A stretch of DNA of 64,000 nt from an uncultured Nitrososphaerales archaeon (GTDB lineage: Archaea > Thermoproteota > Nitrososphaeria > Nitrososphaerales > Nitrososphaeraceae). Position numbers and translations under genes: made by a program. This document shows, piece by piece, positions 1-64,000 of this stretch (position 1 is the first letter of the stretch; every line of letters begins with the position of its first letter). The stretch lies in assembly GCA_963709405.1 (NCBI GenBank), contig CAVPXM010000013.1, positions 1 to 64,000 on the forward strand, in the 5' to 3' direction. A model generated the notes under the pieces. The model had not been told where the DNA came from and did not search any database. It saw only the letters and a program-made list of their open reading frames with translations.

Positions 1-1098
1 AGCATAAGTTATCTAACTTCCATATCCAGTTAGATACTTATACATGTTGAATTTGAAGTGCTTGGTTCTAAAGTACTGTCCTATCTTAGTTCTGAAGTCT
101 CTAAATGACGTGTAATATGTTAGTACTAGAAGGTCGCTTTTGGATATATTCCAGCATTCTTCTAGTATCATGAATTCTGGTGATGCTGTTGGAAGATAGA
201 CTGGTATTAAACTGCCCTTACGTTCTTTAATGTACTCCCTTATCTTATTGGATTTATAATGCTGAGGAGCCTTATCCAAGAATACGTAACATTTTGGGAA
301 TTTGTGATGTATCAGCTTTAGGAATTCACAGAATGTGTCTTCATTGAAATGATTGTACTGTCTGAATAGCTGTCTTCCGTCAAGACTGATAGCACCAAAA
401 AGACATGATTGCTGATGTGAACCTGTGATTCTGACTACCGGCCTTGTATTTCTGAATATCCATACTTTTCTAACAAGGCTATCATATAAGAAGAATGATT
501 CGTCTAGAGATACTGCTGTAAATCCCTTAGGTAGATTATCTAGAACCACCTTTGCTCTTTTTTGAATTCCTCTTTTTCTTCTTTTGAAGCAGTGTTTACA
601 TGTACCTTTCTTGGTACTTTCTGTTTAAAACCCCATTTATGTAGTAGTCGGTAGACATGTGTATAGTGATAGTGTATTCCTGATTCGTTCACTATTAGAT
701 CATTTACTTGTTTGGTAGTCCATCCCTGTCTGCTTTCTCTTAATGTCTTTCTTATTCTAGTGGATGCCGCTAAAGGAATCTGTGGTATTCTTCCACTCTT
801 TGGTTTGTTCCTTAATCCTTTGACGCCTTGTTCTCTATATCTTTCAAGCCAGTAAGAAGCCCAAGGCTTACTCCTATGTATTCCCTTTACTACATGAGCT
901 GGGAGTTCTCCATCATCTACGACTCTGATAACAAGAAGCAGTCGCTCCTTTACCTTAGCATTTGATTCTTTTCTGTAGGATTCTACTAATCTTCCTCTTG
1001 AAACGATCAAACAGATCTAAGGAAGAGATATTGCAAATAGCTTTTCCTGTCTACCATGTTCTACTCATTAGTCAAATTTAGTTAGAGAACATTTGCTA
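1..1098 (-). mobile_element. IS630-family element, two-ORF transposase (540-1010 HTH; 13-549 DDE) joined by probable -1 frameshift
   Basis: Winged-HTH ORF followed by DDE ORF (LDES...LDKAPQH...LPTASPEFMILE); A-rich slippery site (TTCAAAAAAG) at the overlap; imperfect IR AGCATAAGTTATCTAACT at window start vs AGTTAGAGAACATTTGCT ~1080-1097. Confidence 0.88.
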
Positions 1099-1260
1099 AC
1101 TGGTATAATAGCTTCATTAAGCTGATCCATAATTATGGATTCCTATTATTATAGAAGAGAAAAAGATCAAATTTAGTATCATCAAAACAAATTCGACCAA
1201 TATGATATTACCATAGGGACAAATCTAAATAACTCTGCAGATCTGATCTAGATATAATTT

Positions 1261-2408
1261 ATGAAATTGGTTAAAACAAGAACATTGTTTGATGGAATTA
1301 GCGAGAGAAAGGAAATGTTTATTGGATTTGAAGGTGATGAAATAAAGTACATTGGAAGCAGCAAACCTGTAGTTGAAGGGAGTGCCGATGACATAATTAT
1401 TGAAGATGATACTGTTACCCCGGGATTTATCGATTCACATAGTCACATTGGGATGGCCAGATCAGTCGAACCAGGTAAGGAAGAAGAAGCCAATGAACAA
1501 ATGAAGACCATTTATCCTCTAGTAAATTCTTTACACAGCATTTACATGGATGATCCGTCCTTTGGCGAATCAGTTGAGAGCGGGGTTATTTATTCCACCG
1601 TGTTGCCTGGTAGTGGAAATATTATTGGGGGAAAGGCTGTCCTTGTACGTAATTTTTAAGGATATTGGAGATGCATATGTAATGGATGTTGGAATTAAAG
1701 CTGCACTAGGATTTAACCCTCGTAGTACGACAGAATGGAAAGGTGAAAGGCCATCCACTCGTATGGGCGCCATAGCAATGCTTCGTGAAAATTTTATCAA
1801 AGCTAGAAAAATGCAAAGACTTATCCAAGAAGGAAAGAAAGTGATAGATGAAGTAGAACCCATTACTGAAATATTCCTTGACATACTTTATGGCAAATAT
1901 AAGATGATGGTCCATGTTTATAAAGAAGACGATGTTATCGTTTTGATTCAGCTGGCAAGTGAGTTCGGAATTAAGGTGGTTGCAAATCATTGTGCTGATG
2001 TATATAGAACAGAGGTTTTTGCAGCATTAAAGTATGCATCTATTCCAATAGTGTACAGGACCAATGGATTCATTTCCATACAAAACAGAGTTAAGACATG
2101 AAAGTTGGAGAAACGTGGAGAAACTGTTAGAGTCTGGAGCAAGGTTTTCCCTTATGAGTGATCATCCTGTCATTTTACAAAGAAATATGTTTTTTACTTT
2201 AAGACGCTTGTTGCGATTTGGTCTATCAAAAGCTGATGCAATCTCAAAAATTACTAGCGAAGCTGCAGAAATTATTGGGATCCGGTATATTGGACAGTTA
2301 AAACCTGGCTTTCGATCCTCTTTCGTAGTTTGGAATGGAGATCCATTTTCATTGTTAAGTTATCCCATCTTGGTTGTTGCAGAAGGAAATATGGTTTACA
2401 AAGAATAA
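1261..2408 (+). pseudogene. Amidohydrolase (imidazolonepropionase-like), split over three frames
   Basis: PGFIDSHSHIG metal motif, SDHPV, GQLKPG...VVWNGDPF; frameshifts near 1655 and 2057. Confidence 0.85.
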
Positions 2409-2662
2409 AAAGCCGGCGTATGTGGAAAACGACTAGAACTAGAAATAAATAATAAACTGGTTTTACAGAGACTTTATGTGGATCTATTCTTATCTATTCA
2501 TATAGCAGGAATAGATGTAATAAGAACAATCCAAATAAAGAATCTCCACTATAGCAATATATCTACCAGATTTTGTGTGCTGTACGAACAGATAAAATAT
2601 GCCTGAAGAATCTTGTTCTTATAATATGAATATTAAGGAGAAAGAGTATACAAGAATTTGAG

Positions 2663-3065
2663 ATGAAAAGGCCATTTCTGAGATCCACTATGGAATTAGA
2701 AGTTAATGCAGCAGTTAATGCATCTGAGTCTTCAGCTAAAGTAATTAATGCAGTTACTAGTATCATATACCATTGCTCACCTGAATTGAAATATGGTAGT
2801 AGAGTTACTTGCAAATCAGTTAACACTAACCCGCTAGATATAATTTATGAGCAAATACGGTCTAGATCTGTTCAGAATGTTTTTCGAAGAATACTAATTG
2901 GGAATCGTAGCAAAAATACTACATGGTTTTTTTTAAATAAGCAAGGCAGCAAGTGTGGGTGTTGTGGCAATTATTGAAAACGAACAAGAATCTCCATTAG
3001 GACCTATACGAGTGACTTTAAATTGCGAAGAGTTAGATGCTATTATTAATTGGTTGGTTGATTGA
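2663..3065 (+). pseudogene. DUF54-type archaeal RNA-binding domain protein, one frameshift near 2945
   Basis: ...FLNKQ[fs]AASVGVVAIIENEQESPLGPIRVTL matches the family pattern. Confidence 0.7.
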
Positions 3066-3124
3066 CAAGAACAATTTACTTTTTTTTATGTATATTGAAT
3101 AATCTTAACAGTTATGTAAACATG

Positions 3125-4267
3125 TAGATGCTTTCTCCATGTAAACTGTTTATACTAGTTTTGCCTCTATGTTTTTATTATAATCACATGCCCAATCAGA
3201 TACTGCTTTACCTATATCACGTTCATTTTGAAAGGTGGAATTGTTTATTGCTTGTCGTTGCATCCATAGCCATCTTACCTCTATCAGATTGAGCTCGGGT
3301 GATCTGGTGGGAAGAAATACAAGGTGTATCCTTGGATGATATTTGGATAATACTGCTTTCACCTTGTTTGATTTATGTATCGATACGTTATCAAGTATCA
3401 GAAATATCTGCTTGATACTATCGTCATACTTTTGGTCCATTCTTTTGATAAAATCTAAAAACTGTTTTCCGGTTTTCTTTTTGTAGCCATGCGTCCACAT
3501 TTGATCATTGGTATAATCGTATATACCAAACACGTTTAGAATTCCCTTTGTCTTTTGAGCTTTGGATACCTTAGACTGTGTAGAGGACCAAGATGTACCG
3601 CCATATGTTTTTGCTACTATCGGTCCTTTCTCATCCTCGTAGAGTAGTACCTGAGTCAGAAGACAGGTTACTGTATCTTAGTTCTTCAATTCTCTTTTTT
3701 TCAAATGATATTCAGGATCTAGGCTGTGTCCCAGAGTAATCTTTGACTGCCTATATTTTATTCCGTGTTTTAGGAGGATATTTCTAACCTCGGTGTGGCT
3801 GATAGCATCTACAAGGCTCATCTCCTTGGAGACAAATCCTGCTAGTACTCTTAATGACCATGTGGAAAATGGTAATCCATAATCTTTTCTTGAATTTTTG
3901 GTTGCTATCTCCACAATCTTATTCTCCATATCGTCAGATATTTTGATTGGTTTATGCTTGTGTATTTTTGATGCTATTCCATCTATACCTTTTTCATTGA
4001 AACGATGAATCCATTTTCTTATGTTGCTATCATGATGGTTAGTTGCCTTCCTTATTTCAGGAACTGTGTATCCATCATCCTTAAGAAGAATAATCTTTGC
4101 ACGGTATCCAGATTCTCTATCCTCAAGTATGCTATCATGTAACCTATTCTTTTCATTATTTGTAAGCAATCTGAGGAATGTATCCCTCATGCTGATAATT
4201 TAAAAGAGAGTAAGCTAAAGGTGTTATGGTATCTGAACGAGCACTGTTAGTTTACAGAAGAGCATTA
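3125..4267 (-). mobile_element. IS630-family element (HTH ORF 3678-4190; DDE part ~3150-3690, extra frameshift)
   Basis: LLYEDEKGP, ILDNVSIHK, LPTRSPELNLIE motifs; imperfect IRs (GATGCTTTCTCCATGTAAACT / AGTTTACAGAAGAGCAT) flanked by TA. Confidence 0.85.
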
Positions 4268-4603
4268 CATATTCTTTACATAACTCTTAACTGGGTTTAT
4301 TGTGGCAATTGGAGCATCTCAGAAGACATTAGTTTATGATGCTCTTTGACATTACAGATCAAAATAACCATATAATTTAAGATATTCGTGTACAGTTTTC
4401 TCATAACTGTTCTTACGATGGACGGTCATCAAATTCTGTAACTATGCAAGTCAATAATTGTCACCATTCATACTGGTTTTCATAGTCATGGTTACTAGCT
4501 ATACATTTTGGCTTATCTCAAATAAGTCAGTTTTTTCAATCGATTCAAATTTGAATTTTGTACGTTTATTTTTACGAGAGTTAATCTACTTGGTTAATTA
4601 TTA

Positions 4604-4855
4604 TTGCTGAATTATAAAGAGGATGAGGAATCAAAATCAAATATATTATCAATAGTATTTATGTTCTATGTTTCAATGGTAATATCAAAGAAGGTAAAAC
4701 TTGAAATAGAAATTGAGGTTGACATGCCGCTTGACATAATTGAAGATAGGGAACGATTCAGGGCTATAGAAAGCGGTTTAATTAGAAGTATTTCGAAAGG
4801 ACTCTATGAACAAGGGGTTTCATTTAATATAGGTAAAGTCAAGTTTGAATCATAA
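4604..4855 (+). CDS. Small hypothetical protein (true start probably the ATG near 4677)
   Basis: ORF with protein-like C-terminal part KKVKLEIEIEVDMPLDII... Confidence 0.5.
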   Translation: MLNYKEDEESKSNILSIVFMFYVSMVISKKVKLEIEIEVDMPLDIIEDRERFRAIESGLIRSISKGLYEQGVSFNIGKVKFES

Positions 4856-5150
4856 ATAAATGAAAATGATCATTTGGGACATTTCTTAATGATAACTGTC
4901 TTATTCCGTCATTATATGGAACACATTATCATGCAATATTTATGATGCAAAAACTTTATTTGTTGATATGGATTAGAATTCTGTTACATGTAGATATTAA
5001 CTCCAGAATAGTTGGTCTTCATTCTGATGCAGACTAGATGATGAAAAGTACTCCACTATAGCAATATCATGTCTCTAGGCACAAGATTTTGTTAATGTGG
5101 TTTGGCTTTAACCATAATCAACTATTGTGGACTAATCGATTACATGCAAT

Positions 5151-5504
5151 ATGTATAATAAGAGAAAACATAATAGTTCTAATGGTTTCACGATCATGAA
5201 TACTAATGAGCAGTATCTTTTTGGACGATTGTTATGGATAGGCATCTCGCTTGGCATTATCTTTGCTATTTTATTATATGCCCCATTTCCTTTATCTATA
5301 GTGTTAGCGATAACAGCTTTCATTTTGTTGAACTTTTATATTAGAAGAAAAGTTATTAAAAGAGTGAATACGAAGTTCGGTAGTACTAGCAGTTATTCCT
5401 CCTCATCCTTAAGCTATTCTTGTATTAATTGTGGAACAAAGCATAATGAAATTGCTTGTCCCGAATGCGGTTCAAAGATGAAAAGAGCAGACTTTGAATT
5501 TTAA
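5151..5504 (+). CDS. Membrane protein with C-terminal zinc ribbon
   Basis: Two hydrophobic helices then CINCG...CPECG. Confidence 0.75.
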   Translation: MYNKRKHNSSNGFTIMNTNEQYLFGRLLWIGISLGIIFAILLYAPFPLSIVLAITAFILLNFYIRRKVIKRVNTKFGSTSSYSSSSLSYSCINCGTKHNEIACPECGSKMKRADFEF

Positions 5505-5642
5505 CGAGGATAAGAATGCTTACATCTAGCAGCCATGTGATTTCTGTAATACGCTATCACAATTGTAGCTCATGCAGTTAGGTATTAAAATTAGTAGATG
5601 TGTCTTTTACTTTGTTTTTAGTGTTATCTAGCTACGTGAGAT

Positions 5643-6200
5643 CTATTGATTTAACCTCGACCAAGGATACATTTTCGGAAAAAAATAACTAAACCAACTT
5701 TGTGTCAACCTTATGGTGTTTATGGACAGTTCTTTATATATATCCAGATAGTTCAGAACGCTTGTTTGCCAAAAGGTCACGGCCGAAACAAATGGATTAG
5801 ATGTAGGTATTTCATAATTCTTCATATATTCTGGCTCTCTTAAGTCAGTTACATTCTCTACTACCTCTTCTACAGTTTTCTCCACAGCTTCTACAACTGA
5901 TTCTGCAACCTTTTTATCCGTCTCAATTTTCTTTTGTATGTTGGTAGTATAACTACTATTATCATCTTTTATGGAGGACTTTCGTAGTTGCGATGATGAT
6001 ACTGGTGGTGGTTTGTTAGGAATGTTCTTGCCAGGGACGATGGCTTCTTGTACAATAGGATTGTTCTTGGATTTTATCGCAGTCCACTCTTCTCGTTTTG
6101 TCTCTTTAGCGGACTTCTTTTTTTCTACTGCTTCAGAGTCTACGTTAACGTGTTCGGTACTTGATTCACTAGGCTCGATATAGTCTTTATTTATGGCCAT
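5643..6200 (-). CDS. Hypothetical protein, disordered N-terminus and amphipathic helical C-terminus
   Basis: Intact 185-aa ORF; C-terminal FWQ...YKEL...W pattern resembles the split gene at 35346-36759. Confidence 0.65.
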   Translation of the reverse strand: MAINKDYIEPSESSTEHVNVDSEAVEKKKSAKETKREEWTAIKSKNNPIVQEAIVPGKNIPNKPPPVSSSQLRKSSIKDDNSSYTTNIQKKIETDKKVAESVVEAVEKTVEEVVENVTDLREPEYMKNYEIPTSNPFVSAVTFWQTSVLNYLDIYKELSINTIRLTQSWFSYFFPKMYPWSRLNQ

Positions 6201-6212
6201 GTAACTACCTAA

Positions 6213-7184
6213 GAACCTATCCCAAAAATATCTTTCTACAGATGATCATAAAACAGGAGAACTGTACCAGTCCAAGGTAGTTCTCTGCCTTCTTTTCATA
6301 CCGTGTGAACAGTTTTCTGAACCTGTTGTGCCATGAGTTTGTCCTTTCCACAACCCATCTTTTTGCAGAATGTTTTTTCCGGTTTAAGGAAGGTTGCGTT
6401 TCCGTCTTGACCTCCTCCTCTTTTTCACCCCTCTTTCTTTTGGGACTAATGTGCAGTACATATCCCCGCCTGATTAGTTCCTGTTCTTCTTGTGTGGAAT
6501 TATATGCTTTGTCAAGACATAGATGTTGTAACCTTCTCCTTCTTCCCTTTCTTCTTGATTTCGGTTTGGATGATGATGACGGCTTTTTAATAACTGAATT
6601 ATCAACCATATCTATTACCAGTTTAATGTCATGGGTACTAGCAGATGAAATGACCGCCGAAAGCGGTATACCTTCTTTGTCTGTTAAAATGTGTCTTTTT
6701 GTGCCCAGTTTGCTCCTGTCCGTGGGATTATTTCCGGTCATCGCCCCCCTAAAGGCGATTTTATGGATATACTATCGATTGATTGCCATGTCCAGTTGAT
6801 ACCAATGATTCGATCATATATTTTCAGTAATCGAACCCATGTCTTTTTGAAAACATCCAGTTTATTCCATTCCTGAAACCTTCTATGGCATGTGGAACCC
6901 GATCCATACTCTTTGGGTAGCATCTTCCATTGGCACCCAGTTCTAAGGATGTATAAAACTCCATCAAGTACCCTTCTGTATGGTACAATTGGCCGACCCA
7001 CTGTTTTGAGTGGTTTCTCTCTGGGTAAAATTACTTTAATCTCATCCCACAATTCATCTGGAATGGTTATGATGGTGCGATTATCCTTTTTATCATCCTC
7101 TTTCTCATTCTTCTTCTGGATACAGGCCATACTTTAGCAAAAGCAACATCGAGCTATAATCGTATCGAATTTTGGGATAGGCTC
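6213..7184 (-). mobile_element. IS5-family element (two-ORF, TAA target), copy 1, apparently intact
   Basis: IRs GAACCTATCCCAAAA / TTTTGGGATAGGCTC; TAA duplication at 6210-6212 and 7185-7187; LRTGCQW, DKAY and RWVVERT motifs; ORFs overlap at a G run. Confidence 0.95.
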
Positions 7185-7339
7185 TAAGTATGTATTCAGT
7201 GCCAAATATTAAAGTTCCATTACATTGAAATCCTATTCTTTCGATTTGATTACAATATGGGTATACTAACATACAGGAATTCGTCAGTCCTATGAATATT
7301 GTAGACTATATTTCAGTTCGTATAAATAGAAAATAGGGT

Positions 7340-7792
7340 TCACTAGCGATATAGTTAGGATAAAGTTATGGGACCTATCTCTCGGAATAACGATACTTCA
7401 ATTGAAAGTAAACTCTGATCTACCGGATTCATATTATTCTGATCCTAGATTTAGTTGGCGTATACCAATTGGTATTACAACCATAGAATTTTTGAAATCT
7501 CTAGACTTTGGAATTAAATATAAAAATAACGTCTTTATTGGCGAAATTAATCTTGGTAACATATATTATTTTGAAGTAATAATAGAACTAATCTAAACCT
7601 AATTAATGGCCAACATTCCTGATTAACGTATGGTGTAGCTGATAATAAGAACGAAACTTTGGAGAAATTAGAAATTATTTGCAACTAATTATGAGGGGGT
7701 GGAATGACTGATATCATAACTGGCCCAGACGGCAATTTGTATGTTCTGATATATTTCGATGGCCATTTACAAAATTGAGCCAGGTGGTAAAT
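7340..7792 (+). pseudogene. Degraded C-terminal remnant of PQQ-dependent (glucose/sorbosone) dehydrogenase
   Basis: WDKVMGPISRN, YSDPRFSW, ITTIEFLKS, TDIITGPDGNLYVL; paralogous to the convergent gene at 7949-9224. Confidence 0.75.
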
Positions 7793-7948
7793 GATACAAA
7801 TAACATATTTGAGTAGGTATCAATTTATATGCTAAGGCCGTTCATTCAATTCCAATGTCTATTTCTATTTGAATCATTACTTATCTTGTAATGGGTATGG
7901 GGACTGTTAGAATCTTCATATTCCAATGACTCGAATATTTTGTCGCTA

Positions 7949-9224
7949 CTATGAAGTTGAGATAGGACCTATTCTATAGACGTTCCCATCATCAAATGAC
8001 AAGACATATAGTAATCCATCTGGTCCTGTCTTGATATAGGTTATACCATTAAATCCTATCCCAAATTTTACTGCATTTAATTCATTCTTGTTGTCTACTA
8101 CTAGATCTGATAGTCCAGCAGATTGCTGCTTTGTGTCAAATTCTATTCCAGTTCTATCTCTGTTAACTTTAAAGAAATACATGTTACCATTATTGTAGTC
8201 TCCAACAAAAATGTTGTTATGGTAATTAGTGCCTATCTTTGAAGATTTCAAAAATTCTATTGCAGTTACTGCGACAGGTGTAAGCCAGCTAAATACAGGA
8301 TCAGCATAATGAGACCCAGGAAAGTTAACTAAATCATTTACAGTCACACCACTATTTCTGGAAATGGGGCCCATAACTTTATCCCAACCACTATTAAATC
8401 CTGGTTTTACCAAATTAATCTCATCATAGGCGTCTTCTCCGTTCTCAGTTTCCCAAAGATTACCTGTGACAGGATCAATTGGGATTCCAAAGCTGTTTCT
8501 TATACCATATGCATAATATCTATGCATTGCCGCATTCCCATCTCTTGCAAACGGATTACCTTTCGCTGGCGAACCATTTATAGGACTTGCTCTAAATATA
8601 ACACCTGTATTATCAGGATCAGGTCCGTCTTTAATGTTTTGAAGTTTGCCATTATGTCTTAGTTCGCCAATTATGGCATATAGATTACCATCATTTCCTA
8701 TGACTAGTTTTCCACCATCATGATTCGGTCCAGGCAGTCAAGGAAGGTCTAATATTAATTTAGGGGTAACAAGTGTCTGTCCATTCCAATCATAACTATA
8801 GATTCTATTTCTAATATCTTCCCCTTGCGATTCAGTATAACACAGTAATACCTCTTTGTTGTTATTGTTACCAGTGCCATTCATAACTGCAATTCCAAGC
8901 AAGCCAAGTTCGCTCTTTATGTCCACTGGTATATGTAAGATGGGTTGTTGTCCTAGGTGACCATTAGATACTAGTCTGACATTTCCATCCTTCTCCAGGA
9001 CCAAAATATCATTGTCATTTACAAATGCCACACTAGTAGGAGAAGATAAACCACTTACAACGGATTCTACTTTTAGAGTGGGATCGTTTACTATCGCTGG
9101 TTGTGCTGATAGATACTGAATCGTAACGAAATGACCAAAAATAAATCCAAGGGGTACTAGTAATACTTGTAATAAGAACGATCATTATGAATGTTGTCTG
9201 ATATGACACTCCTTCCTTCTTCAT
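7949..9224 (-). pseudogene. PQQ-dependent sugar dehydrogenase (GSDH beta-propeller), secreted, frameshifted
   Basis: PGPNHDGGKL, AYGIRNSFG, ENGEDAYDEINL motifs across ORFs 9033-9224, 8738-9031 and 7949-8527. Confidence 0.85.
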
Positions 9225-9565
9225 ATTTGTAATCTATATGTTTCTCATGCTCTATAATGGCTGTTATTAAATCACGCCAATTTGTATGCTAAATGTTACT
9301 AATGCTATCCCGTATGTGATTGATAACTTTCTAATCGAAAGAATTAGACAGAAAATATTGAAATGGTAGGTAAATAAATTTGTGCTGAAGTTATTTCTCA
9401 GCCTGTTTATTTAATTTTAATTATCAAATATGCAGATGAAACCAGTTCTTTATTATTTATATTACCTCTTTATTAGCTGTATTATCATTCATGCAGATTA
9501 CTTGGAAAAAGCTAAACCATGCGAAGTTGTAATATGAAAGTACAAAAATGGAGCAGTTACATTTA

Positions 9566-10357
9566 TTACCTTTCTTGAGCAGTTGGTCTTATCAAGATCT
9601 CATTAACATTAACATGATTTGGTGCTTGTATTGCATATAAGACTGCATTTACAATATCTTCTGGTTGTAAAGTTTCCATTTTCTCGGTAGCTTGTATGAA
9701 CCCTGCCATTGATTCATCGGTTATTGATTCTAATAGTTCAGTCGAAACAGCTCCTGGCTCAATGCATGTAACTCGTATGTTGTACTTTGGGCTTAATTCC
9801 TTTCTCAATCCTTCGCTAAATGCAGTAATCGCGTGTTTTGTTGCACAGTAGACGCTTCCTCCAGCAAATACTATTCTCCCTGCGACGGAAGATATATTAA
9901 CTATATGTCCTGATTTAGCATTCAGCATATAAGGGATAGCTGCAGAAGTGCAGTAAAGAACCCCCTTGATATTTACGTCAATCATCCGATCCCATTCATC
10001 CACTTTACCATTTTTGAAATAACTTAAAGGCATTAACCCAGCGTTATTTATTAAAATATCAACTTTTCCCCATTTCTTAACTACGGCATTAACAAATAAA
10101 TTACAATCTGAATTGCTTGAAACGTCTAGCTTTTGAATGAAGACTTCTCTCTCACTGTTCTTGTTGATAATTTGACTTTCTAATGCTTTTAACCTATCAG
10201 TACGTCTAGCTCCAACGGCCACTCTTATGCCAGCTTCTGATAATGCTAATGATGTTGCATATCCTATACCACTGCTCGCACCGGTCACTATTGCTACCTT
10301 ATTTTCCAATATTTTGACAGTATGCTCAATACCATAAGAATCTTCTTGTAGAAGCAC
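9566..10357 (-). CDS. Short-chain dehydrogenase/reductase
   Basis: TGASSGIG, NNAG, YCATK catalytic motif. Confidence 0.95.
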   Translation of the reverse strand: MLLQEDSYGIEHTVKILENKVAIVTGASSGIGYATSLALSEAGIRVAVGARRTDRLKALESQIINKNSEREVFIQKLDVSSNSDCNLFVNAVVKKWGKVDILINNAGLMPLSYFKNGKVDEWDRMIDVNIKGVLYCTSAAIPYMLNAKSGHIVNISSVAGRIVFAGGSVYCATKHAITAFSEGLRKELSPKYNIRVTCIEPGAVSTELLESITDESMAGFIQATEKMETLQPEDIVNAVLYAIQAPNHVNVNEILIRPTAQER

Positions 10358-11282
10358 TTTACTCGTATAAATCGTTTAGTCTATTCAAAATACAAATCTG
10401 AAAATGGTCTGAAAATAGCTTCTTAACATAGTATCTAAAATTAGTATAAATCACTAACTCTAATAAATTTTTATATTTTTGAAATCGTAAAATTGTATAT
10501 TCCTAATTGTGAGTAATAATGATGAGTTTATAGGGCCTCATAGCCATTATGATTCTAATTAGAAAAACAGAATGTTGAAAGTGCTTATAAATAATAGAAG
10601 TCAAATAATTTGAATAATAAATCATAAAATCTGGATTTTCTATTGACAGCTCGTATTCAATTTGATGCATAAGCTACTTTGTCGAAAGGGATTTTGAACG
10701 TCTTATGCAAGGGCTGGTATATTTATTACAATTTTATCTGGTCTTCTGTCATACTCTTCACAATACGTATATTAGCTGAAACAATATGATCTTAGGATTA
10801 TGGTGCAACTACTGGTCATGGAATGTCTCGCCGATCTCGATACGGCCCAAAATATCTCATTTCATTACCATCCTGTTCTCAACAAATATAGAATGCCACT
10901 TCAATATCTTCCAAAATTATACCTTTCATTACTATCTTGGTAGGATATTTCACATGGAATCTAATCGAAAAAGATAAACGTGTATCTTCACGATAGTTTC
11001 AAACCTCTCTATTCTCTATGCGCGGAAGTACCAAGTCTGTAAGATAAAAAAATATCACCGAAACAGACATTGCTATTAACCCTATGAGAACTAATTGTAT
11101 TTCTTTCATGCTGTATTTATTTACGATAATGTATTTTTATGTCTTATGTAAAAAGTTTTTACCTTTCTTTTCTTAAATCTCGTATCTTTTTTAATGAAGT
11201 ATACTAGCTAGCTGCTTGTACAAGCCAACTTGGGATCAAAGAAAATAAGTTTAATTGTATTTCTAGACGTCAGAACTGAAAT

Positions 11283-11702
11283 TTACTCCTCTTGATGTTT
11301 GTGTTCGTGTGAAGCTCCTCTGCCTGTGAGAGTACCTGTATAATCCCCGGTGACCTCTATCACATCGTCAGAATTACATATTTCCTTAAGGGTTTCCAAG
11401 GTCAGTCTCTGGTTTGTTACATAATGAGTACCTTTATCATAAATAGCTGGAACCATTCCTGTTCTTTCAAATATTTTGTCCTTCATTACCTCAGAATCTG
11501 TTTCGGGTCTTGTAAATATCTCAACCATATAAAAAGGCGCACGCTCGGATTTCTCATGTTCTCGCACGAGCAAATCATGAATCAGTATGGGATCGACCTT
11601 GGGTAGGTAAGTTTGATAAAGTGTTTGGAGTCCTCTAAAAACCAATCTCATTTCTTGAAGCTCTGAAGTTCTATCACCACTACTAGTAGATGCAGAAGAC
11701 AT
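11283..11702 (-). CDS. Hypothetical protein
   Basis: Intact 139-aa ORF with a TATA-like TTTTATA upstream. Confidence 0.7.
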   Translation of the reverse strand: MSSASTSSGDRTSELQEMRLVFRGLQTLYQTYLPKVDPILIHDLLVREHEKSERAPFYMVEIFTRPETDSEVMKDKIFERTGMVPAIYDKGTHYVTNQRLTLETLKEICNSDDVIEVTGDYTGTLTGRGASHEHKHQEE

Positions 11703-12103
11703 TTATGTGAATTTATTAAGATTCAGTATATAAAAGATTTTGACGACTTATTACAGTAATATATCGATTGGTAGTATTTGATAATCCTTTTCGAGCCGGC
11801 TGGATTGCGATGTCCGTATAAAACATATAAAAAATATAGTATTACAATTTTTCATATTTGCTATAATGAAAGATCTAATTAATAAAAAAAATAACTCAAA
11901 TCACAAAAATCATTACAGATTATCAAATCGCTTCGACGTTAGAAAGATAAAACACAGTAGATCACGTTTTTAGTAAAAGTTTAACGATTGTAAAATATCT
12001 TAATTGCCTCGATCGTCTTGAATTCGTCAAATCATCGTAAGAATAATAAGTAAATAAATAGATAAATCGATAAATAAATAGTAAAGAATAAAAAATCTAC
12101 AAT

Positions 12104-12910
12104 CTAACCTACTTTAGATTTTAGAAAATCCAACTTTACAGCAGTTCTATGCAATATTGTATCATATTTGCCTGATTTTTGTATGTAGACATACAGAGCA
12201 ATATCATTTCCATGACTTGCACCAGTTTGTTTAATTATATTGCTATCGGCGGCATGATATCCCAAGGTACTGAAATGTTTATCAAAATAGGCCTTGTCTC
12301 CTGCTGGAACTACAAACAATCCTGCAGTGGGCATAGTTGAATTGGTTGATCCATTATCAGGAGCACTTTGCGAGTTCACAACAGTTATCGTTCCGGGAGT
12401 TGAAGTAGGAGATATGGGGTCTGAAAATGTGTACGTTCCTATCGTATCAAAAGTAAACTCTGTACCATTTTTGTATGGAATAGTCTGATTAGAAAACACG
12501 GATTGGCCACTCTTGTCCTTAACTGTCACACCGTGATTTGCTGATGGATCTCCATTAACCCAGATTACCTTTGTACCTTGAACTATAGTTGTATCAAGAG
12601 GAAGAAAGGTCTGATCTACGAGTTTCTTGTTCGGAACCAAAATGACTAAATTTTTAACATCAGCATCAGTCTTTATGCTATTCGTTTCAGAAATGGTCTT
12701 TGCATTAAATCCAGGAGCTGCTATTCCACCTGCCTGTCCAGCTGTTGTACCAGTGGTCGGTTTTTCTGGCTGCGTCCCCGGGAATATCGTAACCTGTGCA
12801 TTAGCTGATTGGAAAATAAACGATCCTGACTTTGCACCTATTCCTACCATAACAAGCAGAATAGTTAAGGAAAGTGTAGTTACAGCTATCGTAGTTGCTA
12901 TCAATTTCAT
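12104..12910 (-). CDS. Secreted cupredoxin-fold protein with degenerate type-1 Cu site
   Basis: Signal/TM helix; FLP..TTIVQGTKVIWVNGD..NHGVT...FTFDTIGTYTF plastocyanin-like strands; no Cys. Confidence 0.75.
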   Translation of the reverse strand: MKLIATTIAVTTLSLTILLVMVGIGAKSGSFIFQSANAQVTIFPGTQPEKPTTGTTAGQAGGIAAPGFNAKTISETNSIKTDADVKNLVILVPNKKLVDQTFLPLDTTIVQGTKVIWVNGDPSANHGVTVKDKSGQSVFSNQTIPYKNGTEFTFDTIGTYTFSDPISPTSTPGTITVVNSQSAPDNGSTNSTMPTAGLFVVPAGDKAYFDKHFSTLGYHAADSNIIKQTGASHGNDIALYVYIQKSGKYDTILHRTAVKLDFLKSKVG

Positions 12911-14286
12911 AACAACGTGTCTTATTTTTCTGATATTTAAATTGAATTGTGTTTGTAGTTTTTGACCCCTGAATCATATTGATATAATACACTTAATATC
13001 AAATGGTTATTATCTCGTTATAGATTACACCATAATATGGTTGATAATAGTGATGATATGAATATTTTGTGAAGATTCTGTAGTAATTTTAGTATATGAT
13101 CTCAAATCCTTTTATATGTCAACAAGCATAAAGTCAAAGATGGGCAAGAGTTTCGGCTTATATGTCAATAACCAAAATTTATTTATTAAATTATTAATTG
13201 TCTATTAATATTTGGAATATTTTCCCAGTATTATTTCAAAAGATAGTGAAGTTGATTATTACATATTAGACATAACTTGCAATCTGATAGTCTTCATCTT
13301 TCTCCAATCTTTAAGTCCTGTACGATCTCATATTATTAAAAAGAGATAAAATCTGCAGTTTCACCCCCAACGACAAGTGAGTTTTCTGTCATGAGATACC
13401 TTGAATCATAGTCAAATTACTGTGTATACTGATTGTTTTCAAGAAAAATATCTCAAGCCAAACGACAAGGGGGATCATCACTAAAAAAACGTTGAAACTA
13501 ATAATAAAAGTTTGATTCGGATTATTTATTCAAATTGGTAGAAGTGGACGACGTGGCTTTAGTGAAGGAGAAATATTAATAGTGTTAGTATGATCTGAGG
13601 CTGTAGTTGGAATTATGATCCCACGTGGCAGAGGGTTTAGACATTAACTTGGCATGGAACTGAGGTAGGACGTGGAACAATTTCTATTGGGTGGGACAAT
13701 CTCTAGTCTGGGGGATACAATGAATAAATAAGTGGAAGACTGCCTTTAACTTTGTTACTTTCCAATCTGCTATACCTTTCCTTATTCAATAAGCGAGCTG
13801 AGCACATGATCACGCTAATGACGCATGTCGATCCTGATTCAGAACGATATATTATATTCATGATTTATAGCGAGAACGAAATTTGGGAAATTGAAATGTT
13901 ACGGAGATGAAATTAATTAGGAGCGAGATTAGTATTATGGGTAACTCAATACGATTATCTATTATGATGATAAATTGCTTATTTAAATGATGATCTGGTT
14001 TGTATTATGATTGTGATAATTATATGTAACATTTTCAATTGGTTTAATCTGAATTCATACGAGAATATTTTTTAATAAACAACTTCGTTCGTTTCTTCTC
14101 GATGATAAATGAAAGACAAGAAGAGGAATGATCGTCTCAATAGAGGATGAAAAATGAAAAGGAATAAAAAAACAGGCAATCACATATCCCTCGAACTGGG
14201 TTTTTTACTAGACTAGGTGGTGTGTGTAGTGTCGCATACATATAATTTTTATTAATATGTACATTACGTAGGCTATAGTATAAAGA

Positions 14287-15450
14287 ATGAAATTTGTAAT
14301 AATTGTTATTTTCATAGTAGAAATCACCGCTATGCCGTCAACATTTTACTCTACGTATTTACCAACATTGGCTGATGGTTCTAGGACATCAATTGCCAAT
14401 ATCATTACAAGTAGGAACGATAATTCTCTATATCCTCTATTTAATCAACTGAGCAGATCTGTTGTTCAGGTTGTCAGTATAAATCCGTCAATCACTACTA
14501 ACCCTCAATCTCAAAACACAACAACAACCGAAGTGGCCGCTGGATTTGCCTATGATACGTTGGGTCACATAATTACAGCTAATCACGTATTAGGTGGGGC
14601 AAACGAGGTGAATGTTATCTTTAACAACGGAGACACACATAGTGCCACCGTTATAGGGAGGGACCCTTATGTAGATATAGCGGTACTTCGTGTCGTTGAT
14701 CTATTTGGGAGTTATCGTATTGAAGGAACTAATGAGTCACTTATACCAGTAATATTAGCAAACTCTTCTGCAGTCAAGATAGGAGACTACGTTGCGACCA
14801 TCGGCTATCCGTTTGCATCGAAAATAGCTATGACATCTGGGATAGTGAGCCAGACAGATTATTTATTATCTTTTTCCTCGCTTGGATATTTAGTTCCAGA
14901 TACGATTGAAACCGATGTTGCAATTAATCCTGGTAATTCGGGAAGTCCTTTGATTGACATGAATGGCGAAGTAGTAGGGCTAATCTATGGTAGACTAAAT
15001 CCCACCACGGCGCCTCTAGGACAGTTTTCTGGTCTGAGTGTAGCTATTCCATCAAATGCAATAAAGAAAATTGTGCCATCCCTTATTGGGAATGGAACAT
15101 ACCTTCACCCAGACGCCGGAATCACAGGATCTACTCTTACTGTAGATTTAGCAAAGCATATTCAAAATATTCCAAGTAATTTGAGAGGTGTACTAGTAAA
15201 CTCGATATCGCGAGGAGGAACGGCTGATAGAGCTGGAATAAATCCTACAACTACAGACAAATATGGTGAACGACATTTTGGTGATATAATAACATCTTTG
15301 GATGGACATAAAATTCCTGATATTGAAAGTTTTCTTTCATACATTCAGGAACATAAAAGAGTAGGCGAAAGGATTTCTTTTATTGTTTATAGGGATGGAA
15401 ACTATCTGAATCTGAATGCTACTCTACAACCTGTGAGTCAGATACAGTAA
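14287..15450 (+). CDS. HtrA/DegP-like trypsin protease with PDZ domain
   Basis: TANHV, DIAVL, INPGNSG triad; C-terminal PDZ (GDIITSLDG...VYRDG). Confidence 0.93.
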   Translation: MKFVIIVIFIVEITAMPSTFYSTYLPTLADGSRTSIANIITSRNDNSLYPLFNQLSRSVVQVVSINPSITTNPQSQNTTTTEVAAGFAYDTLGHIITANHVLGGANEVNVIFNNGDTHSATVIGRDPYVDIAVLRVVDLFGSYRIEGTNESLIPVILANSSAVKIGDYVATIGYPFASKIAMTSGIVSQTDYLLSFSSLGYLVPDTIETDVAINPGNSGSPLIDMNGEVVGLIYGRLNPTTAPLGQFSGLSVAIPSNAIKKIVPSLIGNGTYLHPDAGITGSTLTVDLAKHIQNIPSNLRGVLVNSISRGGTADRAGINPTTTDKYGERHFGDIITSLDGHKIPDIESFLSYIQEHKRVGERISFIVYRDGNYLNLNATLQPVSQIQ

Positions 15451-15868
15451 AGTCCAGAATTTTAGAATATCGAATATGAGATATGAATCAATACAATCTA
15501 GTCTTTATTCGACTTTTACTCTGCCAAGTATACATAATCACTAGATCAAAATGACATTAGAATTATCAAGATCGTCAATGGAAAAAGTTATAGTTAGCGA
15601 CTTTGCAATTCAATACACCCTTAATATTGAACCCTTGAGTATGCAAACAATCTACGTTTTATGTCTATCGCCTTCAATCATGATTAGGTCAAAAAACAAA
15701 GGCAATAAATGTATAAGGGATATATAATTCGTATTGGATTAGCTTGTGCAATAAGCAGTTCATTTAGACAGCATTGGATACGCTACGATAGCTCATCGGA
15801 CAGGTTAAAAGTGCAAGAGAAAGACATTGTTTATTATCTATGAATTATTATTATAACATTAAAGAATA

Positions 15869-16174
15869 ATGGAGTCCATTGATATTATGCCTCCTGAAGA
15901 GGTGGCTTTTATAGCATATAATATTGGAGTATACGAATCAGTACAGAAATTTGGAGGATTAATTACTAGCGGAAAAATAACCAATAATATGGATATTGGA
16001 AAAATCGCAGAATTACTGTCAGAATCTAGCACATTTTATGATTCCGAAATGATATCTTCGCTTATGAATGCAATGTTATCTTATACGAAAAATTCAACTA
16101 TTCAGAGAATAACACCCAATCAGGTCAGCTATGTAATGAGTCAACTAAAAGCTTCTGGCATCTCTTTGCCATAA
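15869..16174 (+). CDS. Hypothetical protein
   Basis: Intact 101-aa ORF with protein-like composition. Confidence 0.7.
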   Translation: MESIDIMPPEEVAFIAYNIGVYESVQKFGGLITSGKITNNMDIGKIAELLSESSTFYDSEMISSLMNAMLSYTKNSTIQRITPNQVSYVMSQLKASGISLP

Positions 16175-16261
16175 GTTACATGACTCTGAATATGACATAG
16201 CAAGATGCAGGATCGTTTTGGAATACCATTAAGCATTAAATATATACCACTGATGTGACGA

Positions 16262-16748
16262 GTGTTGTACACACATTCCAAAATGAGATCAAATATGTTA
16301 ATGAGGTACAGAAAGGTCATACTTTTCAATAAAAACTTGCTCCTATCAGGAAGTGTATCATTTCTTGCTGGAGCTCTTACTACCCAAATTTATACATCAT
16401 TTGATAGCAATAACATCTCTAACGCACTAATTACGCTAACCACGGGATATTGTGTTTACATTCCACTCTTTGCCTTTCTTTTTTATAGGGATAATAAATC
16501 AAGATATATTGATCCATTAACAAAAAAAGAAGAATTTTAAGAATATAAGAGAAGATGTAATGAAATTATTTGGGACTTTTACTATGTCTGAAGTCGTTTT
16601 TATAGTAACAAAGTAGTACATTCATTATTTCTTGTTAGAATTAAATCTTCAACCATATCAAGCTCTAACAATAGCAGAATTAACAGCCTGGGCAATATTT
16701 CTTGTTTTAATAAATACAGGTATTAAAATTGTAAAGCTCTTTAAATAA
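16262..16748 (+). pseudogene. Small multi-TM membrane protein, frameshift and stop
   Basis: Hydrophobic ORF continues in another frame after the A run at ~16522. Confidence 0.55.
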
Positions 16749-16946
16749 CATATACTTTTGGAATCAATCCAAGACTTTCTCGACTAGGCTAGAGAAGAGC
16801 AAAGTACATTGATAAGAGAAGGATTACGTGCGTTCAATGTAATACCTGCCAGATATAGACGATGCCACTTTAGGCAATCTTATAATAATCACTAATTAAT
16901 ATGCATAATATGTCTTTAGTATTGAATGAGTATTTGCAAAAAAAGA

Positions 16947-17902
16947 TGATAGACTGCAAAAGAGAAGAATAGCTTCTTTTTTGCCTAGTTCCACTGAAAT
17001 CTTATATGAGCTTGAATTAGGAGATCAAATAGTAGGTGTCACATGAATGTAATTATCCTGAAGATGCTAAGACAAAACCTAGACTAATAAACTCCTCCTT
17101 TGACGCTGCAATCCTACAAAGCAATGAAATTGATAAGAAAATAGTAGAATTGATGAAAACCGATCAAGATACATATGTAATAGATGACGAAAAGCTAAGA
17201 AAAGCAAAACCTGATCTCATTATTGCTCAAGCTATTTGTGAAGTTTGTGCGCCATTTGCTAAAGAAATAGACCGTACTGCTACTATATTAGGATATAAAC
17301 CAGATGTTCTAGTTCTTGATCCTCATGACCTTGACGATATTTTACAAACCATTATAAACATTGCAGAAAAAGTAAACAAAGTCAAAGAAGGTCATAGAAT
17401 GGTAGCATCATTACAAAAAAGGATTGATAATATAGTGACCAGAGTCTCTGACAGAGCGGATAATGCCACAAACAACCTACCAAAGATAAAAGTGATATGT
17501 ATAGAATGGATCGATCCTTTTTATATTGCAGGTCATTGGATTCCTCAAATGGTAACTATTGCTGGAGGCATAAACGGTGTAAGCTCTCGTGGAAAGTCAT
17601 CACGTCGCATGTCCATGGATGAAATCAAGCAATTTGAGCCAGATAAAATAATTCTTATGCCTTGTGGATTTGATTTGAATAGAACTTTGCGAGAAGCAAG
17701 AATTTTAGATAAGAATGATAAATGGAAATCACTACAAGCGGTTCAGAATAATGAAGTCTATGTGGTTAATGCTAATTCCTATTTTAGCAAGCCCGGACCT
17801 AGGACAATATTTGGATTAGAAATATTGGCAAAAATACTTCATCCGAAGATTTTTGAAGATCTTGATGTACCTTTAAATTCATTTACTAAAATAGCATACT
17901 AA
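16947..17902 (+). pseudogene. BtuF/cobalamin-type substrate-binding protein, N-terminal frameshifts
   Basis: RIASFLPSSTEILYEL...IVGV[fs]HECNYP; IEWIDP..AGHWIP; YFSKPGPR. Confidence 0.85.
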
Positions 17903-18022
17903 AGATTTGTAATCGGATTAGATTAGATCAATATTCAATCAAAGGATTGTGGATGCACAGCACATGGCTAATGAATAAAGAAATTGGCCACAATATGACT
18001 CAACTAGCCAATTAAATCAAAC

Positions 18023-18367
18023 TCATTCAATTTCGCCTAGTATGGAATCTAGATCAGTTCTATCAAGACCTACTCCACGTTTAGCGTCTCTTCTTGATAC
18101 AATTTCGCCTCTGTCATTAAAGGCTATTATGGTGGGAACAGCATTTATAGAAAATCTGTCCCATAACGGATTATCATCATCATTTACCTTAGACCCATAC
18201 ATTTTGTATTCCTTTGAAACAGATTTATTATGATCTTGCTTTGCAACTGATTCGAAGATTGGTTTGAATTTCTGACAGAAAGGACACCAGTCTGCGTAAA
18301 ACATCACAAGCGCCTTTTCATGTGAAGACAACAATTTGTCGAATTGGGACGGTTCAAGATGTTTCAT
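18023..18367 (-). CDS. Thioredoxin-family protein
   Basis: FYADWCPFC; AVPT cis-Pro loop. Confidence 0.92.
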   Translation of the reverse strand: MKHLEPSQFDKLLSSHEKALVMFYADWCPFCQKFKPIFESVAKQDHNKSVSKEYKMYGSKVNDDDNPLWDRFSINAVPTIIAFNDRGEIVSRRDAKRGVGLDRTDLDSILGEIE

Positions 18368-19957
18368 ATATTAGATGTATAAATGAATCATAATATGTAA
18401 CGATTGCTAATTTGCAATCTAGATCAAACATTTGGGTTATGTATCACTAGGTCCTACTACTGTATTGTTATCTTTCACTCAATAATTTGCTCGGATTTAA
18501 ACATCGTTAGAATGTCTCTAATCTCATTACAACTATATAATAGACTCGATGTGTGTACGAAAATTCTAGTTTTTAAATATTGAAGGTTAACGACCAGCAA
18601 ATGAATTTTCAAAATCCTGATTTTAGATTATCGATTTTTATTTCTGGAAAACATTAGAATAAGATTAACTATACAGAGTAGAAATAATAAGATTCATCTA
18701 TGATAACTCAATGGACTGCGCCAAGCAATAAAGTTCAGATATCGTGAGAAAAACTAGATTCATATTTTCTCAATTGGTCCAAAAGATATGGCCTACTCTA
18801 AAAGAGGGAGATTTTAGGAGTTTTCATATTTTTGTAATATTCCAAGGATGATAAACTTTGTTTGTCTCGTGTCGTCATCAATAGATGTGTAAATGAATCT
18901 AATCTTCCATTGTCGCACACACCTGATATGAAAATGCTTATCAATTTGATACCCTTACTATGTTCTCTGCTAAAATCAAGCTAGCGGCGACGAATGACTA
19001 CGACAGCACATACAACTAAAATATAACCGTGCGATGATCCGGATAACCAGAATAATTCTGGCGACAGAAACAATAACAATAGTCCGACACGTGAACTATC
19101 AGGAGAGTCCTTGATAACTTGTAACACAAGCCTGATTAATCATGTCTGTAAAGATCAAGATCAACAGCAATTGCCGCTAGAGCAACAATCAAAACCTGAT
19201 GATAATGCCTATTTCATTCTGAGCAAGAAAAATGTAGACCTGACCAAATAACTGTTAAATGTCCAACAGGATTTTCGATGAACGTATACGGGCACTGCTT
19301 TCCTGATACGTCATGTCTACAGCGATTTGAAAAACATGATGATGAAACTGGCGCTTGTTATCCAATCATCCATTACACAAATTCATCTTCACCTGAATAA
19401 ATAAAACTACCAAAGGACCGATAGGAAGGATTTGTGAGTTCGAGCAAGAATGAGGCATATCTACTTAACTCACACATCTCGAAAAATCAGTGAATTTTTG
19501 TCATGAAAAACTTGGACTAGACATAGGCTTGAACTACAAGTCAATGGGGATTGCTTGCCTTTTCTTCAGATAGGCTATCAACATTACATGAGCATGAATA
19601 CTTGGCAGGTTTGTATGGCAAAGTCAGTTGTGATGTTGAGAACAGACTACGAAACTTTACCATAATTATATCTGGTAAAATATCGGTTAATACAATAAGG
19701 CTCAGTATTCTAACTATGTAAGTAATTTATGATTCTGTACCTCATAACAAGTGAATATTCATAAAAATCAGCTTCTTGTTTCCGATTCAGGTGGCATACA
19801 GAGTCCGATTAAAGTTGTTTATCATCATCAGATGATGGCGTGTTAGATTTTGTCTTGTTTTTATAGCCTACTGCCTAATCTCATAATATCTGTATGGATG
19901 GTATCAATAAGATTACATGTTTTTATATCTCTATCACACTTCTATAAGTAGATCAAA

Positions 19958-20464
19958 GTGTCAAACATTTCAAGTGCTGAGATGGGTCCTCCTACTAATC
20001 TAATTCTAGCCAGTTGGACAGACAGATTCATTGCTTGGCTAATAGATTTTATTATTGTATCGATAGGTCTTGCAATACTATTCGCTGCATTATCCTTCCC
20101 GTATTGGTTTGATAATAACATGGTTAGGGCATACAAGAGCATAGAGCCCTTACATTACCTTATATCGAGTATTATATTTCTTGCATACTGGACTTATTTT
20201 GAATTCAAAACTGGACAATCCCTTGGTAAAAGGCTATTGCATTTAAGGACAACGGATCTATCCGGTAAGCTAATAGATATAAAGACGGCTGCAATAGAAA
20301 GCTTTGGTAAATCATTTTTACTTCCTTTCGATGTAGCCTTAGGATGGATATTTACCAACAAAAGAAGACAGAGGATATTTAGTAGAATAAGCAATACGAT
20401 TGTAATTAAGCTTAAAGAAGATGATTATGGTGTATCTAATAATGTTAAATATCTGAAGGATTAG
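19958..20464 (+). CDS. RDD-family membrane protein
   Basis: RFIAWLID...GQSLGKRLL...RQRI. Confidence 0.88.
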   Translation: MSNISSAEMGPPTNLILASWTDRFIAWLIDFIIVSIGLAILFAALSFPYWFDNNMVRAYKSIEPLHYLISSIIFLAYWTYFEFKTGQSLGKRLLHLRTTDLSGKLIDIKTAAIESFGKSFLLPFDVALGWIFTNKRRQRIFSRISNTIVIKLKEDDYGVSNNVKYLKD

Positions 20465-20515
20465 AATTTCACATTCAATGTCAATACCAAAATAGACCAA
20501 AGTATACCTTTTTCA

Positions 20516-21531
20516 GCTCTGTTGCATGAATCATTTTATCATTCGTACATTATCTATATCTCTACATCCCGATAGCAAACATGTTATACAGTGATGCTTT
20601 TAGCAACATCTCTTTGGCCATATTCTGAAACTTTCTTGCAGTTACATACTCGCCAAACGTTCTTTTGATAGACGAGAATACCGTTTCTGCCATCCACCTT
20701 TGTCCATAGCTCACGCTATGTTTCCATCTTTTGAGATTTGTTTGTTGTCTCATTACAGACCTATTCCTTGCTTGACAGTTGCCTGTCTTGACCTTGGAAT
20801 TACTTCTTGTCTTTATACCAGGTTTAATATGGTTCTTGGATAGATATCTAAAATTCTTATTACTGTCATACATACCATCTGCTAACGCACCCTTTACATT
20901 GTTATTTGCAGAAGCATTATCAATCAACTTCTTTAGCATCTTGCCATCGTGTACTTCTTCACTAGTAACCTCCAAAGAAATAATCTTCTTATTCTTGATG
21001 TTTACTGCTACATGTATTTTCAGATAACCTCTTCTTACGTGCCATTTATGTCGTATCCATTCACCTCTATTAGCAACTTTGATTCCTGTACTATCTAATG
21101 CTATAATGATGTCATCATCATTACCTACCTCATGTCGTTCGCTGATTCTGATATCCTGGTTATTAATACGTCTGTTAATTGTACTGTAGTTTGGAATAGA
21201 TGGTATCTTCTTATTACCAGCATGAGCTATGACTACGCCTTCTGCTTGGCGGTATGGCAGATGAAAATATACCCTCATGTAACCTAGTAATTGGATAAAC
21301 GAATCTGGATAGTGGTACTGTCCACCCCTCTTTCCATCATTCATTAAGTCCAACTCACTATACCAACTATCTATGACATCAAAATCTAGAATAACTTCAC
21401 CTCGCCTAACTAGCGATTTGTTATAAAAAGACCAGTTAATCATGTCCAACAATAATCTCATTACATGTTAGCTAAATCTCAATTGGTCAACAAACTCATA
21501 CCTATATGATAATGATTTTGTGCAACAAAGC
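20516..21531 (-). mobile_element. IS5-family (IS903-like) element, intact 299-aa transposase 20562-21461
   Basis: NWSFYNKSLVRRG, PNYSTINRR, DSTGIKV..GEW, ADGMYD, RWMAETVFS; IRs GCTCTGTTGCAT / GTGCAACAAAGC; no target duplication seen. Confidence 0.92.
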
Positions 21532-21875
21532 AAATCGTACCATAAAATATTTTTTGTTGCTTCATTTGTTTCCTCAGTTTTCTAAATAAGGCAGAAAAAT
21601 ATGATGTTATAATTGCTTTAATAGTTCTTAATTTCATTCTTTTCTTGACATCCTTTTTTGAATACATAGTAAGAATAAGCTGATAATCGGTCAATATTTT
21701 TGAAATTTGATTCCTCGTCTAACTCTTAACATGATGATAACTGCTATTGAATATGAGAATCACGAAAACAGAAACAAGTCCTCTAGTATAGCAAAGAATT
21801 AGAAAGACAGAATGCTTTATTTGCATCTAAATTGAAGCAAATAATTAGAAAATATATAGGTCGCTATGAATATTC

Positions 21876-22649
21876 CTATAATAGATCAAACCAAACCAAA
21901 CCAAACCAAAAATGGTCTTTATTTACCAACAATAAAAACAATGTCGACATTTTGTGATATCGTCTGCTCACCCGCGATGATTGGTGTTGGAGGAGTTGAG
22001 CCATAGCTTTCGTAGCAAATACTTGCTGTGGTAGTGGAGATGCTGTAAATTCTAAAAGTTTAATGGATTTCACTCCAATTATTTTTAATCCTAATGCTGA
22101 AGCTGCAATGTTAGCTTTCTCTACGGCGCTATCAATCGCAGGCTCGATCAAGGAATTCTTAATTTGTTCTAACTTCTTATCAGAAAGGGTAAAATCTATA
22201 CTGTTAATGTTGTTGGCTCCTGCGGCTATTGCAGTATCGATCCAATTTGATGTTGCATTAATGTTGAAGCTTTCTATTGTGATAGAATTTCTTGCTGTAA
22301 ATCCAGTCAGATCTCCTCTACTTGATTGTGAGTAGTTGTAATTTGGTGAAATATCAAATAAGGATGTGCTTGTCTCATTTTCTTTGACTCCTGCTGTTTT
22401 TAATGCCGCAAGGGTTTTATTCATTGACTTTGAATTGGAAGATAATGCAGCATCTGCAGTTTTATTTGTAGTCTCGACACCTAATGAGAGTGTAACCTTG
22501 TCAGGTTTTATTTTTATCATGGATGCTCCAGAAGCAGATGATGTATTATTAAAATCACGATTAGATAGTATTATAGTGTGATTATTTTGCGAAGACTGGG
22601 CGTTTAATGAATTAATTGAAGAGAGACAAGCGATAGAGACTATTGTCAA
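21876..22649 (-). CDS. SIMPL/DUF541 secreted protein, C-terminal frameshift likely
   Basis: IKPDKVTLSLGVET...ISPNY...GFTARNSI...AGANNINSIDFTLSD. Confidence 0.85.
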   Translation of the reverse strand: MTIVSIACLSSINSLNAQSSQNNHTIILSNRDFNNTSSASGASMIKIKPDKVTLSLGVETTNKTADAALSSNSKSMNKTLAALKTAGVKENETSTSLFDISPNYNYSQSSRGDLTGFTARNSITIESFNINATSNWIDTAIAAGANNINSIDFTLSDKKLEQIKNSLIEPAIDSAVEKANIAASALGLKIIGVKSIKLLEFTASPLPQQVFATKAMAQLLQHQSSRVSRRYHKMSTLFLLLVNKDHFWFGLVWFDLL

Positions 22650-23058
22650 AATTGATATAGTAAGAAGGATTCTTGTACATTTCTTATATTTCGTTTATAC
22701 TATATTATATTTGTATTATTACGTATACAATTCTAACTTATATGCGGGGTGGAACATAAAATCGAGATTCAGTATATCAAAACGAACTTTACCGGCTCAA
22801 CCATAACAAATAGGAGAGATCGACATAATAATTAGAATCGACTGTTCTTATTAATCACTAGATAGTAACATAAATGAAGTTACCACAGTCTAAGTCGTGA
22901 ATACTCCAAAATTCGTAGTTTATTATAAGAAATGTTATGATTGTAATAATTAATTATATTCATGCGATGAATGCACGTGTAACTGGGACGATTATTTACC
23001 ATGATCATAAAACCTGCATATAACAATTATTATTTTATTTACCGTCAACTAATGATTT

Positions 23059-23434
23059 ATGAAAAAAATGCGTACCATTCATAACAAAATAAGATTAGAA
23101 CACATAACTTCCTTTGTAGATACGGTTTTTGCCTTCGCAATAACATTTATGACTTTCAATTCAAATTCCAGATTTGCCTCATAATCTTACGGAACAGCAA
23201 GTTGATAACAATCTAATCCAATTAATCCACCAATTTGAGATTTATATAATCAGTTTCATCGTAATCGGTATTCACTGGGTTAAGTATCATGTTATTTTTA
23301 ATCGAATCCAAGATTCGTATTCGATGCTGATTTGCCTAAATCTTTTATCTTTATTCTTTATTACACTTATTTCATTTGTCACTTCAGGTGAGATGAATTA
23401 CGGCCTTTATCGTACTGTCTTACTTAGGTTGTAA
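23059..23434 (+). pseudogene. TMEM175/DUF1211 K+ channel homolog, frameshifted and truncated
   Basis: RLEHITSFVDTVFAFAIT, YIISFIVIGIHWVKYH, LNLLSLFFITL. Confidence 0.75.
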
Positions 23435-23693
23435 TCCCACTATACTATACTAATGAATTGATAATCTAAAAATATTTTCAGAATACAAAGTTGACTTACT
23501 AACAATTGGGTCAGATTTAGAGTTTATATGTGTATGGCCATTGTACGAGGATAATAATATCCTGACTCATCAGTAATGAAATCGGGAATACATTCTTATC
23601 AAAACACAGAGTTCATGACGACTGGATGGAAGCTTATCATTTCCTTATAGATTGTGGTTGTGGCATCTTTACATCCGTAAACAACTAAAGCTG

Positions 23694-23804
23694 CTACTTT
23701 CCTTCCTTCCTAATTATGATGTTAGAATCTTTAACATCCAGCAACATACTGTCACCAACCTTTAATCTTAAATCCCTTATGACGTGGGAAGGGATGGCAA
23801 TCAT
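23694..23804 (-). pseudogene. AbrB/MazE-like DNA-binding domain, C-terminal half
   Basis: Manual translation MIAIPSHVIRDLRLKVGDSMLLDVKDSNIIIRKEGK*. Confidence 0.65.
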
Positions 23805-23805
23805 A

Positions 23806-24104
23806 ATACAAGGAAATTGGTTCTTCTAGAAGATAAATTCCCTGCATCATTCTCATACTCGTTACTTTTTTGATGCTAATGTCAAGTGCTTTTTCAATCA
23901 GCTTTTTGATTATCTTTCTATCTTCTACGTCGGAAGTCTTTAGTAGTCTTTTGACATGCTCTGAGAACTTGTGTGCTTCCTCTTCTTCCAATTCTGAGGG
24001 AAAGAAAACTAGGTTTCTTCCATCAGTTACAATAAGTTTTCCATTACTTCTGTAGGAAGAGGTTGTGTTCTCTGTTACCGCCTCTATTATTTCTATACTC
24101 TCTG
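23806..24104 (-). repeat. 299-bp inverted near-identical copy of 48275-48573 (internal piece of the 582-aa gene)
   Basis: Direct comparison: same length, three mismatches noticed; ORF 23752-23991 repeats EEEEAHKFSEHVKRLL... Confidence 0.95.
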
Positions 24105-25124
24105 ATTACTTAATGTTTATTTCTAATTTGACGAAAGTTTTGGAGTCTGGACCTAATATCTAAGTCAAGTATTAAATTGTTATTTATGATTGTAGATGAA
24201 CTAATCCACTACAAAGGATAAACCAAATAATCCGTTTAATCTGAATAGTCAATGATAATATTTTACTATTCTTTAGTCGATAATACAAACTGCATAAAAG
24301 CTCAACCCACTTAAATGAATATTACACTAAATAAACACAAGAAATAAACCATAACAAAAGATAATCGCATATAATGCAGAGCATAGGCTAAAGGAAAGCA
24401 CAATTTAAATAAATTGGCGACAAAATAGAATCTCAGCATTATAATATCTGCTAAGCTCGATCGCGGAAAATCGCTATGATCGGTTGACATCGGACGTGCA
24501 GAAGTTAACCGGAAAACCAAGTATGAGCGTTCGAGAGTATGTAACTGGGCATCCTGAGGTATTTTCCAACTAGTCTTCTTCCTGGGACCTCAGCTTTGGT
24601 AAGTAATCGACTTCAGTCATACCGGCCCACTCCTAGTGAAGTCCTACAGTCTGCTTCTCTTTTGAGATCTTGGCATTTTTGTTCCATTGCTTGGAGATCG
24701 TTATTAGCTATCAGAAAGTTTAATCACATGTTACCCCGAATTTCTTAAATAGACATTTTCTTTATTATTGAGAAATGCCTCCTTTTGGATTTGGCACGAA
24801 AGAACAGTCTCAGTCCTTTGCCACTGATATAACAGATATAGAAGATTTAGGAGACCAGGGAAATATTTACTATAACGAAATCTTGCTAGTATAGCATACG
24901 CTATACCTGGTCTGTCTATATAGAGTAAGTGCTCAAAAGATTTGGAATAACTTATCCTGTATAACTAGATAGTGACCATTGAACTTGGAATGCATATGGA
25001 AATAATTATTTGGCCCAGATTTTACTTGATTGATACTCAAGGAAATGCTAACAACGGCTAGGATAGCGATGTAACAATAACAGTAAGTATCATGGAATAC
25101 GGCACAGCAAATAGAAGAAGATTT

Positions 25125-25758
25125 TTATCTCAGTTTTGTAGGCAACAGACTCAGCAGCTCGTTAGTGGTCAAAATAGCATGTGCAAATTGGGGTCCATTG
25201 ACTTCAAGCGCAGCATGCATTCCTTCATGACTGAAAGCAGCAACTGCATCCTTAATGATAGTAACATGGTAGCCAAGCTCCATGCCAAGTCGACCTGTGG
25301 CTTCGATACAGGTGTTCGCCAACATACCGACCAAGATTATTTTCTGGATTCCCCGCTGATTAAGTTGAGCATCAAGATCCGTATTGGCAAAGCCGCTTTG
25401 TGCCCAGTGCTCAAGCACGATTACATCACCTTCGCGAGGACCAAATTCAGGATGAAATTCTCCACCCCAAGTTCCAGCAGCGAAACTCTGGGACTCGTTT
25501 GAACGGATTTGTGATGGATTCATATGCTTCCATCCCCTATAGCCTCTTTCTCTCCAGCGGTGATGAGGTACCGATGAAGACTTGGATATGTGCCGCTCGC
25601 ACAGCAGGAATCAGCTTGCACATATTGTTATAAAAACCGACTGCTTCTGCCGTCTCTTTAGTACGCTCATAGAACTTACCACCTTTACTCATGAAATCAT
25701 TGTAAGGATCGACTATCAGTAGAGCAGTGTCGTTCACAGAGTAGCTGTTAGTCGTCAT
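25125..25758 (-). pseudogene. Isochorismatase/cysteine hydrolase, frameshifted
   Basis: TALLIVDPYNDF, GMLANTCIEAT; GC content above background. Confidence 0.85.
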
Positions 25759-25790
25759 GAGTTATCCCTCCCACTTCTCGTGAGCTTCCT

Positions 25791-26881
25791 CATTTGCTAG
25801 CATTAGTAGAATTACCGCTAAAGAACTTGTTGAGTGATCTTTACTACAAAGTCTGGCCTCTCTTCTGGAATAAAATGTCCAGAATTCGGTACTTTAATAC
25901 CATGCGACATTTTGAGCTAAGTATCTTCATCCAAGTATAATACTAGGCATAGTGATATTTCCTCCTAATACTGGAATGTATCCTCCTCCCATAGCTAGTA
26001 CTGGCATTGTAAGCTTTGTCTTTGAATAATTCATATTTTGAATTGCATCGTGTGGAAAAGCTCTATAATACTCAAATCCAGCACGCATTCCGCCTGGAGC
26101 AGAATAATGGCTAACATATTCGTTGATATCCGCTTGTGTTATTGCATCTGGATTATATGTAAGACCATGATAAAACCATGATAAATACTCTCTCTTTTCC
26201 TGTACTAGGGCTTCTGGTATGTCAGGTGTTTGATGGAATATAGCCCACCAAATTGGCGGTCTTCCAGGAGGTGCGAAACCAGGAATTGTTAATTCCATGA
26301 CTGCTAACTTCTTTACTTCCGTAGGATGTGAAGCTGCATAAGAATATGCTATCAGAACTCCTATATCATGTCCTACCAGGAAAATTGTTTTGAATCCTCA
26401 ACTGAGTAACAGTTGATGAATATCTTCGCCAGTAGTATTACCGTCATAGCCTGTAGTTGGTTTTGAAGAGTCTCCAAGTCCCCGAAGGTCAGGTGCAATA
26501 ACAGTATAGTTCTTAGCCAAAGCTGGCATTACTTTATGCCATTCATACCATGTTTCTGGCCATCCATGCAATAACACAACAGGATGTCCATGGCCTCCAA
26601 TTACATAGTGCAATTTGAATACCATTAACAGATGCCGTATGATGCAAAAATGTCATGTTATCAATCTGAAAAGATTTACCAGTAGGCTGTTGTTGTTTGG
26701 CAAGAGATGATGACGACGTCAAATTATTGTGTATACCCTGTAGTTGTTGTGCATTTGCAATCTGATTTTGGTTTAATCCGAATCCTAATGGGATAAGCGT
26801 AGTGCTAGTCACAAGAAGAATAGTAAGAAGCATAACCCACGATCGTAGTGGTTTGAGGTTCGAACATGATTTATTATGCAT
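25791..26881 (-). pseudogene. Secreted alpha/beta hydrolase (epoxide hydrolase-like), several frameshifts
   Basis: VVLLHGWPETW, PDLRGLGDS, LVGHDIG, SGHFIPEE. Confidence 0.85.
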
Positions 26882-27511
26882 GTCTAAAGTTCCAGATCTG
26901 ATGATGATATATAACTTTGATGGATACAAAAACATCACATGACTATGATACAACCATTGCATATCTGAAAAGTCATCACAAGGATCGCTCCATTCATGGC
27001 GTTATCGAACATTTGTCCGAAGATAGGGAAAAAAGTTTGAACAGTTTGCAGAATATTGTAGAGTAGATCTTTCAGATAGCAAGGACAATTTGTTACTCAA
27101 TATTATGAGTTGAATCTGATATGAGTTGAAATTGAAATATTGAAATACATATCTATGTCATTTATCATGAGTGAAGTGCGATATGGAAAGTGAGGAAGAG
27201 TTTTAAAGAATGTGTGTTTTTACATTGCTATTTTTAACCAACATTACTAGAAATATGCGTTAAGGTCTCATGTTATAAAAGATGGATATAACAAAAACTG
27301 ATAATAAATACTATTACAATTAAGATTAGGAACATATTACTTGTAATCCTGTCTCTTAAGGAATTATTAACATCTACTCGCGGCGTCCGCAAACGGCTTG
27401 ACCAGACACGAATTGTAGAACGCAAAGTAATCGAAGAATGCGTTAGGATAGCCCAAACTCCAAACGCATAACAATAAAAAAATGAAAAGCAAATTGCGAA
27501 CCATAGTATTA

Positions 27512-28666
27512 AGTCAAGTGTCATAGCACAGACCACCATCAATCCATCTTCCAAATCTATTGTCTAGATATTCTGATACTGCGGTTTTCTGGTCTTCTAT
27601 ATTTTCATAAAACCTATTCGCACATACATATGACTTTATCAGCTGGTTTACCTTTCTTTCATTTGGATTTAGGTATGGAGCCTTCTTTGGAAGATAGATT
27701 ATGGTCAACCAATGTTTCTGTGCATTGATATAGTCATTCGTCATTTTACTTACGTGGAATGAAGCATGATCCCAGATGAGTATCAATCTTTTCCATCTAG
27801 TGTTCATGACATATTTCCTGAGATTCTCCAGATGGTTTATTGTGTTTATAGAGTTCATATCATCATAGAAATCATACATCAACTTCTTCTGATCTGGCCA
27901 TAACATGGATATGTATGCAGAGAACTTGTTTCTACTTCCATTATGTTCTATCTTTGTTGCTCTCCTTCAAAACTCATGGATTTTACGTATACAAGGTTTC
28001 TGTGTTATCGTAGTTTCATCTTCAAATACTAACATCACTCCTTTTTTTCAGAGCTGAAGCTACACGTTTATAATCTTCCACCCTCTTTCTTCCCTCTTGA
28101 TAGTCAGATCCATGTAATAGTTCCAATTTTGGTCTTTTACACCTAATCCCCATATCCTTAGTTATTCTTTGCAGATGTTTGAAACTGATTGGAATATCAA
28201 GCTCATCTGTAAGGCATCTTGACAGTGACCTTAGACTCCATGTATTTCTAAGATAACCAAAGATATGAGGATCATTAAATAATGCAGAAAGGATAACCTC
28301 TCTGTCTTCGTCTGTAATTCTGGGCTTTCGACCATCATGATTTTTCCTTATCTTCAGACCTTTAATTCCATTTTTGATGTAATCACCAATCCATTTCTTA
28401 GCCGTTCTTATGTGCACTCTCTGCTCCCTAGCTATGTAGTCATATGTTTTACCATCTGCTTTCTGAAGTACAGCCACTGCTCTACGATATTCCTTCTTGT
28501 CACTTGTCTTTTCCATAAATAATCTTAAACTATTAACCTGACCTGTTGTAAGTTTGAGTTTAGAAGGAACTCTCACGAAGCTGTATTATTCGACATATAC
28601 AAAGCTTTATCGATCTAAAATATTAGATAAAATTAGCAAATAGTGGTGGGCATAAGACACTTGACT
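27512..28666 (-). mobile_element. IS630-family element, paralog of 39256-40419
   Basis: IR AGTCAAGTGTC / GACACTTGACT; HTH ORF 28022-28576, DDE part with FEDET, WDHASFH, APYLNPNE; extra 1-nt deletion near 27955. Confidence 0.9.
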
Positions 28667-29056
28667 CCTATTTATCAGCAGCACAGCCAGACACACGGCA
28701 ACAGAGTAATAGATGTCACAAATAGATCTGCCAATTTAGAAGTATCTTATAGTGGTAACGGATTTGCAAGGAGTATATCTGTTACAGACCAGGGTACTTT
28801 GTTGTATACCCTCAATTCTACTGGAGCAGTAAATGGTACTGGTCATCGGTATATCATTTCTACAGATGGTGAAATGCTGACCCATGCTCTCAAAGGGGGA
28901 GGCCAACTAAATAAAGAGGGAAATGCATCATTTCAGGGTATAATACATTTTAATAATATACCGACAGGAAATCTGGCTTTTCTCAGTGATGTGAAAGCGT
29001 ACCATAATATATCATCGCTAAGCTATATACATAGCGCCAAGAGTTTGAACAATTAG
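28667..29056 (+). pseudogene. Fragment of a secreted beta-rich hypothetical protein, 5' end cut by IS630
   Basis: Protein-like frame (EVSYSGNG...GNLAFLS) beginning at the IS end. Confidence 0.45.
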
Positions 29057-29333
29057 ATAGGCAACCTCTATTGTTCTGAGTAGATAATACACACTAATAA
29101 TATGATACCAATATTTCATTCTCACGATCTTTGCTTAGTAACTATAGGAAAAAGACCAAATTACTAATTGATTGTGTAGTTACAAGATAACACCTTTTGA
29201 TCCTCTGGAGAAAAAGAACAACAAAAAAAATGAATAGTACTCTCGCCGGCTGAGATCCGAGTTATACGATGGTATTGTTCAGGTACACTCCACGATGAGT
29301 GGGATGCAGCCGAATAGCTTGATCAGCAGCGAC

Positions 29334-31049
29334 TCAGCCAGTTCCGCTACCTCCGGCTGGCGATGATGTAGATGTCGAATTTGTACTTGTGGGTTTCGGC
29401 AAGACCTGCAATGCCATAATGTGACCGTTATAAGTCATGTAATAGAGGAGACCGCCGAAGCCAGCAGCTGGTGGAGCACCGGCAGACATACCGCTGAAGT
29501 AGTCTGAGGCAGCTAGTAGCTTGCCTGTAGGCAGCGTCTCTCCACTGCACCTGTTCAGTGTAGGCAGGAGGAGGATTGTTCACCATTTGAGAGATGGTCG
29601 TACCGGGGTGCATGTTTGTCCCGACGAGCACTCGGTGATTGGCAGGACCTATGAGCGACAAGAAGGCTAATGTACTCTGGTTAGCCCTCCATGCTACTGA
29701 CATGTTGCCAGTCATCGGGTTGTACTTGAGTCCAACTATCTTGTCTGCGCCGCCGTCCTGAACGTACATCATATGGCTCACCGGGTCAACAGCTGAATTG
29801 GAAGGTATATAGCTCTGCTGCCCAGGAGCAAGAGGAATCGGGTCAATCCGAGTCATCTTGCTAGCGTTGGCCTGCGAGACAGCCACAACGCTTAGCGGTG
29901 TTGTAGTAGGTGGACAGCAGTTGGTAAAGTCGAAAACCCAGTCACCCGCGATCATATTTGCTAAAAGGTTAGTCTGACCTGGCTTTGTAATCTTAGCTGG
30001 CAGCCAGCTGTTGTCTAGCGTGAGATTCTTGCCATTCCAAATGTAGCGGAAAAGATTCGACGAATTGCCTATGTAGGCGTACTCCTTGCCATTGTACACC
30101 GTGGCGGCTACTCGAGATGCAACGTTACCCTTGAGCTGAATAGAGTCAAGTACTTTCCACGTCTTTGAATCGACTATGTCCATGACCGAATTAGGAGCAC
30201 TACTTTGGCCTGGACATGGTATAGCGAAGGGAAGACCTCCATCATATGAGCATCCTGGTGCTCTGGTCTGAGATTTCAGAACAAGAGTACCGTCTGGCCA
30301 GCCTGCTATACCGTTGAAGTCGGTGTTATATGGCAGACTGGGGCCTGTAGGCAAGTTAAGGACTGCCTCGACAGCTCCTGTAGTACCATTCAGCTTGTAC
30401 AAGTAGCTATCAGCGACGACTGCGAGGCTGCCATCCGAAAGCACATTGAGACCTCCAATATAGTTCCATACGCCTGTCGGAGACGTGGTAGCATTCAAGT
30501 TGGCTAGATCTGTCCGCCATAGCTGCGTTAGATCTGCGACATTGAGTTTGGCTACGAATGGTCCTGAAGGCTTTGGAATAGCACTACCCCATGCTCCGCC
30601 ATAGACATACAGTTCGTTTACTCCACGGGTCACCGAGAAGATTGGACTGTAGGTACTGTACAGGGGACGCATAAGCAAATACCTGGTTGGGACCTGTAAA
30701 TGACCCTCCGGCTGCTGTCGTGAAGCTCCGCGGGATTGACAGTAGGATACCATGGTGGATTCTTTTCTGCCGCGGCGCACTTCGCCTCTTGTAGTGCCAT
30801 TGTATGGTTACCGGGGAGCGGTCCACCTGCTGCTTTCTGGTTAGGAGTAACTCCTACGTTTGCAATACCTTGTGGCTGGGGTGGAGGAAGTACCGAACTA
30901 TTGGTGCCGATGTTATTAGCATTGGTAACGCTAGCATAACCTGACAAAAAGCTGCTCGAGATCATGGCTAGGAAGACTGCAAGACCTAGAAGAATCAGTG
31001 CCTTTGTCATTTGACTAGTCACTATCTCCCAGATGTTGTTGTAAATCAT
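29334..31049 (-). pseudogene. Large secreted beta-propeller-like protein, two frameshifts
   Basis: Signal peptide in ORF 30630-31049 continues into ORF 29428-30780 and a third frame ending at 29334; GC near 50%. Confidence 0.7.
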
Positions 31050-31065
31050 TTTTTCTATAACTTTG

Positions 31066-31992
31066 GGTAATACCTAAGAAGTTGGAACAGTTCTTACCAT
31101 TATTTTAGCTAGTAACCGGAAGATATCTTCGTTCCTATGGTTGAATCTAAATTCTATTTCTTTAAGGTACAGGTGAAAGTACTGTTTGGGTACTCCTCGA
31201 TAATGATACAACCAGGTCTTTGCATAACTCCAGAATCCTTCAATACCATTGATATGACTAGTATCTTCACGTACATATTCTTCCATTCGATGAGCAATTA
31301 TCTGATGTTTTCCGATTAGACCTAATGAAGCATATGCAGTATGGTCATCGGTATAATACAAGGAACCCTTCTTAGTATGGAGTTTAATTAATGGAATTAA
31401 TGTATCATGTATTCTGTCAGATACAGGAAATGTGATGACCTTGCCATTCCTCTGATATATTCCAAATACCAGGCTTTTATCTTCTGCACCCCATCCGCGT
31501 TTTCCTTTCCTATGCCCACCAAATAATGCTTCGTCTATTTCTATTTCTCCTGACAGCTTCTTCAGCTCCTTTAATTTCTGAAGTGATTCATTGTAGATTG
31601 ATTGTCTGAATACTCAATGTTCTCTCTATTGTGGCCAAGCTAAGTGGAACATAAAATCGGATTCTGTACGCTGGTACTCCAAGAGCATAGAGATAGAGTA
31701 GGTGTGCTAGTATATCAAGTGGGAAATAAAACTCTCCAAGATAAGTTCCTGTCAACTCTCCAAATTTGTATCTGCAACGTTTGCATCCAAACCTCTTATC
31801 TTTAAGATGGTACAACAATCGATATCCACATCTTGGACATCGTCTCCTTCCTTTCCATCTAGCATGACGAAAATATACGCGGCTTTTTGTCACACTTCCA
31901 GCAAGTTCTATAGGACTAGATTCACGCACGCATCACGAATAGGGCACTAGAAATTATCCCTTATTTTCTGTTCCAAGTTCTTGGGTATTACC
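31066..31992 (-). mobile_element. IS1595-family element, frameshifted transposase
   Basis: 25-bp IR GGTAATACC(T/C)AAGAA(G/C)TTGGAACAG; 8-bp duplication TAACTTTG at 31058-31065 and 31993-32000; CPRCG Zn ribbon, IEIDE, YTDD, HINGIEGFWS. Confidence 0.95.
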
Positions 31993-32437
31993 TAACTTTG
32001 AATACTCAACGCCTGTTAGCGGATTAGGAATGTGATATAAAGACTATGATTGCAGTGCATTACACTACGTCAACTAAAGGTATTCATTAGCTTTTTTATA
32101 GTAATTGTCAGGATTGCTGAGGTCTGAGGTATGTATTTATCCGAAGGTGATTAGTCTGTGGCCTAACCCCAGTTAGAGCATTTGTCCAAAACTGGTTAGG
32201 CTGTTCATACATATACAAATAGGCTATAAGGTCATCACCAATGAATTCGCCAATGTTTAATAAAGATAATATAGCAAAGGATTTGACGTAAACCACAGAC
32301 AAACTATAATCTACACTGTGTTACATTTGTATTGATTTAATCAGAAGCAATTAGCTGATTTAGAGTAGCCCTTTATCAAGAAAGTAGTTGAACCCCTTTA
32401 CCACAAGGGATATAATCCCACCCAGTCCATTGAATCC

Positions 32438-33422
32438 TTGGCTCAAATCCCGGAAACCAAAAATAATAAGAAAGTCAGTTGTGAACAAATATCATCCACC
32501 AACTTTGCAATAAATGATATAGGTAGGTGGACCACATCTAAGAGCAACAAGACAATCTTCGAATTGAGGGACTTATATTCTAGACAAAAGACACTGGCAT
32601 ACTGGACTGAGAATAGATACTGATCTTCAGGGACATGACAGGACTGATGTTTTAAAACTTGTACAGTATATGCAAGACAGGGATAGGAGCATATTGTGGA
32701 TTGTGCGGTGTATCACAGCTCTTATTCAAATGCGAAGACATATGCAAAAGAGCTTTAAGGAATCTACTGAGAAAGATATAAGATTATTATTCAATTGGAT
32801 GGACGAACAGAATTACAAAGCATCAACTCATGAGAAATTCAGAAAAATCCTAAAGTTTTTCTACAAGGTATCTTACGGAAATAATGAATATTATCCACAA
32901 CAAGTTAAGTGGTTCTCAGTAAATGTAGGCAAAGAAAGACGAAGCAAGGAGATGAATATTGATATTGCAGAATATCTTGAAGAAGAGGAAATTAAACAGC
33001 TAATAGAAGGTGCTCCTACACTACAAAAGAAGGCATTCTTGGCATGTATGTATGAAAGTGGCGCTCGTCCTGAGGAGTTTCTGAGACTTACTAATTTGGA
33101 CATAAAATTGGATTCTAAAGGAGCTATCTTTATTCTCAGGGGAAAAACAGGCGAAAGAAGGGTTAGAATTATCTCTTTTGTTAAATTATTACAACAATGG
33201 TTAGAAGTACACCCCTTGAAAAAGTTGAACTGTTATTCCATCTGGATAATTCAAGCAACGAATTACAATAATCAACCACTAGGATTGAGAGGCGCACAGA
33301 AAATTATTGAAGAGGCACTCCCGAGATCAGGACTAATAAATAAACATACTAGACTTTACATTTTAAGACATTCTAGAGCTACATATTTGGCCAAACATCT
33401 GACCGAAGCTGAAAGACAATAG
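32438..33422 (+). pseudogene. Tyrosine recombinase/integrase, frameshifted and C-terminally truncated
   Basis: YESGARPEE, GKTG, LRHSRAT present; ORF stops before the catalytic Tyr region. Confidence 0.85.
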
Positions 33423-33535
33423 GACTTTTCTGTAAATGTCAATCTTTAGTACTAGGTCAAAAAGAGTCATTAATTGTAAAGCGGCAAAAAGAGAAGGCTA
33501 TACTGATTTAATCATTCGTAACTACTCATAGGCTA

Positions 33536-34472
33536 CTATTGTACTAACTTGTAAGCTACAAGTTTGTTGTTCTGCATAAGAGGAATTATAATCGTACTTT
33601 GACCTGGTATAAACCCTAGGTCAGCAGCACCTTTTGTGTGTAAATCTATCAAAGTTACATATCCAGTTCCATCAGCATTAACGTCATATACCTTTCCTGC
33701 AGGATTATCAGTAACATAATAATGTGTTTCGGTAGCATCCGACACTATTCCGTCAAGACCACCAAAAGGAGAGCTAGTTCCTGCTTTTCCTAAACTGCTT
33801 ATTGTCTTATTTTTTATATCAATAACCTCCATGCCTCCTCCAGGTTTACTTAAAGGTCCCAAAGAAACAACAATTAATTTATTTTTGTTATTGTCTATAT
33901 ACAAACCATTAGGACCGTTTAGTTGTGGGCTTTGTAACCAAATTTGTAAAGAAGGTGTACTATTCTCAAGGTTCGTATCTAGCTTGTAGATAGTATTGGT
34001 AATTGTATCAGATACATAGATATTTCCTCGATTATCTGCTACAACATCATTAAGAAAAGCACTTCCTGGCGCATTGAAGCGCTTGATTATTTTACCACTA
34101 GCAATATCTATTTCAACAAGATCTGTGATGTCTGAAACATATAACTTACTATTGTCGTTAGAAATAGCTATACCCTTTGGGGGGGTGAAATCCATCTGGT
34201 TTTCCATTTACATTTGAAACCAACAAGAAATTTTGTTTACGCGCATAAGCTACTGATTCTGGGTTCTTCAAGTCAGTTAGCGTTTCCCATAATTTGTTAA
34301 GCTTTGTCTGCCCTGCTTGTTGTTGCTGTTGCTGCTCTTGTGCTTGTGCTTGATTATTGTTATTCAAATTAATGCTGATTCCGCTGAATAATACTGTTCC
34401 TGATATCGCTACTATAAGCAAAAAGGTTCTAACTAACGGTTTCTGTGAAAGCCTTCTATTATTTGCAATCAA
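33536..34472 (-). pseudogene. Secreted SMP-30/gluconolactonase-like beta-propeller, frameshifted
   Basis: LKNPESVAY, PKGIAI, FLNDVVAD, GPNGL, GLDGI, GAADLGF. Confidence 0.8.
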
Positions 34473-35009
34473 TATTCAAACATTACTGAACGTAATTAAT
34501 AAACCTAAGTCTTCATATTCATTATTGTATTCTCATCAGGCCATATTTTGGGTTCGCCCAAATTGCATGGTAGACAACGATTGTATGATAGTATCCTCAC
34601 ATACTTATCATGTTATTACTCGATGAAAAAATTTAAAAACAAACAAATGGAGTACCATAACCTCAAACAAAACTATGGACAATGAAATACTACAGATTTA
34701 GCAGACGAAGTAAAAAATCATTGTCTTCTCTTTACAATAACTAACAGTATGGCTAAAACTATATGTGTCTTCTCTCAATCTCTTGGAACCTAGCTGATAA
34801 GGCAACTAGTTGGTCTGATAAATGTGCTATAGCATAATCCTTAACCTTATCACATTTTCCTAGTGACTGATTCAATGCTTTCAATTCCTCTACCTTCGTC
34901 TGTATATCTATACTATGCACAAACTCACTAATCTCATAAAATTGATGTCTTTCACCTTGTTTTACTTTATTCAGTCCAAGAAGCTTGTTTTTATATCCTT
35001 CCTGACAGA

Positions 35010-35185
35010 TTCAGAGAAAGCAGAAATAGTTAAAAAAAGTTGAACCATATCTGACATTTCTAAATGTTTCATCAGCTAGAGCGACTGGGAGCAGATATTC
35101 GAACTAAGGTAGAAGAACTAGAAGAATTGAATCAATCATTAAGACAGCGTGACAAAGTAAAGGATGATGCTATGGCATACCTTCA
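35010..35185 (+). pseudogene. Coiled-coil tail fragment, possibly an integrase C-terminus
   Basis: EPYLTFLNV..LERLGADIRTKVEELEELNQSLRQRDKVKDDAM; assignment from recalled similarity only. Confidence 0.4.
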
Positions 35186-35345
35186 GTGTTAAAAGCGTTA
35201 CAAGATAACGATGTTTCTGAATTATGCAACAAAGCAGATGAATCAAAAGACTACTTTCTGCTTTATTATGAGGGGCATCTATTCTATAAACAATTTTATG
35301 CACAACAATATTAGGAGTGTATATGGATGAGTTAGTGAATATATT

Positions 35346-36759
35346 ATGAAAAATAAAAAAGCCAATAACAACAGCAATGAAAAGAAAGAAGACGACAAAC
35401 TGAAGAAGAACGATGACTTAGTTAATCCTAATCAAATTGCGCCAATTAGTTGTTGTACTTGCACGGATAGGTTACATTTCTAATTACCTACATGGGTTAC
35501 ACTTTTCTGTTTAGTTCTCGTATGTGTACTGGATGTAATTAACCTTTGTAGGAACATCTCCGATGGAGTAAGACCATTTATGCCTCCATGTTCTCTGGTT
35601 TCGTTATATGCTTTAACAAACATGTCGTATCTTTGTTTACCATCATCTATGTTTGGTATATCTTCTAATGCTATGAATTCACTCTTTACAATCTTGTTAT
35701 ATGCTTCTACTTTGCCCTGTAACTGCGGATATGATTTTGGTATTTGCTTATCTTTTATCTGATTATGTATAAGGAAATGTCTGAATATTCTGGATGTAAA
35801 CTGTTTACCGTTATCATGCATCATCATCTTAGGCTTACCATTAATCATTATCCAGTCCTCTAATACATTAAGAACATCCACTGACCTCTTTCTTTCGGAC
35901 CACTTGCTAGCTACCTTCCTAGAACAATCATCTAAGCAACTAATGATGTAATTCCTTTGACTGGAATTACTCAGATAGAAAGGGCCAAGGATATCCACTT
36001 GCACCATATCATTTGGATGCTTCATGACAAACCGTTTGTAAGTTCTTGCTTTGGCCTTACACATGAGGATATTAAGACAATGTCTCTTTAGTATCTTGTA
36101 TATAGTTCGGGTGCTTAATGAGATTCCAATGATTCTTTTTAGTCGAAACTTGATCCTATTACATCCAAATCTCTTAGTTAATCGTAGATCAAGTATAGTC
36201 TCTTCTACTTCTGGTGTTACCTTCCTGTAGTTGATTTTATGAGGCCTTCTGAAGTTATCTGATAGGCCTTCTATCCCTTTCTGCTTGTATCTATTATTCC
36301 ACTTGTAGTAAGTCTTTCTGGATACACCATATCTCTTACAAATATTACATATGGTATCGCCAGTCCATTCTTTTTCGTGTATTAGATTAAACCTTGTTCT
36401 GATTTCTATATGGATTCACTTCCCGACAGAAGTGTAACCCATGTCTGTAAGCTATAATGTCACCTATGTCAGTAAGTACAACAATTAGTAATTTATGGCA
36501 ACAATATTCTCCTATGGCCTGGAGCGAAATATATAACGAGTATATTAATTACACAAGAAGAATGACTGAAATATATAATGAATACGCTGAAAGCTCACAG
36601 AGGATGACACAGCTGTATAAGGAACTGGCTGCAAATGCAGAGAAGACGACTGAATTGTATAAAGAATCTGCCAATAGGACAGAAAAAATGACCAAATATT
36701 GGTTACACTTCCTTCGGATGAAGCCATTCTCAAAAAATAAAGAAGGAAAACAAGAATAA
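35346..36759 (+). pseudogene. Helical repeat protein split by IS481
   Basis: Removing the IS and one ATTAGT copy joins MKNKKANN...QIAPIS to NLWQQYSPMAW... in frame. Confidence 0.85.
35451..36483 (-). mobile_element. IS481-family element
   Basis: TGT...ACA termini, ~50-bp imperfect IR, 6-bp duplication ATTAGT (35445-35450; 36484-36489); HTH (CKRYGVSRKTYYKW) plus rve core (QVDI, DDCSR, HDNGKQF, GKVE). Confidence 0.95.
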
Positions 36760-37557
36760 CAAAAAGCACTTCTACAATAAAAGAGAAGGAATTGATGGTA
36801 TTGACGATGCTGATGTTCCACCATTAGTATATGAAAAAACAAAGGAATTTATCGCCTTCATATCAAAAGGTCGTAAACATCTGAAGGTATACGGTGACTT
36901 TGTTGCAAGATATATTCACTTTTTTACAATTCTATGGAATATCACGTTCAAATTAAGCCAAGGAAAACTTAATTTCTTGACATTATTGGTGAATTCACGA
37001 AGATTATGGTCTGTCGCCTTAAGAGGTTACTATGCGACAGTAACAATAAAGCGACCTCCATTATGGCCCTAACATACATAATAACTTCAAGCATCTTAAT
37101 TTGGGCGACATGTTCCTCAATAGGGTTCATCCTATCAACACATTTAAAACACACGAAAAATGTAATGCCTATTTCTTCCGTTCTAACGATTATAGTTGCT
37201 ATTTTTCAACCAGTTTTTATTCAATAGGCATAGTCCACCTGGATAGTGTTATATAACCTGTGCAATGCCTACTACCAACGCGTCCCTATTGATATAACAT
37301 CGATTGGATTCCAGACTCCAATGGGGTGATCAGTCCATGTTTCCTTATTTATACGAACTGCATATACTTTCACACTCATAATCCTGGCAGAAGCCGAGTC
37401 TGTTTGGAGAAAAAATGAATTAATCGATATTCAGTCAGAGTACTAATTTAATACGTCGTTGCTACAGGGAGCGTCATCTATATCTGAAGATTATTAATAT
37501 AAATGCTGACTAGATCATCCAATATACTATTAAGTGAGAGTACACGTGATATAATAA

Positions 37558-37986
37558 ATGACATCAACAATAGATAATGAATTAAATGCTACCTTTAAGG
37601 ATATCATAAATGACATACTTATTCACGATAATGTCATGTTCTCAGTAAGAAGCGCTGGCGCTGTATGCGAAGTGAATGCCGAAAAGAATTTGCCTTTGCG
37701 TATTCGTGAATCATATGCAACAATAGGCGACGAAACCAGACCTTGGCACATACATGTTAACCTTAGCGATACAAAAGAAGCAAAGTTTGTAACAGAGAAT
37801 AAAACTGGTGGCAAAAATAGCTATAGCATAAGGTTCTTTGATTCAGAAGGGAATTTAGTATTACGAGCTAATTTTGTCAGGATGTATGATAGTTCAAATG
37901 CGCTTATTCAAGAAAGACTCTTAGCATATGAAGAGATATTTGCAAAGTATGGTAAGAAACAAAGCCTACTATTAAAAGCAAGATAA
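37558..37986 (+). CDS. ChuX/HutX-like (heme carrier fold) protein
   Basis: GAVCEV...WHIHVNL...SYSIRFFDSEG pattern. Confidence 0.6.
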   Translation: MTSTIDNELNATFKDIINDILIHDNVMFSVRSAGAVCEVNAEKNLPLRIRESYATIGDETRPWHIHVNLSDTKEAKFVTENKTGGKNSYSIRFFDSEGNLVLRANFVRMYDSSNALIQERLLAYEEIFAKYGKKQSLLLKAR

Positions 37987-38006
37987 TCAAATTCAAATAA
38001 ATAAAT

Positions 38007-39178
38007 GAGGCTTGGACATAATTGAATTCTATATTTTTCATATATTATTTGGTAACATATTAACTACATAACATGTGTTTGATTGATTTTGGTCGTTGAC
38101 TACGTCTGGTTTTATAATTGTAGTAGACAAGGATCTGATATAGTAGTACTGACAGAAGTGCTATTCCAGCAGACCTTCTGGTAGCCTCTTACTGGTAATG
38201 GGTCTATTCTAAAAACAGATTTAATATGTTCTATTAGTGGTTCTATCGATTTACTTCTCCAAGAGTAAATAGCCTGTCCTAACTCAGATTCATAGAATTG
38301 TATCAGCTCAAGTCTGTCAGTAGGGGTATGTTCATATCTTTGTACTGGACATACCAGTTCAAATCCTCTTTTAGTACTCAAGTCATATAGTTTATGGTCG
38401 TCATACCCAGAATCGCCTATCATGAAACATGTTTCTGGAGACAGAGATGATGATGATATCATCGGATTGTACATTTGATTATCTTGTACATTAGCAGTTG
38501 TAAAATCTGCTCCTAATGGGACTATGACTGAACCAGTACTTGATATCATATGTAGTTTGTAACCAAATATCCATCCTTTAGCATGGCTGAATCCCCATCT
38601 TGCGTCAGTATCTATGCCAGAACATGGTACTATACCTTTGTTCATAGATGATTTGTGCCAAACATGTCCTTTGGCTTTCAGTAAAGTACTATCTATTGCA
38701 ACAATGTATGGATCTATCATCTTTTCGCATACAAACATGCAGGTCATGATAGTAATCCTTTTTTTGATGTCTATGGATATGGTCTTAAGTCGTCTGTCAA
38801 ATGTTCGCCTGTCTGGTATTTGGGTAAGACCACATCTTTTCATTATCTTCTTATTGTAAGGATAATCCAATTCTAGGAATTCATGTAATGCATTGTTAGA
38901 ATCCAGTCTAAACCATAGCCTAACTATGAAACATCTCAGAATTACAGTAGGAGAATACACATATGGTCTGCCCCTTCTTCCCTTTTGCGATTCTGACCAC
39001 GGTATCGAACCTATCAAGTACAGAATACTAAAAAGAATAGATTCACATTTACTACCATCATATGCTATCCTTTGGGAATGTTTGATTATGTTTCATCACA
39101 AATTCAGACACTCAAAGGATAGCTTTATTCTAATTCATTATAGACATAAAATATGGATCTGGAATATGCCCAAGCCTC
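38007..39178 (-). mobile_element. IS element with DDE_Tnp_1 transposase (IS982/IS4-like), 3' frameshift
   Basis: IR GAGGCTTGG(A/G)CATA; 8-bp duplication AAATAAAT; IDST, FGYKLH, GDSGYD, R..IEPL motifs. Confidence 0.9.
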
Positions 39179-39255
39179 AAATAAATACGTTCTTCAATTT
39201 TTAATAATGGTGTATTTTATATAAATCTACGAAGCAAAGAAATAGATCACTACTA

Positions 39256-40419
39256 AGTGGAGTGTCTAAGTTTATGTCGTTATTCATTCATTACATAACG
39301 TAGATTTCGAAATAATTATAGCTTGGGACAAATCATATTTTCATTCTGTGAATCATCGTTCCAAACTCATACTTACCATACTACAGAAGAACAAGTTAAA
39401 GTCATTTATGAAGAATACGAATAACAAAAAGGAATACCGCAGGTTACTGGCTATACTCCAAAAAGTTGAAGGTAGATCTTATGAAGATATAGCAAATGAA
39501 CACGGAGTCAGCAGCAGGTCTGTACAAAGGTGGATTGCTGCATACATTAAGAAAGGGATTGATGATGGAGTAAGGATGAAGAAACCTGGTGGATCGAAGT
39601 CCAGCATAACAGACGAAAACAAAGAGATTATTCTATCAGCATTGTTTAACGATCCACATATCTTTGGTTATCTAAGGAATACATGGAGTCTAAGGTCGCT
39701 GGCAAGGTGTCTTACAGATGAGCTTGATATTCCAATCAGTTTCAAACATCTACAAAGAATAACTAAGGATATGGGAATTAGATACAAAAGACCAAAATTG
39801 GAACTATTACATGGAGAGGATTATGAACAAGGGAAAAAGAGAGTGGATAACTACAAGCAAGTAGCATCAGCTCTGAAAAAAAGAGAGTTATAATGGCATT
39901 TGAAGATGAAACTACCATAACACAGAAACCTTGTATTCACAAGTCCATGAGTTTTGAAGGCGAGCAACTGAAAATAGAACATAATGGAAGTAGAAGGAAG
40001 TTCTCCGCATATATATCCATGCTATGGCCTGAAGAGAAATTAATGACGTATGATTTCTATGATAGAATGAATTCTACGAGTACTATTGACCATCTGGAGA
40101 ATCTCAAGAGAAACATTATGAAAAGTGATTGGTGGAAAAGACTCATACTCATATGGGATAACGCTTCATACCATGTAAGCCTAATGGTACGGAATTATAT
40201 CAATGCACAGAAAGAAGAAGACTGGCTGACCATTATTCACCTACCAAAGAAAGCACCATACCTAAATCCAAATGAAAGGAGAGTAAACCAGCAGATAAAA
40301 TCAGATGTGTGTGCAAACAGATTTTATACGCAGATAGAAGAACAGAAAGCTCCAGTATCAGGTTATCTAGAGAGTAGATTTGGAACTTGGAATGACGACA
40401 GACACTACGACACTTGACT
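39256..40419 (+). mobile_element. IS630-family element, two ORFs (39348-39893, 39893-40417)
   Basis: TA flanks; IR AGTGGAGTGTC / GACACTTGACT; CTGAAAAAAAG slippery site; FEDET, WDNASYH, APYLNPNE. Confidence 0.93.
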
Positions 40420-40717
40420 TAGAATCCTTACCGCCTACAACAAACCTGTGACTGACATTAGCAGGAATAAAGATAAAATCCGCACTATTAACTGGATTCA
40501 GCTTCCCTTCGATTTCTATATATCCATCGCCTTTAACTACAAAATAGACCTCGTCAACTGAATGTGGAATTTGAGTATCTTTCTCTCCCTCTCTAAGTCT
40601 AAGGATTCCCATATCCATACCCTTGTTGTCAAAGACACTCAAGAAATAACTACCAGTATCATCTAAATCAGCAATTACTTTGTCAAGACTGGTAAAATTA
40701 TCTTCTTCCTTTTCCAT
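40420..40717 (-). pseudogene. Cupin protein, last codons separated by IS630
   Basis: DTQIPHSVDEVYFV, FIPANVSHRF; tail LVVIYFFAS* lies beyond the IS at ~39227-39255. Confidence 0.85.
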
Positions 40718-41364
40718 TTATTTTATTACGCAGTATGCTAACACCCTCGAATATAATTCTATTTTATTTCGGATCATTCTTAAGCACAACGTGAAGGTAT
40801 TGATTGTGCATTCTGTACAATAACTTCAAAGTATTAATTCCTAACATATTACACTTAGAAGAGAGATACGTGTACGTTAAGGCTCCTTAAGAAACCTCAT
40901 GCAGATATGCTCTACATGCAGGATCCTTTTCTTCTCTACTGTACGTGTTTTTCAAAACGTTTCCAACTCATAAAGGATAAAGTCTAGATGCTGGAAGGTG
41001 GTCAATATACTATGAATTATTGGTACGGGGTTTCTATTTTGTAGTCTTCATTGTTCTTGCTAACAAAAGAGCTATTTGGAGAGAAAAATATAATTTTGTT
41101 TACACGAAATTACTTGATATCTAGGGTGGCCCATTTAATCAGTAAAATAATGACAATTTCGTGTCTATCTTATTTTAAAAAATAATGACATTTAATGTAT
41201 TATTTAATTTTTGAGAGCAGCGTTAATATGTACACATTTCAAATCAGATCTGTAATTACTCAATCCCCCCACCACCACTCTGCAGAAATCGAGAAAAACA
41301 TTTGATAAAATTCGGAGACATGATCGCACTAAGCAGTTCAATTCACTGTAAGTAGAGATATCGA

Positions 41365-41495
41365 GGTACGTGGTATCCACAAGCTTACAGATTCTTGAGA
41401 TTAAATCATCACATCGATCCTCCATTTAAGAAAAGTCTTATTGAAAGAACAATACAGTATATCAAGGATAGAACCGAGAGTTTTGACGACTAACT
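41365..41495 (+). mobile_element. IS6-family transposase remnant
   Basis: Manual translation GTWYPQAYRFLRLNHH...KSLIERTIQYIKDRTESFDD. Confidence 0.7.
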
Positions 41496-41622
41496 TTATT
41501 CTAAATTCTGTAAATGCCGAATAATATGCTAATACTAATTTGTTGTATTTAACGGCCCATTTCTATAGTATTTAGAAAAGTGAACTTTATGTCTTATCAA
41601 TACATAGGGCTATCAGGTAGAA

Positions 41623-41832
41623 ATGGAATCTCTAATAAAACTAAAAAGATTACTTGACAACGATTATAAAATTGAGAAAATTCAACCTCCAGTATTCGCA
41701 TCAGATGCTGAAGTTAATATCGTAACTGTGACATTACTCTGCCCTGACGGTAAGATAGAAACCATTCGTGCGTATAGAGAAGAATCGAGAGCGCTTAGGG
41801 AATATATCAGAAATTTACACCAGAATCTCTAG
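41623..41832 (+). CDS. Small hypothetical protein
   Basis: 69-aa ORF with AGGT SD-like sequence upstream. Confidence 0.6.
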   Translation: MESLIKLKRLLDNDYKIEKIQPPVFASDAEVNIVTVTLLCPDGKIETIRAYREESRALREYIRNLHQNL

Positions 41833-42169
41833 GCCATTTTTTAAGATTGATGGTTTTACTCTGCGGTAAACTCTTTTGGTATGGATGGTAGGGATCGTAA
41901 GGATGGTGTAACCCGGAGTTTCTGGATAATAATAAAAATCGAATCATCATGATAGAGTCCATAACGTAAGGCATCTAATCATCAAAAAAAGAGAATAAGA
42001 ACATCATTTACTCTGTTCCGATAATTCCTAGCATATCAAACCCATCGGCGTATCACAACCTATAGGGCTCTGGTTGACGATGCGTATGGATACGTAAACG
42101 CTGGGACTTGGGGAGCCACGGTACCAGTAGGCGAGTATGTGTTCTCTGTCTACGCATGAGGCACAGCAG

Positions 42170-42921
42170 AGTTCGTAGTAGATTTAGGAAATGGAGTCAA
42201 GCCTAATTCTCAGCTCACTTATCCTGCTGTAGGTAAAGGTCCATTTCCGGGGGTCTTACTCATTCACGGATCTGGTGCTCTTGATAAGAATGGAACTTCG
42301 GGATTTGTTCACAAGAACGGTCCTAAACCACCTACACCGTACTGGCAAATAGCTCAATTTCTATCAGAAAGAGGTTTTGCAGTACTCAGATATGATAAGA
42401 GAGGTATAGGTGCAAATTATACAATTGATCAGAACGTATGGGGAAATGCTACAGCCAATGATCTAATAGAGGATGCAAAGAACGCCTTGAATGTTCTTAC
42501 AATGCAGCCTGAAGTCGATGCCAAGAGGATAAGTTTAATTGGTCATAGTGAAGGCACAATTATTGCGCCAAGAGTAGCAATAGATAATTCGACGAAGGTA
42601 AAGAACATTATACTTATGGGCACGGTAGCCCAGAACCTTATTCGAGATATACTGCGCCACCAAGTGGTAGATCTACCTTCAGAATATGCGACGCAAGTTC
42701 TGGATAAAAATCATACTGGGCTGATATCGACACAGCAAATAGCAAAGGATCCTTTATTAGGATTTTATTTGGTGCCGTCTTCTCTTTTGGATACTAATAA
42801 TACCAAATTCATAACCAAGAGTCTAGCAGAGAAATTTGGCAGTAGTGGCCATAGAGCATGTATCTCAGTCGGAAGACATGGACAATGGGTAAGAATCCGG
42901 CGATTAGCAGCATTGGAATAG
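42170..42921 (+). pseudogene. Alpha/beta hydrolase (GHSEG), N-terminal/central fragment
   Basis: GPFPGVLLIHGSG, RYDKRG, GHSEG; no start codon, C-terminus missing. Confidence 0.85.
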
Positions 42922-43229
42922 AAATAGAGAAAAGGAAAGGAAGATGAAATATGAATTTATCGTCTACGTCATCGATGTCATGTTGTCATGTGGAGGATTG
43001 AACCAGTTTGATAAGTTTGTCATCATTGCTATGGTCCAAAGTGTTCAAAGTGCATTATCTCCACAAAGCTGGTTTTCTATCGGAGATGACATACTTGCAA
43101 GATCCGTTCCATCACCCTCTACAATAGGAGCAAAAACATTTGGGGATGTGAAAGTAGCATTTTGCATTATTCGTTGCTATAGCATGGTATCTATAAAAGA
43201 TTGCTTTAGCTGTAGAACCCTTTTCCAGG

Positions 43230-43625
43230 AATTGTAACTTGACTAATATAGGATTGAAACTCTAGCACATATGGAGCCAAGCAACGTTCTGTTTCTAACC
43301 AATGAGATTCTATGTCTGATAATACTTCTTTTTTCCCTATGATTGGTATACCAAATCAGATCTCAGCAGGTCTGCTAGTATTCGTGCATCTAATTTATCA
43401 GATTTTATTTTAGCTTCTGCAATTATTCTGGTCTTGTAAGGATTTGCCAGCACTGTGTTGATTCCATTATCTTCCAATGTGTCATGTATCCTGATCCACA
43501 TATTTGCCGTTGATTCTACTACAGCTTCACATTTTCCATAGCCTAATGCAATCTTGGTTAGTTTGTTTATGCCATCCTTATCGTTGCTAAAAAAGAACTC
43601 ATTTAAGGTCTGTCCACTTCTTTCT
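43230..43625 (-). mobile_element. IS110-family transposase remnant (DEDD domain)
   Basis: Manual translation AVVESTANMWIRIHDTLEDNGINTVLANPYKTRIIAEAKIKSDKLDARILADLLR. Confidence 0.85.
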
Positions 43626-43872
43626 GTTAGGTGGATCCGATCATTAGGTAGATTTTCAAAATATTGGCTATATTTCCTGTATCTGTGAATAAAAATTGTC
43701 TATGTATTCCCTGCCGTAAAAGCCGGGCAACTATCTTGCCATACTTCAGTTATTGCCCAATTATCTGGTCCAACGTTTCTGTCCACGCTTTAATAGCACA
43801 CTTAAGCATTGGAGCTATGAAAGGAGAGGGACCGTGCTGTTATCATACAAATAAATGATGATCTACTATTGA

Positions 43873-44130
43873 TTATAAAATCTCTAGGCATATTCCTGCA
43901 GCATAATTGAAAGCGTGGCGACATTTGCACCTGCGAGTATTGTGGTCATGTACCGAAAATTTATGATGGCATGTACGATATTCGCAGATTGGTTCTACTT
44001 GTTGACCGTATACATCAATAACCTTTGATTGGTGTTGCCCCGCTGATGATTGTTCTATTACTATTGTGACAGGAGAGTTTTTCTCTAAAAATGCAGAGTT
44101 TGTCTTTGCTAATGTCTCCGATTCAACCAT
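43873..44130 (-). CDS. Small Cys/His-rich hypothetical protein
   Basis: CEYRTCHHKFSVH...CKCRH. Confidence 0.55.
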   Translation of the reverse strand: MVESETLAKTNSAFLEKNSPVTIVIEQSSAGQHQSKVIDVYGQQVEPICEYRTCHHKFSVHDHNTRRCKCRHAFNYAAGICLEIL

Positions 44131-44340
44131 CTCTAGTTCCTCCTTCTTCCAGTGGCAGCTGTAACAATATTCGCACTTGACACATGTAAATTGGGTTCTA
44201 ACCTTACAAGAAACGCATTCTTTCTAAATCGGTAAGAGAGTATCTCTTAGGTAATCATGCTGAAAGTGCTTAATTATTTCCTGCATCACCGCCATAGTAG
44301 CTATGCTAATTTATCAGGAGCTCTTTCGGGGGCAACATTG

Positions 44341-46146
44341 CTATTCTAACTTTCCTTCTGTTAATGGTCCTATTGGAATCTGCTCTCTTCTTAGTTTGAG
44401 TTTATTGAATATATCTGCAGATGATTGCTGTGGTGCTGTCTCCTCCTCTTTTATTTCTATACCAATCTCACTCTTTATTACGTCTCTTCCTTCTCTTGCA
44501 CCGATGAGTATTATCTGTGCATTTTGATAGTCTATGAATTTTGTATCTTTGGAAAGAGACACAAACCTTACAGCTTCATCAAATTCATTTAAGAGCCTAT
44601 CCCAAAATTCGATACGATTATAGCTCGATGTTGCTTTTGCTAAAGTATGGCCTGTATCCAGAAGAAGAATGAGAAAGAGGATGATAAAAAGGATAATCGC
44701 ACCATCATAACCATTCCAGATGAATTGTGGGATGAGATTAAAGTAATTTTACCCAGAGAGAAACCACTCAAAACAGTGGGTCGGCCAATTGTACCATACA
44801 GAAGGGTACTTGATGGAGTTTTATACATCCTTAGAACTGGGTGCCAATGGAAGATGCTACCCAAAGAGTATGGATCGGGTTCCACATGCCATAGAAGGTT
44901 TCAGGAATGGAATAAACTGGATGTTTTCAAAAAGACATGGGTTCGATTACTGAAAATATATGATCGAATCATTGGTATCAACTGGACATGGCAATCAATC
45001 GATAGTATGGCAATCAATCGATAGTATATCCATAAAATCGCCTTTAGGGGGGCGATGACCGGAAATAATCCCACGGACAGGAGCAAACTGGGCACAAAAA
45101 GACACATTTTAACAGACAAAGAAGGTATACCGCTTTCGGCGGTCATTTCATCTGCTAGTACCCATGACATTAAACTGGTAATAGATATGGTTGATAATTC
45201 AGTTATTAAAAAGCCGTCATCATCATCCAAACCGAAATCAAGAAGAAAGGGAAGAAGGAGAAGGTTACAACATCTATGTCTTGACAAAGCATATAATTCC
45301 ACACAAGAAGAACAGGAACTAATCAGGCGGGGATATGTTACTGCACATTAGTCCCAAAAGAAAGAAGGGTGAAAAAGAGGAGGAGGTCAAGACGGAAACG
45401 CAACCTTCCTTAAACCGGAAAAAACATTCTGCAAAAAGATGGGTTGTGGAAAGGACAAACTCATGGCACAACAGGTTCAGAAAACTGTTCACACGGTATG
45501 AAAAGAAGGCAGAGAACTACCTTGGACTGGTACAGTTCTCCTGTTTTATGATCATCTGTAGAAAGATAATTTTGGGATAGGTTCTAAGACTTCTTGTGGA
45601 TATTTTGGAGGTTCTTCTGTACTAGGAAGATTTGTTGGTCTTGCTATTTTGGGATTCATTACCGAAATAACATAACTTGCTTCTTTTTCTATACCTAATT
45701 CTTTTTGAGCTTCTCCTGGCTCTTTTGGCATTTCAAGGACGTAGGCTAATTCTGTATGATTTTGATGCTTTACAATAGCATACTTTCCTTCTCCAACTGG
45801 TCTTGCAGCATCACCTCTTCTAAATTCATCCGATGAAAGCGCCTTTGTAAGCTCATTGGTATCTTTAAAAATACCACAAACTCTGGCCCAATACCGTTCA
45901 GATGCTCTAGCTTCAGTCTTTCTGTCTTCGGGAAGTGATTTTTTGCCTATAATAAAAAGCCTGTATAGCTGGCTCTATTCTGCTCGGGTGCAGTTACCAT
46001 AAAGAAGCGTCGAACATCCTCAATACCCTTTACCTCTTCAGCAGCTTCTTTGGCCTATAGAAAAAGTATATGTCGCCTTGCTCTAGAATTTCAGCTTCAT
46101 TATTATTGTCGTTAACCTGCTTTCCTTGTTCTTCTTGTTGATTCAC
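44341..46146 (-). pseudogene. Conserved hypothetical protein interrupted by IS5 copy 2
   Basis: DIYFF..., RLFIIGKKSLP, ARPVGEGKYAI, AYVLEMPKEPGEAQKELGI before the IS; ...PKYPQEVL|NEFDEAVRFVSL... rejoins across it. Confidence 0.8.
44593..45584 (+). mobile_element. IS5-family element, copy 2, inactivated
   Basis: Near-identical to 6213-7184, TAA duplication; 19-bp tandem duplication ATGGCAATCAATCGATAGT and a 1-nt insertion (992 vs 972 bp). Confidence 0.95.
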
Positions 46147-46382
46147 CTCAATCTAGCTCTCCTAATTTATTAAAAGCGACAAATTACATTCTTCACAAAA
46201 GTAGTATAGCCTATCAAAATCATATGACAGCGTCATTATATCGTAGCGCGAGGACATTCTATCTCTGTCTCTATTTCTGGTGATTCCCCCCTCACGTTGC
46301 AAAGTCTGTTGCTGTAAAGCAAGCTCCTTGCTCATACTAAAACTCCTGTTATCATCATCCTTATTATAGTCTGAAACACGGA

Positions 46383-46456
46383 GCGGGAAGGGAGAGAGTG
46401 GTATAGTACTGAGTGCGTTCGGTACTATACCAACATGCTATCCTCTCTCTCCCCGC
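46383..46456 (+). other. GC-rich nested inverted repeat / long hairpin upstream of the radA cassette
   Basis: Inner stem TGGTATAGTACTGA-N6-TCGGTACTATACCA; outer stem GCGGGAAGGGAGAG / CTCTCTCTCCCCGC. Confidence 0.8.
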
Positions 46457-46475
46457 CCCATAGTATCTAGCCTCG

Positions 46476-46483
46476 TTATATAT
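46476..46483 (+). promoter_or_regulatory. Putative TATA box of the radA cassette
   Basis: TTATATAT about 40 bp upstream of the ATG at 46521. Confidence 0.5.
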
Positions 46484-46520
46484 CAGTCAAAGTAGATCAT
46501 GCATCAAGTCAATAAAAATT

Positions 46521-47528
46521 ATGTCTCATGTCAGCGATCTACAGCTAGATGATATACCGGGAGTACAGCCACATCTAATAAGTAAGCTGAGACAAGCTGG
46601 TATCCAGTCAGTCCTTGATCTAGCTGTATCTGTCCCCCAGGAGCTTGCTGCAGGCGGAGAAGGTACCATAATTTCCGCCGATACAGAAGTCATATCAGAA
46701 TTGGTATTGAAAGCCAAAAAGGCTCTAATTGACTCGGGGGCACTTATCAAAGAATTCTCTACTGCTGACCAAGTGTTAGAGAGAAGAAAATCTCTTGTCA
46801 GATTTACCACAGGTTCTAAAAACCTTGATGACTTTTTGAAAGGAGGAGTAGAATCCCAAGCTATAACAGAACTCGCTGGAGAATTTGGTTCAGGAAAGAG
46901 CCAAATATGTCATGCGTTATGCGTTACTGCTGCTAAAGGAACTAGGGGTCAAATTAACAGTATAATATTTGTAGATACTGAGAATACTTTTCGACCAGAA
47001 AGGATTCACCAAATAGCTGAGGCCAGGGGGCTTGATTCAGACGAAATAATGAAAAAAGTGTTTGTGTGTAAAATAGTTAATAGTGCTCAGCTAGAAGCCC
47101 TGATAAGAAACCTTGGCAAGTCAATTGAAGAGTATGAAGCTAGACTTGTTATTGTTGACAGTATTATCTCACTTCACAGAGCAGAGTATTCTGGCAGAGA
47201 AACACTAGCTGAAAGACAGCAGAGACTTAATGTCATGTTGCATAAACTCATTCGCTTAGCAGAGATATACAATATAGCCGTAGTGCTGACAAATCAAGTT
47301 CAATCCTCGCCGGATAATACCTATTCATTGAGAGCTACTGGCGGCAATATTATGGGCCATGCATGTACCTACAGAATTTTCCTAAGAAAGATCGGGCGAG
47401 ATAGAATGGCAATAATGGTTGATTCCCCACACCATGCATACGACCAAGTTAAATTTACAATAACTGAGAAAGGGGTAGAAAATAGTGAAGCAAAAATAGC
47501 AATAGAAGGTAGCGAATCAGGGTGGTAG
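46521..47528 (+). CDS. radA: RadA recombinase paralog, full length with HhH N-domain
   Basis: DIPGV HhH, FTTGS polymerization motif, Walker A GEFGSGKS, Walker B LVIVDS, LAERQQ, TNQV, GGNIMGHA. Confidence 0.95.
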   Translation: MSHVSDLQLDDIPGVQPHLISKLRQAGIQSVLDLAVSVPQELAAGGEGTIISADTEVISELVLKAKKALIDSGALIKEFSTADQVLERRKSLVRFTTGSKNLDDFLKGGVESQAITELAGEFGSGKSQICHALCVTAAKGTRGQINSIIFVDTENTFRPERIHQIAEARGLDSDEIMKKVFVCKIVNSAQLEALIRNLGKSIEEYEARLVIVDSIISLHRAEYSGRETLAERQQRLNVMLHKLIRLAEIYNIAVVLTNQVQSSPDNTYSLRATGGNIMGHACTYRIFLRKIGRDRMAIMVDSPHHAYDQVKFTITEKGVENSEAKIAIEGSESGW

Positions 47529-47532
47529 TGGT

Positions 47533-49281
47533 ATGAGCCCTAACGAAATACTTTATCCTGACCCACATATAATTCCAGTACCACCTTCACCATCTTACCA
47601 ACAACCAATACCTCTCGTGACACTATCTGAGCTAATTCCAGGCAAGTATGTATCTACAACAGCAAGAATTGTTTACGTCAAGACTGTGGAAAGACAGGAT
47701 GCTCTTGGAAGCAAAACAATTTTTTCTGGAATATTAGAAGATTCTACTTTCAAGGTTCCTTTTATTAGCCACAAAATTTCATATCCTCTGATAAGAAATT
47801 CTATTTATAAGTTCAATTCTTCATACGTACATGAATTTCCTGTTGATAAATCTCTATTACTTGTACTGACTGAACATACAAAGATTGACTCAAAGAACGT
47901 TGAAGATTATAGAGATTTCATTTGGAGTCCAAAGATAGAATCAATAAAAAGACCAGTTAGAAGTGTTAGTTTGAACGGAATAATAACTACTGTACATAAC
48001 AATTCTGGGCTTATTAAAAGATGCAACAAATGTAAATCAATAATTTATGATACTTGTCCAAACAAATGTCCTTTAGATCAAGGCTGGGGTTGGGACCTAA
48101 GAGTTTCTTCTAGAGTGTATGATGGCTCAGGCTCAATTAAGATGGTTTTGACTAAAGACATAGCATCAAGAGTTTTGCATAGAAACCTAAGTGAGCTAAT
48201 TTTACTTGCATCACAGGATAAACCCCTGACGCAGAACATACAACAGCAATCGTCCTCTGTAAAAATAAAAATTCCAGAGAGTATAGAAATAATAGAGGCG
48301 GTAACAGAGAACACATCCTCTTCCTACAGAAGTAATGGAAAACTTATTGTAACTGACGGAAGAAACCTAGTTTTCTTTCCCTCAGAATTGGAAGAAGAGG
48401 AAGCACACAAGTTCTCAGAGCATGTCAAAAGACTACTAAAGACTTCCGACGTAGAAGATAGAAAGATAATCAGAAAGCTGATTGAAAAAGCACTTGACAT
48501 TAGCATCAAAAAAGTAACGAGTATGAGAATGATGCAGGGAATTTATCTTCTAGAAGAACCAATTTCCTTGTATAGATGTGAAAGGGCAAAACTATACCTT
48601 GGATTTTCTATTAGAGTGAGTTTGATAGATGACGGTATAGTCACAGTCGAAGCAACCCCCCAAGCCTACGTCAGAGAAAGTGTACTTGATTATGTTAAAC
48701 TAAGAAGAGAAAGAGGGGCAACTGCAAATGCCGTAGTACGTAATTTGTTGACATATAGAAACAAGGTAATAGTTGCACCATCTGGAAATTACGGCTGTAT
48801 TGTCGATGTCGTTGCCAAAAAGGCGGGGAACCAACAGGTATCTAACACTGACAATAGGAATTTGGTAGAATTCTGGAAACAAGTATACGGTATTGAGATT
48901 TCACCTGATGAAATTCCTCTACTAAAAGTAAAGATGATGAATTCTGAAAATGTTTTTACTTATCCCCCTAGTATGTCCTTTTTTGGTAATGATTCTTTAC
49001 TTATTTACGCAAATGTCCAGAGATTTATTGAAAATAAAAAATATAACCTAAAAGCAAAAATGGAAGATGTTGTCAGAGAAATACTACAGCAAGATCTAGC
49101 TATTGGCTCCGTAAAGCTAGAAGTAGAGGGATTAGCTGCTTCCCAACATTCGGATGTACAAAGCCAGCTCCTGCATGAAATAAGACAAAAATTGTTTGGA
49201 AGGAATGCTACAGCAAGAGGCTCAATTATGTTTGTACACGATGAGCTATGGTTTTTTCCTAATCAGATACAGCTTTTATAA
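47533..49281 (+). CDS. RPA-like OB/Zn-finger protein carrying an Argonaute-like N-L1-PAZ insertion
   Basis: OB1 aa ~28-120; OB2 with SGLIKRCNKC...CPNKC...DLRVSSRVYDGSG; L1-like LYLGFSIRV...RESVLDY; PAZ-like NLVEFWKQVYGIEI..DEIPLLKV...FTYPPS. Confidence 0.72.
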   Translation: MSPNEILYPDPHIIPVPPSPSYQQPIPLVTLSELIPGKYVSTTARIVYVKTVERQDALGSKTIFSGILEDSTFKVPFISHKISYPLIRNSIYKFNSSYVHEFPVDKSLLLVLTEHTKIDSKNVEDYRDFIWSPKIESIKRPVRSVSLNGIITTVHNNSGLIKRCNKCKSIIYDTCPNKCPLDQGWGWDLRVSSRVYDGSGSIKMVLTKDIASRVLHRNLSELILLASQDKPLTQNIQQQSSSVKIKIPESIEIIEAVTENTSSSYRSNGKLIVTDGRNLVFFPSELEEEEAHKFSEHVKRLLKTSDVEDRKIIRKLIEKALDISIKKVTSMRMMQGIYLLEEPISLYRCERAKLYLGFSIRVSLIDDGIVTVEATPQAYVRESVLDYVKLRRERGATANAVVRNLLTYRNKVIVAPSGNYGCIVDVVAKKAGNQQVSNTDNRNLVEFWKQVYGIEISPDEIPLLKVKMMNSENVFTYPPSMSFFGNDSLLIYANVQRFIENKKYNLKAKMEDVVREILQQDLAIGSVKLEVEGLAASQHSDVQSQLLHEIRQKLFGRNATARGSIMFVHDELWFFPNQIQLL

Positions 49282-49282
49282 T

Positions 49283-50072
49283 ATGTCATTTAACATGCAT
49301 TCTGCGTTAGAGCAATTCAATGAACATAGAAACACTTTGAAGATGACAACGGGATCTGCAGACCTTGACTCACTTATAGATGGTATACAGGAAGGTCTAT
49401 TCTATCTGTTTTATGGCAATAATCGCTTGGCTCTAGATGCACTAGTCTATACATTTCTTGTCAACTGTGTGCTGCCAATAAAACAAAGATATGGCTTTGA
49501 GTCAATGGCAGTTTGTCTTAATAATGTAGATTATTGTGATCAAAGAAAGACAGCTGCACTAAGCCCAGAGAAAATAGGAGTTGGCAGCAAAATGTGCTAA
49601 TATAGACCCAAAGATTATTTTTAAGAACCTATATGTTCACCCCGCATATAACCAGCAGCATCAACTAACGGTAGCAGAGCAAGTTGCTGACCTAATAGAA
49701 TCTAACAATGACATAAACCTGCTGGTAGTGAATAACATAACGAAATTCTTCCGCGAATCAAAAAATAAAATGGAAACTGCCAATATTCTAAAGGAAGTAG
49801 TAGGGATAATTAGCAGGGCCCGTACCAAAAACAAAGTGGCTGTGGCGTGTACTGGAGATGCAAATACAACGGCCAAAGGAATAATACCACGACCAATTGG
49901 TGGTATATACTTAAAACATACAGCAAATGTAATTGTACATTTCAAAGAATTCTCCAAGACCTCCGGTATCCCTTCATTTAAGGCCACGCTAATAAAGCAT
50001 CAATACACAAAGACTCCAAAATCTGCAGTTATGTATGTAAGAAAAGCTGGGGGAATGATGCTTTTAGATTGA
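49283..50072 (+). pseudogene. Inactive RadA/Rad51-like ATPase, one frameshift near 49580 (may be a sequence error)
   Basis: MTTGSADLDSLIDGIQEG RecA-fold start, Walker A replaced by FYGNNRLALD, Walker B LLVVNN, PRPIGGIYLKH. Confidence 0.8.
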
Positions 50073-50085
50073 GAGGTGTTGGAAA

Positions 50086-50445
50086 ATGGGCAGAATAACA
50101 CCATCATTTCGTCAATTGTATGAAGAAATAATATCAGAGCTAAGAACAGAGCTGCAGGCAGCGCTTGTAGATCTAGGCCACAAAAGTGCCTTTGACCTTC
50201 TGTTAAAAGAAGCCTGGAATCCGGAGCAGGCGGCTATGGGGAATTCTACGTTACCAACAGTAAGCGACAAACTTAACTTCATGGCATCTATCCATAATAG
50301 AAAACTAATTGCGGCATTATCAAGAGAATTAAAAGAAAAGGATTTGGAGATACAAGAACTCAGACAGAATATCAACTCGCTTGAAAATAAAATAAATGCT
50401 TTGGCTACTAAAACCAAACAAGTGGAAAAACAGGAGGTCCAATAA
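50086..50445 (+). CDS. arCOG07300-like small helical partner of PolB2
   Basis: MGRITPSFR N-terminus, position directly before PolB2, GAGGTG SD. Confidence 0.75.
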   Translation: MGRITPSFRQLYEEIISELRTELQAALVDLGHKSAFDLLLKEAWNPEQAAMGNSTLPTVSDKLNFMASIHNRKLIAALSRELKEKDLEIQELRQNINSLENKINALATKTKQVEKQEVQ

Positions 50446-52637
50446 CGACGACCCGTTGCACTGGATGGCTTCTTGATGTATCTATTGACAACGATCATGC
50501 AATACTATGGATAAAGACCGAAGATGGACAAATCCTTAAACTAAGAGACTCATATCATCCAGGATTCTATATATTACCAAGAAACGAATCCGATGAATTA
50601 CATCTTTTTCAAATTCTATCTAGAGAAGAAGATATAACGGTAAGGGAGGAAAACAAGCTTACAAACCTTTTTGATAGTAGGAAGCAAACAAGACTAATTT
50701 ACGTACAATTACATTCCTTAAGATATTATCAATCTCTGCTAAAGAAGCTAGCTGAACATTCTCAAGTAAAGCAATTGTTCAATGCAGACCTTTTACACGT
50801 CCAACAATATCTCTTTACTAAATTAAAAATTGAACCTACAAGCAAAGTGAAGGTAGAATACAATGGATCAAAGCTACTTGGAGCAGATAAGGTTGATGAC
50901 ACCGATGATTTACATTCTCCCCCGTTTTCATTACTATATTTTGACCTTCATACGTATTCAGGAATACTTGCTTCAGATGACGCTATCAGGATGATTAAGG
51001 TAAGATATGAACAAAACGATGTCATATTTAATAATAGTGAAGAAAAGGTAATTTTGCAACAGTTCTCTGATTGTGTTCACGAAAAAAATCCTGACATTAT
51101 TGTTTGCATGGACAATTATGATGATGGTAAAGTGCTTCGGTATCTATTTGCCAGAGCAAAGAAGATTGGATTTCATTTGCTGCTTGGAAGGGATGCAGAA
51201 TTCAACGGAAGGATTTGCATCAGCAACAGTAGTTATAGAAAGACAACATACTTTGATGAATTCGGGTTTGCTGGATTAATAGAGCGAGCAAGATTTGGCT
51301 TTCTTCCTTTGGATTTGGCAGCCAAATATAGTATAAACCGTCTAATCGATGGCAGGAATTGTTTTGAACTAATTCAGAGAGAATTTATTATTCCTTCTAG
51401 GGGCAACAATCATGAGCATGTCAGAACTGTAGAGCAAATAATTTCAGGAGATAAGGGGGCTATGATAATTTCTCCGCAAATAGGTCTGCATGAAAATGTG
51501 CTTGCTTTAGACTATGATAGTGAATATGCAAATCTAATTGTAAACCACAATTTGAGCTATGAAACTGTTGGCGGGGAAACCATCCATCATCCAAAGAAAG
51601 GATTACTTCCTAGCATAGTTGAGCGATTCCTCAAAAGACGACTATATTTTAAAAAATTGTTAAAAGAAATACCCAGAGACAGTATAGAATCTGTATGGTG
51701 TGAGCAAAGAGTAAATTCACTAAAGAATATACTTGTTTGCCTTTATGGTTCAACTGGTTCTCTTTGGAATAGGTATGGAAATGTGCTTGCATTTGAGGAA
51801 ATCAATAGGCTATCTCGAGGAGTACTGATAAAAACAAAAGATATTGTACAATGGCTAGGTTATGAGCTAGTATATGCAGATACTGACTCTGTATTTATCA
51901 AGAGAACAGAATCTGCTAGAGATTATAATGAAGCTATAGGTACCCTTTCAAAGCAAACTGGTCTTTCAATATCAATTGACTACCATTACAAGTTTTTAGT
52001 TTTATTACCATTAGAAGCAGATGAAAGGATAGAAGTACTCAAACATTACTTTGGAATTACTTTTGACGGTGAGCTAGTGGTTAGAGGTATAGAGATAAGA
52101 AGACACGACGTCCCCGCTTTTATAAAGCAATTTCAAACCAACCTTCTTTATACGCTATTTGATTGCAAAGATTCATCTGAAATACTATCAAAAGGATATG
52201 AAAATGCTCTTTTACTTGTCACTCAAGCGATTGATGCGATCATGACGGGGGAAGGGATTGATGATAAAGATCTTGTAATCTCCAAGTTGCTGAGACAGGA
52301 TATACAAAAATACAAGAGTTTATTCCCCCATGTGTCTGCGGCTATTCAACTAAAAAAGTATCCTCTAAAAGGTGACACAATTCAGTATATTTACACAGAT
52401 TCAAAGCATAACAATCCTCTTTGTAGAGTAGTTCCTATAGAAAATACTAAATCTCTGCCCCAGGACGATAAAGAAAAGTACAAAGAAATGATACTTGATG
52501 CTGCAGAAACAGTTCTAGGATTTTTTGGCTTTGATAGGACTGTTTACAGCAATTTCAAGAGGAATACGAGAAGAAAAAAGTGGTATGAAGAATTAAGAGA
52601 ACAGAGAGTAAGTGACATAGAAACGGAGATGCTTTGA
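50442..52637 (+). CDS. polB2: Family B DNA polymerase, PolB2-like (frame open from 50442, about 731 aa)
   Basis: GWLLDV N-terminus in frame upstream of the listed ORF; DYDSEY, KNILVCLYG, YADTDS, VRGIEIRRHD; degenerate exonuclease motifs. Confidence 0.88.
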   Translation: MTTTRCTGWLLDVSIDNDHAILWIKTEDGQILKLRDSYHPGFYILPRNESDELHLFQILSREEDITVREENKLTNLFDSRKQTRLIYVQLHSLRYYQSLLKKLAEHSQVKQLFNADLLHVQQYLFTKLKIEPTSKVKVEYNGSKLLGADKVDDTDDLHSPPFSLLYFDLHTYSGILASDDAIRMIKVRYEQNDVIFNNSEEKVILQQFSDCVHEKNPDIIVCMDNYDDGKVLRYLFARAKKIGFHLLLGRDAEFNGRICISNSSYRKTTYFDEFGFAGLIERARFGFLPLDLAAKYSINRLIDGRNCFELIQREFIIPSRGNNHEHVRTVEQIISGDKGAMIISPQIGLHENVLALDYDSEYANLIVNHNLSYETVGGETIHHPKKGLLPSIVERFLKRRLYFKKLLKEIPRDSIESVWCEQRVNSLKNILVCLYGSTGSLWNRYGNVLAFEEINRLSRGVLIKTKDIVQWLGYELVYADTDSVFIKRTESARDYNEAIGTLSKQTGLSISIDYHYKFLVLLPLEADERIEVLKHYFGITFDGELVVRGIEIRRHDVPAFIKQFQTNLLYTLFDCKDSSEILSKGYENALLLVTQAIDAIMTGEGIDDKDLVISKLLRQDIQKYKSLFPHVSAAIQLKKYPLKGDTIQYIYTDSKHNNPLCRVVPIENTKSLPQDDKEKYKEMILDAAETVLGFFGFDRTVYSNFKRNTRRKKWYEELREQRVSDIETEML

Positions 52638-52879
52638 TGAAGACAAAAGGAGTTCTCGTGTATATTTCATACATATGAGCTTATCCTATGTATCTGATAA
52701 GTATCCTTAATTGAATCATCATATAAAAAATATCATAAAGGCATTAGAATAACCAAGGACAAAATTAAGAAATATGCTTTTGCCTATGTGCAGTTAATAA
52801 ATTAAGATATATCTTTCAATCAGGTTGGTTCGACTTAAATCTTCAACTGAAATAGCTCCCTAGAGTCACCTTGATACCA

Positions 52880-53275
52880 CGAGCTGTAACTTCTACTGCG
52901 TATCTGAATTTTTTGTCTAATTCAGGTATGATATCTCTCAAACTATTCATACCTTCAACTATACCTGTCGAGGGTGGTAACTATATCAATAATGCTAAAA
53001 TTTTGTCTTCAAGGTTAGCTATAGAAGAAAAGAACAATTTCAGTTCTCTTTCTACATCTTTTAGCCTTTTATCATGAGTTATGACTCTTGGAAATTTGGC
53101 AGCAAATCTAAAATGGTCAGGAGTCTTTTTGCACCAATTCTTACCATAAATTCGTTAGGAATCCTGTAGAAAGAAGAATCAATTTCGACAAAATCAAATA
53201 CTTGAGAATAATAACTTAACCACTTGGAATTTTCCAGATTGAGAGGATAAAATGGTCCTTGCCATGCTGAATAAC
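52880..53275 (-). pseudogene. DUF72 (YecE-like) protein fragment
   Basis: WQGPFYP, LSYYSQVFDFVEIDSSFYRIP, TPDHFRFAAKFPRVITH; frameshift, stop, both ends missing. Confidence 0.85.
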
Positions 53276-53582
53276 ATAATACGTCGTTTACAGAAAAGAC
53301 AATGCACAGTTCGTTCCCATGAATCGATAACTGACAAGTTACTGTAGTATAATACATCATATCTAAGCTATATGTAGCGCAAATCGAGAGCAATTAGAAT
53401 ACAACATTTAATATCCGACCAGGACGCAACTGTTATACTTCAAGCCGATCTCGAATCCTAGAAGTACATCTTATATAATTTATTCCTGTAGTAGGTCTTA
53501 TGGAAGGTGTAAAGAATCATGCATTTATTAGAAATATAGTCTATGGAACACTGCTTTTCCGCCGACAAGAAGGAGAGAAACA

Positions 53583-54388
53583 ATGACCGACCACAAGATC
53601 GGAACACGTGAAGAGTGGCTTGCGGCCAGGCTAGATCTGCTAAAGGCCGAGAAGGAGCTGACGCGACGTAGCGACGAACTGGCGCAGTGGCGGCAGAGGC
53701 TGCCGTGGGTTCGAATTGATAAGGAATACCGTTTCGAGACCGACGAGGGCACCGCGTCCCTAGCCGATCTCTTCAGAGGACGTTCGCAGCTCCTCGTCTA
53801 TCACTTCATGTTCGGCCCCGAGTACACAGGCGGACTGCCCGGCGTGCTCGGCCATCGCGGACGGCTTCAACGGTTTTGCTGTGCATCTCGAACACCACGA
53901 CGTCGCGATGATCGGGGTCTCACGTGCTCCGATCGCCGCGTTGCAGGCCTACAAGCGCCGCATGGGCTGGACGTTCAGGTGGGCCTCGTCGCTGGATAGC
54001 GATTTCAACTATGACTTCAACACGTCGTTCACAGAAGAGCAGCGAGCTCTCCGGCAACCTGTACTATAACTACCACAAGGGTGGCATAACCTCAGGTTCG
54101 GAGGCCGGCTCAGAGGGCAGTCAAGACCGGCGTCAAGCTGATTTGGCGCTGACGCCAAAAGTGTTCGCTGCCATGACCGGAACCGACATCCCCACTTACA
54201 CTCGCGAGGCGCCGGGCATGAGCGCGTTCGCGCTCTCCGACGGCGTCGTCTACCACACCTACTCCACCTACGCTCGCGGTCTCGACGCACTCTGGGGAAT
54301 GTACCAGTGGCTTGACCGCGCACCGAAGGGGCGTAATGAAACTGGGCCATGGTTTCGGCGGCACGACGAGTACACGGAGAATAGCTAA
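53583..54388 (+). pseudogene. DUF899 thioredoxin-like protein, high GC, two frameshifts
   Basis: REEWLAARLDLLKAEKELTR, QLLVYHFMFGP, VYHTYSTYARG, LDRAPKGRNE. Confidence 0.92.
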
Positions 54389-55004
54389 TATGGCCTAGCC
54401 TAGCCTGCGTCTTCCGCACTATTACATACATCTACTGTATTACCTGCCACAGATAGACATCCTTTCATAAATCCTCTCTCGTATGCGCTACCACATGTAC
54501 CTGAATGTACCCTGATTGAATGGATCATTCAGACCATAGTTGATTCCTTGTTGGAAACAAGAGCCATGTACTTTTCTTGCGTTGATGTTGTTCTCCGGCG
54601 AAAAGATCAATAGCACTAATGCTAGTTTAAGATCACGACAGATTTCATTATTACAGTTCTGTCTTTCAACCATCGTCTATACACCTGTAAAAAAATAGTT
54701 AGCCTGGATTAAAACATTAATCATGGAAGGGACCAAAAGTACACGGGACTCCGTTTACGTCAATACTTACACTATCTTCTCGATTTGTGTAGGTTAATTG
54801 GCTCGTTTTCTTACATTTTGCTATTACTGCATCTGACATGGCCGGCCCTACCACAATTGCTGCCTACTAACGCTGCTAATGCTAATTCTATTACAAAGGA
54901 TATTGTTTCAACCTATCACTTTTATAATATATGCATAGTGTTGAACATTTGCCCAATTAATTTAGAATAAGAAATATGTGACTACGATGTGTAAGCACAT
55001 CCTG

Positions 55005-55622
55005 TTCTTTATGCTGAAAGCATATTAGATAAAGGTCATCCTGAACAGATATCAGTGAAGGAAGCATCAAAAGATCCTGTCTTTCAGACTTTGGTTGGTG
55101 GCAACCTGACTCAGCTTCCTCTCAACCAGACTAACGTTACTGACAATCGCAAAGGTACATTACCTGAACAAAACAACACGAATAATGATTTAATTAGTAT
55201 TGAAAATCAGCTTAAGCCTGCACTTGTAAGAGTATATGAAAATGATACATCTCCAAATGCCTCACTGCTGTCAGCCAAATGCATAAACATCTTTGGTTGC
55301 CCTAGTTATGGAAAATCGTTTTCTGCCCTGGGTAGTGTCAATAGCATGATAGGGAACGTGACTTCAAATATCGGTATCCTGATACTCGTAGGAAAAAATG
55401 ATAGCCAAACCCCCACTTGAACAAGCGTCGCTGTTACAACAAAGATTAACAGAAGTAAATCATCCTGACCATCTAATGATTGTCTTTCCAGGTCTTGGAC
55501 ATACATTTGTCCCTTCCAATCAATGGATAACCTCACACGGTCAAATGGAAGAATATGTATTTCAGGATATATATGAATGGCTCACATCTCCCGCAAGAGA
55601 GGTCAATGAAGAGGTACGGTAA
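55005..55622 (+). pseudogene. Alpha/beta hydrolase C-terminal fragment
   Basis: GKNDSQTP, HPDH..IVFPGLGH, QDIYEWL; same family as 42170-42921. Confidence 0.75.
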
Positions 55623-56034
55623 AAAAACGACCTTGGCACTAAAGATATCAACTATTCGATATCTTTCATTGAGAATAATAAAGTGGTACAATGATGTAGA
55701 GATAGTCGAACTAGAGCAACACATGGTTCTGGCCCTGATGTTACAAACATAAGACAGATAGACAAAGACTTCAAAGCGTTATGGCCTTTTACTTATAGAA
55801 TAGTTAACGAATCTCGAGAGACGATCCAGGTTGTTGATAGGAATCCAGATAATCTACTAATGAAATGGATTCCTGATACTTTAACACCAAAGGAATGTAT
55901 TAAACGATTAATTAAGAAACGAACTGGATTATGATGTTAACCATGGCTAATGGCGTCTTTTAGAAATAAAATATCTATATACAATCCACTAAGAATATTG
56001 TTTATTAGATAGTCCAGTATTCCTCAGTAACGTA

Positions 56035-56790
56035 TTGATATACAAGACAAAATGGACGGCAATAAAATCAGTTTTTAGTCTTATTGCGCTGTTGATGTTA
56101 GCAACTCTCATAACAGCAGCAACCTCCATTCAGACAACGTTAGCACGGCCAATAATGGGCGATAGTAATATGAGCATGGCAAACGGTAGCGGCGCTGGAA
56201 TGGATTCTAATCCTATGAGCTTTGCAAACAACATGTTCAATGCATCGTCTCTATATGGTTCTGTCGGTATAAGCATGGTAAACGGAGTCAAAGTGACATC
56301 AATAAATCTTTTAGGAAATAATGAAATATCTGTAACATTGAGACATTTGGCAACGGCAGATACAGCTACTGCTAATAACGTAAATGCAAGCACCATGTCA
56401 TCACCGTCACGTGTTACAGTTACCGCAATAAGAGCACCACTGAATCTTAAAGATCTCATGGCACTCGCTTCAGAATCCAGCAAGATGATGGCACATAACA
56501 CCAATAATACAATGAGTAACCCAATGATGATGGGTGGGCCTCTGCAAGGATTTGGAGGAGCAAATAATGGCACAAACAACGTTAATCCATTGTCTTTCGT
56601 AACTGATCTTCAAATAGGCAGCAGTAGTACATCAGCTAATGCAGATTGGAGTTTACCGCAAATAGTTAGAATGGGATTGACAGGTATGATGGGCAGTACT
56701 AATACTAATAGTTCCACCGCATCTACTGCTGATTTCATTATAGTAACAGTAATTCCATATACTGGCAAATCGACTAGCCCAGCTGGATAA
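56035..56790 (+). CDS. Secreted Met/Asn/Ser-rich hypothetical protein
   Basis: Signal peptide; intact 251-aa ORF. Confidence 0.7.
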   Translation: MIYKTKWTAIKSVFSLIALLMLATLITAATSIQTTLARPIMGDSNMSMANGSGAGMDSNPMSFANNMFNASSLYGSVGISMVNGVKVTSINLLGNNEISVTLRHLATADTATANNVNASTMSSPSRVTVTAIRAPLNLKDLMALASESSKMMAHNTNNTMSNPMMMGGPLQGFGGANNGTNNVNPLSFVTDLQIGSSSTSANADWSLPQIVRMGLTGMMGSTNTNSSTASTADFIIVTVIPYTGKSTSPAG

Positions 56791-56850
56791 TCAGCGGTGG
56801 ATTACACTCATTATTTTTTGCCTCTTTCGTGCTTCATTCATTGAAGTACA

Positions 56851-57357
56851 TATAATGCAAGACAGCAAACAGCAAAACTGTTGGCAAATGCCGCATTCGG
56901 AGTTTATGGAAGTCCTAATTTCAAATATGCTAATTATAAGGTGGCTGAGACTATCACAGCAGCTGGCTGGATAATTGACGAGGATATGATAAACCTCTGT
57001 TCTGAAGAACGATTTGGATTTGAAGTGGTCTTTGGGTTTACCGATGGAATTTTAGTTAAAAATGCTACCATTGAGAAAATTAATCAGTATATCAAGGAGG
57101 CTGAACAAAAACTTGATGTTGAAATTGAACACAAAAACGGATTCTTAAATACATTGATATTTCCACAATTAAATAGATATTTAGCCCGGAGTGGTAGACC
57201 AGATGAAAAACCCATATTAAAGAATATTGATGGCATGAATAAACGCTCTCCAAAATGGGTTCAAAAATATATTGAAAAAATTGCCACATGTCTTATTACT
57301 AATCCCAGCCGTGAGCAAATCCTGAAATATACTTTTAGCATAACGCATAGTTTATAA
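56851..57357 (+). pseudogene. Second family B polymerase fragment (palm/fingers only)
   Basis: RQQTAKLLANAAFGVYG (motif B), FGFTDG (motif C variant). Confidence 0.75.
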
Positions 57358-57503
57358 AAATAGTGGGCTATAACAGAAGTGAACCATGATTATATTGACT
57401 ATTCAAAGCTATAACTCAAAAATGAATTATAAGCAGCAGTTATAAAAGAAAACTAGATCTGCCTATCATAGAATAAGTATGAGCCAAATACTTCTATAAA
57501 TTA

Positions 57504-58990
57504 ATGAGGAAGGAAAACTATTCATCCCGTTCTAATGAGAGCAACAAACCCAGAAAACAGAGAGCACTTGTTCTTCAGGGAGGCGGAACACTTGGAGCAT
57601 ATGAAGCAGGCGTTTTAGAGATATTATGCAAGACCCTATCTGAAGAAGACAAAGAAAAGAATAGAAAAGATGGATTATTATTTGACATTGTCGCAGGGGC
57701 GTCGATAGGTGCTATGAATGGCGCGGTACTTGTAAGTAATTTCCTGAATACTCATAGTTGGGAAAAAGCTGTAGAGAAACTTCAAAAATTTTGGACAGAC
57801 CAATTATCTGTAAAACAAATGGATGTCAGTGAAATAAGTAAACCTTGGTATAATAAATGGAAATCTAGAGTGCCAAAAGTAGCTTCTCCAGAAGGAGCTA
57901 GATGATACTATTCAGTTAAAAACCTGCTTCTTAATAATGTAGGAAACAATGTATATTATCTTTTGGATCCTATCGAGGACGAGAAATTTTTTGATAATTT
58001 GTACCAAGAGTGTGGTCCAAACACGGATAACCAAGGTTGTAAAGATCCAAATTGTAAGAAACCAAATTTTCTGAATAATTATTGGCTAGTTCATAGCTCC
58101 GAGCCATTACAAGAAAGTATCGAGAAATATGCTAATCTTCCAATACTGACTGATTATAATGACAATCAGCCTCCTGAAGGTGTTACTGTAACATTTGATA
58201 GTTATCCTAAAGCAGATGGCTCAAGAAAGTCAGAGTATAAAGTCACAACTAACCAAAAAAAGAAGGAATTAGTAATCAAGTACAATGACGGCATTGGCAT
58301 TGAACATATTATGGCAAGTGGCACAATCCCAGAATTCTACAAGTATGCGCAGATTCCTATCAATTCCACAGGCAGCCAAAAGGATCAAGACTCAACGAAT
58401 AAGCTTGCAAAAACTAGTGAAAATAAGGATGGAGCGCGTTACTTTACTGATGGAGGGGTATTAAATAATACTCCTTTTAGAGAACTCTTGAGTGCCCATC
58501 GAGAATATTGGAAAGATGTAAAAAAATAGATGAAATTCCAGACCTTGATGTATATATAGTAAATGTCCATGCTTCCAAAGTGGATAATGTTCGCGAGGAT
58601 TATGATGGTGTGAGGGAAAGACACCTTGACCTAACATATTGTGACAGAACATCACATTATGATGAAGAGAACGCACATCTGATATCAGACTACGCCAGTT
58701 TTTGTAACCAATTGAAGGAGCTTGTAGATTATGCTATAAATCAGACGACTGATAAAAACCAGAAACGAGTACTGAAGGATAGAGTCAATGGAATATTGTT
58801 AACAAAAACCTGCAATGAAACTGGTCTAAGTCACCTAAGAAAGTATGAGGACCTTCCTGGAAATGCATTCAATCTTAATGTAGCTTACGAATAGAGCGTG
58901 GTAGCCACATTAACGATGGTAACAGTAAAACAGGTGATTTAACACTTGAAACTATAAATAAACTAATAAAAGAAGGAAAGTGTGACTCAT
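57504..58990 (+). pseudogene. Patatin-like phospholipase, with stops and frameshifts
   Basis: LVLQGGGTLGAYEAG, GASIG, DGGVLNNTP. Confidence 0.88.
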
Positions 58991-59022
58991 GGTTCTCAAT
59001 AAGTAACTGCCTATAATGAATA

Positions 59023-59609
59023 GTGGTAACAATAAATCTTTCTTCTGAGGACAAGAAGGAGGGAATAATAATTAGAAAAACAGATTCGACTCCATTTAAG
59101 AAGCAAGTAGATTGGCGTCGGAATAAGGTCCTAGAGTTACTGGTACAAGGTCAAAATCAGTATGACATTGCAGAGGTTCTTCAAATCAGTCAACCCACAA
59201 TAAGTGGAGATGTACAGTCTGTGAATCAAAAGCCAAAGAAGAAATCAAATTACATATCAATGAGAAATTACCAGAGGAATACCAGCGATGCCTGACAGGA
59301 ATTAATCAGGTATTAAAGATTGCATGGGACATGGCCAATAAACTCCCCCAAGACAGCAGACTAAAACTTCAAGCATTATAATTAGCAAATGATTGTTACA
59401 AATACAAAATGGATTTACTCACAAATGCCTCTGTGTTAAGTGATGCAATCAAATTTGTAGAGAGCTCTAAAGACAAACTGGAAACCATAAAGTCAGATAC
59501 TCGCCCTGAGGAACGACGCGAAGATAATATTATCACTAGGAATAACAAAGATGACGTTCAAGGACCTACAGAAGATACTACAAGAGATAACACAAACCAC
59601 AAGAGATAG
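59023..59609 (+). pseudogene. HTH protein, terminase-small-subunit-like, broken
   Basis: WRRNKVLELLVQGQNQYDIAEVLQISQPTISGDV, then KLPEEYQRCLTGINQVLK...MDLLTNA across frames. Confidence 0.55.
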
Positions 59610-59915
59610 CACTTTTTAGTATCTAAAAGGAAAAGAGTTTTGGATTTGGAATTCTGAACAGCATAGATTAGAGGACATAAGAACCAACGGAGACTGTTGT
59701 TTTAACCACATTATAGGGCTTCCAAAGAAGAATGGGATGGAAAAGCCTCTCTATGATTACGAGAAGATAATCTTCGACAACTTGCAATCACATAAACACA
59801 TATGGATAAAAAAGCTACTGGCTTAGGTATCACTGAGTTCTTTCTACGGTACATTGCATGGATTTGCTTGAGAAACAATGAATATCAAGGCTCTCAGATC
59901 TGTATAGTAACAGGT
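59610..59915 (+). pseudogene. N-terminal fragment of terminase-large/SF2-like ATPase
   Basis: Manual translation GDCCFNHIIGLPKK..EKPLYDYEK...HIWIKK[fs]ATGLGITEFFLRY...QICIVTG, cut by an IS end. Confidence 0.55.
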
Positions 59916-60059
59916 CGGTTGTAGAAAGAACAAATTCACGGCACAACAGGTTCAGAAAACTTTTGGTTACATATGAAAAGAAGTTAGAAAACTATTTTGC
60001 TTTAGTATGTTTAGGCTGTTGTATTGTTATCTACAGGAGGATAATTTTGGGATAGGCTC
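59915..60059 (+). mobile_element. 3' end fragment of a diverged IS5 (same group as 6213-7184)
   Basis: VVERTNS.HNRFRKL..YEKK followed by IR TTTTGGGATAGGCTC and TAA. Confidence 0.88.
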
Positions 60060-60689
60060 TAAGCTAATTTGACTATTACTTTGAATTGGCTGCGCTACTA
60101 CTATTTATGCTCCTTGATTCGGTACAGACATTGCACCCATCATTGTACCCTTTCATAAACTCATTTGTATGAAAACTTGGGCCTTTACCTGGAGTATCTA
60201 AATTTGGATGTCCTCAGGCTTTTGCATTAGAACATCCATGACTATATCCTGAACTGTATGGCGATGTAGCAGATGGATGGAAGCTGATTTTCAGTCTTTT
60301 ATTAGTAGGCTAGATACTATATGCTATTTCGGATGGGAGATTTGCCACTTGGGACCAAGTGCTTGCAAAGGTCCTTACTCACAAAATATGTACATCCCGC
60401 CTTCTAAATTCAAATTCTAAAAGGGAGAGAGAGAGAGCAGAATAAGCATACTTCGCTTCGCCATGTAAAGTCGTGAACCTAAACGCTTAATTGGATATCG
60501 ATAATTGCATTCCTTGAAATACGGTTAGCTCAGATAAATTTTTCTTTGTACTTGACATTATATAAACAACAAAAAAGTGTATTGCATTGCATTCCTACTG
60601 GTTTAATTATGGCTACCTAAAATATAGTAGTAAGCTTGAAGACTAGTAACAATATCATAAAGAAGGAGAGAATGCTCGCTATACAATAA

Positions 60690-61166
60690 TGATGAAGATA
60701 TAGTTTTTGAATACTTTAGACTTATCAAAAATAAAGATATTGAACGCCTGATGAATTTATTCTCTCCTGATGCAATAGTTTATGAGCCATTCAGCAAATT
60801 AAGAGGAGGACTAAAAGGCAAACAAGCTATTGAGTCTTTTCTTGATATTGTAATCATGGCCAATGATGAGCTGCAATATAATATTATTATTGAAAATACG
60901 TCAGATATGAAAAAAGATCCAATATGCATGGTAATGATAATCAGGATAACATAGGTAACAGTAGAAATATCTTTGGCATGAAGGTTATTAATGCACTGGT
61001 ATTCTTTGAAAAAGGAGGTTCGCTAAGAGCCAGATTTACCTTTGAACTAAGTTCGGATGATAATATTTACCATGATGATAATTATAATGATAATAACAAT
61101 AATCGTGATACTAACTTAAAATATAACAACAAGATAACGACTTTACATATTCAGTTCATTAAGTAG
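60690..61166 (+). pseudogene. SnoaL/NTF2-like protein, frameshifted
   Basis: EYFRLIKNKDIERLMNLFSPDAIVYEPF..GLKGKQAIESF. Confidence 0.65.
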
Positions 61167-61944
61167 CTGCCGTCTTTTGTTATAGCTTTACTACTTCTTT
61201 TAGTGTGTATATGAATTTATTTATTTGTTTATTTCATTAACAAATGGCCTCATCCATAAAATTACCTATATGGCATTGTAGGTGCTATCTTGTTCAAAGC
61301 AGATATTACTTTATTTAGGCTTTTACCGGAACTTGTCAATACCAGAAGTACTTGATGTTTGTCTCCTCCAGCTGTTGAACCCGCACCACGCAGACTTGTT
61401 TACAAAGCCCATTTTACTCTACATACTAAATGTTAATGCAGTATGTAATCATCCTAACAATTATATGATTAATAAGAACTAAAATATTCGATGCAAATGT
61501 TGCGAAACGAAGTATCTTAACCATTTAGAAGCGAAGTAGCGAGGTGTGGACATACCTGATCCAAGTTTATGCCTCAGTATCTTAGATAGATAAGCGATTT
61601 ATAGATGAAAGCTACAAAAACTATGATTGCGCCTTATTTAACCAGTACAGATTTTATTCTAGAGCAAGAAATCGATGGCATAAAATTGTATTCTTAGTTT
61701 CCTGATGGCAATATGTCAGTAATGGAAGAGTACAGCTGATGCCTCAGATACACATTTTGTGTTTATTTTGCATATTTAGATTTGATTATATTTCTCTCAA
61801 TGGATTTAGTAATAAATGATGTCACACCTTATGACTAGAAACCATCATCTAGAAATCGAAGGAGGCATACTTGCCAGTGCAAGTCCAGGAGTAGCAAAGA
61901 ATGTGACTGGTTACGATGCTAGGATTAGCTCCAGACGCCGGCAA

Positions 61945-62163
61945 TGTCATACATTATTTTTTGCTCTGTAAATCGTGTTTTTGGTGTGCATCTTACATCA
62001 ATTACACATCTAATATGGTGAAGATCAACTTCAGCTGATAAAATTAGAACGTGCCCATTGTGTATGGATGACAGCATAGATCCCATGCCGCTATCATAGC
62101 ATGAACAGTACTTCTTTAACTATTCTAAGAAATCGGGAGTAGTTTTAGAATTTAAAAGATAGC
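61945..62163 (+). pseudogene. Small zinc-ribbon protein remnant
   Basis: FLLCKSCFWCASY...CPLCMDD...SGVVLEFKR. Confidence 0.5.
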
Positions 62164-62502
62164 CATCATGTATTTATCTTAATCAAATTTTTTTGTGATA
62201 ATCATAGATCAACCGGATATTTTTTACAAGTGTCTCAAAGGGCTAACAATTTATCTGCACTATTGGCACTAACAAAAAACCGGCGGTCTCAATATGATGA
62301 TACTAGAAGTCAATGGTATTCCCGGATATTTAATAGTGTCAACTGCCTCTGATTTATGATCAACGAGAAAGTGATTAACGATAAGAAGATGATAGAGCAC
62401 ATAAAACCTATTACAGCCAAATACTACGAAAACAAGCTCCTGAAAATGCATCAGTAGATGAAAAAAGTTTTAATTCATATCATATCTTTATTTCCTTGGT
62501 CT

Positions 62503-63060
62503 TTAATTCATATCTTGCTTTGAAACTATTGGATCATATAGTCCAGAAGACATGAAAATGTGTTTCTTAGTAAGATCTGGCAATGTTTCTGGCACAAGTG
62601 GTACCGTAGCACGAAAAAGAATAGCAGAAGAGAGTATTTCTGGACGAAGTAATAGCATACTGGCTGCTATGTTTGCACCATTAGAATACCCTACAGCTAT
62701 TACATGCCGCAAATCAAAGTCATAAGTTTTCGATGCATCATTTACAAAATCTGCTAGCTCATTTGTACGGAATTTCAAATCCTCTATATCAAAAACTCCT
62801 TCTGCTAGTCTGCGAAAGAATCGGGGTGCAATGCCATTTTCCAATACTTTTCCTCTTGGACTTAATATTGCTGCTCTCTGATCTAGTTCGTACACCAATG
62901 GAATTAGATCTTGTTCGTTTCCGCCAGTACCGTGAAGTAAAAGAAAAGTTGTAAATGCTTTTCCTTCTGTTGCTAGTTGTCTTGTTCTCTCTTCGCACTC
63001 TTCATTTTTTGGAGGCATAAAACTGTGGATGAAACCAAGTTTAGTTTTCTTCTTATCCAT
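62503..63060 (-). CDS. MhqD-like carboxylesterase (alpha/beta hydrolase), C-terminus apparently truncated
   Basis: LLLHGTGGNE, RFFRR, GYSNGA; catalytic His region absent. Confidence 0.85.
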   Translation of the reverse strand: MDKKKTKLGFIHSFMPPKNEECEERTRQLATEGKAFTTFLLLHGTGGNEQDLIPLVYELDQRAAILSPRGKVLENGIAPRFFRRLAEGVFDIEDLKFRTNELADFVNDASKTYDFDLRHVIAVGYSNGANIAASMLLLRPEILSSAILFRATVPLVPETLPDLTKKHIFMSSGLYDPIVSKQDMN

Positions 63061-63092
63061 TTTTAGCTTTAATTCCCTTTATTATCAGATTG

Positions 63093-63614
63093 TTATTTTT
63101 TGCTTAACACTTGCTCTTTTTCTTTTTTATGTGGTAAATGTGCTGGCGGTAGAACTCTCTCAAGATCTTTACGTACTGATTCAAGCCATTTGGGTAATGT
63201 CAAATGTGTTCCAAGTTCTTCTGCCTTTTCATCTATTGTAAATCCTGGTGGATTTGTAGCAATTTCAAACAGTACCCCACCTGGCTCACGGAAATATACT
63301 GAGTGAAAATAGGTACGATCTATAACAGGTGTTGCGTTCAGACCGGCTTTCACTATTTTATCGGGTAAAGCTCTTTGTTGTTCATCAGTAGGTGTGCGCC
63401 AAGCTACATGATGTACTGTTCCAACACCCATCATCCCATATCGTGTATTTGGCAGGCAAAGTACATCTATGATATTAGATCCATGATAGTATTCCTTGCT
63501 ATTGTTTCGATTAGCATCATCATCTTTAGCTGTGCTAATTTGGAAGCGAAAACGGCTTCCATCTTGACCTGTGAGCTTAAACCCTAATTCATTATTCAAG
63601 ATATAACAAAGCAT
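63093..63614 (-). pseudogene. Ring-cleaving dioxygenase (MhqO-like VOC), C-terminal half only
   Basis: GVGTVHHVAWR, DRTYFHSVYFREPGGVLFEIAT. Confidence 0.88.
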
Positions 63615-63705
63615 CGATAATTATAATACGTACATGTTCAAAAATTACAATAATCATCACTAGACCACTGATAAGTCCATAAAGGATGATGTTGTAAAAG
63701 ATTCA

Positions 63706-63984
63706 TTGTCAACAGCAACAATAGCAACTAATAATGATAAAAAATTAAAGACAATAAACCCAGCCACTGAAGAGGTTCTTAATGAGTATACAATAATTAG
63801 CAAAGAGCAATTAAACGATGCAGGAAAAAAATCAAAAAATGCGTTATTAGAATGGAAAGAAGATATTGATAAGCGTGCAGATTTCCTATATGCGTTTGCT
63901 AAAGAACTCAGGAAGAATAAAGAAAACCTAGCCAAAACGGCTACACAGAAGATTGGATCAATCTTGAACGTCCATCCATGCTAA
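63706..63984 (+). pseudogene. Aldehyde dehydrogenase N-terminal fragment
   Basis: TINPATEE...AL.EW...KRADFL...LAKTAT then stop. Confidence 0.8.
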
Positions 63985-64000
63985 ATAATCGAAGACTGAA

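Follow-up and report, generated by a model that had tools for sequence, protein, structure and literature searches.

An RPA-like protein with a predicted Argonaute N-L1-PAZ lobe inserted in its second OB fold, encoded in a PolB2-type operon of a Nitrososphaeraceae archaeon

Introduction

What would a single protein that resembles RPA at its N-terminus and, by prediction, Argonaute in its middle do in an operon of recombinase and polymerase genes? The question is raised by a gene in the first 64,000 nucleotides (the window) of contig CAVPXM010000013.1, assembly GCA_963709405.1, from an uncultured archaeon of the Nitrososphaeraceae. So far as we know, guide-directed silencing and defence are the settings in which PAZ and the Argonaute N-lobe work, in every case together with PIWI in cis or in trans. 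An earlier note on this DNA proposed an RPA-like ssDNA-binding protein with an Argonaute N-L1-PAZ lobe inside its second OB fold, an architecture of which its author knew no description; our full-text literature search likewise found no description of an RPA with an inserted lobe of this kind.

Results

The reading frame at 47533-49281 (+ strand), 582 aa long with an ATG start and boundaries that are exact by ORF calling and translation, is a real and conserved gene. The opposite strand is crowded with stop codons; 924 related proteins (of 8000 candidates scored) reached E ≤ 0.001, and an exhaustive search returned 345 cluster representatives at E ≤ 0.001. The motifs quoted in the earlier note (SGLIKRCNKC, CPNKC, NLVEFWKQVYGIEISPDEIPLLKV, FTYPPS and LLHEIRQKLFGRNATARG) are all present in the translation. 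Every source that names the family calls it 'hypothetical protein', and the ESM Atlas match was the protein's own unnamed cluster only. With the single sequence as query, phmmer found nothing in the PDB beyond a methyltransferase at chance level (E 0.18).

The full-length model has a pLDDT of 80.8, and the 45 PDB matches listed by Foldseek comprise 9 of RPA/OB type and 36 of Argonaute type, the latter being 35 named Argonaute/PIWI structures and 8xih_B, labelled just 'protein-DNA complex'. Every structure of the protein cited here is a prediction; the models point to an RPA-type ssDNA-binding chimera with two OB folds and an inserted Argonaute N-L1-PAZ(-L2) lobe (Table 1). Among 17 non-redundant homologues 21 positions are at least 95% conserved, 7 of them within PAZ, and the conservation of L1 and PAZ equals that of the OB folds. 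The N-terminal tail carries a YPDP..P.P motif that is kept in the closer homologues.

Table 1. Predicted parts of the RPA-Argonaute protein and the genes of its operon (nucleotide positions are those of the window)
Feature	Residues (aa)	Position (nt)	Strand	Basis
Whole ORF, RPA-like with inserted Argonaute N-lobe (predicted)	582 aa	47533..49281	+	ORF calling, homologues, model
N-terminal tail	1-34	47533..47634	+	Low model confidence
OB fold 1	~35-121	47635..47895	+	Profile and Foldseek match 2k75; strands 39-120 in model
OB fold 2, first part (β1, zinc ribbon, β2-β3, two helices)	~122-228	47896..48216	+	NCBIfam, profile, BLASTP, Cys conservation
Predicted zinc ribbon	C164, C167, C175, C179	48022-48069	+	Cysteine conservation
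Linker into insert	229-239	48217..48249	+	pLDDT <50 over aa 229-237; least conserved stretch
Argonaute N-domain-like part	~240-331	48250..48525	+	Boundary read from model secondary structure
Argonaute L1-like part	~332-410	48526..48762	+	Boundary read from model secondary structure
Predicted PAZ domain	~411-490	48763..49002	+	Pfam PAZ, alignment to 3o7x, conservation (W448, E460, P462, P478)
L2-like long helix and strand, then low-confidence linker (aa 536-540)	~491-537	49003..49143	+	Models
Predicted closing part of OB fold 2 (helix and β4-β5)	~538-582	49144..49278	+	Docking, collinear BLASTP, sub-threshold HMMER domain
Operon gene 1, RadA, intact Walker A, cassette-specific paralogue		46521..47528	+	NF003301
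Operon gene 3, inactive RadA (iRadA)		49283..50072	+	Rad51 family matches; an extra base at 49583 splits it in this assembly
Operon gene 4, putative PPB2 (arCOG07300) by position	119 aa	50086..50445	+	Location between iRadA and polymerase
Operon gene 5, B-family polymerase, putative PolB2 type		50445..52637	+	Frame open from 50445; first ATG/GTG/TTG at 50775

By sequence comparison residues 35-228 match archaeal RPA, with two OB folds of which the second bears a zinc ribbon. The earlier note had placed the first OB fold at aa ~28-120 and a second one, with a C4 zinc finger, behind it, and both stand with slightly different limits (aa ~35-121 for the first, ~122-228 for the first part of the second). 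For OB fold 1 the family profile matches the solved OB domain of Ta0387 (2k75; E 2.7e-6), which Foldseek also finds with the full-length model (target-normalised TM 0.77). For OB fold 2, the NCBIfam RPA models NF005554 and NF004998 match at E 4.1e-17 and 2.9e-16, the family profile matches RPA chains of P. abyssi (E 0.024-0.036) and BLASTP finds a Geoglobus RPA (E 5e-13). A zinc ribbon with four ligands is predicted, of which C164, C167 and C175 are cysteine in 17 of 17 non-redundant homologues and position 179 is variable (C in 11, H in 4, G in 2). The RPA models reach 62.3 bits (cut-off 447) and 59.7 bits (cut-off 556), so that the RPA part is a diverged relative, below the curated cut-offs, and not an equivalog. 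Since the same genome has other RPA-like genes (contigs C21 and C63), the protein is not the housekeeping RPA.

The region at aa 240-535, read in the earlier note as Argonaute N-L1-PAZ, was modelled on its own (aa 236-541, 306 residues) with a pLDDT of 88.2 and a pTM of 0.82, and 44 of the 45 PDB matches listed by Foldseek for this model are named Argonaute or PIWI structures. The best among those listed is MILI (9ij4_A; E 8e-12), with a query-normalised TM of 0.59-0.61 over 344-350 aligned columns. Sequence matches, though weak, agree: the PADLOC model PprPIWI aligns with aa 252-512 over its positions 33-268 of 666 (E 7.8e-6) and is matched by 9 of 18 homologues, and Pfam PAZ covers aa 421-482 below threshold (E 0.0022; 18.4 bits, cut-off 28.8), is found at E ≤ 0.1 in 11 of the 18 aligned homologues (best E 4.2e-5) and reaches 27.6 bits against the same cut-off in the second copy on the contig. 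The models thus favour the proposed identity, and aa ~238-537 are predicted to fold as an Argonaute N-L1-PAZ(-L2) lobe, in which the labels N and L1 come from whole-lobe structural matches and a pAgo-type HMM rather than from residue-level superposition. A Pfam scan of the protein at E ≤ 10 contained no ArgoN, ArgoL1 or ArgoL2, its only matches being PAZ and a chance KH-like one. Comparison of the family with four divergent long pAgos of the phylum by hhalign fell short of significance (Prob 0.3%, E 0.21; the PAZ region was the sole aligned stretch), and the pAgo template alignment used there is poor, consisting of four sequences at 18-24% identity in which Pfam detects no PAZ either.

Within PAZ, residues F447, W448 and Y452 align with the YY...Y helix of the Piwi-like 2 PAZ (3o7x). 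W448, E460, P462 and P478 are invariant in the 17 non-redundant homologues, the F447 position holds F, Y or L, the Y477 position holds Y or F, and Y452 is replaced by K in 3 of the 17. Going by the alignment, the region of F447, W448 and Y452 may correspond to the aromatic 3'-end pocket. PIWI (PF02171) matched neither the protein nor its own genome, which is 91% complete, in line, for PIWI, with the statement in the earlier note that MID and PIWI are missing; the protein is therefore a carrier of an Argonaute N-lobe and not an Argonaute protein. Having no MID/PIWI domain, it cannot slice.

The earlier note had also suggested that the last ~45 aa complete the barrel of OB fold 2. When aa 541-582 were docked as a separate chain onto aa 122-232, OB-type strand pairing was obtained with a score of 0.81, against 0.00 for the best of three controls; the runs share at least 97% of their contacts and the partner pLDDT is at least 89. 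Solved complexes attained this docking mark in 58 of 80 cases and mismatched pairs in 2 of 110, counts that are rough because an own alignment was used. The tightest contacts, of 202-205 with 573-575 and of 145-151 with 555-563, would correspond to β3-β5 and β1-β4 and so to closure of the OB barrel, and the pass may come from the model's memory of solved OB/RPA structures. In BLASTP the Geoglobus RPA is collinear across the insert (aa 16-229 with its 112-307, aa 532-563 with its 299-330), and the C-terminal part gives a sub-threshold HMMER domain on the P. abyssi RPA. A 46-column profile of the C-terminus found no RPA in the PDB (best match RPB7, E 0.44), and among the organism's 17,695 six-frame ORFs the same profile found nothing significant beyond the two cassette copies, so that sequence alone does not prove the C-terminus to be the last part of an OB fold of RPA. 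As the last ~45 aa are predicted to be β4-β5 of OB fold 2, the suggested completion holds at the level of prediction, and the lobe of ~300 aa is predicted to be an insertion between the helix of this fold and its strand β4.

The gene stands second in a conserved operon of five, consisting of radA, the RPA-Argonaute gene, iRadA, a putative PPB2 and a polymerase of putative PolB2 type, a context that the earlier note did not see. In the 39 related loci surveyed, RadA lies upstream in 29 of the 29 with room, iRadA downstream in 34 of 36, a PPB2-position ORF in 24 of 29 and PolB in 20 of 23, and the order from the RPA-Argonaute gene through iRadA to putative PPB2 persists in a different family of the phylum, where identity is down to 29%. 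The RadA of the operon scores 341 bits with NF003301, above the cut-off of 259 bits, and further RadA genes are present on contigs C65 and C63. Three full-length iRadA proteins that were aligned have other residues in place of the Walker A motif (which reads GEFGSGKSQ in RadA) and of the Walker B aspartate; the iRadA of this assembly is frameshifted by its extra base, and the fragment that was compared spans Walker A only and shows the same loss there. The polymerase matches Pfam DNA_pol_B at E 1.8e-28 and has no canonical start codon at 50445 in this assembly. It reads YFDLHT at what we presume to be the Exo I position, the consensus of which we take to be FDIET, and its YADTDS is intact.

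PPB2 is a small helical protein; at some loci the ORF in its position is fused to iRadA, matching fusions described in the main text of PMC11791011. According to the main texts of PMC11791011 and PMC4104785, the iRadA-PPB2-PolB2 trio has a role in damage-induced translesion synthesis; the former describes PolB2 operons as belonging to the damage response and as frequently transferred horizontally. The five-gene operon appears to be an extended form of this archaeal PolB2 translesion 'mutasome'. Neither the upstream RadA nor the RPA-Argonaute gene is mentioned in these two main texts; the supplementary neighbourhood tables of PMC11791011 may list the family. The core complex can do without a protein of this kind, as published PolB2 operons function in its absence.

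One soil RNA library (X20) contains contigs that align within 46445-49741 at 90-99% identity and bridge both the junction of radA with the RPA-Argonaute gene and that of the latter with iRadA. Soil RNA libraries may contain DNA and a contig over two genes is not equivalent to a single transcript, so these contigs are a weak hint of expression at most; the sparse X20 coverage beyond 49776 carries no weight either way.

Discussion

We consider it probable that the protein, a chimera with an Argonaute lobe in its second OB fold, is an accessory of the PolB2 operon that holds the template with its OB folds and a 3' end with its PAZ domain. How these parts would act together we infer as follows. 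DNA damage would expose template ssDNA, to which the OB folds would bind, and the PAZ pocket would grip the free 3'-OH of the stalled primer or, alternatively, the 3' tip of the ssDNA that carries the polymerising RadA of the cassette (or an invading 3' end). The junction marked in this way would then be handed to the iRadA-PPB2-PolB2 complex as the extender of distorted primer ends, and the protein would overall be an accessory factor for RadA- and PolB2-dependent damage tolerance. The conserved operon of radA with the iRadA-PPB2-PolB2 translesion genes lends circumstantial support to this division of labour between PAZ and the OB folds. More tentatively, with the chances in our judgement leaning somewhat against it, the PIWI-less N-PAZ lobe may serve a specialised RPA as its 3'-end sensor, the RPA coupling a dedicated RadA to the PolB2 polymerase.

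The same architecture would also permit a lobe that is a protein scaffold docking RadA, iRadA, PPB2 or PolB2, only the OB folds touching DNA. In short Argonautes the APAZ and N-L1-L2 partners serve chiefly to bind a partner protein, and, in the account given in PMC10954474, a separate Argonaute N-lobe acts by partner binding in AfAgo and its N-L1-L2 protein; the tightness of the five-gene operon suggests a complex, and L1 is as conserved as PAZ. Nevertheless, we judge a scaffold unlikely: the known N-L1-L2 partners are without the PAZ that this protein retains, the aromatic helix (F447/W448/Y452) and the Y477-P478 motif are conserved, 7 of the 21 positions conserved at 95% or more fall within PAZ, and no PIWI-type partner is encoded in the genome.

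The distribution of the gene could be read as that of a mobile or selfish replication-recombination module, or of a nucleic-acid-sensing defence module, for which the protein would be a dedicated SSB and end-binder outside host repair. Its spread is patchy: within the Nitrososphaeraceae, 9 of 18 genera and 37 of 238 genomes carry it (G692 and G743, both unpublished, are counted in), as do 3 of 201 genomes of the class sample and 3 of 401 of the phylum sample. The cassette is often present in several copies per genome along with many fragments or pseudogenes, IS fragments adjoin it and its flanks vary from locus to locus. The gene is broken across reading frames at 10 of 39 related loci, so that, with the frameshifted iRadA and the start loss of PolB2, many copies may be decaying. 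The unit duplicated on the contig (46475-52654 against 66089-72560, 80% identical) is, however, the operon alone, no inverted repeats were found in 45401-53600, and the flanking ORF clusters of the related loci contain no conserved integrase or transposase. PADLOC yields only the pAgo-type match of the lobe and weak ATPase matches, a viral structure library yields OB/SSB-type matches only, and the published PolB2 operons, as described in PMC11791011, combine frequent horizontal transfer with a place in the damage response. A mobile element was rejected on the missing flanking inverted repeats and integrase, the operon-sized duplication and the OB/SSB-type viral folds, and a module foreign to host repair is in general quite improbable.

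An ordinary replicative RPA with an insert of no special role, which the RPA-like N-terminal 230 aa might suggest, is contradicted by the distribution of the gene, not found in 201 of 238 family genomes (0 of 34 and 0 of 72 in two large genera carry it), as well as by the other RPA-like genes of the genome and by an insert conserved as strongly as the OB folds, and it appears extremely unlikely.

The accessory 3'-end binder that we favour resembles several known systems in part. With the euryarchaeal-type zinc-ribbon RPA of Pyrococcus abyssi (PDB 8aaj, 8oej), matched by the full-length model in Foldseek at E 1.6e-10 to 7.9e-10, it shares the OB folds, a Cys-rich ribbon that in the second of them lies between β1 and β2, and a GR..(A/V)(R/K)G motif in β4. 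Canonical RPA has a short loop where the Argonaute lobe of ~300 aa is predicted here, and the present protein would be an accessory encoded in a PolB2 operon and not a core replication gene. It is similar to the N-lobe of long Argonaute and PIWI proteins (N-L1-PAZ-L2) in the predicted fold of the whole lobe and in the PAZ sequence motif; in contrast to them, it has no MID or PIWI, nor does its genome, its lobe is an internal insert of another domain, and its context is DNA repair instead of defence or silencing.

The APAZ and N-L1-L2 partners of short pAgos (AfAgo in PMC10954474; PMC2743648) are likewise N-lobes encoded apart from MID-PIWI. As these accounts present them, they are without PAZ, always lie beside a PIWI gene and together with it rebuild a full Argonaute, whereas the protein studied here has a predicted PAZ and its genome no PIWI. 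The pAgos with an added N-terminal OB fold treated in PMC6299218 also combine OB and Argonaute parts in one polypeptide; those described there have PIWI, lack PAZ and gained an OB fold, while the present protein appears to be a PIWI-less RPA to which N-L1-PAZ was added. Compared with the PolB2 mutasome operon in the main texts of PMC11791011 and PMC4104785, the three downstream genes stand in the published order, iRadA is without its ATPase motifs and the polymerase retains the DTD of YADTDS, as some TACK members do according to PMC11791011; the difference lies in two added conserved upstream genes, for an active-looking RadA and for the RPA-Argonaute chimera. An error-prone damage-bypass operon is, to our knowledge, a setting that has not been described before for Argonaute parts.

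From this point of view, the significance of the locus stems from a predicted Argonaute lobe that is conserved, free of PIWI, embedded in an RPA and placed inside a translesion and recombination operon. If our reading is true, the guide-end-holding half of Argonaute would have a role in DNA repair, which would be a new biological role for the N-lobe, and the recently modelled PolB2 mutasome would gain two parts as its fifth and sixth components. The protein would also be a compact natural binder of ssDNA and 3' ends that could serve as a reagent. For the archaea that carry the operon, it would provide the damage-tolerance machine with a concrete way to locate the stalled primer end, and the Argonaute N-lobe may have circulated among archaeal DNA-metabolism proteins as an independent end-binding module.

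Gene and operon context

The ORF of the RPA-like protein (the target gene; see the table) is intact in this assembly, and the strand opposite to it is closed by many stops. A word-indexed search (8000 candidates scored) yielded 924 relatives at E ≤ 0.001, carrying Nitrososphaeraceae as taxon label and the name 'hypothetical protein' wherever a source gives one. By exhaustive search the protein matched 345 cluster representatives at E ≤ 0.001, of which 75 lie at E ≤ 1e-30; full-length relatives reach down to about 25% identity, and the remoter cluster members are labelled Thaumarchaeota/Nitrososphaerota, Bathyarchaeota, Thermoprotei and, once, Methylomirabilota. The only match in the ESM Atlas was an unnamed cluster of 103 members. 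Judged by its sequence, this is a real, conserved gene. The full-length homologue P0274 (cluster of P0132; 34% identical) is the one labelled as a Methylomirabilota bacterium MAG, which reflects either a binning error or transfer to bacteria.

Features of the window and the adjoining part of contig C13
Feature	Position	Strand	Remarks
Target-gene fragment	23761-24123	-	120 aa (aa 242-361), 86% identical, internal TAA
Small ORF	43873-44130	-	directly upstream of radA in other loci
Small ORF, nearer to radA	44341-44562	-	directly upstream of radA in other loci
IS4/IS5-type transposase	44647-45580	+	three pieces (DUF4096, DDE_Tnp_1); between radA and the two small ORFs
radA	46521-47528	+	NF003301 341 bits, above cut-off; ends 4 nt before target gene
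Target gene	47533-49281	+	582 aa, ATG start
Rad51-family gene (iRadA)	49283-50072	+	starts one nt downstream of target gene
PPB2-like ORF	50086-50445	+	119 aa; after iRadA
B-family polymerase (PolB2)	50445-52637	+	after the 119-aa ORF
Second cassette	C13 66089-72560		outside the window (L002, L003, L008, L009)

The main new finding is the conserved operon in which the gene resides. Among 39 related loci, surveyed on contigs of one genome per species, radA lies upstream of the target gene in all 29 with room for it, iRadA downstream in 34 of 36, the PPB2-like ORF is found in 24 of 29 and PolB in 20 of 23; genes outside the five-gene operon are not conserved in the flanks. A relative only 29% identical, from another family of the phylum, retains the order target gene, iRadA, PPB2. 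The Rad51-family protein of the window has lost Walker A, the full-length iRadA orthologues at the related loci L011, L022 and L034 (three aligned) have lost the Walker B aspartate too, and the N-terminal domain of RadA is absent from all four. According to the main texts of PMC11791011 and PMC4104785, iRadA, PPB2 and PolB2 in this order form the PolB2 operon, which is described there as damage-induced and whose products are modelled as a heteropentameric translesion 'mutasome', the polymerase extending distorted primer ends. The polymerase of the window retains YADTDS, as the main text of PMC11791011 reports for some TACK members.

A PPB2-like domain is fused onto iRadA in a 46%-identical lineage (L034 11689-13183; L006, L007, L046), with another PPB2-like ORF following the fused gene; this agrees with the iRadA-PPB2 fusions in the main text of PMC11791011. 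Contigs from a soil RNA-seq library (X20), 90–99% identical to window 46445-49741, take in radA, the target gene and the beginning of iRadA and span both junctions, radA/target and target/iRadA; they hint only weakly at co-transcription in a relative, since DNA carry-over in X20 is possible.

A single extra base at 49583 splits iRadA, which is one ORF in related loci, into two frames. This base is an assembly error or strain variant, since contigs from three other public runs lack it (X20 and X3 at all depth, X1 at 16.7/30.2). From 50445 on, the reading frame of PolB2 is open and homologous to the N-terminus of its relatives, the first ATG, GTG or TTG comes only at 50775, and PolB2 of L011 begins with M at the equivalent position; the start in the window is possibly lost or non-canonical. 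The small ORF nearer to radA has 73 aa in the window versus 259 aa in L013, and the transposase insertion appears to have truncated it.

RPA part and insertion topology

NCBIfam RPA/SSB models match aa 33-223 (E 4e-17 and 3e-16) with scores well short of their curated cut-offs. A profile built from 18 homologues matches the solved OB domain of Ta0387 (2k75) at positions 35-121 (E 2.7e-6) and Pyrococcus abyssi RPA at 122-229 (E 0.024–0.036). In the zinc ribbon C164, C167 and C175 are invariant among 17 non-redundant homologues; at position 179, 11 of them have C, four H and two G. These matches and the cysteine conservation confirm the two OB folds and zinc finger read by the earlier note. A proline-rich N-terminal motif, YPDP..(I/L)P.P (window 47554-47592, aa 8-20), lies in the low-confidence tail; invariant in homologues as far as 47% identity, it could be a docking peptide.

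The note had also proposed that the C-terminal segment completes the second OB fold, and this is borne out in prediction. In the model, OB2 comprises β1 (142-154), the ribbon, β2-β3 (185-206) and two helices (208-227), and the C-terminus adds a helix (542-554) followed by a hairpin with strands 558-568 and 571-581, at pLDDT 82–92. Docking of aa 122-232 with aa 541-582, each submitted as its own chain, scored 0.81 versus 0.00 for the best of 3 controls. Of 80 solved complexes 58 attained this mark, and of 110 mismatched pairs 2 did; these counts are rough because our own alignment was used. Contact agreement between runs was at least 97% and partner pLDDT at least 89. The strands brought together by the tightest contacts (202-205 with 573-575; 145-151 with 555-563) are β3/β5 and β1/β4, which is how an OB barrel is closed. 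The docking pass may mirror likeness to known structures, because RPA OB folds are already solved, and is no demonstration of binding. Modest independent support for the insertion comes from sequence alignment: residues 112-307 of the canonical 360-aa Geoglobus RPA align to aa 16-229 (E 5e-13) and 299-330 collinearly to aa 532-563 (E 0.05; E 0.001 against the C-terminal 47 aa alone). HMMER places the C-terminal profile, below threshold, on P. abyssi RPA IIGREIVVRGNVIE, right after the first OB segment; a C-terminus-only profile gave nothing significant in the own genome or the PDB.

The predicted Argonaute N-lobe

For the inserted part the signal from sequence is weak yet recurrent. Pfam PAZ matches aa 421-482 at E 0.0022, under the gathering score, and 11 of 18 homologues (best E 4.2e-5); positions 33-268 (of 666) of the PADLOC model PprPIWI align with aa 252-512 (E 7.8e-6), and this model matches nine of 18 homologues; HMMER aligns the stretch LVEFWKxVYGIxVxPDEIPLL to the PAZ of Piwi-like 2 (3o7x) at E 0.2–0.4. 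Structure prediction yields a far clearer signal. The full-length AlphaFold2 model (mean pLDDT 80.8) is of low confidence only at aa 1-7, 229-237 and 536-540, the latter two marking where the proposed insert joins the rest. The 45 PDB matches listed for this model comprise nine RPA/OB and 36 Argonaute-type entries, the latter being 35 named Argonaute/PIWI and 8xih_B ('protein-DNA complex' only). Modelled by itself with 22 homologues, aa 236-541 reached pLDDT 88.2 and pTM 0.82, and 44 of the 45 PDB matches listed are named Argonaute or PIWI, 8xih_B being the odd one. The best among those listed is MILI (E 8e-12), and the prokaryotic Argonautes KmAgo, PliAgo, MpAgo, CtAgo, TtAgo and MjAgo are among them; query-normalised TM is up to 0.59–0.61, with 344–350 aligned columns for a query of 306 residues. 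These matches argue that the entire insert, beyond PAZ, is an Argonaute N-lobe as predicted by the model, the boundaries of N, L1, PAZ and L2 being read from model secondary structure and the Pfam anchor.

Across 17 homologues (identity filter below 80%), conservation of L1 and PAZ equals that of the OB folds (mean top-residue fraction 0.59 in L1, PAZ and OB1, 0.58 in the opening part of OB2), and PAZ holds seven of the 21 positions conserved at least 95%. F447, Y452 and Y477 are aromatic in most homologues; the helix with aromatics five positions apart is presumably the counterpart of the 3'-end-contacting tyrosines in eukaryotic PAZ domains, a putative mapping.

The own genome (91% complete) has no match to the Piwi domain, which control genomes do match, and its PAZ matches are just the two cassette copies and one at chance level. 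Piwi is matched in 11 of 401 genomes of the phylum sample. Both the Argonaute-type lobe at aa ~240-535 and the missing PIWI half, as the earlier note had them, were upheld by the model matches and the genome search, respectively.

Distribution and decay

The family is accessory. It is present in 37/238 genomes of Nitrososphaeraceae (a tally that takes in the unpublished G692 and G743), in 21 of 116 high-quality ones and in nine of 18 genera, two large genera having it in 0/34 and 0/72 genomes; it occurs in 3/201 genomes of the class sample and 3/401 of the phylum sample. Carriers often have multiple copies together with fragments bearing internal stops. The second cassette, ~13 kb past the end of the first copy, is 80% identical to it over exactly the five-gene operon and is broken, with the target-gene copy frameshifted near aa 255 and the iRadA and PPB2-like genes disrupted too. 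The target-gene fragment in the window is isolated, with no other cassette genes alongside. Many short tblastn fragments of the cassette PolB on C36, C59, C55, C20, C69, C23 and C95, and of iRadA on C69 and C20, suggest more decayed copies in this genome.

Proposed role

The full-text literature searched describes neither an RPA-Argonaute-lobe protein nor a PolB2 operon with PAZ; the main texts of PMC2743648, PMC6299218, PMC11791011 and PMC4104785 do not mention such a protein. Published cases come nearest in pAgos with an acquired OB fold (PMC6299218) and in the stand-alone N-L1-L2 proteins that partner short Argonautes.

The main rival reading is that the Argonaute lobe serves as a protein scaffold; smaller ones are that the cassette is a mobile-element or defence module and that the protein is an ordinary RPA. 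It is not the housekeeping RPA, given its accessory distribution and the other RadA (C65, C63) and RPA-like (C21, C63) genes of the genome.

The domain layout, the operon, the conservation and PIWI absence are features observed or predicted here, and the role proposed from them is that the OB folds would bind template ssDNA and PAZ would hold a free 3' end. This could be the end of a stalled primer awaiting extension by PolB2; alternatively, it could be the 3' tip of ssDNA bearing the filament of the cassette RadA. E. coli Pol V is activated by RecA transfer from the 3' tip, and the second option would parallel this transfer.
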